The position numbers and the translations under genes were made by a program. A stretch of DNA of 64,000 nt from Felis catus (Eukaryota). A model generated the notes under the pieces. The model was not told where the DNA came from and ran no database searches. It saw only the letters and a program-made list of their open reading frames with translations. Position 1 is the stretch's first letter; every line of letters starts with the position of its first letter. The DNA lies in contig NC_058368.1 in assembly GCF_018350175.1 (NCBI RefSeq), positions 100,318,001-100,382,000 on the forward strand. Direction: 5' to 3'. Shown here piece by piece: positions 1 through 64,000 of the stretch.

Positions 1-147
1 GGCACTTGTTGGGATGAGCACTGGGTGTTGTATGTAAGTGATGAATCACGGGACTCTACCCCCAGAACCAAGAGCACACTATAGGCACTGTCTGTTAGCT
101 AACTTGACAGTAAATTATATTTTAAAAATAATGAAATAAATAAATAA
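1..147 (+). mobile_element. 3' end of carnivore LINE-1 (3'UTR and A-rich tail), truncated by window start
   Basis: GATGAGCACTGGGTGTTGTATG...AAATTATATTT then (AAAT)n tail; the same motif occurs in the L1 at 13450-13500. Confidence 0.85.
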
Positions 148-290
148 ATGTTATATATATACATATACACATACACATATATATTTATTACATATATTTA
201 TATCTATTGTATATTTATTTTCTATGTAATAATATATATTTTAAAATATATATTTTTTTATATGTATATAAACATACATATATATTTAAG
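148..290. repeat. Degenerate (TA)n low-complexity tract
   Basis: TA/TACA-rich run directly after the L1 tail. Confidence 0.9.
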
Positions 291-899
291 AAAGGTCTTG
301 TTTTCTCTCCACATTTATTCTCAACTTAGCTCAGTTGCAAACCTCTGCTCTTTTTGGCAGCCCTCTTCTCTTCAGGGAGCGATCTTTCTCTGACTCAGAC
401 ATTTCTGCCTTTTCCCCTCTCTCCTGTAAGACCTCTACCTAATTTTTCCAGCTATATTTCAGTTAAAATATCCCTTCTTTCCTGTGTGGGTAATTCATTT
501 CTCTCCCGTTTATTTTCCGCTCTGCAGTTTCCCTGTCCTTCCCTGGATGAAAGACCTTTTATAGAACCTTCCTAGCTCTCAACATATCTACGCACAGTGA
601 TTTAGAGTTAGGTTGCAAATTGTCCTCAAATAGGACTTTTTATTTGAGAGAGAATACTTGTAAATACCAAGAATCTCTTCAGATGGAAACTGAAATAAGA
701 CTTGAACTTATTCCATGCCAAGGAACTGATTTTCCTGTGTTCTATCTTAAATACCAAACACTGTTACCAATTTAAAGAATATTCAGTATTTGACACAGTT
801 AAAAATCATGTTTATGGACTGGGTATCATGTCACTTCAGAAACTGTTAGCTTTTAGAATGTAAAGTATAAATATAGAAATATATACTTTGGACACCATC

Positions 900-3232
900 A
901 GGCAGAAGGAAAGACATAATGAAAATTGGAGCATTAATCAATGAAATTGAAAACAGGAAAACAGTAGAGAAAATCAATGGAACAAAAAGCTGGTTCTTTG
1001 AAAAAAATCAATAAAATTGATAGATCTCTAGCAAGACCGACAAACATAAAAAGAGAGAAAAGACACAAATCACCAATATTAGGAACCAAACAAGGGCTAT
1101 CCATACTGATCCTGCAGACATCGTGATAAAGGAACACTGCAACCCACTGTATGCTCATAAATTTGACAACTTAGAAGAAATGGACCTGAAAATCACAGCT
1201 ACTAAAACTCAGCCAAGATGAAATAGGCAACCCGAATAGTCCTACAAACATTAAATTCAGTTGGTAATTAAAAAGCTCTTGAGATAGAAACCTTTAAGTC
1301 CAGATGGTTTCACTGGAGAATTCTACCAAACACCTAAGTAATTAACACCACTTTCACACAATCCCTTCCAGGAAATAGAAGAGGAGGGAACATTTCCCAG
1401 CTCATTTTATGAGGTTAATACCACCTTCATATCAAAATCAAAGACAATACAGAAAAAGAAAACCATAGGCCAACATCTCTCATGAACTTAACTCCAAAAC
1501 TCCTCAAGAAAATATGAGCAAATATTTTTGTACAAATCCAACAATGTATAGAAATAGTTATGTGCCATGTCCAAGTGGGATTTATTCCAGGTACGTGAGG
1601 CTGGGTCAATATTTGAAAATCAATTAGTGTGACTCACCATACCAACAGGCTAACGAGGAAAGATCAATGATCCTGTCAATTGACAGAGAAAACACACTTG
1701 ACAAAATCCAGTCCCGAATCATGACAAAAACCATCAGAAAAGTCGGAATAGAGGGGAAACTTCTTCAACTTGATCAAAGGCATCTACAAAACATCTAGAG
1801 CTAACATCATGCATAATGGTGAGAAACTCAAGGCAAGGATGTCCATTCTCACCCTTGGAGTAAGTGCTTGGAATGGAGTGCTAGAAGCTGTAGCTGAGAT
1901 AAAGAAAAGAAGGAAGAGAGGAAGGAGAGAAAGAAGGAAGGGAGGGAGAGAGGAAGGAAGGGAGGGAGGAAGGAAGGAAGGAAGAAGGGAGGGAGGGAAG
2001 GAAGGAAGGTTATAATCACTCAATAGGAAAGAAGGAAGGGAGGAAGGAAGGAAGGAAAGAAGGAAGGGGGAAGGGAGGGAGGGAAGGAAGGCAAAAACAA
2101 GAGAAAATCTTTGGTAATAGATTAATAACAAAATCTGATAACAGGTTTTGAGTTATGAGACCAGGCAAGAGTTCTTAGACTTGACACCAAAATCACAATC
2201 CAAAAAAGGTAAAATTAATAAATTAGATCTCATCAAAAGTTTTAAATTTTGTTCAGTAAAGACTGTTAAAAGGATGAAAAAACAAGCTACAGACCAGGAC
2301 AACTGTTTTCAAAGCATCTATCTGACAACTGACTAGTATCTAGAATATGTTATGAATACTCAAAACTCAATGTTAAACAAATAAGCCAATTAAAAATGGG
2401 CAAAAAAGCCTGGACAGGTACTTCCCTCAAAAGGATATATAGATGACAAACAAGCATGTGAAAATGTGTCAGCCATTAGGGAAATGCAAATTATAGGCAC
2501 AATAAGATATCGCTCCCTACCCATCAGAATGACTAATATAAAGAATATCAACAATACTAAATGCTGGCAAAAATGCAGAGAAACTGAATCATTCATATAT
2601 CGCTGGTGAGAATGAAAAGTATAGTATTACTTACTCTGGAAAATAGTTTGGTACCTTCTTCCAAATCAAAATGTGCAACTAGCATATGACCCACCAACCA
2701 CCCTTGGGCAATCCCCAAGAAATGAAAACTTACATTCACACAAAACATGTCATGGATGTCTTAATAATAGCCAAGAAGTGGAAACAACCCACAAGTCCTT
2801 CAACAGGTGAACGGTAAAACACACTGTGGTACATCCATACCATAGAATACTGCTCAGCAGTAAAAAGCATACCCTTTGAGAACCTGGATGAATCTCTGGG
2901 GAATTACACATGCATGAAAAAAGCCAATTCTAAAAGACTGCATGCTGTACGATTCTGCTTATACGATATTCTTAATGTGAAAACATTACAGAAATGGAAA
3001 CAGTTTACTGGATGCCAGTGTGAATGGGTGGAGTCAGTGGATGTAGCCACAAAGAGGCAACAAAACAGGCTCTTGGCCTGTAGTAACATCACTATTGTGG
3101 TTGTGATATCGCACCGTAGTTTTAGAAGATGTGGCCGTCGAGGGAAACCGGGTAGAGTACATGGGATGTCCCTGAACTGTTTCTTAAAACTTCATGTGAA
3201 CCTCCAATTATCTCGAATTAAAACTTTAATTT
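900..3232 (+). mobile_element. Old decayed LINE-1 (L1MB/L1MC-like): ORF2 fragments plus 3'UTR, internally deleted
   Basis: Encodes KSWFFEKINKID-like (987-1020), PDGFTGEFYQT (1300-1330) and RQGCPFSP-like (1830-1855) ORF2 motifs; ORF2 C-terminal region 2150-2880; L1MC-type 3'UTR to ~3230; many stops and frameshifts. Confidence 0.85.
1900..2092. repeat. (GGAA/GGGA)n polypurine microsatellite
   Basis: Two purine-only blocks separated by TTATAATCACTCAAT. Confidence 0.95.
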
Positions 3233-3464
3233 CAAGAATCAGTGTTCATCTTTTCCTATTTTCTAATTATTTGCTGAATTTTTTATCAATGTAAAAGAGA
3301 CAGAGGAATCAAATTATAATTCTCCGGAGAGGAAAAGAGGAATTATTTATCTGTTTTATGGATTGACTAATACTTACGATACTAATGACATGTACTGGGA
3401 ACATGAGGCTTCCTATGGGATCTTGCAGGACAAACACAACATGGCATTGCCTGCCCAGATCTTA

Positions 3465-3676
3465 AAATAAAATTTTTTAATGTGTATTTATTTTTGAGAG
3501 ACAGAGACAGAGGGTGAGCGGGGGAGGGGCAGAGAGAGAAAGACACAGAATCTGAAGAGGCTCCAGGCTCTGAGCTGTCGGCACAGAGCCCAATGCGGGG
3601 CTCAGACTCACAAGCCGTGAGATCATGACCTGAGCCGAAGTCGGACGCTTAACCGACTGAGCCACCCAGGGGCCCC
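3465..3676 (-). mobile_element. Carnivore SINE (SINEC_Fc type)
   Basis: Reverse complement of tRNA-like head GGGGC.CCTGGGTGGCTCAGTCGGTTAAGCG, CT tract, tail; TSD TGCC(T/G)GCCC(A/G)GATCTTA. Confidence 0.95.
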
Positions 3677-4099
3677 TGCCGGCCCGGATCTTATATGGAA
3701 CAACATGGTGTCTGAGAAGCCAAACTTACAGTGGGTGTGAAAACAGTCTCAGATTCTCTGTGTGGTATGTTATTAAAGAAGCATTTCTATCTATTCCTTT
3801 AAATTTGGCTTTCAGTGGTGTTTCTTCTGTCATTACTACTCAGGCTTATTAGTGAGTGTTTTTCTCTGATGATGGCATATTTATTAACATGAAGAGAGTT
3901 AATGTGGATTGTTCATTAGTTGGAGTGATCCTATAATGTGAAATGAAAATCTCATCATTTCCATGCAAAGAAAATCATTAGAAGAGTTCCGTCTAGGAAC
4001 TGAGGCTGAGGATTGATGCTGATACCACGAGATCTTATTTATTCTTTGCACCATCACGTATTGACCTTGACACCATAGACAACAGGTCATTCATGTGTT

Positions 4100-4430
4100 C
4101 TCTTATCTATTAATGCATTCAATTTTGGATTCATGTATTCAGCTAACATTTCCCAAGAACATAGTATATGTGCATAAAATCCACTGGGCACTGATGTCGA
4201 GTAGGAAGGTAAATAATGCCCTGTCCTCAGGCAGACTTCAAAGTATCACACATCCAGAAATATCGACAGTATAAAATAAAAGGCTTAAATTCCCTAAGAT
4301 ACAGGCCATATAAGCAAAGGACAGTTAGTGTTCAGAGGAAATGAGTCTTTCCAACCCAGGGAAACTAGTAAAGGCTTTATTCAGAGAATGATGTCTGGAT
4401 GGAATTTTTAAGGGAGCTAGATTTAAACAG
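4100..4430 (-). mobile_element. Probable L2 3' fragment
   Basis: ATTCATGTATTCAGCTAACATTT...CACTGGGCACTG...CCCTGTCCTCAGG, typical of a reversed L2 end. Confidence 0.5.
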
Positions 4431-4445
4431 AATGAGAGTGAAGGT

Positions 4446-4635
4446 GTTTTTTGTTCTTGTTTTTGTTTTAATGTTTATTTATTTTTTGAGAAAGAGTCCG
4501 CAGGGGAGGGACAGAGAGAGAGAGAGACAGAAGATGCAAAGCTGGCTCTGTGCTGAGATTTCTCGAATGATGAGATCAGAACCTGAACGGGAACCAAGAG
4601 TCAAATGCTTAGCCAACTGAGCCACCCAGCCTCCC
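4446..4635 (-). mobile_element. Diverged carnivore SINE
   Basis: CAACTGAGCCACCCAG head; TSD TGAGAGTGAAGGT on both sides. Confidence 0.9.
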
Positions 4636-5517
4636 TGAGAGTGAAGGTTTCAAACAGGGCAGTAGTTAAGGCCCTTTGGAATTGCCAGGGAAGGCTGAGG
4701 CCATCTGGGCTAATAAAGAGACTGACTTAATTTAATCTCTGACACTGGTCACTCAAGCTTGCCTGGATTCTCAGGGAAAGGTCAGTTACAACCGTGCAAA
4801 GAAGTTTCTTCAGCCATTCAGTCAATGTCTTACTGGTACCTGTTTCCTTACTGACAAGATAACTATTTCCCTACTTATAAGATAAACGATAAACTTCACA
4901 GAAATGAAGGAATATCTCAAGTACCTAAATAAATACATAATTTTAGTATTTTCGCTGGCAAGAAGATAGAATAAGAGGAAGCAGGCACAAGTGTAGCAGT
5001 CAGGTAGGAAATCACGAACACCCTTGAATTCTGTGGTGGGGGCATTCAGGTTTGAGAAGGGCAACCCTGAACTACCAGGCAAGTTTGAACTGGTGACCAC
5101 AGAAAAAGAGGAATGGATACTCATCATCCTGGGGCAGCGTTACAAGAGTCAGTGTGAGGATATATCAGATGTGAATTTCTTTCATTTTTGTGGCTGTTTG
5201 TACCTGGTGAAGTTCAGGCTAGGAAGTCATTGGAGTGCCTATGTAATCCACCATTAATCCTCTAAAGAGTTTAAGGGAGGTGATGAGATTTTTCATTTGC
5301 ATATTTTATTAGTTAATCGGGGACATCCTTCTGATGCTCATCCATGCACTTTCATATTAGATGCTTAGTGAAGTCTTAATGTCAGGCGAAGTGTCTGCTC
5401 ACAAATTGGAACTTTCTCTTTCCCTGTCCCCCCTCAGAATCTGGACACCCCCTAGAATGTGGACATTCCCCAAATGTGTGTGTGTGTGTGTGTATGCTGG
5501 AGTACAGAGGGAAGCAG

Positions 5518-5569
5518 ACATAAAGGAAGGTGATCATAACACAACATAAAGGAAGGTGATCATAACACA
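5518..5569. repeat. Perfect 26-bp tandem duplication
   Basis: ACATAAAGGAAGGTGATCATAACACA x2. Confidence 0.95.
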
Positions 5570-6108
5570 CACACTGTTGGAAGACTATTCTTAAACTTCT
5601 TTGAAACTCTAAGAACCATTTCCAATAACTAGAGAGTAATTTTTATCTTAGTAAAAAACCGGTTAAATGAAACGTAATGAGCCCTACAATTGTGAAGTTA
5701 GGTTCAGTTTGAGTATGTGTGCTGATCACGTCCCAGACATACCCGAGTGATCCATTTCTTCAGATAATTTTGAAAACCTCAGGTTTGATCTCGAAAAACT
5801 TTTAATGTTAAAACAGTTGGTCTTTATTATGCCTCACCTCTAATTTGACTAATGGGAGACACAGTAAGAACAACCTATAAGCAAGGTCTTGGAATGTAAA
5901 CACAGGGCTGTGCACGCCCCTTCCTGCTCCGCCCACTTTCTAATTTCATAGCGATATTGTGAATTCATATAGCAGACCTGTTTTAATCAGCACGTTTTAA
6001 AAGAAGGAAAATATTCAGATCAACAAAGAGTGTTTTTAATTTAGCCTGATGAGCTATATTTCAAACAGCCATGTAGATAGGAGGATTAAGAAGCATTTGC
6101 TTACACGT

Positions 6109-6109
<1 letters not shown>

Positions 6110-6150
<41 letters not shown>
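6110..6150. repeat. (CA)n microsatellite
   Basis: About 20 CA units. Confidence 0.98.
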
Positions 6151-6152
<2 letters not shown>

Positions 6153-6999
6153 CCCCGTTTGAAGCAAACTTTTGTAATCACAAGATTGCAGGACTGAACT
6201 CCTTGGGAGACATGCCGTCTAAGAACCCACAACTTCACAGAGAAGTTTAATTACTACATTGCCCCACGGAGCTTACCCTCAACTCTGATGAGTAGATTTC
6301 ATGTTAACCTTATAAACAAAATGTCTAAACTCTTACTGCTCAGAATAAAATATGGCTGTACATTTTTTCAAGCAATCAGTCCCAACATGAAGAATCTCCA
6401 AAGAAAACAACCGTTTATAAGCTGATGTGGTAATGTCACATACCAGATACCAGGCAACCAAGAGCCAATATGAGTTTTCTTCCTCGTGTGAAGGTCTAGT
6501 TCACTCACCTGAATAAACTGGCCTCTGATATACATTATGTCATGAGTATGAGGTCAGAATTTTCTTCCTTAGATAATGCTCAATGTAAAAACATGGGAAG
6601 CCTGTGTACCTCTCGATAGCTGGGGAGTTAACAATGATTTTAAAGGGTACATAACTGAGGACAAAGTTTTAAAGCCTTGATTCCAAATTATGAAGTGTTC
6701 CACATTGGACAAATCACTCCACACGGAGATGCCTGATAACTGTTGTCAGGGACTGAATTGGTAACTCTTATCCTGACACGTAGCTTTTCTCTTAAAATCT
6801 GTAGTTACCTTGGTGTCCAAGCAGGAACCGAAAGGTAATTAAAAACAATTGTGAAGGTCACACAGGAGACTAAAGAATCCAAGGAAACGGATTACTCTGT
6901 ATCTTTATCTTTCACAAGCGTTAACAGATTGGAATTGTGGGTTTGTCGTTTTTGGCAAATGCGTTGATTTTGTACTGCCGGAAATATTTGGCTTTGCAA

Positions 7000-7700
7000 A
7001 ATGTGTTTTGGTCAGGTAGACTCATAACCCGAGCCATCCATCACTGGCGTAATGTCAGGACTAGGATCATTTGGTAGGTGGAAGCACACGAATTTCCCAG
7101 GATATGTAGCAAAGGGAGGTCCCTGGATGAACAGGTATCTGGTGTGGTACCACATGGCCCAAGTGCTGGCAGCAGCTGCAGCCCGTTTTCTGCTTCCTCA
7201 CCCCAGGGCATACGTCTGCAACTCACAGAGTGACTCAGACCTTCCCGACTGTGTGCAGGACCACAGTTTCTTTGAAAAGTGGGAAGAGGTCCACTGTAGG
7301 TCTGGGTTGGTCTAGAACGGATAGGTAGTCCCTGAGCAGGCTGGCCATTCTAATCTCTGCTGTGCTGGGCAGCTGGAAGCCTCGGGGGACTTAAGGGCAT
7401 GGCCCAAACCTAGCTTAAGTATCTCCCACCATGGTCAGGGCACATCAAACTCACCAGCCCCTCTCCAGGCAACAGCGGTCTCTCAGTGGCCAGCTTTTTC
7501 TGAAATGTAGGATGGCACCGTGCCATAGGTCTAGCCATGCAGTGGTTGTGAGTGGGGTATGACGGTAGGCGATATGTCGCTACTCTGGTCCTGACTGAAC
7601 ACAAGTTTGCCTCGGTGGGTTGTGCTCCATGTAAATGGCAAATTTTCCAAGCTGTTCTTTGGGTGTGCCTACCATAACTCAAATAGACTGAGACTCTGTC
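7000..7700 (-). mobile_element. Ancient RTE-clade LINE (L4/RTE-X-like) AP-endonuclease remnant
   Basis: Minus-strand peptides SVRT...MARPMARCH...LATERPLLPGEG (ORF 7410-7787) and GEEAENGLQLL (ORF 7041-7226) resemble the RTE motifs NVRT...VARELARYN...ALSETRLPGEG and N.NGLLLL, in the same order. Confidence 0.55.
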
Positions 7701-7980
7701 TGCATACATATGCAAACATTGTCCCTTGGAGGGGTAGCCAGGCCAGATCCAGCATGTTAGGAAGCCTGAAGAGTTGGCCTGTGACATGAGGCTGCGATGT
7801 TGTTACTCCCGCAAACAGGGATAAAATTGCACTCCTTGTCTGAATTGCACCTTGAGTACCTGACCCCAAGTCCTCTGTCCCCACACTGACTTCCATTCAA
7901 ACTCTGCAGCCTGGAAGGTTAGCAACCAGCTGATACATCTGTGCGGTAACAAGCTTTCAATAGTTAACCAAATGTGAGGA

Positions 7981-8193
7981 GGGGCACCTGGGTGGCTCAC
8001 TCAGTTAAGCGTCCAACTTCCACTCAGGTCGTGGTCTCATGGTTTGTGAGCCCAAGCCCCGCGTCAGGCTCTGTGCTAACAGCTCAGAGCCTGGAGCCTG
8101 CTTCGGATTCTGGGTCTCCCTCTTTCTCTGCCCCTCCCTGCTCGTGCTCTGTCTCTCACAAATAAATAAACATTGAAAAAAAAATTTTTTTTA
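7981..8193 (+). mobile_element. Carnivore SINE (SINEC_Fc type)
   Basis: GGGGCACCTGGGTGGCTCAC...AATAAATAAACATT plus A tail. Confidence 0.95.
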
Positions 8194-11057
8194 GTGTGAT
8201 GGTAGCTAAAATCTCTTCCCCTTTTTGTGGATCTGCAAACTTTCCTCGGGCTCAAAGCATGCCTTGCCTTTCATGTCCATTCTGGTACTGTTGGGGACAA
8301 GCTCCCAGTATAATTTTCCCAGATATTTTGGCTTGGGTTCAAATCCTTTCACCAGGTGCTTTGCCACGTTCACGGACATTGTTTTTGAACTGCCTCACTT
8401 CGGAGCCAATATGGCAGATCTGTAGTGTCACCGTTTGGGGATTTATACTTCTTCCTGGTCATCTGCGCACATCCTGGCAAATGCCAGGGAATAAGGATTC
8501 TCCACTATTCCTTTGAGATTTGGGCTCCTTTGGAGTTTGGCGGCTGGCGTTGGAGGGGGGTATTCCTATTAATAGATGAACGAGGAATTGAACAGAGAGA
8601 CTATTTAAAGATAAGCGTGCAGCACACACAGAAAGCGGGCATGTCAGTTCCCAGTTTTGGACTGTCTGGGATGAGACAGAATGCTCTCGAGCCCCAGCTG
8701 CTTCTTATTTGGCTCACCATGAAAAACGCCCCCCCTGGAATGCCTGCTTTATAGGTGCCACATGGTTCTTGCAGCTGAACCGGGTTTTTCTGTAACTTGG
8801 CTGTTTCACATGCAAAATATTTTAAGTCAGAGACACATTAGCTTACAGTACCTTAATTTCAATCTCCTAAACTAAAAATTTAAGACAAAACGTGGGTTTT
8901 TTTTTTTAATTAACATAGGGAGGGGCTGCTTGTAGGGCAAAGGGAGGTCAAAATGTTTCATTTCAGCTTAATACCAAGATCGTTACCCTGATTGTTTTGC
9001 GATTTTTCTGATGGTGTTGTTTTCAGGGTCGAGGCAGTTTTATAACAAACAAGAAAGTGTTTTTGAAAAATTATGCTAGAAAGGAAGGAATAAACATGTG
9101 CCTTTGTAAAACCCAAATCCAGTGATATCAGACTGATTTTTCCACCTAATTTCTCAATCCCTTCTTAAGAATATAAATATTTAACTAAAATTCATTACCT
9201 ACATATTTGAATTAACTGTCCTGAGTTCAGTGCCCAGACTTGTGTTTTTGTGGTAAGAGAACCAACTCTCTAGCCTTTGAAACATGCCAAGATCAATGAA
9301 AAGGAAGGATTTGAGGAAAACAAGATTCATTAGCAACTCTCCTTGAACAGCCTCTTGATTCCCTTCCTATACTCACGTAAGGCGAGTCTCTCTTCTCTTC
9401 CAGGAATAAGCTCCCTCAGTATCACAGATCTGTGATTCATTTTGAAAGGAAATGCAGGGAGGTATGTATTTGTGGAGACATATTCAAAACGCGTGCCCTA
9501 AGCTTACCCCCTGGAGCCTTCAGGAACCATCCGTCTCTTCAACATCCAAATCACCGGGATCACCACCCAATCAGTGGTGCCCCTCCCCATATTTTCACAG
9601 ATTTCCCAAAAGGATTTGCTTTCCAGTTTCCCTCCTTCTCTGAATACCTGTGCCTGGGGGGCAGCCTACCCCCTTTAATATTCCCTCACGCCATTCTAGA
9701 CCAGCCTGCGGGCCACCTTGCTACACAGAGCCAGGGAGCACTGCTCACTTTGTAGTCTAGGGGAATGACACCTTCTGGAGCACATCTAAGAACAAATGGT
9801 GTTCCTGGCACTGGGCAACTTAAGAGCTGCAAAAAAAAAAAAAAAAAAAAAAATGCAACTTGCAAAAGTACTATTAGCGCAAGACAGAAGTCTATGGAAA
9901 ATGTTCTGGCTAATAGAAATTATGTCACAGGGTGGAAGACCCTTTCAGGTTAGAGGGGAGGAGGGGGAAGGGCTCAACTCTCAGAGCCGAAAGATCCAGG
10001 CCATCACGGTGTTTTTTTGAACAAAAAAGAATTTTGCCTTCTTCCTAAGCCTTTGCCTCCAAATGCTAAAATGACAGGTATTTTTATTGCCTTGCCAGAT
10101 GGTTGGAGGAGAAAGGAGGGAAGCCTGAGTTGAGACCACGGGGATGATTTAGGACTATGGCAAAGCCCCAAGACGAAATCCCTAGGTTCATCCCCTACTT
10201 GCCACTTCACATTATAAATTCAGCCTTTCTCAGACTGTGAGCGAGGGGCAAAGACAGCTTTCAGAACCGGGTTTCTCTTATCTACCCAACGTCAGCCAGT
10301 TGTTTACTCTATTGATTTAAAAATCTCCCTCCTGCCCTAGGTCTTTCTTACATTGCCAATTAGCTCGTTCCCAATGTCCTGTCACCAACATTAAGATCCC
10401 CCGATTAGGGATTTATAACTGCAATCTTATTTTTATTAAAGTTCTAGAGATGTGAAGTTTTCCCCTGTGTAATTCTCGTCTTGAGCATGAACATATTTGA
10501 TTAAGGGAGAGGCAAATAAATTTTTATTTTATAATTGATATTTGAGCGCTTGATGCAATCTAAATCAAAGTCTTCAATTATTCTTTATCCTTCACATAGC
10601 TACTTCATCGAATATAAAATTAATGTCTACCTATAAATTTCCTTTATGTTGTGCTAAAAGTTAAGTAAATTGAACAAAGGTCTTCACCTATGGAAAAATC
10701 AGAAAGTGTTGTGTTTAGATATAACTATGTCCAAAACAGTTAAGTAGCCAGAAAAATCTACTCCTTGTCAGAGAACATTAGTTGGCTATTTCAAACTACC
10801 TTATAAAAGGACCTAATGGAACTAGAAGGAGTGACCAGAGAATAATCAACTGAATGTAAGGACATCTTTAAAGGACAGACTGAAGTCTAGGAGGTGAATT
10901 TTCACTTATATTGAAGAAATACAAATTGATCACCTTCTTCCTAAGAACCTTGGCTTAAATGCTCTTCCCTAAGATCCTAATCAAGAATCGCTTGTATGAC
11001 ATACTACATTTTCAGGTGCCGCTTGGAAAATAAGATTGAAATCCTACATATAGTCTG

Positions 11058-11546
11058 CAGATCTTCCTCAACTTATGATGGGGCCATCCCAATACATGCA
11101 TCAAAAATAGAAAATATCGTAAGTTGAAATGCGTGTAGTATGTCTAACCTACCGTCAAAGCCTAGCCTAGCCTCCTATAAATGTACTCAGAACCCTTACA
11201 TTAGCCTAAAGTTAGATAGAATCATCTCACCCAAGGCCTATTTTTATCATAAAGTGCACAATATTTCGTGCAATTGATTGAATACTTTACTAAAAGTGAA
11301 AAACAGAATGGTTGTATAGTAACAGAAAGGTTGTAAGTAGATTGGTTGTTGACCTTTGTGACTGAGAGGCTGACCAGGAGCTGGGGCTGCCCCGGCTGCC
11401 CCGGATGACAGGGTATTATACTGCATGTCACTGGCCCAGGAAAAGATCAAAACTCAAAATTCAAAGTACAGAATGCATACAGCTTTTGGCCCATAATAAG
11501 GCTGAAAAATTGTTAAGTCAAACCACAGTATGTCCTGGGAGATCTG
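11058..11546 (+). mobile_element. Tigger5/MER47-family non-autonomous DNA transposon (TcMar)
   Basis: Terminal inverted ends CAGATCTTCC...GGGAGATCTG followed by TA; internal CCTAGCCTAGCC...CTTACATTAGCCTA and AAAAGATCAAAA.TCAAAATTCAAAGTAC motifs. Confidence 0.85.
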
Positions 11547-11550
11547 TATA

Positions 11551-11782
11551 TTGTTTGTTTGTCATGTTTATTTATTTATTTTTGAAAGCAAGAAAAAGAC
11601 AGAGAAAGAGTGGGGGGTGGGGGGAGGGGTGTAGACAGAAAGAGGGAAAGAGAGAATCCCAAGCAGGCTCTGTGCTGTCAGTGTGGAGCCTGACGCAGGG
11701 CTGGAACTCATGAACCATGAGATCATGACCTGAGCCAAAATCAAGAGTTGGATGCTTAACCGACTGAGCCACCTGGATGCCC
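11551..11782 (-). mobile_element. Carnivore SINE
   Basis: CGACTGAGCCACCTGGATGCCC head and TTTATTTATT tail. Confidence 0.95.
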
Positions 11783-11852
11783 TGCCTCTACACGGTTTAA
11801 AGGAAAAACAATCATAATATGAAACAGCAAATTTGAAGGTATTAGAAAGTGT

Positions 11853-12070
11853 GGGGGATGCCTGGATGGCTCAGTTGGTGGGCAGCTGACTCTTGATTTC
11901 AGTCTCGGTCGTGGTCTTGCATTTCATGGGTTTGAGCCCCATATCAGGCTCCGCGCTGACAGTGCAGAGCCTGTTGGTGATTCTCTCACGCACGCGCTCT
12001 CTCTGTCCATTCAGTGTGCTCTCTCTCTCTTTCTATCAAAATAAATACATAAATAAATTTTTTAAAAAGA
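11853..12070 (+). mobile_element. Carnivore SINE with long TSD
   Basis: GGGGGATGCCTGGATGGCTCAG head; flanked by ATTTGAAGGTATTAGAAA(G/A)TGT. Confidence 0.93.
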
Positions 12071-12976
12071 ACATTTGAAGGTATTAGAAAATGTGGGACT
12101 GAACTGAAAAGACGAAACAAAAGCAATCATTGAACGTTTTATTCAGCTGGGAAAATGCAGTCTTCATCCCAATTTGGCTCAACACGTGTTTTGTTTTGAG
12201 CTCCCTTGCTGTACATAACATGGTAGTCCTTTAAATGACTACCTATAGAAGGAGTTCACACACCTAGAATCGCCTGTTCCTTCGAAAAGACAAGGGCAGA
12301 TTAGCCACGGAAGAAGGCAGAGGTAAGGTTGAGAAAAGGAATCAGTAAAACCCACACGTTTCAAACAACAAGAGCTTTCACTCCTTCTCACTCCTTCTCT
12401 TGTGGAATGTCAAGAGGCTGCTTTATGCTGGAGAACGTTCCCTGGCGGAGCTCTCTTCCCCTGCTGTGGGGAGGAGCCTCATGACCGCTGAGTTACAGTT
12501 GCAGCTCTGTAAGGATATTCCGTGAAGCTTTCTCTCAGAACAGCAAAGGCAGAAGGTGGAACTCGGTTGGTGTGGTGGGGAGCTCCCTCTCAATGTACGT
12601 TATGGAGTCTCTGAAAGCAAGTTTCTGTCACTGAACACCTCCCACAACTAAGGGCCTGAAAGCCCTGCCATCGTATTCATTTATTTTGCACAAAGGGGAT
12701 TCTAACCAGGTTTATGAGGAGACTGTTAACTGTACATATTATCCTTGAAATGTGCCCACTAGCAGCCTTCACTTCTATAAGTTTATCAGCTTTAATCCAG
12801 ATCCTATGAGAATCCACATGCAGTGGGACACAAGACAAGTATATTTTGGTGGCATGTGTTGGTTGGAGATAGGCATCCCCATGTTTGGGATGGGGTACAC
12901 ATTCCAGATGTAAGGATACGTGTGGTAAGACAGGGCCTATTTTGAAAGATAGAAGGCACTTGAAAAGTGCAGTGAG

Positions 12977-13532
12977 CATTGCTGGGAATTTACCCAAGGG
13001 ATACAGGAGTGCTGATGCCTAGGGGCACTTGTACCCCAATGTTGATAGCAGCGCTTTCAACAATAGCCAAATTATGGAAAGAGCCTAAATGTCCATCACC
13101 TGACAAATGGATAAAGAAGACGTGGTTTATATATACAATGGAATACTACTTGGCAATGAGAAAGAATGAAACCTGGCCATTTGCAGCAACATGGATGGAA
13201 TTGGAGAGTGTTATGCTAAGTGAAATAAGTCAGGCAGAGAAAGACAGATACCATATGTTTTCACTCATATGTGGATCCTGAGACACTTAACAGAAAACCA
13301 TGGGGAAGGGGATGGGGAAAAAGAAAAGTTATGGAGAAGGAGGGAGGCAAACCATAAGGGACTCTTAAATACTGAGAACAAACTGAGGGTTGATGGGGAG
13401 TGGGGGAGGGGGGAAAGTGGGTGATGGGCATTGAGGAGGGCACCTGTTGCGATGAGCACTGGGTGTTGTATGGAAACCAATTTGACAATAAATTATATTT
13501 AATATAAAAAATTAAAAAAAATAAGTGAGTAA
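12977..13532 (+). mobile_element. 5'-truncated carnivore/felid LINE-1 (ORF2 C-terminus, 3'UTR, tail)
   Basis: ORF 12979-13281 GIYP...CTPMLIAALSTIAKLWKEPKCPS...WMELESVMLSEISQ is the L1 ORF2p C-terminus; TSD AAAAGTGCA(G/T)TGAG at 12963 and 13533. Confidence 0.97.
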
Positions 13533-14859
13533 AAAAGTGCATTGAGGTAGTCAGTACCCAACATAAACTTTGCTTACCCCACAATTTTGCTCTAAAGCAC
13601 TGGCCTTGGGTAAGGATGGGACCCTGCTTTGAGGGCAGCCATGGGTGACTCATTGATGATGGCCAATGCAAAACAGAAGAACAACCCAGACGTCTGGTTG
13701 ACCTCAGCTTCAGATGCTCCTCTACATTTCATTGTTGAACAGGAATCTGCTACCAGGAGCCCATCTTGCTTGTCAGCAAAGAGGCAAGCCTTGCTGTTTT
13801 TACTGGCCAGGGTTCGTTGGCCAAATAATCTGCCCCAATTGGAGATTTCACTGGAAAATTGTCTCATGTTTTGCTTTTGTTTTTTGTTTTACTTTCAGTA
13901 GAACTGAAGAACACAAAACAGAAGTGAAAGTGGATGCTGCTGCCTCTCTGGGGTCACAGGCAAGGCACCAGCACATCCTGGACTGCTCAGGTTATCTGAG
14001 AACAAGTTGTACACATCAGTCAGCAGGCATAAACATGCCAACGTGCAAAAATTAAGCCACTTGATAAACCACTACAAGAAGGGATTTTTTTTTCCAACAT
14101 CTGCCTGGAGTAGGTAGAGGAAAATATTACAGGTAATTGAGTCAGGCTTCAGAAACCTGAAGCGTCATAAACCACCCTTCCCTGCCCCCCAAAAGAACTG
14201 ATAAGGTCTGCAGGTTTAATACTGATGCAAAAGCAAAAAGAAAGGGTTACCCTTTTTTTTAAAAACTCTAGAACTTCTCCTGGAAAGGAATTCAAAGCAG
14301 AAGGTAAAATAAGTGAATCCTTTTCACCAGGCTGATTAAAGAGTAGCAACTGTGTTGTCAACCCTGCCAGGACTCAAATGGCCCTATAGAATTCAGAATT
14401 GGAGGCGCTCGTAAGCCTCTTGATCTAGACAAATGGACAACAGACATCTGCCTGAAGGTGAAGAGCTGTTTTACTAACTGTCTCGTGTGGTAATTGACAG
14501 AAGCTGACAACAAAAATGGCAGAGATGTAGGTTAGGGGGTCAGTCATCTGCCAAGATCTGTTACCTTGGGGAAGGCAACAGTGCAGGGGTGGGTGTGGGA
14601 ACAGACCTCGTCTGTCCTGGGCCAGATAATTTTTGTTCATGTTTCTCTTCCATTCACACTTCAAAGCATGCCTCGCTGCTGCCTATTTCATGAGACCCTC
14701 TGTGTGTGCGAACACAAGGACGTGCAAGATGAAGATTTTAATTGGCCCTTGTCCTGGTCATTAGTTCATAGTTTGTGAGTAGGGAACTATGGTAACAATA
14801 ATAAAAGTCATCGTAATTTTTAAAAGGGAAAGAGTATAAGAATATATACTCATTCTTCT

Positions 14860-15240
14860 AAGTGTATCACTAGAGCTAATAGCAAAAGCAAACAAAAAAG
14901 TAACGACAGACCCAATGTCCATCAATGCATTGAAATATTAATCAGTCACTAGACAAAATGAGGCGGACCTATGTATTTTACATGAAAAGACGTCCATAAG
15001 ATTCTTTCAATTTTTAAGAAATTAAGTTGGGAACAAGATCCAAACTTTGACCTGATTTTGTGTTAAAAGGAAAAGAAATATCTTTTGATACACTCAAGGG
15101 GAAGGATCTGGAAGAGTACACTCAAACGCACACTTGAAGAATAGGTTTGAAAAGTAAGGTTTGGATTTTCATTTTCTAATGAATTAACTTCTTTACTACT
15201 GATATTTTTAAAAATGAACATAGATTAGTGGATTAATTTT
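14860..15240 (+). mobile_element. Probable very old L1 (L1ME-like) 3' fragment
   Basis: TAATAGCAAAA...AATGTCCATCAAT...GGATCTGGAAGAGTACAC motifs. Confidence 0.45.
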
Positions 15241-15639
15241 TTTAATAGTCAATTTTTTTGTTTAAAAATGAGGGAAATGATGAATAGAAAAAAGAATATG
15301 GAAAGAGCTGAGAGATATGTTTTCAAAATTTTCACTTTTGCCTGCAGAGCACCTTGTATGCCAAGAACAATTAATTTCATTGTGATGATTTAGTTGGTAT
15401 TCAATTCCAGTGGGTAAGTTAAGATTGATAGTCTCTTTAAAATTTCCGTGTATGTGTGTGTGTAATTTACGCTAACACATTGAGAGAAGGAAGGAGAAAT
15501 TATGTAATCGTTTCCGCTTTTCCTCTTTCTTTTCTCTACTTTGGGAAGCCTTTGTTACTCTTGTTTGCTTTTGTTCTCTCACCGTCTCTCTTTTGTGCAC
15601 AATTGTTATTTGCTTTCAAACAGAGAGTACAAATTGTAA

Positions 15640-16140
15640 ATCTTTCGATTACAAGTGACAGAAACCCAGCTCAAACTAGCCTATGGTAATAAGGAAAGCA
15701 GACTGGAAATTGGGGATGATGTGAATAAGAAACCAGGGGCTGAAGTTTTTTCATCAACATTTCCTTTCTCTTTCCCCCCCTCAGTACCGCCTTTCTCTAT
15801 GTTGGCTTCATTCTCAATTAGGCGGTCGACTCAGGGAGCAAAGATGGCCGCCACAGCTGCCCTAGCCTGAAATCACCCTCAGAGCCAACAACCCTACAGA
15901 ACAAGAGCGAATGCCTCTCTGTCTGTTGCTCAACCAATCTCCCATTCTTGTGCAATCTCTATGGCCACTAGAATGAGAGACTCCGATTGGTTAGTTTTGG
16001 CCATGTGCCCATCCCCACAGTAAAGGAGGCAGGTCAAGTGATAAATCTATCAACTGAGGAAGGGTGAGTTCCCCCTTTTTTCCCCAGAAGAAAAAGATAA
16101 CAGCTATTACCAGCAGGGAGAAGGTCTACTTAAGTAGGCA
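15640..16140 (-). mobile_element. MaLR solo LTR (MLT1-type)
   Basis: CAAGTGACAGAAACCCAGCTCAAACTAGC, AAGATGGCCGCCACAGC and GATTGG...CATGTGCCCATCCC hallmarks. Confidence 0.75.
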
Positions 16141-17101
16141 AAAAGTACAGATACATGCTAAAACGTGGGATTTTAAACTGTGTCACGTTCCATATGAAGA
16201 AGTAACAGAGCTGCTCTCATTTTCTTGGTCTTCATAAATTCTTGAAAGTTAGGCTTCCATGAGTTCTTAAAAATTCTGTCAGTGGATTGGAAGACATGAC
16301 TGCCTGTGATTTTCTTCCCTTGTGTATCCTGTCTCGAGCACAAGGCTCTTTCTCTGACTTGCTCAACTGTCCTGTCACTTGCCTTTCCAGTGATTTATCT
16401 CCAAAGGAAACTGGCAAAATGAAAAATTCTGATTTTAAAGATTTCTTCTTTGATTACGGGGGGGGGGGGGAGAAAATACAGTGTTTCAGATAGGCGTTTT
16501 AAAAGTCTTGAGCTGGTGAGTTTTGCATAAAAATAACTTATGTTCTTTTCCCCCAAGCCAGGAGTCCTTTAAAAAAAAGCAGGTGTTCCGGATACTAGAG
16601 ATGACAAACAGCTTTATAACTAACACAAGGAAGAACAGAGGACAGTGAACTCGCCTGCCAAGTGTTAAAGCCAAGGGCAAAATAGTCCAAAATGGATTTT
16701 TCTAGAACCATTTCAAAGCAGGGGAAGCCAAAGGATTAGTAAAACAGCGAGCCTATAGTCTGGTCACTTTGAAGTCTGATGTATTAGCTAGGTTGCTAAT
16801 GGCATACATTTACACAGATCTTTTCAAGGGAAAAGATTTTTTCCTTCAGCCAAGTATGAAGATATGATAGCTTTTTCCTCTGTTCTCAGATCATGCTAAG
16901 CATCTTCAACATCTGTTGCATAGTCTACATGGAGTGGGGCCATTGCCAAGAAATTTCCAGAATATACACTGGATGCCTTAGCTCACTGATTGCAAAGGCT
17001 TGTTTTCTGTTTGTTTAGTTGTTGTTTTGGAGGGAGGGAGAGGGAGTTTGGGATTAAGTTTGGAGAATCACGCAGGCTCTTTTGTTAAGGAAGCACAAAC
17101 A

Positions 17102-17322
17102 GGGGCACCTGGGTAGCTCAGCGGGGTTGAGGGGTTGGTTGAGCATCTTACTTTGGGTCAGGTCATGATCTCACGGTTCGGTTCGTGAGTACAAGCCCCA
17201 AGCTGCACATCGGGCTCGCTCCTGTCAGCAGAGCCCCCTTAGGATTCTCTGTCTGCAGCCCCCCCAATTTCTGCCCCTCCCCCTCCTCTCTCTCAAAAAT
17301 AAATAAACATTAAAAAAAAAAA
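17102..17322 (+). mobile_element. Carnivore SINE
   Basis: GGGGCACCTGGGTAGCTCAG head, AAAATAAATAAACATT-A tail, short TSD AAGCACA. Confidence 0.93.
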
Positions 17323-17678
17323 GCACATGCACTTTGAAGGGCCATATATTCTGCAGTTCCTCAGTCAGTTAGCCCAAGGATGAAGTAGTGTTTTGTTCTA
17401 TTTTGTTATTTTACGCTCCTGGCTTCCTTCTTTGGAAGCATCTTCAGAGCACATCAGTAATTTCCTTCCAACACTTATTGATGCGTTTTCTACCAAGCAT
17501 CAATTTTTCCAATACTGTGTAACTGTCACATCCATCTGTTACCTTCCACCTAGACCTGAAGTTGGTTAGCCTCCTGTTTTTTCCCTCTGACAACACTGCC
17601 ATCCATTTTGACAGAATGGTTTAGAAAAGATGCTTAGGGAGCAGGCATGGTGAGGGTGATTTTTCACTTTCCCTAGAA

Positions 17679-17977
17679 CAAAGCTGTCCGACAGATATAC
17701 AATGTGAGCAAAACGTGGGAGTTTCAGTTTTAAGGTAGTGAGATTTAAACAAAAAAAAAAAAATTACAGGAGAAATTGATTTTCAGTATTTGATTTAATC
17801 CAATATATCCAGACATTATACAATTATTAATGAGATCGTTTCCATTCTCTTTCTGTACTAAGATGCTGAAATACTGGTGGGCATTGTACAGTGACCACAC
17901 ATCTCAGTTTGGACTAGCCACAGTCCAAGTTCTCAGTAACTACCTCTGGCTACTGGCTACTGTATTGGACAGCGTGG
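17679..17977 (+). mobile_element. MER33/MER3-type hAT-Charlie MITE
   Basis: GCTGTCC...TTGGACAGC inverted ends, GGACTAGCCACA motif, 8-bp TSD CCCTAGA(A/G). Confidence 0.85.
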
Positions 17978-18789
17978 CCCTAGAGGGTCCCTGGAGACTA
18001 TACTTAAATTATTTGCTGTGGACATGTTATGCTTTTATATAATACTACATAGTATAGTCTGAGAAGTACAGGATGCTATGAACAATAGAATTGTGGTGTT
18101 TTTTTTTTTTTCCAAAAACACTCATTTCCTCAAATCCGTACCAAGATTCCAAGCTCTTTTCCCCTCGTCCATCTAGCTAGCAAAGCCACTGCCAAGGTCA
18201 TGACAGGTTTTAGAAAATGTGGAAAGTGAGAGCCGAGAAAAAGCCCTCCACATTTCGAAGTCACAATTCTTAAATTCCACGTTAGGTACCAAACATTTTC
18301 AGATGTATGTCCCTCATTATTTATGATTCTCACAGACGTTTTCCATCCCCCGCGTGATTTCCCGCTACCTGACTTGTTCTGGAAAGTATTTTGTGTTCCA
18401 GTCTCAGTCGTCCAAGGTTCGGGAACAGTTCATCTCTCCACCTCAGCTACATGTGTTTAATAGCCCTGCTTGACCTTCACACCGGGGAGGATGTCGTAGG
18501 AGCTCGACTTTCTCTGAAGGCTCGCTGTCTGGGGATGAGCAGCGTGCCGTGACATTGTCCTCACAGATGCTTTGCAAGCACTTTGAATGTTTCAGCATTT
18601 CCACCTGGGTTTCCTGAATATATGGATGACGGCATCGCTGGTTGTTTTTGTATGTGTGTGGTGCCAGTCGAAGAGGTAGATTGATAGGACCCTCCTTGAA
18701 TCACTTCGTTATTTGAGAACTACTCTGAACACTCTTGGCTTCTTAGTGGTGGGGTGGTTGGGTGCTCAGCAGTCCCAGCTGGTTCCTCT

Positions 18790-19090
18790 GCCTGGGACTC
18801 TTCTCCTCTCAATGTTCACTGGTTTGGCTCCCTCTCACCCTTCAAATCTCAGAGGCCTTCCCTGACCACCTAGTGTTCTATTAGATCCTTCATTTTTTTT
18901 TTTTTTTTGCCACAGCAGTCTGTTTTCTGCCTTTACAGCTCTTAGCAACACTGAAATGCACTTGTTTATTGACTCTGTCAAAGGGCAGCCCTGTGTGTCC
19001 ATTCCATCCACCCCAATATATCCTAAACAACTAGCTCGTTGCCCAGGGCACAGCAGGTGCTCAACTATATTAATTTGCTGGATAAGTGCA
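18790..19090 (+). mobile_element. L2 3' fragment
   Basis: TCTCAGAGGCCTTCCCTGACCACC...GGCACAGCAGGTGCTCAA. Confidence 0.7.
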
Positions 19091-19669
19091 TAACAAGTTA
19101 TATTTTTCCAAGAACTGTATTCTTCCATTTAGATCACATTGGTGGTAAACTCATCAAAATCATATTGACCGCCCTAGAGTTAAAAATACTGACAACGCTT
19201 TTCTCACTAAAGATGTTCCATTTTTCAAAATACTTCTACTTCATCAGTTCTTGAATTGTGCGTCAAATCACTCACAGTGGTCTGGGAAGAATGTTAGGTG
19301 CCTTTGACAATCCAATGCTAAATATCAAATGAGAGCCACATTTTCAAAACTCTTAAATTGCCAGAGCACCAGCGACAATACTTAAACATGAACTAAAAGT
19401 CTTTCTGAATAACATCACACATAATCTAAAGGCTTATAATAAAAGTAGGGCCGTGGATGACTATACACATACCCCATAGGAACCCAAGATGTACTTCAAT
19501 TCCAGTTCGAGAAGCAAAGCATCCCAGTGCTATTTAATGCCGTGATATAAGTAGAGAAGAAATGAACTCTACAGTCAGCTAGCACAGCCCTGGGCTTCAG
19601 AACCCACATTTCCAGGGAAATTTCCAGGGAATTCATGCAGGTGCTATAGGCCTTCCACAGTTCATTTGT

Positions 19670-19905
19670 TTGGCAAATACTTATTAATATTCTTATGTGT
19701 CCAGGTTTAAGTTCTCTTAGAATACTGACTTATTCAGTTATCATAACAATCTTGTGAGATAGGCACTATGAGCATCCCATTTTGTAGTTGTGGAAACTAA
19801 GGCCTGGCCACATTCCCTAACTTCGAAGATGGTACGAAATGAAGCTGAGATTTGAATCCAGGAAGTCTGACACCGAGATCAGTGTGCCTAACCTCTACTC
19901 TGCAG
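19670..19905 (-). mobile_element. MIR SINE
   Basis: CATAACAATCTTGTGAGATAGG...CCCATTTTGTAG.TG.GGAAACTAAGGC...GATTTGAATCCAGG core. Confidence 0.8.
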
Positions 19906-21032
19906 GGCTGCCCTAGACTTTAAATTTACAAGCCTTTAGTCTATCAACAATTACATCTTTCTCTCTTCTTCCCACAAGCCACCTTTAAAACATTTCCCAT
20001 GATTTACAAGGAACATTTTTCATCAGCCATCAGCTTTCCTCATCTAGTTCAATATGAATTTCGCTTTTCTCCCCTTGTTTTCTTCTAAAGGGGACCATAT
20101 GTCCCCAAGCTGAGGAATTGGGAACTGGAAGCTGTAAATTTAGAGGAAAAAGTAAAACTCACAACACAGTCATATCTAAGAAGACTGAAAACCATACTTC
20201 ATTTTCTGAACTAGTTTTTCTTCCGAAAAGCTGTTTGGAAACAGGATTTATTCTGCTTTGGAACAGAGGGGATTATAATTACTTATGCATTCCATTCACT
20301 GCCGGCTTTCTCCTGCTGCTCAGAGGTAACCAGTTCGAATGTCTCTGTGTGGCTTATCCAAGGGTAAAAAGATTTTGTTCTATTAACCCACTAGAAACTG
20401 CTCAGGGATAAAGCCAAAAACCAGTGCATCCTAGCTTTAATCCCCATAGCATCAAAATCTCCTTGTTGCACTTCATAATACTGAGCGTCGTCTGTCGACC
20501 CATCTAATCATCTTCAAGTGCATGGGTTTGGTCTCAACATAGAATAGGTAAGAAAAAAGGTGAGTTACTTACAAAGACAACAGAAACTCTGAATCTAAGA
20601 TATAGCACAGGAATATTCAAAGCACAGATGAAATCACTATCAAAATGAAGAAGAGAGACTGTAGTTGCCTGGAAGACTGAATTCAGTTAAATCCACAGTG
20701 TGGTTACAATTGATAAGTAATCAGTGGAATGCGTTTTCGTAAATCTCCTGTTCTGCCACCAGGGCAGGTCCATGCGAACGTGGCACGGTGTTCACAAGTT
20801 GACCCACATTCCTCTTCAAATCACTTAACCACACTCAGCTGACCTGCATTCCTTTTTAGAACAATCTAATCAAATTCATTTCAAATACCAAAACCTCCAG
20901 CTCAAGATTTAATCGGTGTTTATGCACACGCGTGAAATCTCTAGTGTCCACGTGTGCCCTTGACGATGAAGACTCCATGTTTACAGAATTTTGCAGAACT
21001 TCCCAGCCATAGTTTTTCAATCTTATATGGAT

Positions 21033-21128
21033 TCCCTCTCTCTCTCTTCTCCTTCCCCTCCCCCTTCCCCTCCTCCTGCCTCTTCCCTTCCCCCTCATCC
21101 CCCTCCCCATCCCCCTCCTCTCTTTCTT
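21033..21128. repeat. Polypyrimidine (CCCCTT/CT)n tract
   Basis: Nearly pure C/T run. Confidence 0.9.
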
Positions 21129-21689
21129 AAGAGGTCTTTAATTGGTGGGATATACCAATAGTTGAAAACACCCATCCTGAGCCTGAGTCTTAGAAACGAT
21201 TTCTCTCTCCTATTCACCCACATTGGAAAGTAGTGTAAGCCAATAGGCAAATTACTAATGTGGAAGCTCTGGAAAATATATCAATCCCATGGTATAGCAT
21301 AAAGAATCTGGCTGACTAGTTAATAACTAAGATATTGTTATGTACACGTGTCATATTATGGAAGCAAATATGCTGACTGTTTGGCACCTTACAGCATTTT
21401 CATTTATCCCTAATGAAGCTGAATACTCTGATGTCAGAGGGCTATGTAAATCACCAACAGCAAAAAAACCAAATGTATGGAAAAGTTGAATAATCAGACT
21501 GCATTTTGAAGGATTTAAAACACTCCTCAGTTATTGTTGTAGAGTGTTAGGAATTTCCCTTGCAGACAAAAATGTTGGATGTAAAAGTTTGCTTAGAAAT
21601 AACCATCTTACGGCGACATAACAGGTCCACGGCCTTAATTTATACCAGTGACTAGGGTAGCTATTCATGAAGATAAAAAAAAGACACAA

Positions 21690-22248
21690 GTACCCAATCA
21701 AAGCCAAACACAGACAAGTAAGATTGACTTTATTCAGGTTCTGGCAATACCCTGAGCACCCTAAATCCAAGCATCTGAGTGTTTCTGCACGGGCATTTTG
21801 TGTTAGACTTTTACAGGGAGGGAGAGGCAAGTTGCAGGTGGGGTGATGTATCGTCGGGATTGCTTTGCAATCAAGGGAAGTCTAGATCAGTTAGCTGAAC
21901 AGGAAATGTTTTTTCTGTGTGTAGCAAGTTTCAGAGGGACAAACAGTTGAATCTCAGCTATTCATTCATGAGACAAAGAAAGGGAAGTTGGAGGGTCTGT
22001 GTCTAGTCCTGCCAGCACGTTCATCCAGAAGGGGAAAGTCTCTGTTTGGCCTTGGTCATAGGTAAACAAGGGAATCACCTACAGAGCTTATGGAGTCATG
22101 AGAAAGAGGAGACCATGAGTTTTATCAATTATACAGGGAGTTGGCTTTTTGTGGTAAGACATTTCCTGGAACATGAAAAGGTGGGGGCATTTCTCATCCG
22201 TTGCTGATTTCTGGGAGCACAAGCCTCAGGCACATTTTACTGTTGTCA
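21690..22248 (-). mobile_element. ERV1 solo LTR (MER31/MER67-like)
   Basis: Minus strand begins TGACA...CCTGAGGCTTGTGCTCCCAGAAA; AATAAA on minus strand near 21730; downstream boundary approximate. Confidence 0.65.
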
Positions 22249-22395
22249 ATGCTAGTCTGATTCAGATTGGCGGCGTCAATAGACAGATAAGGAGATGGGA
22301 TATAACCCAGGGGGAGTCTGTTCAAACAGAACCAAAGGCAACAAGCCACCCTGAGGGGGAAAATATTTTCCATAAAAATTATCTGGAAAAATGTG

Positions 22396-22514
22396 GTCCG
22401 TGGGTGGCTCTCAGTCAGTGAAACATTGAACTCTTGATCTCAGCTCAGGTCTTGATCTCAGGGCCCTGAGTTCAGGTCCACATTGGATGTGGAGTCTACT
22501 TTAAAAAAAAAAAA
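22396..22514 (+). mobile_element. Short, older carnivore SINE
   Basis: GGGTGGCTC..AGTCAGTG...CTCTTGATCTCAGCTCAGGTCTTGATCTCAGG...A tail. Confidence 0.8.
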
Positions 22515-23336
22515 AGGATCCGGTGGTGGTGGGGGCGGGGGGAAGGTGACCTATTACACATGATGTAAGTGGAATTCCTGGGAAATCCGCTGGGGTCAGG
22601 ATGGTGAAGAAATGCTACTTTTAAATGAAAACTGGAGGTTTTTGGATGAAGCTTTACAAGAATGGGCAGGGAGTCTCTCGGGGGTGCAGGTGAAGTGGGA
22701 GCCCAAGTCAACCTCAGGTAGAATAAAGTGCTAACCTGCAAAAATCTGGCAATTGGGTTAAAGTAAATGTAGTTAAATCCAGTCATGAAATTTACATACT
22801 GCCTGCCTGAATAGAGTTTGGATCCAGACTTCCTCTAGGTATTTCAGCGGCTTTACAGATTCACTGTGCTCTGTGTTGGTAGCTCACTATGGAAAACGAA
22901 CACAGAGGAAAGATCATGGCCCCCAAACAGTTGACCCCCCCCAAAAAAACCCTTTGCCCCCAGTAGACTCTTTTTGTATTTTTGCCCCAAGCTACCTCAG
23001 AACACATCAAGACACTCTCCTTCATCTGATCATATTTTTGCACGTGATTTCATTGTTTCCATTTAAAAATACCAACAAAACTTCTAATGATCCGTAAGGA
23101 TAGGTAAAGCATAGTAACAGGATTCATTGAAATCCCAGGATAATCTCAGTGAGTGAGGTTAACAATCCATAAAGTTTCTTCTATATCAAATCTTTTATTA
23201 AAGCTGCCATATTATAAGCAGCTAAGCTGCTGGACTTGAATTTCATCTCCCTCCCAATTCTAAGTTTATTAGAAGTCTAAGATGAAGCAAAGGCTAAATC
23301 TTGCCCCAAGAAGAGAGAAAAGAAATACTGAAGGGG

Positions 23337-23530
23337 AGGGGCACCTGGGTGACTCAGTTGGTTGAGCTTCCGACTCTTGGCTCAGGTCATGGTCTGATGG
23401 TTTGTGAGATCGAGCCCCGCATCCGGCTCTGTGCTGACAAAGCCTCCTTGGAATTCTCTGTCTTCCTTTCTTTCTGCCCCTCTCCTGCTCATATGCTCTC
23501 AAAATTAATAAATTAAAAAAAATGTTTTTA
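23337..23530 (+). mobile_element. Carnivore SINE
   Basis: GGGGCACCTGGGTGACTCAGTTGG head and A-rich tail. Confidence 0.93.
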
Positions 23531-25341
23531 AAGAAGGCAAAATCTACATTGAAAGAATAGGAAAACAAGAGAATTGTTTTCTGCTTGATCATTGACAATG
23601 TTCTAGCAGGTTTATCCAATTTTTGTAGCACAATAAAGATATGTAATGGAAACTGGGTAAAAGGATAGAGGCAGATGTTTAATTGTAATAATTGAATGAA
23701 CAATTAGATGTCAGCTCTTTGGCAGATGATATACAGTGAAATGCACTTCTGTACCAATTATTTTCAGTAGCTAGCTCTTGAGTATAAAAATGTGCTCAGT
23801 GTTGAATCGAAATATGAAGAATACAAACTCCCTGGTATCTTGATGGGAGGTGACAGTTGAATAGTAGGGGATAAGAAATGGACACAAAGCAGAAATGGTG
23901 CTCCAAAATGGGAACATCCTGTGTGGTGTTAGGCACAGGTAGCAGTCTTCCTAAAAGGGGTAAATGGTCCAGTAGCGGAGGTTGCTAAGTGCTTTCATTG
24001 GTACTAAGTAGCCTACCAAGGCAGCTGCTTGATTAGGAAACTGAGTATCAGACTGGTTGGTAATAAGCAATTGAAAGACTAGGCGGAGTAGTTCATGAAC
24101 TTGATAAAAGAGTCAACACGATGTTGAGGAAGCTGGCTTTCTTGCCATCCGCTCTATAATCTAGCAGCTCTGTTCCAACGCAACTACACTACCTCCACGC
24201 TTTGGCATGTGGTTTAAGATTTAGCAACAGATTGCACAGAAGAAGCAAACCAACAAACAATCCAAGCAAAAGCAAACTCATGGACTATGTAGGAAAGTAT
24301 ATATAAGCGTAGGCTAAAATCACAGTGTAAAAATAATCACATGGAAACAATGGTAAACATGTAATCAAAAACATGTTAGAAAGAGAATAAACCATAACGA
24401 AAGAACTCTAAAAAAAAATGGAAAAATATCTGAAACAACATCTCAAAGATTGCTCTTTCACACTATGGCATGCTATTCCTTCGGCTGCCAAAACCAGAGA
24501 ACTTTTTTTTCCTGGGAAAACCCATTTTCTGTACCTGCAACACAGTCGGGCCCCTCTTGTGGAACCATTTAAACTGAATTAACACCTGACTCATTGTTAG
24601 AGCTAGTAGATGTTTACAGCAGTGGGAAGAAGATGTCCATTAATCACTCTTCAACAACTTAGTCCTTCAATAAATTAAAATCTGATTTTTAAAGAACAGG
24701 ACGTCAAAATATTTAACAAGATGGCAGTGAAACTATGCTCTCTGTAGACCACGTCAAGGATGACACCAATTTCCACCCATATCTACTGGATGGAAGCAAG
24801 ATGTGCTTTTCTCGGAGTTTATACAAGGCAAAAAAAAAAAAAAAAAAGGGAAAACACAAAAAAACGGTATTTTTATTTTAACCAGATGTGAATGAATTAA
24901 GCCCAATATTTTCAAGTATTTTTAGTGCCATATGATGTCATCTGATTTTATATTTTCTACTGAGGGATAATGTGTGTTTTCAAAATTGTGAAGCCACTTT
25001 CCATGTATGTACTTAAAGTCATATGTATGATAAATGACAATAAACAAATTACAAGGCTGCAGGACACGCTCTTGGCTGTTTATGTCGAAAAGCAGAGAGG
25101 GAGAGATTTAGTTTTTCAATAGGAAATCAAATTAAAAGCATGTGAAATGTCTTCTGCTGGCCTTCAAGGTAGTCCTCATTTTAGTAATTATGTACTTGTC
25201 CAAAACAGGTCCAGAACAGGATTGCTGAGCTGTGTCCTCCTAATCCTACAACTTGCCTTTTTCCGGCCAACAGAGCAACCCATGGACTCCACAGGCACTA
25301 TGTGCAGTGTTACACGAGTCATCCAGAGAACCCCAGTTTTT

Positions 25342-25563
25342 CTTTTTTTTTTACTGTTTATTTATGAGAGAGTCAGAGCGTGAGCGGGGCTGGGGGGGGC
25401 GGGTGGAGAGAGAGAGAGAGGGAGACACAGAATCTGAAGCAGACTCCAGGCTCTGAGCTGTCAGCAGAGAGCCCCATGTGGGGCTGGGACTCAAAGACCC
25501 CGAGATCGTGACCTGAGCTGAAGTCCTATAATGCTCAACCGAACTGAGCCATCCAGGTGCCCC
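25342..25563 (-). mobile_element. Carnivore SINE
   Basis: CTGAGCCATCCAGGTGCCCC head; TSD AGAGAACCCCAGTTTTT. Confidence 0.95.
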
Positions 25564-27043
25564 CAGAGAACCCCAGTTTTTAAACAACCAGGTCCTTGCT
25601 GGTTGTTACATACTGGATCTATATTATAATGAACATATGTAATAATACAGTATTACATGCCATTAATATATAATACATTACCATTATTCTATGGAGTAAA
25701 TATATTATCGATGATGTATCTTCACTGACAGGCTCACACATGCTACACATCCCCAGTGCCATTAACCCAGATTAAGTGCTGAGTTTCTCAGGATCGTGGC
25801 GCCACTCGTGCTTGCTTGGACCTGGCAGGGGAACAAAGAGGATGGATGGACGAGAACTTGCTTCCTCACACTTTTCTCTGGGGCAGCAACGGGCAAGTAG
25901 CCACACCCTGGAGCAAGAGAGTGGCCCTCCATAGCATTGCTGAGTGAACTTCTGGAGTCATCTCTCCTGGGAAAGAGATTTCTTAAAAACCATTTAAAGC
26001 TTTCCAAAGGGCAAAAGCGAGATGGTCGTGAGCCAATGTTACCATAAATGCTTCCACTCTCCCTGATTTCATTTCGGAAATAAGGAAGGAAAGACGCAGT
26101 CACCACTGCTGGCTTGCCCACACGCCTCACCAGCTGCCCACAGCCCCCCCCCATCCCCCCCCCCCCATCGCTCCCTGTCTCCCATTAAGAAAAAGACGCT
26201 AAAAGTAAAGTTAATATTCCTGTAGGGACGGTGATGTGTTCAACGCTGTACAATTAAAAAGCCATTATTTCAGACCAAAGTCTCCAGCCAGCACCCACGC
26301 TTGAGCAAAGCACGTTCCGGGCCAAGCCCCCTTGTCCTCCTCTCCCTGGCGAAGTCCTGGAGGGGACGAGCCTCCGGGGCGGGAAGGAGGAGTGGGGGCG
26401 AGGACTCCGTGCCAGCGCCACATCCTCTGCCAAAGGCTTCGCAGGCACAGCAGTGTCCCAGTACTGTGCCCACCTTCCGTTTCCCCTCCCCGAGTCCCTC
26501 GTCCCGGTTCAGGCCGGACCCCGCTGGACTGATTTGGGGACCAATGAGGTGGCAGCGGCTGACGCGTGGATCCCGGTGAGGGTCGATTTCATTTCCAGGG
26601 GGAGAGGCCGCCGGGCGGGGGGCGGAGGAGAAGGAGGGAAGCGGGGGGCAAAAAGTAGGAGGGGAGGAGAGGAGAAGCCCAGCTGGGGAGACGCAAAGGC
26701 AGCAGAGGCGAACGAGCGAAAGGTTGAGAAGGAAGCGCAGGTTCGCGGACAGCGGCGGGCGAGTGGGGAGGCGGCGCGGGAGGGGCGTGGGCCGGCCGGG
26801 GAGGGTCGCCGTCAGGCGGGCGGAGCAGGGGCGCGCGGCCCGGTGGGGTGGGGGGGGCGGACGCGGGGACGCGGGGCGCGCGGCGGCTCCGGCAGCCCGG
26901 GCGGTGTGGCCGCGCCCCCGTCCCCGGCGGTGCGCCCCGCGTCCCCCCGCGCCGGCTCCGCGCCCGGCCGCCCCGGGGCTGCCCCCGCCCGCGCGCGCCC
27001 GTTGGGGGGCCGGGGGAGCGGCGCCGGCGGCCCGGCCGCATTG

Positions 27044-27051
27044 TGACGTAG
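27044..27051 (+). promoter_or_regulatory. CRE/ATF-like site near the inferred TSS
   Basis: TGACGTAG, just after GC boxes and just before the putative first exon. Confidence 0.6.
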
Positions 27052-27183
27052 CGGGGCCGCGGCAGCGCCTCCGCCGCCCGCCCCGCTCCCGCTGCGGCGG
27101 TTCCTGCTCCCGCCGCCGCCGTCCACCGTGCGTCCGTCAGTCCGTCCGCGCTTCCGAGCCGCCAGCGCGCCGGGCGCCCCCCG
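27052..27183 (+). other. Putative non-coding first exon (start approximate)
   Basis: (GCC)n-rich leader without ATG, ending at consensus donor CCG|GTGAGT (GT at 27184). Confidence 0.7.
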
Positions 27184-27836
27184 GTGAGTCCAGGTCCCCG
27201 GCGGGCGCGGCGGGGAGGCGGCGGGCGGCGGCGGCGGGCGGCTGAGCCTCTCCAAGTTTGCACCGGGAGACCCCGGCGGGTGTCGCCCCTGCTCCCCGCA
27301 GCCCCCGGGCCCCCTTTGTGCCGCGAGTCCCGGCGGCCGGGGCAGCGGCGGCGCCTCTGCAGAAAGGGTTTTTTTTGGGGGGGGGGGGGGGGAGGAGGTC
27401 TCTATAGTAACGGCGGCGGCTACCGAGCGGCAGCTTTACTCAGGGGAAGGGGGGTGGGCAGACAGCCCCCGCCTCGGTTTCCAAAGGATTGTTCCTTCCC
27501 TTTGCCCGTTTCGTGTGGTTATTATCCTGGCTGCCACCTCGGAGGCAGGGATGGGCAGTGCCCCAGCGCCTGAAAGCCGAGATAACGAGGGGCGAAGTAA
27601 TAGTAACAGCGACAGGACCCAATCACGATAATAATACACGCGAAAGGGGGGCGCCTGGGGTTGTGCCGCCCAGGGGAGCCCCGCGCGCATCCCCGGAGCT
27701 CCCTGGCTGCCCCGTCCAGCCGGGGCTGCGACCTGCCCCTCCGGCGCTGTCCTGCGTCCCGGGCTCGTCCGCGTCGATTTTAGCCGCGAATGTGCCTCTC
27801 TTGGCCTTCTCTCGTGGTGATGACTTTCATCTGCAG

Positions 27837-27845
27837 GTGGTAAGT
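27837..27845 (+). other. Second strong splice donor (alternative first exon end or micro-exon)
   Basis: GTG|GTAAGT (GT at 27840) at the 3' edge of the CpG island. Confidence 0.5.
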
Positions 27846-28814
27846 GGGGTGAACTGGTATTTTGGCTATTGTCAAATGCCACGTTTTGTTTATTTCATTT
27901 TTACGAAAAGAAAAGAAGGGAAAATTATGAGCCGTTACTGGCAGCCATACAGTTTCCACAGGAAATACTAGCATTCTTTGAGGAACACGCTACTGCTTGC
28001 AGCAAAGAAAAGTCTTTAGGAAACAAAAAGGCAACGGCATTGTTGCTCATTTTCAATGGACCGCTAGGAGGGAGGGGGGGCGGCGGGGACGTGTTGTTTT
28101 TTCCTGTGGGAACGTTGCTTTCCTTGGGAAAGTTAATTAAGGAAGCATTCCGGTCGGTGTCAGTCTTTCACTGGCTGGTGGCTGGGCCACCTCGCTCCTG
28201 TTGACTGTTACTGACAAGTGCCCATCAGAGACCCCGGAGGCAAGGAAGAGCCCAGAGGAAGGGAGAGCCGGTGCAGGACAGGCCCGCCGCACACCACGTG
28301 CTGTGGAGCCCGGCCAGGGTGCAGTTTGCAAAATGAAATAAGGGCTGTCTGGGGAGGTTTATGAGGATTACATGTGTGCACAGTATGTCAGTTCTCCAAG
28401 GTGTCACTCTAAACACGTAATTTTCGAGCACCACTTTCCTTGCTGAATCTGCAGGAAGGCAAAAACCTATTTCTCTCATTATGGAGCAGACGTCCCAGCG
28501 GGGAATGGGTTGAAATCTGTATTTCATTTGTACATATTGAAATTTTAAAAGGCAGAGAGAACAAGGTATAGGAAAGCGGTATGCTAATGTGTTCACCTCT
28601 GGGAGAAAATGTCTATTGGCCATTCCTGATGCATCTCAATGTTAATTTACACTCAGCGTGGTGAGAGTGGAAGGAGAGCGCTTTAAGGGGTTCTTGAAAC
28701 TGTTTGAAGAAGGTGTGACGTTTTCTATCCATCACAGAAGTCTCTCATGTGAAGGCAGTTTCAACTGAAGATTACCCATAATCAAAAGGAAGGAGTCCCT
28801 AGGTCTAGAATCAG

Positions 28815-28851
<37 letters not shown>
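28815..28851 (+). repeat. Poly(A) run, ~37 nt
   Basis: Uninterrupted A tract. Confidence 0.95.
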
Positions 28852-28853
<2 letters not shown>

Positions 28854-29567
28854 TGGTGCTTCTCTTAAGGACCTGTGGACATCTCAGTTAGAAAAAAAAA
28901 ATAATTATTAAAAACTAAGGGCTATAACTTTGAATATAGATTTAATTTTCATGAGGAGAAGTTACAAGATAGTAGATTGGAAGTAACACTGCCTGTACTG
29001 ATTTGACATTTACTGTGTATTGATGTCCAAAAGCAAGTGACCAGGGCAAATGAAGCTCTCCATGTACTATGTCACAGCCTTGCTAATTCCAGGCAGTTGT
29101 CCTGGTGCAGGTGTCTGTGGAAATGCAGCACAGAGGCCAAGAAACTTTGTGTGCGCCGTTGTTTTGGAAGGAAGTGGAGTAGTACTTTACTGCTCTTAGG
29201 AGGGAAACCCACACAAACATCTTATACAAACAAATGATCTTTGATATTATCACAGGAAGCCTGGAGCTGTTTCTCTTGCCAGATTTAAGGCATTACTTGT
29301 CAAAAGAGGAAATCTCCCAAGGAGCAGGTGCATCATTATAAGAAACACAAGGGAGATTCTCTTTTAAATGCAAAATCTAATTGAAAGGCAACAAGAGAAT
29401 CAGTGACACTCTTCGAATAGAAACCTTGTTTTTGGCAGTCTGTCAGGTTACCGTTGCAAACCACATAGGAGAAATATGTGTCTTGGGAGAACAATAACAT
29501 CCTGGTGAAAATCAAACAGTTGCTTCTGTGAAACTTTTACCCTTATATACTTGGTTCCTTGTGCACC

Positions 29568-29768
29568 TTTAAAAAAATATGTTTATTTATTTATTTGGAG
29601 GGAGAGAAAGTGTGAGCAGGGGAGAGGGCGCAGAGAGGGAGAGAATCCCCAGCAGGCTCCACGCTCAGCGCAGAGCCCAGTGCGGGGCTTGATCCCATGA
29701 CCGTGAGATCATGACCTCTGCAGAAATCCAAAGTCGGACTCTTAACCGACTGAGCCACCCGGGTGCCT
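29568..29768 (-). mobile_element. Carnivore SINE
   Basis: CGACTGAGCCACCCGGGTGCC head; TSD CTTGTG(C/T)ACCTTT. Confidence 0.95.
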
Positions 29769-29960
29769 CATTCTTGTGTACCTTTGATTGACGTGCAGGT
29801 TTAGTTACAAGAAATAATTTACCGAAAATGGATCAGTAATGAATCGGTTACTACTATGATATATACTTTGCATGATTTTGCACTTTATGTGGATAGCTAG
29901 ATTTCATAATTGGCTGTTTCCATCTTAGCTCTCTTTTAAGCTTTAAAAGTTAGTGACCAG

Positions 29961-30170
29961 GGCGAGGCGCCTGGGTGGCTCAGTTAGTTAAGCATCCAAC
30001 TTTGGCTCAGGTCATGATCTCATGGTGCTTGAGTTCAAGCCCAGCGACGGGCTCTGTGCTGTCAGCTCAAAGCCTGGAGCCTGCTTCAGATTCTCTGTCT
30101 CTCTCTCTCTGTCTGCCCCTCCCCTGATTGCGCTCTATTTCTCTCTCAAAAATAAACATTAAAAAAAAAA
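29961..30170 (+). mobile_element. Carnivore SINE (SINEC_Fc type)
   Basis: GGCGCCTGGGTGGCTCAG head; TSD AAAAGTTAGTGACCA. Confidence 0.95.
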
Positions 30171-30459
30171 GTTAGTGACCAAAATATTTGTCCAAATGAT
30201 GACTATGAATTGATAAGGCTGGGCCCCGAAATGCACTAGTTGATTCCTCTTTCTTGTGTATTCACTTTGTGCATTTGTGGCATATAAAAGTATAAAACAC
30301 AGAAACTCTTCGCAAGGAATTTAGAAAGGAGGAAATAGGACACATGAAAAATGAATCATACAAAAGATGAAGAGAGATACTGTATGATTGAGCAACCAAG
30401 ATGCTAAATAGTAAATGAAAAGGGATTCAAAGGAGAAAATGACCAAATCAGCTCAGATG

Positions 30460-31065
30460 TTTTTATCACTTGTCCGTTGCTGCATAACCAGTCACCCCAA
30501 AAAGCATTTGCTTAAAGCAAATATTAAAGCTCATGGTTGTGTGGTCCATGGTTTGGACTGAGTTCAGCTGGATGGTTCTTCTGCTGATCTTGGTGGGGTT
30601 CCTTCAGGCATCTCCAGTCACCTGGTGGGTGAGCTGGTGGCAGGGTGATCTAGGAGGGCTTCAGTTACATCTGGCGGTTATCAGACTGTTAGCCAGGTTA
30701 ACAGGCACCCAGGACGTCTACATCCCATGGACCAATTCGATTCAAATCACAAGGTCACCTTGGATTCAAGCAGTATAGAAAGATTCCACTTCTTTTTTGT
30801 AAAATTTTTTTTAATGTTTATTTATTTTTGAGAGAGACAGAGACAGAGCGTGAACAGGGGAGGTGCAGAGAGAGGGAGACACAGAATCTGAAACAGGCTC
30901 CAGGCTCCGAGCTGTCAGCACAGAGCCCGATGCGGGGCCCAAACCCACAAACTGTGAGATCATGACCTGAGCTGAAGTCGGACACTTAACTGACTGAACC
31001 ACGCAGGCGCCCCAAGAAAGACTCCACTTCTAATGAGAGGTAGCTGCAAGAAATTGTAGCCTCCT
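30460..31065 (-). mobile_element. MaLR solo LTR (MLT1-type) interrupted by a SINE
   Basis: TTGCTGCATAACCAGTCACCCCAAAA...GTTCAGCTGGATGGTTCTTCTGCTG...ACTCCACTTCTAATGAGAGGTAGCTGCAA. Confidence 0.75.
30794..31013 (-). mobile_element. Carnivore SINE (SINEC_Fc type) nested in MLT1
   Basis: CAGGCGCCCC head; TSD AGAAAGA(T/C)TCCACTTCT. Confidence 0.96.
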
Positions 31066-32844
31066 TTTTTTTTCTTTCTTTCTTTTTTTTTTTTTTTTTG
31101 CAATTTACATGTTTGAGGACACTCATTTTCGCAAATGTTTTCTGCTAAGGAGGAATGTACTGCAAGACCGGAGAGTTGAGTGAAGCCTGCTCGTAGGCAC
31201 CCCAGAATTTAGGTCAGGGAATGTCCTGGACCTCATTGTCCTGTAGTCTTCGTTCTGTAAACCTTGGGAAAATGATGAGTAACACAGTGACGGTAAAATG
31301 TTAGTCACAGCCTTCTGCCAGTGGCATCAGGATGGTTTAGAGACGGTAGGCTGGTGGCAAAGTCAGCAGACCGTTGGTGGGCAATGAGGAAGGCTCTGGC
31401 AAAGGCAGAAGCAAAGAAAACGGAAAGGAAGGGATCATTCTGGGAGATTCCGTATTTTGGGATGGGGTGACTGATGACACCGCATTACTGAAAGCCTCTA
31501 GTCAAAATCATTCTGAGGTTAAAAAAAAAAAAAAAGCTTAAGTGGCTGAAAGAATGTGCCATTGTGAGAAATAGATCAATAAGTGATTTATTTGGGGGGG
31601 AGGAGAAAAATTCAGTTTCAGAAAGGTGGATTAAAAGAGATAAATTGGATGTGAAAGTACTTTATCAGCTGCAGAGTATGCTCTGAATGGTCGCTATTGC
31701 TTCGCGCTTAAAGTGCAGCAACTTACATATGCTGGAGTTTCTCCCAAGTAAAGCAACGGAAAACAAAAGGGAACACGGAGGCTATCCCAAGGGTCAAAGG
31801 GAAGTCAGAAGAACCACTTTCAGGGTGTTAACAGAACTCCTCAAGGGGGCTGGGGAGTGGGGACTGATGTTCTTTCTCTGCAAGGCACAGCTGGAGGTCT
31901 GCCCTTGGACTTGGCATACCCACACAGAGAAAACCTTTGGTCTAGTTTGAATGGCACGCACACCGCTTCGCCCGGCGCGTTGATTGACAGGCCCACTAAG
32001 ACAGCACACGATGGGGAGTAGGTAGGCGCTTCCGCGGAGGAGAAGGCAGACCTGCCCTCAGAAGCGGGAATGGATCCACCCGGGGTGGCCAAACCAGCCA
32101 ATGCCCACCAGGAATGAACACCCGCCAGACTTATCTGTACTTGGCCCCTGAGGAGCGGACAGGGCAGGAGGTGATGGTACAGGCATACTTACACAGAGAC
32201 GAGGGTGCATCGGTAACAGTTAAACCCTTGCCAGTGTGGGGGTCTTTTCGTGGAAGGAGAGTAAAGAAAGAAGGTCCGGGGGTTGTTTTATTGGAGGGGA
32301 GAGGAATTCTCAACACATTGCACTCTTGTACCTAAGGGCTCTGTTGAGGGGCTGTGCAACCCGCCGTGTTTTATTGATGGCCAGTCTGAAATTCAGGTGG
32401 TGCCCTCACCATCAAGTGCAGCTGTGGGCCAGACAGGAACACCTGGCCTCTCTAACGTCACACAATTAGTCTGAACAGCACGCACAGCTGCTCGTTATGG
32501 AAGGGCTTGGATGGACCAGCTCAAATCCAAGCGTACGCTTTTATAGTTTCTTTTGTGCACGTCTAAGAACCCTGAAGATATTCAATAAATGTTAACTTAA
32601 TGAGTGAATGTGCCATTATCTGGTGCAGTAACATTTTCAAAAGCAGTCTGGTTTGGCTTTTCATTACTCACAGTAGAATTTGCTATAAAGTCCCTAAGTG
32701 TCTTTTTTAGATTCAAATGTTTTAAGGTACTATTGTCTCAGAAATGTAGGTTTTTTGTTTTGTTTTGTTTTGTTTTTTTTTAATAATCCACCACTCACAA
32801 AAGTAGACTTTTCTTTTTTGAAACACAATTTTCTTTACTTATCT

Positions 32845-33340
32845 TTGTCACGGCTCTTGGCTGCAAGTCACAGAAACCCAGCTTGTACTTACTCAACTAG
32901 GCAGGGGCATATATTGTCTCCCTTATGGGAAAAGTTCAGGAAGGCTCCAATTCTGATTTCCTCTCTTCTTCCTGGTGGTACAATGGTCCGAAGCAGCTTC
33001 AAGTTTAACCCCTGCAGGGGAGGAGAATAATTTGGGATTAACTCTTAATTAATGGGCACATGCCCATGCCTGAACCAGCTCCTGTGGCCAGGGATCTGGA
33101 ACATGGAATTCGACTTGACTTGGCCTTGATCATGTGCCCAGGCCTGGAGCCTTCGTGAATGGAAGGAACAGTCTGTGGGCAGAGGCGAGACATGGGGAGG
33201 ATGTGGGAACTTCATGAGGGGGTGGTGGGTAAAACCCTCCCAAAGTAAATAGCCTGAGAGCAAGCAAGGGGTGGTTCTTTAAAAAGAAACTATGGAGAAG
33301 AGAGCAAGGATCCTGTGCAAGCAAAAAGAACAGGTATATA
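32845..33340 (-). mobile_element. MaLR solo LTR (MLT1-type)
   Basis: CTCTTGGCTGCAAGTCACAGAAACCCAG...GGGCACATGCCCATGCCTGAACCA. Confidence 0.7.
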
Positions 33341-33529
33341 AGGTATATCTACTCTTCCATCCATTTTCCCTGGAGGATGCATCGTCTCTCTGCCCCCAAG
33401 CCATGAACCTGGGAATGACCCTGATTGGACCTCTCATTGGGTCACTCACCAGGACCCCTGTCTCTGTCTCACTCTTTCCCCCGTTAGTTTAGAGCTCCCC
33501 CCCCCCCCGTTTCACCCTGCACAAGTACC

Positions 33530-34185
33530 CTCTGAGAATGCCACGTCCAGTCTCTCTGCTTCAACTCCATCCTCCTCACCGTGGCCAGAGTGCTCTTTCA
33601 AAGAACAAATAGATAAAATCGAATCAGGTAACTGCCTGAGAGCCATTCAGAACCTCACAGCCCTGGAGGAAAAGAACAACCTCCTGATCTTGAATTCCAC
33701 AGTTCCTGGGTCCCCCGTGACGTGGGCCCTGCCTCCCGTGGACACAGGAAGTTGGATGGGATGGAGGTGTGTGCCGTGTGGCTTCTGCCCCCTGCCCACG
33801 TGACCCCCATGCTGTGCTGACCTCTGCCACTTGAAGGCCCCCAGAGGCTTCATTTTCTCTCATCTTCATGGGGTTTTTTCTGCCTGTGCTTTTGTCCCAG
33901 TGGTATGTTGTTTCTCCTTTCTTGACCTGACTTGACCTTGAACATTCACTCCTCCTTCCACACGCACCCCAAGTGTTGTTTCTCGGAGAAGCCTTTGCTT
34001 GAACACCAGGTCCTGCCCAGCCCCGCCCGGCCCCATATCCTACTTTACCCTGTGGTGCCATATGTGTGACGTCCTGTCCCGTTGTGCTGTGACAGCTCCG
34101 AGGGGCTTTCTCATCTCTGTATCCCTGTGTCTAGTGCAGGGGTCCTCACAGCAAACATGCTGAAGAAGCTTTAGGGGAAGGAATG
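33530..34185 (+). mobile_element. L2 fragment
   Basis: GGCCAGAGTGCTCTTTCAAA, AGAAGCCTTTGCTTGA, CATCTCTGTATCCCTGTGTCTAG. Confidence 0.6.
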
Positions 34186-34499
34186 AAAAGGGTGTGCTGA
34201 GTCATTAACCTCGGTGATTTTCAAGATTTGTCCTGTTTCCTTTAACGTGATTCCTAAATTTGCATCTCTGAATGTTGGCCAGGAAAGCAGGGTCTCTTTG
34301 AAATCACCGTTCAGACACCTTTCTCCTGTTTTCCTGGCTCCGTGTAATGCTCGATGCCTACTTGGTCACTAACAGCTACCTCAAGAAAGAGGCTGAAAAA
34401 TACCAGTGGCCCAAAGTCCGTCTCGAAGCTAAAATGTATGGCCCAGAGATCAGATGAGGAATACTTTTTTTTTCCCCCTCTGCCATAAGAGAGGTTATT

Positions 34500-34730
34500 T
34501 AATAGTTAATATTTATGAGGCACTTACTCTGCGTTGGTTGCTTAACAGATGACTTACAATTATTTTCTTATTAATTCTCACAGCAGCCCTAGGAAGGAGC
34601 TATTACCATTATCTATCCTTTTCCTGCCTGTGAGGAAGCTTAAGATTTACAGAGTTAAGGTCCTTCTTCCTGGAGATGGCCAAGCTGTCAGACCCTCATC
34701 TGGGTTGGTGAGGAGTAAAATCAAGCTTTG
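34500..34730 (-). mobile_element. MIR SINE
   Basis: ATTTATGAGGCACTTACT...TTAATTCTCACAGCAGCCCTAGGAAG...AGAGTTAAG. Confidence 0.7.
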
Positions 34731-35109
34731 ATTGGGCTCTTGCAATTCACCCAGTTACAATTTCGGTTGTCGTGGTTCTAAAACCGGGTGACCGCCTCCG
34801 AGGTATAAAACATGCCACCTGCCTCCCTTCGCCTTCAATTATGTCAAAAAGACTGTGGAGAAAGATGTATTTCAAGTGGTAAGGGCTCTGGTACCACAGA
34901 ATGGAATTAAGATGGATGTCTGCCTTAGAAATTCCAGCCATATTCCTGTGCTTCTGCTGTTGCCAGATAATAAAGGGCCCATCTGCAGATTGTACTGCTG
35001 TGTATAAAACTCACGCCTCTTGAACAGCCAGAGTGAAGTCTTTGTCCTGAGGGTCCTTCAGGAAGTCCATAGATACGTAAAATATGCTAAACACTTTGGA
35101 GGTCACAGG

Positions 35110-35512
35110 AGCTCGGTGGGTTTTCACCGGTTTCCAGTCTGAGAGCCTTCTGGGGATCTGATGAAAGCTGAGGATACTTTCCTTAGAAAAAAAGTTTGGG
35201 GGCGCCTGGGTAGCTTGGTCGGTTAAGCATCTGACTTCAGCTCAGGTCATGATCTCGTGGTTCGTGAGTTAAGGCCCCCGCATCGGGCTCTATGCTGACA
35301 GCTCGGAGCCTGGAGCCTGCTTCGGATTCTGTGTCTCCCTGTCTCTCTCTGTCCCTCCCTCACTTGTGCTCTGTCTCTCTCTCAAAAATAAATAAACAAA
35401 AAAAAGAAAAAAAGATGTTCATATACACCACTGAGTCCAGGGGCTTCCAGAATATGTGACAGCCCATTTGTGGATTTCCTGGGGCCCCACAGACTCCAGG
35501 TTAAAAACCTTG
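35110..35512. mobile_element. Probable hAT-Charlie MITE (MER103/Charlie4z-like) interrupted by a SINE
   Basis: GATCTGATGAAAGCT...CCTTAGAAAAA and CTCCAGGTTAAAAACC terminal motif. Confidence 0.5.
35198..35413 (+). mobile_element. Carnivore SINE (SINEC_Fc type)
   Basis: GGGGGCGCCTGGGTAGC head, CT tract, A tail. Confidence 0.95.
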
Positions 35513-35530
35513 TTTAAGAGCTATAATCCA

Positions 35531-35734
35531 GGGGCGCCTGGGTGGCTCAGTGGGTTAAGCATCCAACTTTAGCTCAATGTGTGTTTTTGAGCCCCACACA
35601 TTGGGGTCTACAGTGACAGCACAGAGACCACTTCAGATCCTCTGTCTCCCTCTCTCTCTGCCTCTCCCCCGCTTCCGTGCTCTCTCTCTCTCTCAAAAAT
35701 AAATTAAAAACATTAAAAAAACAAATTAAAAAAA
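35531..35734 (+). mobile_element. Carnivore SINE (first of a tandem pair)
   Basis: GGGGCGCCTGGGTGGCTCAG head; left TSD AAGAGCTATAATCCA. Confidence 0.95.
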
Positions 35735-35740
35735 GCTGTT

Positions 35741-35959
35741 GGGGCACCTGGGTGGCTCAGTCAGTTAAGAGTCCAACTTAACTCGCAGGTCATGATCTTG
35801 CAGTCAGTGAGTTCGAGCCCTGCGTCAGGCTCTGTGCTGACACAGCTCAGAGCCTGGAGCCTGCTTCAGATTCTGTGTCTCCTCTCTTGTGCTCATGCTC
35901 TGTCTTTTCTCTGTTTCTCAAAGACGAATAAATGTTAAAAAAATAAATTAAAAAAAAAA
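35741..35959 (+). mobile_element. Carnivore SINE (second of a tandem pair)
   Basis: GGGGCACCTGGGTGGCTCAG head; flanked by AAAAGCTGT. Confidence 0.95.
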
Positions 35960-37330
35960 GCTGTAATCCAGAAGAAAAATAATGGCCATTGTTGAATATA
36001 TACCACTTATTGACCATTTATTGAGTGCTTACCGTGTGCCAGTCCTTTTTGAAAAGTACATTGTAGCTAACCAGCCCCCTAAGACCTGTGTTCCCAGCCC
36101 TGTTGTAAGCTGCCGAGAATGAGGGTCAGAGAAGGAGCTCAGTCTCCCAGCCACCAAGTGCTGAGAGTGGAGTCAAACCCCGCCGGGCGTCACTGTTATT
36201 TCATGCGGCGTCCGTGCTCGTTCCTCTCACCACGCTGGGCGTGAGACCCGTGCCCGTGACCTTCCGAGCCTTTGTTCCCCCTTGACTTCCCTCACCCTGC
36301 AGCTTCCCTGGTGGCAGTGGGTCAGGCAGCCGCTTCTGCTGCAGCAACCTCTGGGGTTGTCTCCCGTGCAGGAGCCGACAAGGGCTGGGAAGGTCTCGGC
36401 TCCTCTCCACCTTCGCCTGGGTTGACAGCTCGCACGCAGACCCCAGCGTCCGAGAGGCAGATCGCTGCTCCTTGACCCTGCCTCAGTGAGCCCCTCCCTC
36501 TTTCCTGAGTGCAGTGTGCACCCTCAGAGTCATTAACCACACAGCAGCAACACTCAGCAGCAAAACTGGCTGCAGATTCTCCATTGGCACCCCTCACAGA
36601 CCGTTACGGTGAGGTGCTGCTCTATGCCAGGCTCCCCTCGGAGCTGTGGTCACCACAGTGAGCTCACAGATGTGGTTCCTGAGCTCGTGGCATTTCCATC
36701 TCTTCTAGATCTGCCCGGGAAGGGGGCTAGCAAAGAAAGAAAAGGCGATGTTTTCAGAAAGCGAAAGTCTGAAGGACTGATTCTACTCCCTTCTCCGTTC
36801 TCTGCAGCTTTACATCTCTAGGCACAAGCGTGTCTGCTTCTCTAGCACTTTCATCCCTCCCCTGGGTTGTTGAGAGTGCTTTAGATTTCCAGAGACTTAG
36901 TAGGCAGAGTAAGGGGGACACAGGCGCATCAGTGCATCTCAGCCACCCCTTTTCAGATGAGGGGGCAGAGTGACCAAATGACTGGCCGGACGGGGTTGAA
37001 GGCAGGGCTAGCTAGCCGGTCTGGTGCCTGGCGGAGCATAGCCTAGTGTAAGCCACAGGCGGCTTCTAAGTTATTTGTGATGTGATTATTGTCATTTTGG
37101 CTTTGATGTTGTGGTCTCTCTGCTGCAACTGAATCTGGCAGGCACGTACTACTCAGGAAGCACACGCACTGCCAGCCTCTGCCCATCTTTGCAGCCCCTG
37201 AGAGGCGCCCCTGTGTGCTCTTTTCTACACATGTCCTTCTCCCTGCCCCCCAGCTGCCCCCGAGACAGCCTCCCAGGTTCTCTCTCTAAGTGTTGTGTTG
37301 TGACTTCTTACACCACAACGGGCGGGTAGA

Positions 37331-37504
37331 GGGGTGCCTGGGTGGCTTTGGCAGTCTGGGACCCGGGTCGGGCTCTGTGCTGAGGGCGTGGAGCCTGCTT
37401 CAAGTCCTCTGTTTCCTTCCCTCTCTGACTCTCCGCCACTCATACACATTCCCTCTCTCTCTCTCTCTTTCTCCAAAATAAATAAATAAACGTTAAAAAA
37501 AAAA
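37331..37504 (+). mobile_element. Internally deleted carnivore SINE
   Basis: GGGGTGCCTGGGTGGCT head joined to GTCGGGCTCTGTGCTG; CT tract and tail. Confidence 0.9.
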
Positions 37505-37519
37505 CAACAACACCAAAAC

Positions 37520-37832
37520 TGGTGGACAGAAATAGTAAGTCTGTGAATGTGAGCCACTTAATTAATTTCTCATTTTCTAGCAAGCACGTTAGGAAAAATA
37601 AGAGGAAACGGGTGGAATTAATTTCAGTCCTCTATTTTACTTAATGCAGTATATCCTGGATATTAGCATTTCCTCATGTAATATAAAAAAAATTATTAAC
37701 TACCTCCCTTTCGTTCTTGTTTTTCATACTTTTTGAAAGTTGGTGTGCGTTTTGTTTTTAACTCAGACTCAAGCCACGCTTGTGATGGTTAGTAGCCACA
37801 TGTGGCCTGTGGCTCCCATAGTGGACTCCAGG
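37520..37832 (+). mobile_element. MER33-type hAT MITE
   Basis: AATGTGAGCCAC...TTTTCTAGCAAGCACGTTA...GTAGCCACATGTGGC. Confidence 0.8.
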
Positions 37833-38854
37833 CTTGGGCTCTGAGGAGGCAGTGGGAGTCCCAAGGGCAGACTCAGGGACGACTCCCTCTGTCTTCCCTC
37901 CACAGTGAGCCTGCGCCTCTGCTCTTGTGCCTGTTGGATGGGGCTGGCTGCTCGCTACAACCTGGGCTCTTGAGGGTAGGGTTGCACCTGTCAACTTCCT
38001 GTCCCTAATGTGGAATGCGGCATTTAGTAGGCCCACAGCTGGCATTCAGTGCATTGGGAATTCATTAATGAACGAGGAAAGATTATGCGTAATAACACCA
38101 GGAGCAGCCGGGATTGGTATGTGGGGCCTTGTCTCGCAGCACTCACTTTGCCTGTCAGCTCCCAGCTCTGGCCAGTGCCACAGAACTGCATTTGAGTCCC
38201 ACCGCATGGCCAGGAAGCCTCGACCCTGGATAGGGGTGTTCCTAGCCTCAAACTGTTCTGAGGTTCCCCATGTCGTGTTCAGCTTTAGGCTTTGCCTCTT
38301 CCAATATTGATGATTAGAGGAATTTAGGCACAGTCCAGTATATTCAAACTTCATGGTCTTATTTAACAGGATAAAAAAAAAAAAGAAATCCCAAACAAGC
38401 AGGATAGACCAAACACAAAAAAAGGCCCATCTGCCCTCCAGAACATGAACTAAGCAGGGGAGGAATAGCTGTGTCAGGGAGCTGTCTCTGTTGCCAGTGG
38501 TTTTAGAGACCTCACCACTCCCTGGAGAAAGTGGGAGATTGATATCCTGAGTAAATTAGCATTTGCACATACAGCATTTACATTTTGCAAGTGCTTCTAA
38601 CCCACTAATGGGCACGTTTGTCCCCGTTACCCCTAATGGTGAATGTCACTTAAAAGAACTCATACAACCAAGTTTCAAAGATTGGCACTCCCATAAAGCC
38701 ATACCAACCACATACTCAAATAAATGCACAGTTTGCAAATGGAAGAAACTGTCACTGTACGATCTGTTAGGTCCTATAAACATTGTAAGGGATCCTTGTC
38801 TCAGAGAAGACTCTGGGCGTCTCAGGCCCGCTTAAAGAGTGCTTTGAAATAGTA

Positions 38855-39020
38855 AATGGAATCAGGCCTAACCTCTGTTTTACCATTGATGACCAGTGTC
38901 AGCCTGGAAAGCTCATTGACCCGCTTGGGGTTTTTGTTTCTCGGAACGCACATGGGGAAAAGTGAATCCTGCTGTCACACGCTATGAGGGGGTAGGGAAT
39001 GAATGAAGCCTAGAAAATGT
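38855..39020 (+). mobile_element. MIR fragment
   Basis: TGGAATCAGGCCT...CATTGACCCGCTTGGGGTTTTTGTTTCTC. Confidence 0.5.
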
Positions 39021-40840
39021 TTGAACAATTCTTTGGGAAAGCTATTTGGAACAGTTTGAAGACAAGGTAGCTTGCCAGTATTTTTGCAAAGTAAATTCTA
39101 AAAAGATAAAAAAAAAACAAAACCCAAAAAACAGCCAAAAAAACCACATAGCCTGCATCCTGTAGTAGATAACTAAGCACTAGCCACGTTTAAGCCATTT
39201 GAAGATCCCTTCTTTAATAAGTCAAGGATGGTTCGAGACAGACACAGCTTTACATCCATTGGCTCCAGTTGTGAGAATGCTGCTTTCATACGAGTCTCCT
39301 ACAAAGGCTCTCGTGCCTCTCTGTGACCGTAATAGACTTTGTCCAACATGACGGCTCTGGTGTGCTGTGTTGGTGTAATTGAAAACCTATAAAAGGGCTG
39401 AGAGCTACTTTTGAATTGGCTCGGTGCACTTGGACTGGATCTGTCAAAGTGGTGAAAGGTTTAAAGGAATTTTCATAAATGAGGTCTCCAAGCTGTGTTT
39501 TAACCATCGAATTCCAATGAACTCCAAAGCCTGTGAACTCGGAGCATAGCGCCTCAGAGAAGAGCAGTCATATCAAGATGGAAATAAATGATTCATTTTC
39601 ATTCCCCGAGTTCTGCAGACATAAGCACACTTAACTGCTGATCATCATAATTTAGCAGTGCTGTTGTGCACTAAAAATACAATTTAAAAGTCTAATCTTT
39701 AATTAAATTGAGGACTCACAGATTAACATGGTTACAAATCTTGGGAGCTGGATATAGTACAATGTTTACTCATGTTGCTAAGAAATAGCAGGGCTCTTTT
39801 TAAGTTACAGATTGATTTGGTAAGTGGAGGGATATGGGCTCCTCCCAGCAAGGGCTTGACGGCTTCTCCTCAGCTTCTGTTTCATAATGTATGTAAATGA
39901 CTGTCACGGAGCAGAAATCCTGCACACTCAGAGCTTTGGTTGGCGACAGAAAGCACAGGTGTGTGCACCTGAGTCAACATTTGGAAGATGACTGAAAGGG
40001 AGGTTTTTACCTTGAGCCCCTTGCATGAAATAAACATCATCAAGTGTTCAGGTTTTTAACAAAACGAATCTTTCCATTTGGTAGAATTATCTATCAGGAA
40101 AATAGATTGTTCTTCAAAATAGAATCACCACGAGGCTAATTGATGGTTTTGCATTCTTGCCATTTGTGGGAAACTGTGAAATTAGTATAGAAATTTGATA
40201 CGGGTTGATGGTTTTCCAGAATCATTAAAACTTCCATGTAGGAAATCAACTCTGCTATTCTTTTTCCCCCCTTCCCCTCCCTTTGGCAAACCTCGCTGCA
40301 TGACACATTGTACAATAGTTTTTAAAAATGCAAAGCTAATGCTTGCACAGCATGAAAGGGAGCTGCCGTGCCAGCGCCCTCGCCTTGTCCCTGAAAAAGA
40401 CGAAAGATTTCTATGTGCTATTTCAGTTAGGATCAGGCGGCAAAGAGTGGCCTCCTCGAGCTCCAAAGTAGAACTGAGAAAAAACCCACAGGGGCAAATT
40501 ACTATTTGATCTCTTTGAGGCAGGCCCCTATATGTGGAGCTGGCGTTTCCAAGCGGAGGCTCTTAGGAAGAGATGGAAACATACTAGAATACTGGATTGT
40601 CTCCAGGAACAACGTCAGGGTTAGGATGCTTATTACAGGGTTTTTATCCTGTATCCAAGCTCCGAACAGTGTGGGGAGAAGTAAAGGAGGGTGCCACTGA
40701 GGGGCAGGATCACGACTGCACTCCCAGATGTGTGCCCGTGACCTCTCTTGGTAATTAACACACTTTTAACTTCCCTCTGGGTAATAATTGACTCATTAGT
40801 GCAGAAAGCAGTTGTTAATTTTGGGTAAGAATTGTTTTCT

Positions 40841-40973
40841 GGGGCACTTGGGTGGCTTAGCCAGTTCAAGTCTCACTCTTGATTTCGGCTCAGGTCATGA
40901 TCTCACTGTTTGTGGGTTCGAACCCCACATCAGGCTCTGTGCTGACAGTGTGGAGCCCACTCTGAATTCTCTG

Positions 40974-41013
<40 letters not shown>

Positions 41014-41107
41014 TCTCCCCCCTCCCTTACTTTCTCTGTCTCTCTTTCTCACACTCTCTCTCTTTCTTTCTCTCTCTCAGAAATAAAATAAATAAACTTA
41101 AAAAACA
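40841..41107 (+). mobile_element. Carnivore SINE with expanded (CT)n
   Basis: GGGGCACTTGGGTGGCTTAG head; TSD AA(G/A)AATTGTTTTCT. Confidence 0.95.
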
Positions 41108-41632
41108 TTTTATGAAAAAAAATTGTTTTCTCAGTCTGTGCACGTACCTTGTGTAGTTCCAAGTATATACTATATGATCGATACATTGTAACTGAATAAA
41201 TGAATCCTTCAACATGTCTTGAAAGTCACTGTACTAACATAAGACCTAAGGCTTAGTCCATTGCAGTAAATAGAGTTGAAGGCCTTGTCTTCTCAAAAGA
41301 TATCACCATGCTCCCTGTGTTATATGTGCTCAGAACATGCTTCCAAGGCAGGATACTATCAAGTGGGCAAAATTCGATGTGATAGAAAGTTTCACTGCCG
41401 AGCCTCTAGTTGGAATAGGTTATGGAATTGTAAGGGGTGAGAGACCTACTATTACAGAACTTTTCTTGCAAGAGAGGAATTTGAGGATTTGGAGATAGAA
41501 AGGTGAGATAAAACTAAAACACAGATTACAAGTTTCTTGGGGGTGGTAATTACCTCCATCATACTCACCGTCTCCTCCAAACACCCCACAGCATGCTTAT
41601 TAAATGGTGTGGCATAAAGACGGTGGATAGGA

Positions 41633-41830
41633 GGGGTGTCTGGGTGGTTCAGTTGGTTAAGCACAGACTTCAGCTCAGGTCATGATCTCACAGTTTGTGG
41701 TTTCGAGCCCCACGTCGGGCTCTGTGCTGACAGCTCAGAGCCTGGAGCCTGCTTCAGGTTCTGTGTCTCCCTCTCTCTCTGCCCCTCCCTCCCTCCCTCT
41801 CTCAAAAATAAATAAACATTAAAAAAAAAA
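41633..41830 (+). mobile_element. Carnivore SINE (SINEC_Fc type)
   Basis: GGGGTGTCTGGGTGGTTCAG head, A tail, degenerate TSD ending GTG(G/A)ATAGGA. Confidence 0.95.
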
Positions 41831-42044
41831 CAGATAGTGAATAGGAGGCAGAATACCATACTGGTTATGAGCTTGAGCTTGAACCTCAGAGCAAGGCTTG
41901 CCTCAGTCTCTTACTGTGTGTGTTTTCACATACATACTGAACCTCTTGATACTTTGATCTCATTTCTTCTTTTACTAACAGATATTTGTTGATACCCTCA
42001 TTTATTCAAGGTAATTTTTGGATGCTTGGGATAACTGGGAATAG

Positions 42045-42450
42045 TAGATAACCAGGTTCACTCTCTTCCTTTATCTACCTGCTTTGTGCGCTGAGATGTT
42101 TGGACTGAATCAGGAGGCTCCTTTGTTCTCTGACTTTTGATTGGATTTGGCCGGTGGGAGGCATCATCAGGACCGGAGCAGGCCGGTGGGAGAGAGTGCG
42201 AGCTGTTTACTTCCTGGGTTCCCTCCTTTACCAGGTTACTGCCTGCTCCTGTAGGCTCCTGCCAGGAGCCACCTCCACAAGGATGCTTTCTGGAGTCTGA
42301 TGACTGCCCTCCTACAGACGCTTCATGCTGATACCCCCGTCCTTTGGACTCACTAGCTCACCGTACCATCTCTTGTAGTTACTACAAAGCCTGCCCACAT
42401 GCTTGCATGTGGTCTCTTTATTAAGCTCCTCCAAGTGACTCCCTGTCTCA
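42045..42450 (+). mobile_element. ERVL solo LTR (LTR33-like)
   Basis: GGCTCCTTTGTTCTCTGACTTTTGATTGGATTTGGCC.GTGGGAGGCA...TTTATTAAGCTCCTCCAA. Confidence 0.65.
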
Positions 42451-44214
42451 GAGGTCATCGTGAGGATGACACGATTTAGGTAGAAGGTAAAACAGCGATG
42501 GGCTTCTAGTAGGTTTTCAACAGGTTCAGCGTGAGCATCGTCATTAGCTTTTTTTAATACAGCGTATTGGTTGGTCATGATGATTATTATGTTGTTCTTT
42601 TAAAATCTTGAAACGACGAGAAGACAGCTACCATCTTCCAAAGGTTAAGAACAGGATGAGTGAAACAGGGAGAGGTTAAGGGCTAAGGTCAGCGAGGGCT
42701 ACAGTGGCAGAACTAAAAAGCGAATTAAAGAGTTCTGACTCTGTCTCTTTGGACAGGGTTCTCCTTCACAACACATCTGGAAAAGGGAGTTAAAACTTCA
42801 AAGTGTTTAGCAAATTAAAACATAACCTACCTGGGATAATTGGGTCCATTTAGTGCAGGTGAGCCCCATTTGTGACCACTGAGTCATAATTGGGTTGAAT
42901 CATGCATGTGTCAGCGTCTTTACTTTAATTACTATAAGGGCTGGGGCTAAGATTTTCACATTTATGCCCCCCTGATACACTCAAGACAGATGATCCTTAG
43001 CCCTGTATTTCTTCTCCACCCTCGGGTGTAGATGTGCTCATTTATAATCAAAGCTGAATAGGAGACCAGCATTATGGTGCTTGCGTAGTAGATTTTGTGC
43101 ACATACACATTCTTTTGACTTCTAAGAGTTCTCTTTCTTGAATCACACAAAATAGTTTGCTGTGATATTTAGAGTCTCTTGTCTCTAACTTAATAGCACG
43201 CCGATGAAACTGTTGGTCAAGAACGAAAACTAACACATCCCCTGAAGAGGTAGGGGCCCCTTTGAAAACCAAACATGCTAGGACTTCTTTCCATTTGATA
43301 ATGAATTGGTCACAACTCTTGAAATTGCAGACTGTATGGATGCATCTTTCGAGGTTGTGGGAAAATTGTGTGAGGGTTCGTTCTCAAACTAGAAAGATAG
43401 TGAATGTCTGCGGTGTTTCGTTTTTACAATTAAGTAGAGTCGGGGAGGAATAGAAGTTTGAAAGACCTTTTGATGTCTGTCCAAATAAGAATTTATGTAT
43501 TGTCCCTTTTGTTCAAGTTGCTGAGCAGGGGGCGGGGGGGGGGGGTGGGGAAGAAAAGAAAAGAAAAACCACATATCTTGTTGCCAGAAGAACCGATGCT
43601 TCTGGAAGGAATGATTGTGACTAGAACCTTTGAATCCCCTTTTATCCTTTCACATTTGCCTTAAAGTCAACCCCTGCCTTCCTGCCTTCCTTGTTTGTGA
43701 AGAAGATGCTTTTCAGATATTGTGTACTTAGCAAATGCAAAGTTTCATAACTCTTTTATTCATCTATCGTTTGCCTGTTTATTGTCTTTGAATTGTCCTT
43801 TTTGGATGAGGTAATTCCACACAGTGCCATCAGGATCTCCCAGTTGATACTAATGAAGGCTCCTCTTGCTTCATTTCAGTCCTCTATTTCTGTTTAGTTT
43901 TCATCTCTTGCCATTTTTTTTTTTTTTTTTTTGCTTCCAGTAAAATCCGGTGGCATTTTCAGTGAGAGGAACTACTGTATTCATAGTAATCATTATTTTA
44001 AATGATTACACTGTTGTCACCACAGCAGTTGTGTTGACGTGAGTACTAGTAACATGGGAATAAAATTAAATTCTTAGTAGATCATACCAAAAGTATCATA
44101 TTACTGTACCTAAGAACCTTCGATGGCTGCTTGCCAAACAGAAGGAGTCATGAGTCCTTTAAAACAGAGTGACTGATGGATGGTGTTTGCAGATTGAAGA
44201 CTGATTACTTGAAG

Positions 44215-44600
44215 CAGTCATTCTGTAAACATGAGTTGATACCTTTCCTTGTGTAGATGCAGTCTTTTTCTTCTATGAACTTTCTATCTAGTAGAGGAGA
44301 GAAACTTGGGTGTTGATAGTCGAGGTGTGGGCAAGTGCTACAGTCAGAAGGAGGAGGGAGCCGTGAACTCCACCTGGGATGGGGGAGGAAGGTGGTCAGA
44401 TTATCAAGGGCTTGTCAGGAAAAGTGCCATTTGATTTAGAGCCCAAGGCCAAATGGGTGTTCACCAGGCAGAAAATTTTGGAGAGGGCAATGGCGTCTGA
44501 TACACTTGGGAAAATATAAGTATTTTGATGTGACTTCACAATAAGATATATGGTGTGCAGTGGCAGGAGATAATGTCAAAAGGATGACCAGGGCCAAACC
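44215..44600 (-). mobile_element. L2 fragment
   Basis: CATTCTGTAAACATG..TTGATACCT...GAACTTTCTATCTAGTAGAGGAGA. Confidence 0.5.
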
Positions 44601-44679
44601 TTGATCTGTTTCCCACTGCGGACAAAGGGGGCCTATGTTTCTTTTTCAGTGGGTGATGCTAATAAATAATCCTACCTAG

Positions 44680-45590
44680 ATTGTTGTGTCATCCATTCTC
44701 AAGGCTTATGCCGTCACCTGTGTTGATGACTTCCAAATTTTTATCGCTAGCCTTGGGCTAGAGATCCTCTTTGACTCTTGGTCATGTACATTGGGCTGTT
44801 TCATCAGCTCTCAAAGTTTACACCTCCAAAGTAAATTCATCATGTTTTCCTCAAAATCTTGGCTGTCTTCCAATTTCTTAATTGAGTGAATGGACCCAGC
44901 TTTCAAGGAAATTATCTGTAGTACTTTGTTCTCTTGAACCTCCCCATGCCCAGTATCTCCCAACAATCCCAGTCCTCAATAGATCTTACCTTGTTTGTTC
45001 AGTTACTCTCAACATCATTGAATGCTTTCCATCCACATTTGTCGTATCTTTATTCATGATGTCATCATTTTTCCCTTTGATCAGCCCAGCAACCTCTTAA
45101 CCCAGCCTTACTCCTTTCTGATCAGTTGCTGCACTGTTACCATGTTGATCTTTCTAAAATTGATTGCGTCTGTGATCATGCCAGTAAATTTGTAGTAGGT
45201 TTTCATTGCCTCTTTATAAAATAAAAAATCCTTAGCATGACATACAAGCCCTTACAATTGGCCCCACATACCTGTCCATCCTCATGGGTCCGGTGGCCGA
45301 TCCCCACGCCTCTCCAGACTTATTCAGTAACTTGAAGCTGCCTGAAATTTCCAGTCTATTAGTCTCCTAGGAATTTTCCTATTCCTGTTCCCAGACTTCT
45401 TACTCTGTGAACTCATTCCCCCTGACCTCTGCCTCCACCCAGGTTGGAGTGAGGTGTTTCCACAACTGTGTGGTGATAGATGGTTTACTTTTCTTTGTCT
45501 CCACTAGACTCCCAGTCCTCACTGCCAGGCTCCATGTCTCATTTATGTCTGCCATATTCCCAGTGCTTACCTTCATGTCTGGCACATAGT
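44680..45590 (+). mobile_element. L2 fragment
   Basis: TGATGACTTCCAAATTTTTATC, ATCCTTAGCATGACATACAAGCCC, TCCCAGTGCTTA...GTCTGGCACATAG. Confidence 0.7.
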
Positions 45591-45877
45591 TGTAGCAAAA
45601 ATAATAGTGTTTACGAAGGGCTTGTTATAGCTCAGGCAAACTGTTAATTTATTTACATACATTGTCTCCTTTAAAAGGCAACAACAACATCAAGCCATGT
45701 TTTGGAAAAGGAATGTGGCAGAAAAGTGAAGACTGGGTAAGACATTTGTTATAGGGAGTCAACTTAGGGCATTGTTTTAGCAACTGAGAATTTCAAAGAG
45801 ATCTGTACTAGTGGTAGAAGCAATAGAAATTTAGCAGAGAGACTTTGTGATAGTGATTCTTATCACTATATTTTAGT

Positions 45878-45922
45878 GATGGATGGATGGATGGATGGAT
45901 GGATGGATGGATGAATGGATGG
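45878..45922. repeat. (GGAT)n tetranucleotide microsatellite
   Basis: About 11 units with one GAAT variant. Confidence 0.97.
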
Positions 45923-46289
45923 TGAGTCCAGCACATGGTCCTTAGAACTTACTGCAGAACTGACTTTCTTTAACTTCTAAGTCTTACTAACTTTAGTGCG
46001 ACAAGCTTATTTGGTGGGACTAGAGCCCCAGCTCTCTGATGCAACTGCAGAAGCAGCCTGTATGGCAACACCCTGAGAGGAAACCAAGTCAAAAGCAGAC
46101 CCATCATAAGAGAGTAATATGGGATAGCTTTTAAAAATAGATGTTTAAAACTTTATGTATAAAATTATTAAATTAGGTTCAAAATTGTTGAGGTAGTTAT
46201 GGGAATATGCTGTATATTTAGAATTCTCTCACTCAAAAATGAAGCTTTGAGCAAAGTCATCCTAAGCATAGGGCTCCTCGGCAGAGGGT

Positions 46290-46500
46290 AATGCTGAAAA
46301 GCATGGACCTTGGAGTCAGACTTCCTGGTTTGAATTCTTGCTCAGACATTTACTAGCTGTTGTCACCCACATCAAGGTCCTGGGTCCAGTTCTTAACCTC
46401 TCAAGTGGCAGTGCCGTCTTTGCTGGGGTGATGTAACAATGAAATGACAATAGAAAAGCATGTGCCGTTGTAGCATGGTGGGATATGGCAAGCACTCACT
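46290..46500 (+). mobile_element. MIR SINE
   Basis: AGCATGGACCTTGGAGTCAGAC..CCTGGTTTGAATTC...TTACTAGCTGT. Confidence 0.75.
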
Positions 46501-47269
46501 CAAGTTGGGATTTACCTCCTTTCATAAACTCATTCCTTAGCAACAGTGAGAAAGGGAGAAGTTACTGCATTTGTGCCTCACCATATGTTTTCAACCAGCT
46601 TTGCTGATGTTTTGAAGATGTGTTATCATAGGAGAAATTTTGCTTGTTTCCTATTAAAAATGACAATCTTGTAAACTAAACTCCCCTGAAAGAGGAAGAG
46701 GTTGGTAGTGCACAACCTAAGTGCATTTGGTTTTTCCCCACAATTCCTGAAAGAAAAGTTATGAGATAAACAAATGTCAGTGCTGAACAATCATTTAATG
46801 CACATAACGTATTAAATATGATCCCTCGTCGACCTAGTTGGTTCCTATTTGGTGGGAATTCTCAAGTTTATTGGTTTTAAATGTTCATTGAGCAGTACTT
46901 TTTACAATTTGTTACTTTAGCTCTGTACCCAAACATCTTAATAGGAAGAACCCTTAAAATACGCTGTTTTCCAAATGTTCTGAAGATTTAATTAGCCTGT
47001 ATGTATTTCAAGGTAAAAGTAGTATGTCCTTAAGGAGGTTTGGCTGGGAAATTAAAAAAATATTTGATTTAAATAATGACCGCCTGACTGGTGATGAACA
47101 ACGAACGAATGGTAAACACCTGTAGTGTGAACCTAGCGACATCCTTCTAACTGTCTGCATTTTTGCTTTCGTTGGTTTCCTTGATTGATAGAGTCCATAT
47201 ATTTGGTTTCTTCTCTCAATTTGCTGACATTCTCTGTACCTTTACCTTGTTATTTTTTTCTCTTTTACC

Positions 47270-47440
47270 ACCCCATCTTAACATATCCTATGTTTATTTG
47301 ATTTGTATTGTCTGTCACCCCCACCTGAACGTAAGCCGAGCTGTGTAAGACTTCCCTTTGTTTACAGCTATACTCCCCAAAGTGAGCAGAGTGGCTGGCC
47401 CATCACAGAAATTCAGTAAATATTTGTTGAATGAGTAAGT
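47270..47440 (+). mobile_element. L2 3' end
   Basis: TCAGTAAATATTTGTTGAATGAGT terminal motif. Confidence 0.7.
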
Positions 47441-48191
47441 GTGCATATGGCAGCCTGTGCTTAGTGGACAGTCTTAAAAAGGTTGTGCAGCCACATAAAT
47501 GTGTTTTCGTAAATATTGTTTGCTGAATATGTTGGGTTGCTTGTTCATGGACACGCAAAACACAACTTGGGAAATGTGAAGAAGAATCAATGGAAAAATG
47601 TTAAATCACTCTCCCAACTCTGAGGCAACGATTTCAGATTCTGGCGTGTTCTTCCTTTCATGCATTCGATAGCATAGTTAGGTGTCGTCTCAGATTATAT
47701 TATTTTGTACCCTGCATTTTGTTTTTTTGCCTTAGTATTGTATCACCAGTACCTTTTTATGTTTTCATGAAAGTTTTTACAAAGACTTTTCTATTTAAAA
47801 ATGATGGAGTAAAAGTACATTTCTTGCCACCTTCCACATGACAGCAGGAGTAGTGAAAAACAGAGAAGAAAATGCATCTGTAATGAAACAAGTCATTCGC
47901 AACAAGCCCAGAGCACAGTCCTGGAAGTACACCTGCCAGGTGTGTAATGTGGGGATCCAGGTGAAGGAAGACATAAGAACCTGTGCTTTTCTCATCATCG
48001 TAGACCTTGAGCAAGACCCAGATTTCCCCTCAGATAAAGTACACTGCTGTAAAAGACTCCTCCAGCATCCCTGAGGTATGTGACCAGACCTAGAGCTGTA
48101 CATAGACTATGGGAGAAGTTGAGGGCAACTCTGTCAACACCTGAGTGTCACCACTGAATGGCAGAGAGATGGAACTGGAGGAGAAGCCATC

Positions 48192-48375
48192 TTTTTTTTT
48201 TTTTAAGTTTATGTATTTATTTTGAGAGAGAGAGACAGGCAGAGAAGCCCAAGGAGGCTCTGTACCATCAGCGTGAAGCCCAATGTGGGGCTTGAGCTCA
48301 TGGAACCATGAGATCATGATCTGAGCCAAAACCAAGAGTTGGACGCTTAACCAACTAAGCCACCCATGCACCCCC
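48192..48375 (-). mobile_element. Carnivore SINE
   Basis: CAACTAAGCCACCCATGCACCCC head and T-rich tail. Confidence 0.93.
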
Positions 48376-49448
48376 AGAGAAACCTTTTGATGTGCCAAGG
48401 AAGCTAGCTTCTTGGCTGAGGGAACCTGGTCAAAATGAAGTGCAGAAAGGAGAGAGAGTGGGCCGCCATTTCCCAAAAGGGCTTTGCTGCAAGGCATGTT
48501 GGAGCAAGCACTAGAAGGCTCTGGGACAGAAGAGAAAAACCTTTTGGGAAGAGCCAGCCAAGGCTTTTAGGGAAGTGCATTACTTACTTCAGACTCTGAG
48601 AACATACTAAGACACTAAATAGCATTTGGTAAACTAAGAGTGAATACTTTTTCCCTGACCTGTTGGTAGAGAGACATTGCCACTGTAGGGAGAAAATAAC
48701 CCATTAAGATTAGAAGTAAGAATGAAATAGCTGAGCGTGTACAAACTCTGTGTAGTTTACAGAAAGAGGTTAGCGCAAAGATAGGAGCCATAAATCAAAG
48801 ATTAAGCAACATGGCACAAAAGGGCACGTGTTTCTGTAATTGTAAAATGAGCTTTTCAGCAGAAGGTGAAGCTGAGCTTTTCAAATTTCTGGAATGTCAC
48901 TGTTTATTTATGAGCCAAGATAAAACTCATTTTTAGATAAATGACTAAATTGAAATACTATAATGCATACCATTCAAGCACTGTTATGGTTTAAAAATGT
49001 GACTATAAAAATGTCACATTATCACGGAACCTATTTGTTGGTTAGGTATTTGTCGAGTCCTATCTACTCTGTTTATTAACTCCCACTAGGTTTCACTACC
49101 GCCTGCCTCGTATAGCCAAAACACAGTAGCTATTGTAAAAGCAAGATAGAGTCCTTTGCACCACACGCAGTCCTGAAGATCTCAGGACCTCTTCAAGCCA
49201 GAGCTGAAATCGTTGACCATGACATTAGGTGAAGTAGAAATAAAGGCTCTTTGTTGACAGAGACCATTTACCATAAAGCCATGTGCTCTTCAGAATTCAA
49301 GTCCATGTATTTTATTTGAAACTTGACATCTTACATTCTAGTTTTTCTACCACGCACTCAAGCTATTATGGTGCCTCCCTACCAAATTTAACAGAGGCAT
49401 CTTACTGCCTAATTTACTATATAACTCATTTTAAAAAACCAGCTCCAT

Positions 49449-49670
49449 GGGGCGCCTGGGTGGCGCAGTCGGTTAAGCGTCCGACTTCAGCCAGGTCATG
49501 ATCTCGCGGTCCATGAGTTCGAGCCCCGCGTCGGGCTCTGGGCTGATGGCTCAGAGCCTGGAGCCTGTTTCCGATTCTGTGTCTCCCTCTCTCTCTGCCC
49601 CTTCCCTGTTCATGCTCTGTCTCTCTCTGTCCCAAAAATAAATAAATGTTGAAAAAAAAAAAAAAAAAAA
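49449..49670 (+). mobile_element. Young Felidae SINE (SINEC_Fc)
   Basis: CpG-rich GGGGCGCCTGGGTGGCGCAGTCGGTTAAGCGTCCGAC head, B box GAGTTCGAGCC, pure A tail, perfect TSD AAAAAACCAGCTCCA. Confidence 0.98.
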
Positions 49671-50039
49671 ACCAGCTCCAGTCCTGCATATTCTATATCT
49701 TGCAGGTTCTGAATTGAGATCTACCATCCATGTTAGTAAATTACATTTTACATGTTCTCTTCGGCCGCGAATAAAATGTTTTGAGACGGAGGACAGTTAG
49801 GAAGTCAGAAGCCATGAAGGGTGGGATATATACTATGGTGAAAACATAGAGGCGATGGCAGCCCCAAGAAAGAGCAGATTAGTGTGGAAGACTTGAGCTT
49901 TGTGAAGAGGAGAGAAGTGAATCAAGAGAATGAGCCAGGTAGTGCCAGGAGAGGATGCCATAGAAGGCGCGCATTCTCTGAAGAAGTTACAAAAAGAGGA
50001 ACTCCAGAAAAATGACAATAGAATGGCGAACTAATAAAT

Positions 50040-50280
50040 GCAAACATGTACGTACTGTGTGCAGGCGCTGTCCCAGGTGCTTGACACAGGTTAGCAAATT
50101 GAATCTTCACAATAACCCAGTGAGGTAGGAATGATTAACATCTCCGTTATATAGATTTTAAATGATAGCATAGAAAATTAAAGTAACTTGCTCAAGTCAC
50201 ACAGCTAACAAGAGGCCCAGCTGGAATTTGAGCCTGTGCACCTTAGATCCAAGTCCGTGCTCTTGATCACTGCGCTCTGT
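50040..50280 (-). mobile_element. MIR SINE
   Basis: AATCTTCACAATAACCCAGTGAGGTAGG...TTAAAGTAACTTGCTCAAGTCACACAGCTA. Confidence 0.85.
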
Positions 50281-50612
50281 TGTCCCTTTCAGACATGGGT
50301 GACAAATTCAGATGGTTTATAAGAGTTTCACTATTTGTTGTATGAATGAGTTGGCAGGCAGGTCTTTGCTCAAGGCCATCGTCTGAGTAATTCATACTCA
50401 GGAAAGGTCCAGCGGGGAGGTGATGAGTTAAAGAGGACACACGAGTTCATGTCAGTGGGATCAGCTGTAGTAAAATTGAGGAAGGGAAAACATAGGGTGG
50501 ATTAGAGAAGATTTTTTTTAATAGCAAAGCCTTATCTGGAAAATGTGGATATTCATATTAGAAAAAAATTTTCTTGTCAAAGTTCTCTTTTGTACTTGAA
50601 AAATATCTTATT

Positions 50613-50812
50613 GGGGCACCTGGGTGGCTTATTCGGTTAAGCATCTGAGTCTTGATTTTGGCTCAAGTCATGATCTTGTGGTTCATGAGATTGAGCCCTG
50701 CTTCGGGCTCTGCATTGACAGCATGGAACCTGCTTGGGATTCTTTCTCTCCGACCTTCCCGGCTTGCACACTTTCTCTCTCTCTTTCAAAATAAATAAAC
50801 TTTAAGAAAAAG
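50613..50812 (+). mobile_element. Carnivore SINE
   Basis: GGGGCACCTGGGTGGC head; TSD AAATATCTTATT. Confidence 0.95.
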
Positions 50813-51619
50813 AGAAATATCTTATTAAAAAATGTGCTAATATGTACCTTTGCAGTGGTCCTAGATTAACTAGCATATGGAATATTTCCTTGTCACCATC
50901 TTTCAAATGTGTAAAGCGCTGATGTGGGATAAGTGTCCAGTAATTGGTGGATTATTCCTTCAAATTAGTCCCCTTGGGCAAAAGGGATATTGAACCTATA
51001 GGTGTGGGTTTAGTTCCTTCAGTTTTCAAGAACTGTTATTAAATTGCCAGCGATATTATTCAATCAGGGTAGGTTTGGCCAGAAGGTACTTCAAAATGCA
51101 TTTGACAAAGCACTTTCACTATTAACAACTAACACAGTTGAAAGGGTGAGAGGAACACTTCAAGGCAACTCAAATACCTATTTTCAAGACTGTTTCCTAT
51201 TTCCTTGGTTTTTTTTTTACAAGCAAGATACTGTTTAATTTTATTTCAGATAAAAACAAAACCTAATGTTCTAACATTCATCGTTAATGGAATATGTTTG
51301 GGGGGGTGGGGGGGAAACAGCTCTCTAGAGAAGTTTGAGTTGAACAGTTGCCAAGGACCTAAAAGATGGGCTTCATCACATGCCATATCTAAGGTTTTGT
51401 CTTTACGATGTCTCAATAACTATTCAGTTCTATTAACTGTTTAATTTTGTGAATAAGCAAAACTGATCATTTGGCTTTTTTTCTCTTATCTTTCTCAACC
51501 CAAAGTACCCATTTGTGGCTGTAGAGATAGCAGACACACGACCTGTTTGGACAAATAAAAGATGTTTCAGTTATGATGGCATAGGAAGCCTGATCTCAGA
51601 AACCTTTAAAGCACACTTT

Positions 51620-51649
51620 TGGATTCTGTGTCTGCCTCTCTCTTCCCCT

Positions 51650-51706
<57 letters not shown>

Positions 51707-51724
51707 AAATAATTGAAAAAAAAA
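51620..51724 (+). mobile_element. 5'-truncated carnivore SINE, including (CT)n and tail
   Basis: GGATTCTGTGTCT...(CT)n...A tail without a head. Confidence 0.8.
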
Positions 51725-51729
51725 GGGAA

Positions 51730-51930
51730 TGTGTGTCTGGGTGGCTCAGTTGGTTGAGCACCCAACTTCAGCTCAGGTCATGATCTCAAGAGTTTGTGGG
51801 TTCAAGCCCCACATCGGGCTCTGTGGTGACAGCTCAGCCTGCTTCAGATTCTGTGTCTCCCTTTCTCTCCCCTTTCCCTACTCATGCTCTGTCTGTCTGT
51901 CTCTCTGTCTCCAAAATAGACATTAAAAAA
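51730..51930 (+). mobile_element. Carnivore SINE
   Basis: CTGGGTGGCTCAGTTGGTTGAGC head, CT tract, tail. Confidence 0.93.
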
Positions 51931-51974
51931 GTTAAAGATACAGAAATAAAGCACACTGAGTTTTGGCACGTGGT

Positions 51975-52385
51975 TTCTCTGGACTGGCCTGTTGCACTTC
52001 AGATCCCCTGGAAACTGAGTCTGTGCAGGCAGTTTATTAGAGAGTTCTTTTGAGATCAGCCCCTGTGGAAAGAAGGGAAGGAAGCAGAAGTGGGCAGAAG
52101 TAGCTGTGCCCTGATGCAGTCTCACCGAAGGCCTCATCCAGCCGGTGGAGAGCTCTGAAGCCAGGAGGGCCTCTCAGCAGTGTTAGAGAGTTGGGACAAG
52201 GAGGCCCGGCCTCTGTAACTCCGTGCCACCCAGTTATTGGATGCAGGCTGTGCCTAGAAGGTGGCTCCCGCCAGCCAGGGGGCAGTTCCCTGAGAAAGGT
52301 GACAGCTGAGCGCTGCCAGCAGCTGAGGAAGGACATCGTCCAGTCTTGCAAGGGGAGCAAGGGGAACACACTCGTGCCATCTACT
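51975..52385 (-). mobile_element. ERVL solo LTR (LTR16-like)
   Basis: GTGCAGGCAGTTTATTAG, GATGCAGTCTCAC.GAAGGCCTCA, GGAGAGCTCTGAAGC, GTTATTGGATGCAGGCTG hallmarks. Confidence 0.75.
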
Positions 52386-52635
52386 ACTAAACTGTTACTG
52401 TCATTACTAAACAATTACTAAATGCTAAAATATTTTGAAGTTTTAGGAACACACTGGAAATAATAAAAAGAATAATATCTACAATTTCTTCTTGACATTT
52501 CCATTATATCTTGTGTGACCACGTTTTCATTTTACAGAGAAAGTTGAGTAATTCTTGTTATTTGAATAAGTCTTTTTTTTTGCAAAGAAAAGGGAAAGAG
52601 GCCCTATCTTTAATTACATATGGGTGACCAAGAGA

Positions 52636-52639
<4 letters not shown>

Positions 52640-52682
<43 letters not shown>
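52640..52682. repeat. (TG)n microsatellite
   Basis: About 21 TG units. Confidence 0.98.
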
Positions 52683-52685
<3 letters not shown>

Positions 52686-52699
52686 AAGAGAATATGTGT

Positions 52700-52930
52700 A
52701 ATATAGACAGAGCCACTTTGAGTTATGCACTGTATCGGGAACTTAACGTATTTAATCTGTGTAACTCTCCTGGAAGGAAGGGAATGTAGTCCGGATTCTA
52801 CTGCTATGTAAACAGACTCACAGAGGTCAGGTGACTGCTCCAAGATCATACAGCTAATTAGTGGTGTAGTCATGACTTTAAATCAAATCTGCCCAAATCA
52901 AAGCCCTTTTCTTGGTCCTGTGCTCCGTGG
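52700..52930 (-). mobile_element. MIR SINE
   Basis: AAACAGACTCACAGAGGTCAGGTGACT..TCCAAGATCATACAGCTAATTAGTGG. Confidence 0.75.
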
Positions 52931-53346
52931 TTAGTTCTAATCTTTGAACCTTAGCCAAAGGTTTTCTGCTTCACCAGACAACTTTCTACCTTCGTTTTAA
53001 TGAGGTTTCCTTATCTAGAGTTTTGTTCTCCCTCACCGCAGAAATTTGATATTTAAACTGAGTGTTTATCGCCTTTGACCCTTGCCACAACTTCTGCAGA
53101 TAAAAAGCAAGTGTGTTTATCCCCACCTATCAAGACTTTAGAGCTGATGGCAGTGGCCCAGCATCCTATGAAAAGGGTCACTTCTAGGCTTCTGCCTTGT
53201 CCTTCTGCCCCACTTAGTAGATGAGATAGCAGGTAAAGGAAATTTCTGATGCTAAAATGTAGGAGTCAGAGGGGAAGCTGGGTGTACTGATTCTAGAGCC
53301 CATACTTGATTTCCCCTTCAATGGAATTAACATGGGGAAAAAAAAA

Positions 53347-53349
<3 letters not shown>

Positions 53350-53389
<40 letters not shown>
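53350..53389. repeat. (TG)n microsatellite
   Basis: About 20 TG units. Confidence 0.98.
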
Positions 53390-53390
<1 letters not shown>

Positions 53391-53921
53391 TAAGTACAGA
53401 AACAAACCAACCTTTAAATGACTCTACATTATAATCATTTTATTGATGATGAAATTTTGGAACTGGTAGAAAAATATCATTAGAGTTGCCACTAGGAAAA
53501 ATGGAAGCATATAGACTTGAAGTATGTGACTGTGGGAATGAATTTAAACCTCATTTAAATTAGAATAACTTCCTGTGGGTTTCTCCTTGGGTTAGAATGC
53601 CTGAACTGTATTCTCTCACAGTGCCTTCGTATTCTGCGAGGATATGGTTGACTGCTCCCCATAGTTGAATCAGGTTACAAATGATGCAACACCCGCATTG
53701 CCCTGTGACAATCGGCTTCCTTCAGTTTGTTTCACAGCACAATTAAAGCCGCCAAGGTTCTCTTGTTTGTTTGCTTAGTTTAATAGGGCACTGCTTGTGT
53801 CAGACGGTCCAAGAGGACCTTAAGATGTCTGTCAGATTTGCCTACAATTTTTCACCTTCTACAGTAAAAAATCAGAATGAGAGCCATCATGCCATCTTTA
53901 TTTACTTTTTAAATATATGTA

Positions 53922-54142
53922 TTTTTTTTTTAATTTTAAATGTTTATTTTGAGAGAGAGAGAGGGAGAGAGAATGCATGTGAGCAGAGAACGGGCAGAGG
54001 GAGAGAGGGAGACAGACACTCCCAAGCAGGCTCCGTGTTGTCAGCACAGAGCCAGACAGGGCTCTAAGTCACGAGCCGTGAGATCGTGACCTGCTGAAAC
54101 CACGAATGGGGGGCTCAACCGACTGAGCCACCTAGGTGCCCC
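53922..54142 (-). mobile_element. Carnivore SINE
   Basis: CGACTGAGCCACCTAGGTGCCCC head and T tail. Confidence 0.95.
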
Positions 54143-55588
54143 ATCAGTATAGTATTTTTAGTCACATATCTTCTTTGATGTAACAAAGTAAATGACAAAT
54201 AATCTCAATGTGAAGTATTTTATGTCTTTTCTCAAGCAATTATTACTTTATTCATGTGTCTTTGGTTTCAGCTCGGATCTTTAATGGAGGTTTCAGGAAC
54301 AGCTGGATGGAACACATATTTTTGCATGACTGATGCAGCATTCCGTGTATATATGGTATAACTCTGCATTATAAGTTATATGGGATCTTAGTATTAAAAA
54401 CAGGTGACAATATGTTTGCTTTTTGAAATACAGAAGAGAGGACATTTTTGTATACACATAGAGGGATTTGAATATATCATGAACACACATACCTGCATGT
54501 GTGTTCATTAACAATCAGAAGTCAGCTTAAAAATACACATTCACAATGTATTTGTATTCATCTAAACTGGATTATCACTACTAGTGCTGCACTCAAGACC
54601 AGCTAAGGATTTATTATTATTTTTTTACTATTCTGGCTATTAAGATGGTCACAGAACTGGAGTAAGACTATTTCATATTGATGTATGCATATTATTAACT
54701 TCTGGTGACACTGGCAATTTGTAAAGGTTTATGAATAAGAACCAAATTAAAGATGTCTTTGAATTCTCTTTTTTCCCCCTACAGTGAAGTCAGAAATGAA
54801 GTACTAATAAAATATTTCAAAACTCATATATAATGTACATGATTCAATAAAGACTTTCGAGTTACAACGTTATTTTAGATCCCTATAGTATTTAAATTTG
54901 GTTTTGTGTGTCATTCAAGTCTGTTGGCCCAAGTCTTCAAGGGAAGGCTCATTTCCTAAAACTTCTTTATGGGCTAAGCGTAAGAGTTTATAGCAGAACT
55001 CACACACACCTCTTCTTCAAGGGCAGGAGTACAAAAGTCATGGGAGTACAGAGACAGGAAGTTAGTTGGATACCAGAAGGGGGACTTGGGTATCGTGGTG
55101 GAAACTGACAAATTGAATGGTGTAGGTATGGGTTGAAGGAGGCAGCAGGGTTTGTGATCATTTGGGAAAGTTAGTCACAGTTTCTCCATGTCTGATTTTT
55201 AAGAGAAGACAAAAATAGGATGGTTTTGTAAAATTCCTTATTTTTAGAGGACCAAGTGGGCCAGATCAATCCCCTACGTGGAATACATGTGGCCCAGAGG
55301 CCTCCTGTGTTCACATTCTCATCTGAGTCATGGAAACTGGAGTCCTGGGTTGTCTTCCATTTTACATACATGGGATGCCAATACAAGGAAAATAATTACC
55401 TTAATAGAAACTTCAAAAGAGAATGAAAACCAGTTTGGGATAGTTTTCCTTAAATTTTCTTCAAGTGTTCCAAAAAACAAACAAACAAACAAACAAAAAA
55501 ACACCAAAAAACCCTTCAAACCAACATCTCTCCAGTTTTCTAGTTAAAGCCATGTGTATTACTTTTTAGCCAAATAAGGAAGGGATGC

Positions 55589-55803
55589 AGGGGCCCCTGG
55601 GTGGTTCAGTCGGTTGACTGTCCAACTTTGGCTCAGGTCATGATCTCACATTTCAGAGTTCAAGCCCCACGTTGGGCTCCATGCTGACAGCTCGGAGCCT
55701 GGAGCCTGCTTCGGATTCTCTGTCTCCCTCTCTCTCTCTGCTCCTCCCCTGCTCATATTCTGTGTCTCTGTCTCTTAAAAATGGATAAACATTAAAAAAA
55801 AAA
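55589..55803 (+). mobile_element. Carnivore SINE (SINEC_Fc type)
   Basis: GGGGCCCCTGGGTGGTTCAGTCGG head, CT tract, tail. Confidence 0.95.
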
Positions 55804-58800
55804 TTTTTTTTAAAGAAGGAAGGTGTGGAATCCTGTTTTATTTGGGATATTGTCTTTTATTATTGATTGGTCCAAAATTGGATACTACATCTCCTCCTTC
55901 CCACTTAACCTCAGTATGAGATTTCCTGTCTTGTTTCAAGCCTTTGTAGCTTGTTTTTATCTGACCATTTGTCTGTCTGATATCCTTGATATGTTTTTAT
56001 AACATTTTGAACAGAAAGTGTAAGTGCTCTTTGTGGAAAGCAAACCGGCTGGCTGTAAAGGGTCTCTTGTGATTTCTCAAGTTGTTTTCACATTCGACTG
56101 ATACTGGCTTCTAGAACAGAAGTCTGGGAACCAGCAACGAATGTTAGACCCCCAAACATCGGATTTTTTCCTTTCCAAGTCTGCCTTCAGGGGCAGAGAG
56201 AAAAGATGAATGGGAGTGGAAAATAGATGTGTGTAGCCGAGCAGAAGGTTAATTATATTAATTTCAGACTCAACCCAGCTTGAAGACCATATAATAATCT
56301 ATAAAAAATGGAATGCCAACAAGGAGCCAAACTACGATTACCTTTTTCTTCTTGGGAGCACAATATGGTATAGTCATCAGGAGCTCATAAATTGCCCTTA
56401 CAGGCAGTTCAGAAACGGACACTGTATGAAGCCTACTTAGAATTGGAAACTGCGGGAAGATTCTTTTCCCCGCTGCACCTGAGGTATTTTTTCCATGTGT
56501 TGGGTTTCATGTTGGTTGTTCGGTGGAGAACATGGGAATTCTGCTGTGCTTCTCCAAGCTGTGATGGATGAGGCGGGGTCGAGACGCAATTGAGTTATTT
56601 GAAATACTGAAGGCCCAAGCGTAAATGGTACCCTGCAGCACAGTTCCCTTCTTCTATATGTGAATACAGGGAACCATCATGGTTCCCCCTCATTGGCGCC
56701 AAGTTACCTGGTAACAGTTACGTGGAGGATGTGAATGGGGATGAGTTGAAGGAGGGAAGAATCATGCCGATTTCTTCGCACACAGACCTCTCCCTTCCCT
56801 CGCTTGGGTAGCTTCCTTCATCAAAAAACATGGGCAACAGACCAGCGAGGGTTGTTGACACTTCAGAGCAGAGGAATGGTTTTCAGAATATTTACAGCAG
56901 TCTTGAGCTTGGAACATTGGGTGATCTGCCCTTCAAGTATTCAGCTACATCAGTCGTGCATGTTAGCGCCAATGTTTACTGTTACTTTGTCCTACAAACA
57001 TAATTTCGCTGACCCCTCCTGTTAAAATATATGCACGCTTGTATGTCAGTATAAGTAGCACGTGATCTTACAATGCCGTGGAAATCTTGAAGGAAATTTT
57101 ACTGCCTCGTCACCTGTGTCTAGACACATTTATTAGGCACTTGCTGATGGTGAAGTAATACCTGTTTATTAAGCTGCTTTTCAGGCTGCTTACATGAGAG
57201 CTTTCATAAATTAGCTTTAGTACCTTAGAATTTAAGCTTAAACAGAGATTAGGCATTCGTAAATTGAATCAAGCGATCACGGTCTAAGACGGAAGAAAAA
57301 TGCTTTTTAATGCATTTTTGGCCCGCCACCCCTCCCTTCCTTTCAACCCCAGGAGCCTGCTTCACCATAAGGAAGGACATATTTAAAGTTACAATCTGTA
57401 GTGCCAGAAATTTCGACTTTATGTCTTGGCTAACCATTGAGGATAATCAGCACCTTGTCTCTCTTAAAACTGACACGGTGCATTTTTAAAGCGTTGAAAG
57501 AGAAGTATACAGAGCTTACAGGTTGAGCAATCGCAATTCCCTGGCCTTGGCGAAGATTTTGAAACTTCAGTTGTTTTCAGTCGTCGGGGGTAACACACTG
57601 TGGTCGGTTAAATGAGTCGGCTTCTTTAGTCATTGGTATTTTCTAGCTAATACATAAAAATCACAAGTGCAACCTCTGAAGTATAAAAGCTGACATTATT
57701 CAAAGCAGTGTTCGTTTTGTTTGGTTTTGTGGTGCTTTTTCTATAAAAGGAACAATGTGTTTCCCAGTTTGGTAAGCCTTTCAGCTGTTTACAATGTTAA
57801 AAAGGCAACCCATTTAAAGACTCGGATTTAATCTTTTGGAAATTAACCCAATCCCAGATTTTAAACGAACTCTGTTTAAACTCTGTACTCAGACAACTGC
57901 ACTGATCCTCCAGCTTATGTTGCGCTGTTGTTTGGAAACCAGTAGGATCGTCTCGTCTACGCCTCTTGACACGTTAGAACTTTAATGCCTTCAGGAACTC
58001 TTCAGAAGAGCAGTAACAGCCTTTGTCTCTTGGGGTTCTGGAGGAAACCGTAATCTTTGGGCAGCCTCCACCATTTGAAACCCACCCCTGCTATCTTGGA
58101 AATGCTGAATAGGAGGAGATATGTGGTGGTGTGGTGGGAGTAGACAGCGCTTCCATAAACAGTACCCCGTCTTGAATTACCAGAGTCCTCTGTCTCTCAT
58201 AAATTCACTTCTTGATTGTGTCATAGAATCAAGAGTTAAAGGAGTGTAAGATGAAACTTGAACACGGTTTCTCTAGCAAACTTAAATAAAATAAGTTTTC
58301 TGCCCCCAAGCCACCTCTGCCTCGTGGAGAGTGGAACTGAACTCCTCCCTTCTGTGGTTGGAGATGTGTGGGATGTTTGGGATTTTAGCTGCGTATTCTC
58401 ACACTGATCTGGCTGTCGATTACCAGCATCGATACTAATATACCCAAAGTTACCATTATTTGATTTTTTTTCCTTTCCTCCTCTTCTACTCTTCTCCTTC
58501 ATGGTTGATCCACTATTGTCTGTTGCCCAAGTACTTAGGTCAAAGGGTAGAGAAGACTAAGCTGGGCGATTTAGGGGGTGGAACCAGCACTGCCCTGCTC
58601 TCCCCGCTATAGGATCCACCGCTCCCCAGTGCCTAGGTCCTTATGTAGTGCCCACGGGGATGACACCATGGCAGGCTTCAAAGGCCTCGAGCAAGCTAAT
58701 ATCTAGCATCTCTTTACTATGATTCAGATAGTTGGATATGGATTTGGATGCTAAAGAAAAGGCAGGTTCATTTCAATCCACTTGTAGCCGTCAGTCATTA

Positions 58801-58869
58801 TTGAAGTGTATGGTGGGACCGGTCAAGTGCACCTGTTCTCAGATGGTGTCTCTTTTAAGCCTCATGATA

Positions 58870-59020
58870 GTCCCTGGGAACACTCTGATGACCATGATCC
58901 CCAATTTACAGAGGAAGCAGCAAGGCTTATAAAGAAGTCATGGAACTCGCCCATAATTATTGTTCAGGTAAGCGGACTCAATCCCGGCTTCGAAGCTCAG
59001 CCATATATCCTCCCAACTGT
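58870..59020 (-). mobile_element. MIR fragment
   Basis: ATCCCCAATTTACAGAGGAAG core. Confidence 0.55.
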
Positions 59021-59771
59021 CTTGTTCCCTCACCAGTGCATACGTGCATTCCGCGGCGTTAGCTTCCTTATTCTGTCACTTGTTTTCATGGCATCCATAT
59101 GACGGCAGGCCTTGCTCTTTTTCCAGCGGCAGAGTGTTTAAGATATATATGTTGTTCTTAGAGATGGTTCCTAAGTGATTTTTGCAGTGGATGTGTGAAA
59201 CTATCTCCATATCTGCCTCAAGTAAGCAACAGAATCTCTTCTCTCCCTCCCTCTCAAACTTGTGGTTACACTTGAACGCTAAGAGATGCCATGGCAGATG
59301 GCATCTTAAAATAGTGTTAGCAAATATGTTCACGAGTTAAAATTATAGAAGCTTTTCGTACCACCCAGTTTTGCCAGTGAAACAGTAAAAACTGAATCTT
59401 TAATGTGGAAACCGACTTAGGCGCTTGGCTGTCAAACTAAGTCAGTCAAGCACCATTTTCTGCTTGCTTCTTTGTTGTGAAGAGCCACATATTTGCTTAG
59501 GGAACTAAACTCCTGCCGGACAAGTCATTTTCTCATGTTTTTCTTCATCTCCCCACCCTCCTTGCAATCAGTGCTGTCAGGTCTCTCGCTCCACTAGAAA
59601 CATCCCATTAGGGGAGGAACACATTTTTTAAAAATTCAGTAATTTGAACTGGGGACTATTGAAATTACTGCAAAGTGTAGTTACAGGATATTTGAAAGAA
59701 AAAGAGTCTGGCTTTTATATAGAAGCAGTTATTTTATCTGAAGTAATGAAATGTTAGTAATTATATTTTGC

Positions 59772-60034
59772 TTTATTTTTATTTTATTTTATTTATTTTC
59801 TATTTTAGAGAGAGAGAGCATGTGCAGGGGAGAGGGGCAGAGAGAGAGAGAGAGAGCATGGCAGGGGAGAGGGGCAGAGAGAGAGACAGAGACAGAGAGG
59901 GAATCTCAAGAAGGCTCCATGCTCAGTATGGAGCCCAACACAGGACTCAGTTCCATGACTCACAACCCTGGGATCAGGACCTGAGCAAAATCAAGAGTTG
60001 GATGGTCAATGGATGGAACCATCCAGTCACCCCA
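59772..60034 (-). mobile_element. Carnivore SINE with internal duplication
   Basis: Diverged head; (ATTTT)n tail; TSD TTATAT(T/C)TTGCTTT. Confidence 0.9.
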
Positions 60035-60097
60035 GTTATATCTTGCTTTAATCCATCACTAAGATTGTTTCGTGAATAAGTTCTGTGTGGATATTCT

Positions 60098-60190
60098 TTT
60101 TTTTTTTTTTTTTTCAAATTTTTATTGAAATTCTAGTTAACATATAGTGTAATATTGGTTTCAGGAGTGGAATTTAGTGGTTCATCACTC
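60098..60190 (-). mobile_element. Extremely 5'-truncated carnivore L1 3' end
   Basis: Poly(T) then TAGTTAACATATAGTGTAATATTGGTTTCAGGAGT.GAATTTAGTG.TTCATCACT; perfect TSD TCTGTGTGGATATTCT. Confidence 0.85.
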
Positions 60191-60206
60191 TCTGTGTGGA
60201 TATTCT

Positions 60207-60420
60207 TTTTTTTTTTAATGTTTTTATTTATTTTTGAGACAGAGAGAGACAGAGCATGAGCAGGGGAGGGGCAGAGAGAGAGGGAGACACAGAATCTGAA
60301 GCAGGCTCCAGGCCCTGAGCTGTCAGCACAGAGCCCGACGCAGGGCTAGAACCCACGAATCATGAGATCATGACCTGAGCTGAAGTTGGGTGCTCAACCA
60401 ACTGAGCCACCCAGACGCCC
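60207..60420 (-). mobile_element. Carnivore SINE (SINEC_Fc type), stacked insertion
   Basis: Full head and tail; bounded by CTGTGTGGATA(T/A)TCT. Confidence 0.96.
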
Positions 60421-60435
60421 CTGTGTGGATAATCT

Positions 60436-60636
60436 TTTTTTATTAATTTTTTGAATTTATTTGAGAGACAGAGAGTGGGGGAGGGGCAGACAGAGAGGGA
60501 GAGAGAGAATCCCAAGTAGGCATCCCGCTGTCAGCACGGAGCCTGACATGGGGCTTGAACTCACAAACCATGAGATCATGACTTGAGCTAAAATCAAGAG
60601 TCAGATGCGTAACCGACTGAGCCACCCAGACACCCC
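60436..60636 (-). mobile_element. Carnivore SINE, stacked insertion
   Basis: Full head and tail; GAATCCCAAG-type subfamily. Confidence 0.95.
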
Positions 60637-60642
60637 TATTCT

Positions 60643-60665
60643 TTTTTCTTTAATATTTGAGAGAA

Positions 60666-60720
<55 letters not shown>

Positions 60721-60891
60721 ACACTCAGAGTTGAGGAGGGGCAGAGAGAGGAGCAGGGAGAAAATCTCAAGCAGGCTCCATGCTGTCAGCACAGAGCCTG
60801 ACACAGGGCTGGATCGCACAAACTGTGAGATCATGACCCAAGTCAAAATCAAAAGTCAGATGCTTAACCACCTCAGCTACCGAGGCACCCC
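60643..60891 (-). mobile_element. Carnivore SINE with (GA)n expansion, stacked insertion
   Basis: Head GAGGCACCCC; about 24 GA units. Confidence 0.95.
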
Positions 60892-60907
60892 TCTGTTTGG
60901 ATACTCT

Positions 60908-61122
60908 TTTTTTTTTTTTAACATGTATTTATTTTTGAGAGAGAAAGAGGCAGACTGTGAGTTGGGGAGGGGCAGAGAGAGAGGGAGACACAGAACCTGA
61001 AGCAGGCTCCAGGGTCTGGGGTGTCAGCACAGAGCCCAGTGTGCGGCTTGAACTCACAAACGGTGAGATCATGAGCTGAGCCGAAGCCGGACGCTTCACC
61101 GACTGAGCCACCCAGGCGCCCC
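60908..61122 (-). mobile_element. Carnivore SINE (SINEC_Fc type), stacked insertion
   Basis: Head CCAGGCGCCCC extended by a poly(C) run; T tail. Confidence 0.96.
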
Positions 61123-61228
61123 CCCCCCCCCCATGTGTGGATATTCTTAGTGGATATTATGCTGTTTGTTTTCTCCTGAGTAGGGAGTGAGGGTGTGGGA
61201 GAGGTCGAGCATGCCTCATCCTTGAAGA

Positions 61229-61446
61229 CAAAGTTTCTTTCTCAACCTCGGGTCTCCTGACATTTGGGGCCAGATCATTTGTTGTTGTGGGGCTGTCCCC
61301 CTGCATTGTAGTATGTTCTGCAGCATCTCTGGCCTCTGCCCACTGGATGCCAGCAGCACCTTCCTCCCAGTTGTGAAGATCAGAAACGTTTAGACATTGC
61401 CCCATATCCCATAGGGGCGCACATCACTCCAGGATGAGAACCATTG
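61229..61446 (-). mobile_element. MER20 hAT-Charlie MITE
   Basis: TTTCTCAACCTCGG...GACATTTGGGGCCAGAT...CAGCATCTCTGGCCTCT.CCCACTGGATGCCAG...TGAGAACCATTG. Confidence 0.92.
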
Positions 61447-64000
61447 TTTTGTGGTTCTCCAAATGAAAAACCACAGTTAGCGATCAAAGTGTCCGCTCTT
61501 TGATGGCCAAGCTGGAGTAGAGAACATGGCTAACATCGAAGGCCAAGGTGGATTTGTTTGGTCTTTTCTTTTCAGACACCTCCACCCCTGTGTGGTCTTA
61601 CCAAGCCTTCTGTAGCCACTGTGTTGAGAAGTAGCACACCTCTGATGACCATCTCCCATAGGTTGCTTTGCTCTTCTTTGTAGCCCCCTCCTCACCCTAA
61701 AGTTGTATATTTACTTTCTCCCCCGTCAAAATGTAAGGCACAGGGGAGCAGGTAAGTTGCGTTATATTCAGTACCATAAGGCCAGAGCACAGATCAATGT
61801 CTGGCACCTAATTTGCGGTCCATGAATAATTATTGGCTAAATGAGCCAATCATTTAGAGGCCCTTGCCACAATAAGGTAAAGAGTCAGGATATTAAAGAT
61901 CACAAATACAGCTGCAAATAAATTGTTGAGAGTTTTAAATGAGGAAGCGTGGCCTCAAGTATGACAATTCCACTTAATGGTTTTATAATTAATTATTCCA
62001 TAAATGAGATTGAAGTTTTTGCCTTCATTTGATGTAATTTGTTTTACTAGAGCCTATTTTTCATGTCCAGCAAACAATGGCTTTGGATGAGAGGAAGCTT
62101 TGAGCTGTCAGGGAAGGAGAGAAAGCCCCGATGATGCATGAAGTGAGAAGACAATAGGAAAATACCAACATTTCTTGTATAAACCATCACTAAAAATGCA
62201 TCAGTAAGGAAAAGGCAGTTAGGTGGCGCTTCCCTGGAAGGCAAAAAAGGACAAGAACACTTATTTTGTAGCTGCTGAACTAACCACTGAAGTTTGGACT
62301 TGAGAGCAAGTAACAATTTATCCACTAAGAGCTTAACCTTTTCACTCTGTACTTTCCAAACTTTTCTTGTTTCATACTCATCTTTTTAGTCCCCTAAATG
62401 TAACCAACTGCAACTATTTTTAAGCCCCCTTACTACACTCAGTCTTTTGAATTAAAAGAGTTGCCTTTAATAGGAAATCTGCCCTTCATCATAAAGATGG
62501 AACACAAAATCCTCCGCTTAGCTATGAGGCCCCAAAAATGAATGGGCTAAAACGCTCTAAGCTTAGCAAATGGCAAAGATACACATTCGACCAAATGTGT
62601 TTTAGTCTTGAAAATTATGGACATGTGTCCCGGCAAGGTGAACAGTGCAGCCTCTTCAGGCTGTGAGCTGAACACCGCTGAAATTTTGTGTAACAGGAAT
62701 GACCAACCTGGCCCTGGGCAGATGCTAGAATTCACTGGTATCATCCACGAAAGGGCTGTGATAATTTCTCTTTCCCGAAGTGTTGTTATCAAATTCATTG
62801 TTGTTGGCTGATTAGAGTGCGCTCAAGTGTTTCTTAATTATGACGCCTGTTTAGGTCTTTCAAAGAACCTAACGTTTCTCACTTTGAAACAAAGGATGAT
62901 ACAGTGATTAAGCGTACTAGGTTTGTTTTGTTTTTGTTCTTTCTCCATACCTGCTTCCCGAGATAGACGAGATAGAAGAGAGAGACGCAAAGTCCCGAAG
63001 AGTCCAGGGAAGCCCTAGGACTGGATTTGGCGCCTTTATTTGCCGAGACTTGGAGAAGAGTTGACCCACCCAGTGTCACACATTGTGTCCCTGACAGATC
63101 CTTGCCGATCTCTGTCCGTTGTTCTTCCCATCCTCCATTTATATTATAGTAAGACCCTATCTTACCCTCGTGGATTTTAACATTGCTCAATACCTGGAGT
63201 CAGGATTTTTGGCCTAGTTTTATAATGATAATAAGATGAGTGCAGGTGATAGGGAACACAGAGAAAAGACAGAGCTGTCATTGCCTTAAATTCTGTCTGA
63301 TAACAGGACATTTTAGGATTATGTGCAGTCCAACCGACGTGCTAAGTTTCTCTTGGTTACAAAATATCCTAATAGGTGATATGGGAGACACAGAGATGAA
63401 TATGATCTGGCTCTGCCCTCCAGGAAAGCTTGCCTCCTAATGATTTTCTTCCTGGAATCTATCCAGACCTTTCTGGAAGTGCTAGAGATTCAAGAAAATC
63501 CTGCTCCCGCGACTTTTGGATACCCAACAAAATTACGATGTATGGTTTGGCCAGTAGCATTTTTTGTAGTTCTTTAGCATTCATTCTCCCAGAGACATTT
63601 TTTTTTAACTCAAAAATACATTTCATTTATCCCATGATTAGGTCTGTATGGCTTTATATTTTCTAAGTACATTAACATCACTAAGTGAGGTTAAAAGTAG
63701 GATTCCAGCTTTAGAGAGGAGGGAATAGAACTTGTCTCAAATAGCTGATGATTTTTCCAAAACTGAAACGAAACTTCCTCTTTTCTCTCCACTAAAGTAG
63801 AAGGCGGTTTGACGAATAAGTTCAACTATATCCTGTCTTCTGTAAAGCACGGATTTATAGACTAATTCATTGTAGAACTGTACAATTATTAGAGATGATC
63901 TAGATAGCTAAATCAGTAGCCACTTAAATACACATCTTCTTCCTTGTCATTTAATAATAGGACTTTCACATTCCTTCCTAATAACTTACTCGAATTTAGG

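Follow-up and report, generated by a model that had tools for sequence, protein, structure and literature searches.

Five stacked retroelements and the recurring target motif at their junctions in a Felis catus genomic window

Elements and motif copies at the locus

The window, i.e. the whole stretch of 64,000 nucleotides of Felis catus DNA that was analysed, holds several copies of a short motif, and between these lie an A-tailed stub of 94 nt and four CanSINE-type elements of full length, all on the minus strand. The composition given in the initial annotation, an L1 3′ stub and four SINEs in a single orientation, was confirmed at 60097–61132. A-rich tails and the shared orientation were found in five out of five elements, which from left to right are here called L1, A, B, C and D, while the motif copies are numbered T0 to T5.

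SINE A (60206–60421) and SINE D (60907–61132) belong to a short-5′ group, and SINE B (60435–60636) and SINE C (60642–60891, with an expanded (CT)n tract) to a long-5′ group. Over 130 positions A, B, C and D differ from the leave-one-out consensus of their group at 14, 21, 26 and 16 positions, respectively. All four show CanSINE features (tRNA-like head, (CT)n tract and an AATAAA-containing A-rich tail), a layout as described in PMC13141329 and PMC9599045, and there are 27 related copies in the window. The alignment comprised 26 of these 27, one 5′-truncated copy having been dropped, and 22 were placed in the two indel-defined groups; two intermediate copies, one internally deleted copy and one of the youngest type were excluded. 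The mean distance from the leave-one-out consensus is 0.21 in the long-5′ group (n=10) and 0.12 in the short-5′ group (n=12). That the stack holds at least two subfamily types, as had been claimed earlier, is borne out by this division (B and C versus A and D). Matched by eye to the text of PMC4084570, the long-5′ group would correspond to subfamily I and the short-5′ group to subfamily II, subtype IIA, names that are based on the motifs in that text. Subfamily I has been assigned to the feliform ancestor, about 50 Myr ago, and IIA to a period from about 35 Myr ago, with some later copies (PMC4084570); carried over to the groups found here, these ages depend on 22 copies of a single window and on the motif matching to that text. 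None of the four stack SINEs is of the IIB type. The head of SINE D carries at 61119–61133 14 consecutive G and one additional base, compared to the usual four G; untemplated addition or slippage may be the cause.

The stub (60097–60190, minus strand) has a body of 76 nt followed by a pure A run of 18 nt. It aligns to an L1-like 3′ end at positions 1–125, the best among 3181 windows tested. This end in turn matches an element at 13.0–13.5 kb over 32 of 34 nt, and the latter encodes an ORF2p C-terminus, its reading frame matching human L1 ORF2p (PDB search, E 1e-15), while a Pfam search with its L1 ORF2 fragment gave no match. Compared directly with the 3′ end of the 13.0–13.5 kb element, the stub did not reach significance, as 9 of 3181 windows scored as high. 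The chain from the stub to 1–125, to the 13.0–13.5 kb element and to human L1 ORF2p thus supports its assignment as an L1 3′ end by similarity within the window, and the stub shows the features of a 5′-truncated L1 copy, namely homology to an L1 3′ end, a poly(A) tail and a TSD. Exact scans with the stub returned no match in metagenome contigs or in viral contigs, an exact scan of viral contigs with the SINE head none either, and a literature search with the stub sequence found no match. Three L1 3′-end types occur in the window (1–125, 13000–13520 and 60097–60190); the former two have their upstream 34 nt in common, and a 13-nt segment of 1–125 is missing from the stub. The end type of the stub may be the older, carnivore-wide one.

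The motif matches at 60083 and 60192 (no mismatches), 60421 (one), 60893 (two) and 61133/4 (one); the copy at 60637 is reduced to TATTCT, and a partial copy at 61146–61160 includes a second GTGGATATT, at 61150. Positions and mismatches, including the reduction at 60637, agree with those first noted. With up to three mismatches nine matches were found in the whole window, against a chance expectation of 1.98; six of them fall within 60083–61160, i.e. about 1.1 kb, and the remaining three are scattered. The 15-nt motif is locus-specific, and all six junctions of the stack bear it, one of them cut down to five bases. The motif as an intrinsic part of the SINE or L1 sequence was ruled out, since it is absent beside the other 23 SINEs. 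It is also absent from 13 supplements of PMC4084570, and an exact scan of metagenome contigs for the right junction of the stack gave no matches. The right flank, searched against sequencing runs from PacBio libraries, returned no run either, which speaks neither for nor against the stack.

All copies were read on the minus strand. T0 (60082–60098) is the terminal copy, joined to the left unique flank, and its final two bases run into the A run of the stub. T1 (60191–60205), at the stub head, has 15 nt and the same sequence as T0. T2 (60422–60434) has 13 nt and one private substitution, and T4 (60892–60906) 15 nt and two private substitutions. T3 (60637–60651) consists of five motif bases and 10 A-rich bases from the tail of C; it would make up a 15-nt TSD if the nick fell at the TT|AAA step in that tail. 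T5 (61134–61150), on the head side, is the sole copy that still has the original nickable step, which probably is TCTT/AG on the plus strand, between 61148 and 61149. The unoccupied site itself has a 9-nt direct repeat (61137–61158, 13 nt apart), which may be an older small duplication.

Independence of the units

Pairwise core identity among A–D is 72–79%, and this, together with the two subfamily groups, argues for independent insertion: the four SINEs are separate insertions, not tandem duplicates. Near-identity had been named at the outset as the sign of tandem duplication, and the values found make the latter unlikely. A and D rank 59 of 66 among within-group pairs by identity and have no rare states in common, nothing out of the ordinary for their group. 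In a test of neighbouring pairs, 4 of 26 SINE adjacencies were same-strand and within 25 nt, three of these in the stack; when the SINEs were placed at random 200,000 times, neither four such pairs (or more) nor three in a row ever arose.

If some copies arose when a SINE-plus-TSD unit was duplicated locally in tandem or by unequal crossover, and then diverged or underwent gene conversion, the most plausible case is that of B from C, as these two adjoin, belong to one group and stand on the high side of its pairs (78.5% identity, rank 4 of 45). They have just two rare states in common, though, which is the commonest value among pairs, and the order of groups along the stack (II, I, I, II) holds no repeated unit. 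The four SINEs are moreover scattered in the SINE tree (four changes), a weak check given that its support is poor throughout, with none of the 23 inner branches starred; and duplication via the TSD would give a full-length T3. Of the features of a satellite-like expansion, neither neighbours more alike than dispersed copies nor a repeated unit order was found, and we consider this origin very unlikely. An assembly artefact, merging unrelated SINE-containing reads, is practically negligible as an explanation: the units are 21–28% diverged from each other, and each junction has a locus-specific motif copy with private substitutions, which mis-joins would not produce.

An array of repeats and spacers kept by selection for some function, regulatory or memory-like, appears extremely improbable too. 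In its favour is only an outward likeness to a repeat-spacer layout; the stack may also be intronic and antisense, as a CpG island with a plus-strand splice donor lies 33 kb upstream of it. Against it, the repeats differ in length and have decayed about as fast as SINE divergence predicts for neutral sequence, and the “spacers” are common high-copy elements. Nor does the stack match a CRISPR-like array, in which uniform repeats alternate with unique, foreign spacers of constant length: the repeats here are of 5–15 nt and decaying, and the spacers are 94–250 nt of high-copy host retroelements. No Rfam match was found in the window, and the fold at the site is not unusual (z −1.59). A special hairpin at the site was rejected, as 18 of 200 shuffles fold equally well. 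The stack is most readily seen as neutral insertion debris, with no sign of function in its sequence.

The CpG island lies at 26500–27700 and likely contains a non-coding first exon on the plus strand, with a donor at 27183/27184, which suggests that the stack is intronic and antisense. Nine exon candidates from a crude splice scan appear non-coding.

Target-site geometry and order of insertion

L1 ORF2p nicks the T-rich strand near TTTT/AA and primes on the A-tail of the RNA, with a TSD of about 12–18 bp (PMC12809410, PMC13141329; 12–18 bp for L1-mediated TSDs in PMC12809410), and for Alu the visible TSD amounts to 15–16 bp minus the poly(A) length (PMC2836564). The open site of the stack reads TCTT/AG, compared to a TTTT/AA-like L1 nick. 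With the motif at six of six junctions and the units independent, the central proposal of the initial annotation, that the L1 machinery inserted the elements serially and independently at a single site and that the motif is the TSD, stood up. Judging from the sequence, the stack very probably built up over a long period, L1 ORF2p having placed five elements independently at one site by target-primed reverse transcription, from both the head and the tail side.

The copy directly before the head of an element was taken as the record of that element’s own TSD length, and the motif bases ahead of each head number 13 for D, 15 for C, 5 for B, 13 for A and 15 for L1. The copy of C is 10 bases longer than that of B and continues as the original site, so C was not copied from the site in front of B. 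When all 120 possible insertion orders were costed, 40 required 3 mismatches, 20 required 4, and 60 required 12 or 20; in all 60 orders costing 3–4, C precedes B and one or more of the insertions must be on the tail side. With nicks on the head side the TSDs come to 17, 15, 17 and 15 nt, and a tail-side nick for B, at TT|AAA in the tail of C, gives 10 + 5 = 15 nt, all within the 12–18 bp of PMC12809410. Since the 5-nt copy at 60637 adjoins a full-length copy, SINE B would have entered the A-tail of SINE C, unless later trimming shortened T3, for which a deletion of about 10 nt could be responsible.

TSD lengths were computed from present-day tail lengths, which shift over time, and on this basis every TSD is 15–17 nt in only 2 of the 120 orders, the other low-cost orders requiring one of 20–28 nt. 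The two orders with all TSDs at or below 17 nt place A (group II) before C (group I), at one extra mismatch, whereas orders consistent with the SINE ages require a TSD of at least 20 nt for A. With group I placed before group II, 10 minimum-cost orders are left, in which L1 occurs twice in each of the five positions. Among singletons, an automated caller found a TSD in 9 of 21 and misread one tail (48225, 13 A).

A second pair in the window served as an internal control. At 35531–35975 (plus strand; span also given from 35516) two CanSINEs lie head to tail with one outer TSD in common, and the series of copies is full, short (7 A + 5 bases; 35735) and full. A variant base is common to the middle and 3′ copies and missing from the 5′ copy. 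The second element of this pair appears to have entered the A-tail of the first one, with the same geometry as at T3.

From the junction lengths and the two SINE groups we infer the nick positions, order and ages of the insertions as follows. Each insertion would create two usable targets on the same strand, the original site on the head side and the T-tract in the new A-tail. The head-side copy would retain the TCTT/AG step (61148/61149), whereas the tail-side copy, merging with the new A run, would lose it and gain a TT/AA step typical of CanSINE tails. The stack probably grew from both kinds of target: SINE C would have been in place before SINE B, which entered the tail of C, duplicating 10 tail bases and only five site bases; the older-group elements C and B most likely came before A and D, of the younger group, and D was most likely inserted at the head-side site.

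The earlier suggestion that the same nick was reused about five times fared less well. Reuse of one nick in a fixed direction, which we regard as improbable, could have taken place on the head side (order L1, A, B, C, D, T3 having later lost about 10 nt by deletion) or on the tail side (order D, C, B, A, L1, the nicks falling within or beside the A runs). Head-side reuse leaves L1, A, C and D with TSDs of normal length, but without the extra deletion this order fails the TSD prefix test at T3/T4, with 20 mismatches compared to 3 in the best orders, and it sets A (group II) ahead of B and C (group I). The tail-side order passes the prefix test at the minimum cost of 3 and fits both the T0/T1 identity and the 18-nt A run of the stub, but it conflicts with the SINE group ages, with D (group II) ahead of B and C (group I), and nicks at T|A steps would imply TSDs of 28 and 26 nt. 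For a single nick there is the further difficulty that a copy fused to a new A-tail loses its T/A step (TCTT/AG becoming TCTT/TT), the head-side copy alone retaining it.

The stub had also been proposed as the youngest insert, which was not established: TSD lengths favour L1 first, while the clean duplication and the long A run favour a late insertion. Reuse of the intact nick grows the stack towards D and would make L1 the oldest element, in conflict with that proposal. Given present tail lengths and nicks at T|A steps, a 26-nt TSD is required in each of the 12 low-cost orders with L1 last, and all five orders in which every TSD is at most 20 nt have L1 first. The perfect repeat pair around the stub is real, T0 and T1 being identical; the probability of their remaining so is about 0.40, 0.15 and 0.04 at a divergence of 3%, 6% and 10%, respectively, and about 0.04–0.15 if L1 came first. 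The A run of the stub measures 18 nt compared to at most 13 nt in the group I and II SINE tails of the window and 20 in the IIB copy, and L1 tails have been described as longer at the outset (PMC13141329). An ordinary group II SINE at 25340 has a perfect TSD as well (19 of 19 nt), and among singletons with a called TSD perfect ones were found in one of four of group II and none of four of group I. As a rough estimate, a first position of the stub is slightly ahead, though short of even odds, and a last position and one in between are a little less probable, and equally so.

Related systems, rarity and neighbouring elements

The closest relatives of the stack are the felid CanSINE hotspots of Walters-Conte et al. 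2014 (PMC4084570), which involve the same SINE family and lineage. Felid CanSINEs have there been reported to target existing CanSINE loci often, leading to tandem arrays: of 59 loci, 21 had been hit independently at least twice, and up to six times per locus across species, with overlapping TSDs, and locus 122236 of Table S4 combines Felidae-wide and species-specific insertions with a nearly identical TSD. The four- and six-event cases in the available text of PMC4084570 are spread across species, and neither five elements stacked on a single haplotype nor an L1 stub is described in that text. In primates, tandem Alu insertion has been called common (PMC3415434). Alus entering the A-rich tracts of earlier Alus (Levy et al.) resemble the stack in using the same enzyme and in their sense-orientation bias, and their visible TSD is shortened by the A-tract length, as at T3 and 35735; their hotspot, however, is the internal Alu linker, whereas the stack involves the terminal tail and an old TSD. 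In Drosophila elements, double insertion keeps the TSD at the junction (McGurk and Barbash, 10.1101/158386). The tandem dimers described there are, like the stack, head-to-tail with a target copy at the junction, and include non-LTR elements with differing 5′ truncations, but they are mostly dimers of one family, with bigger arrays formed by unequal exchange, while the stack holds five elements of three types and unequal exchange was not seen.

Arrays of R2 and of telomeric retrotransposons are likewise built by serial insertion, with target copies between the units. The R1 elements show the same arrangement (10.1101/158386). R1, R2 and the telomeric elements possess a sequence-specific targeting of their own, in contrast to the stack, with the loose TTTT/AA preference of the L1 endonuclease and a site in unique DNA.

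The stack is a deep example of a known process. The initial annotation had called a five-deep stack unusual, and this holds for its depth, but not for the process as such. No account of five elements stacked on one mammalian haplotype was found in the literature covered (most subscription papers fall outside it, and absence is not claimed). Among the 22 SINE sites of the window other than the stack, one had received two insertions (4.5%, 95% interval 0.1–23%). For re-use rates of 1%, 2%, 4.5% and 10%, a simple preferential-attachment model predicts 0.2, 3, 65 and 1000 stacks, respectively, of at least five elements per million sites. CanSINEs number some hundreds of thousands per genome, as an order of magnitude. 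From these model rates and copy numbers we would roughly expect a handful to tens of such stacks per genome, bearing in mind that this is one window and a finding picked for its extremeness.

A stronger reading, which we think rather unlikely, is that of a long-lived super-hotspot in which TSD regeneration and nick sites in the tails act as a positive feedback, the L1 machinery having come back to the same 15–50 bp five or six times over two SINE eras, above a uniform re-use rate. If true, such loci would be in-place “tape recorders”, a heavy-tailed class in which TSD lengths order SINE and L1 subfamilies without outgroups. Should deep stacks exceed, genome-wide, the number that a uniform re-use rate allows, L1 targeting would seem to have site-specific determinants, and such loci would not be safe as homoplasy-free markers. 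Taken as a deep example of the known process, the stack is of modest value, as a teaching case of how TSD regeneration and A-tails draw further L1-mediated insertions. It also provides an ordering rule that needs one sequence only: an element whose head-side TSD is longer than that of its downstream neighbour is the older one, barring deletion. As a record of felid retroposition, for which it had been put forward, the stack is weak, its order being only partly recoverable from sequence and the youngest SINE type absent from it.

An older, separate CanSINE, named UP (59755–60050, minus strand), ends 31 nt from T0 and lies outside the stack; it is flanked by a separate TSD of 17 nt, contains a duplication of 37 nt, shares the orientation of the stack and is a sixth insertion in the neighbourhood. 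The only youngest-type SINE of the window (49449–49662, plus strand) is IIB-like, a subtype that PMC4084570 ties to felids, carrying two IIB marks, a perfect 15-nt TSD and a 20-nt A run, and is a candidate polymorphic insertion. Finally, two pairs of SINEs on opposite strands are arranged head to head, at 11554–12053 and 29576–30170, with gaps of 72 and 198 nt.
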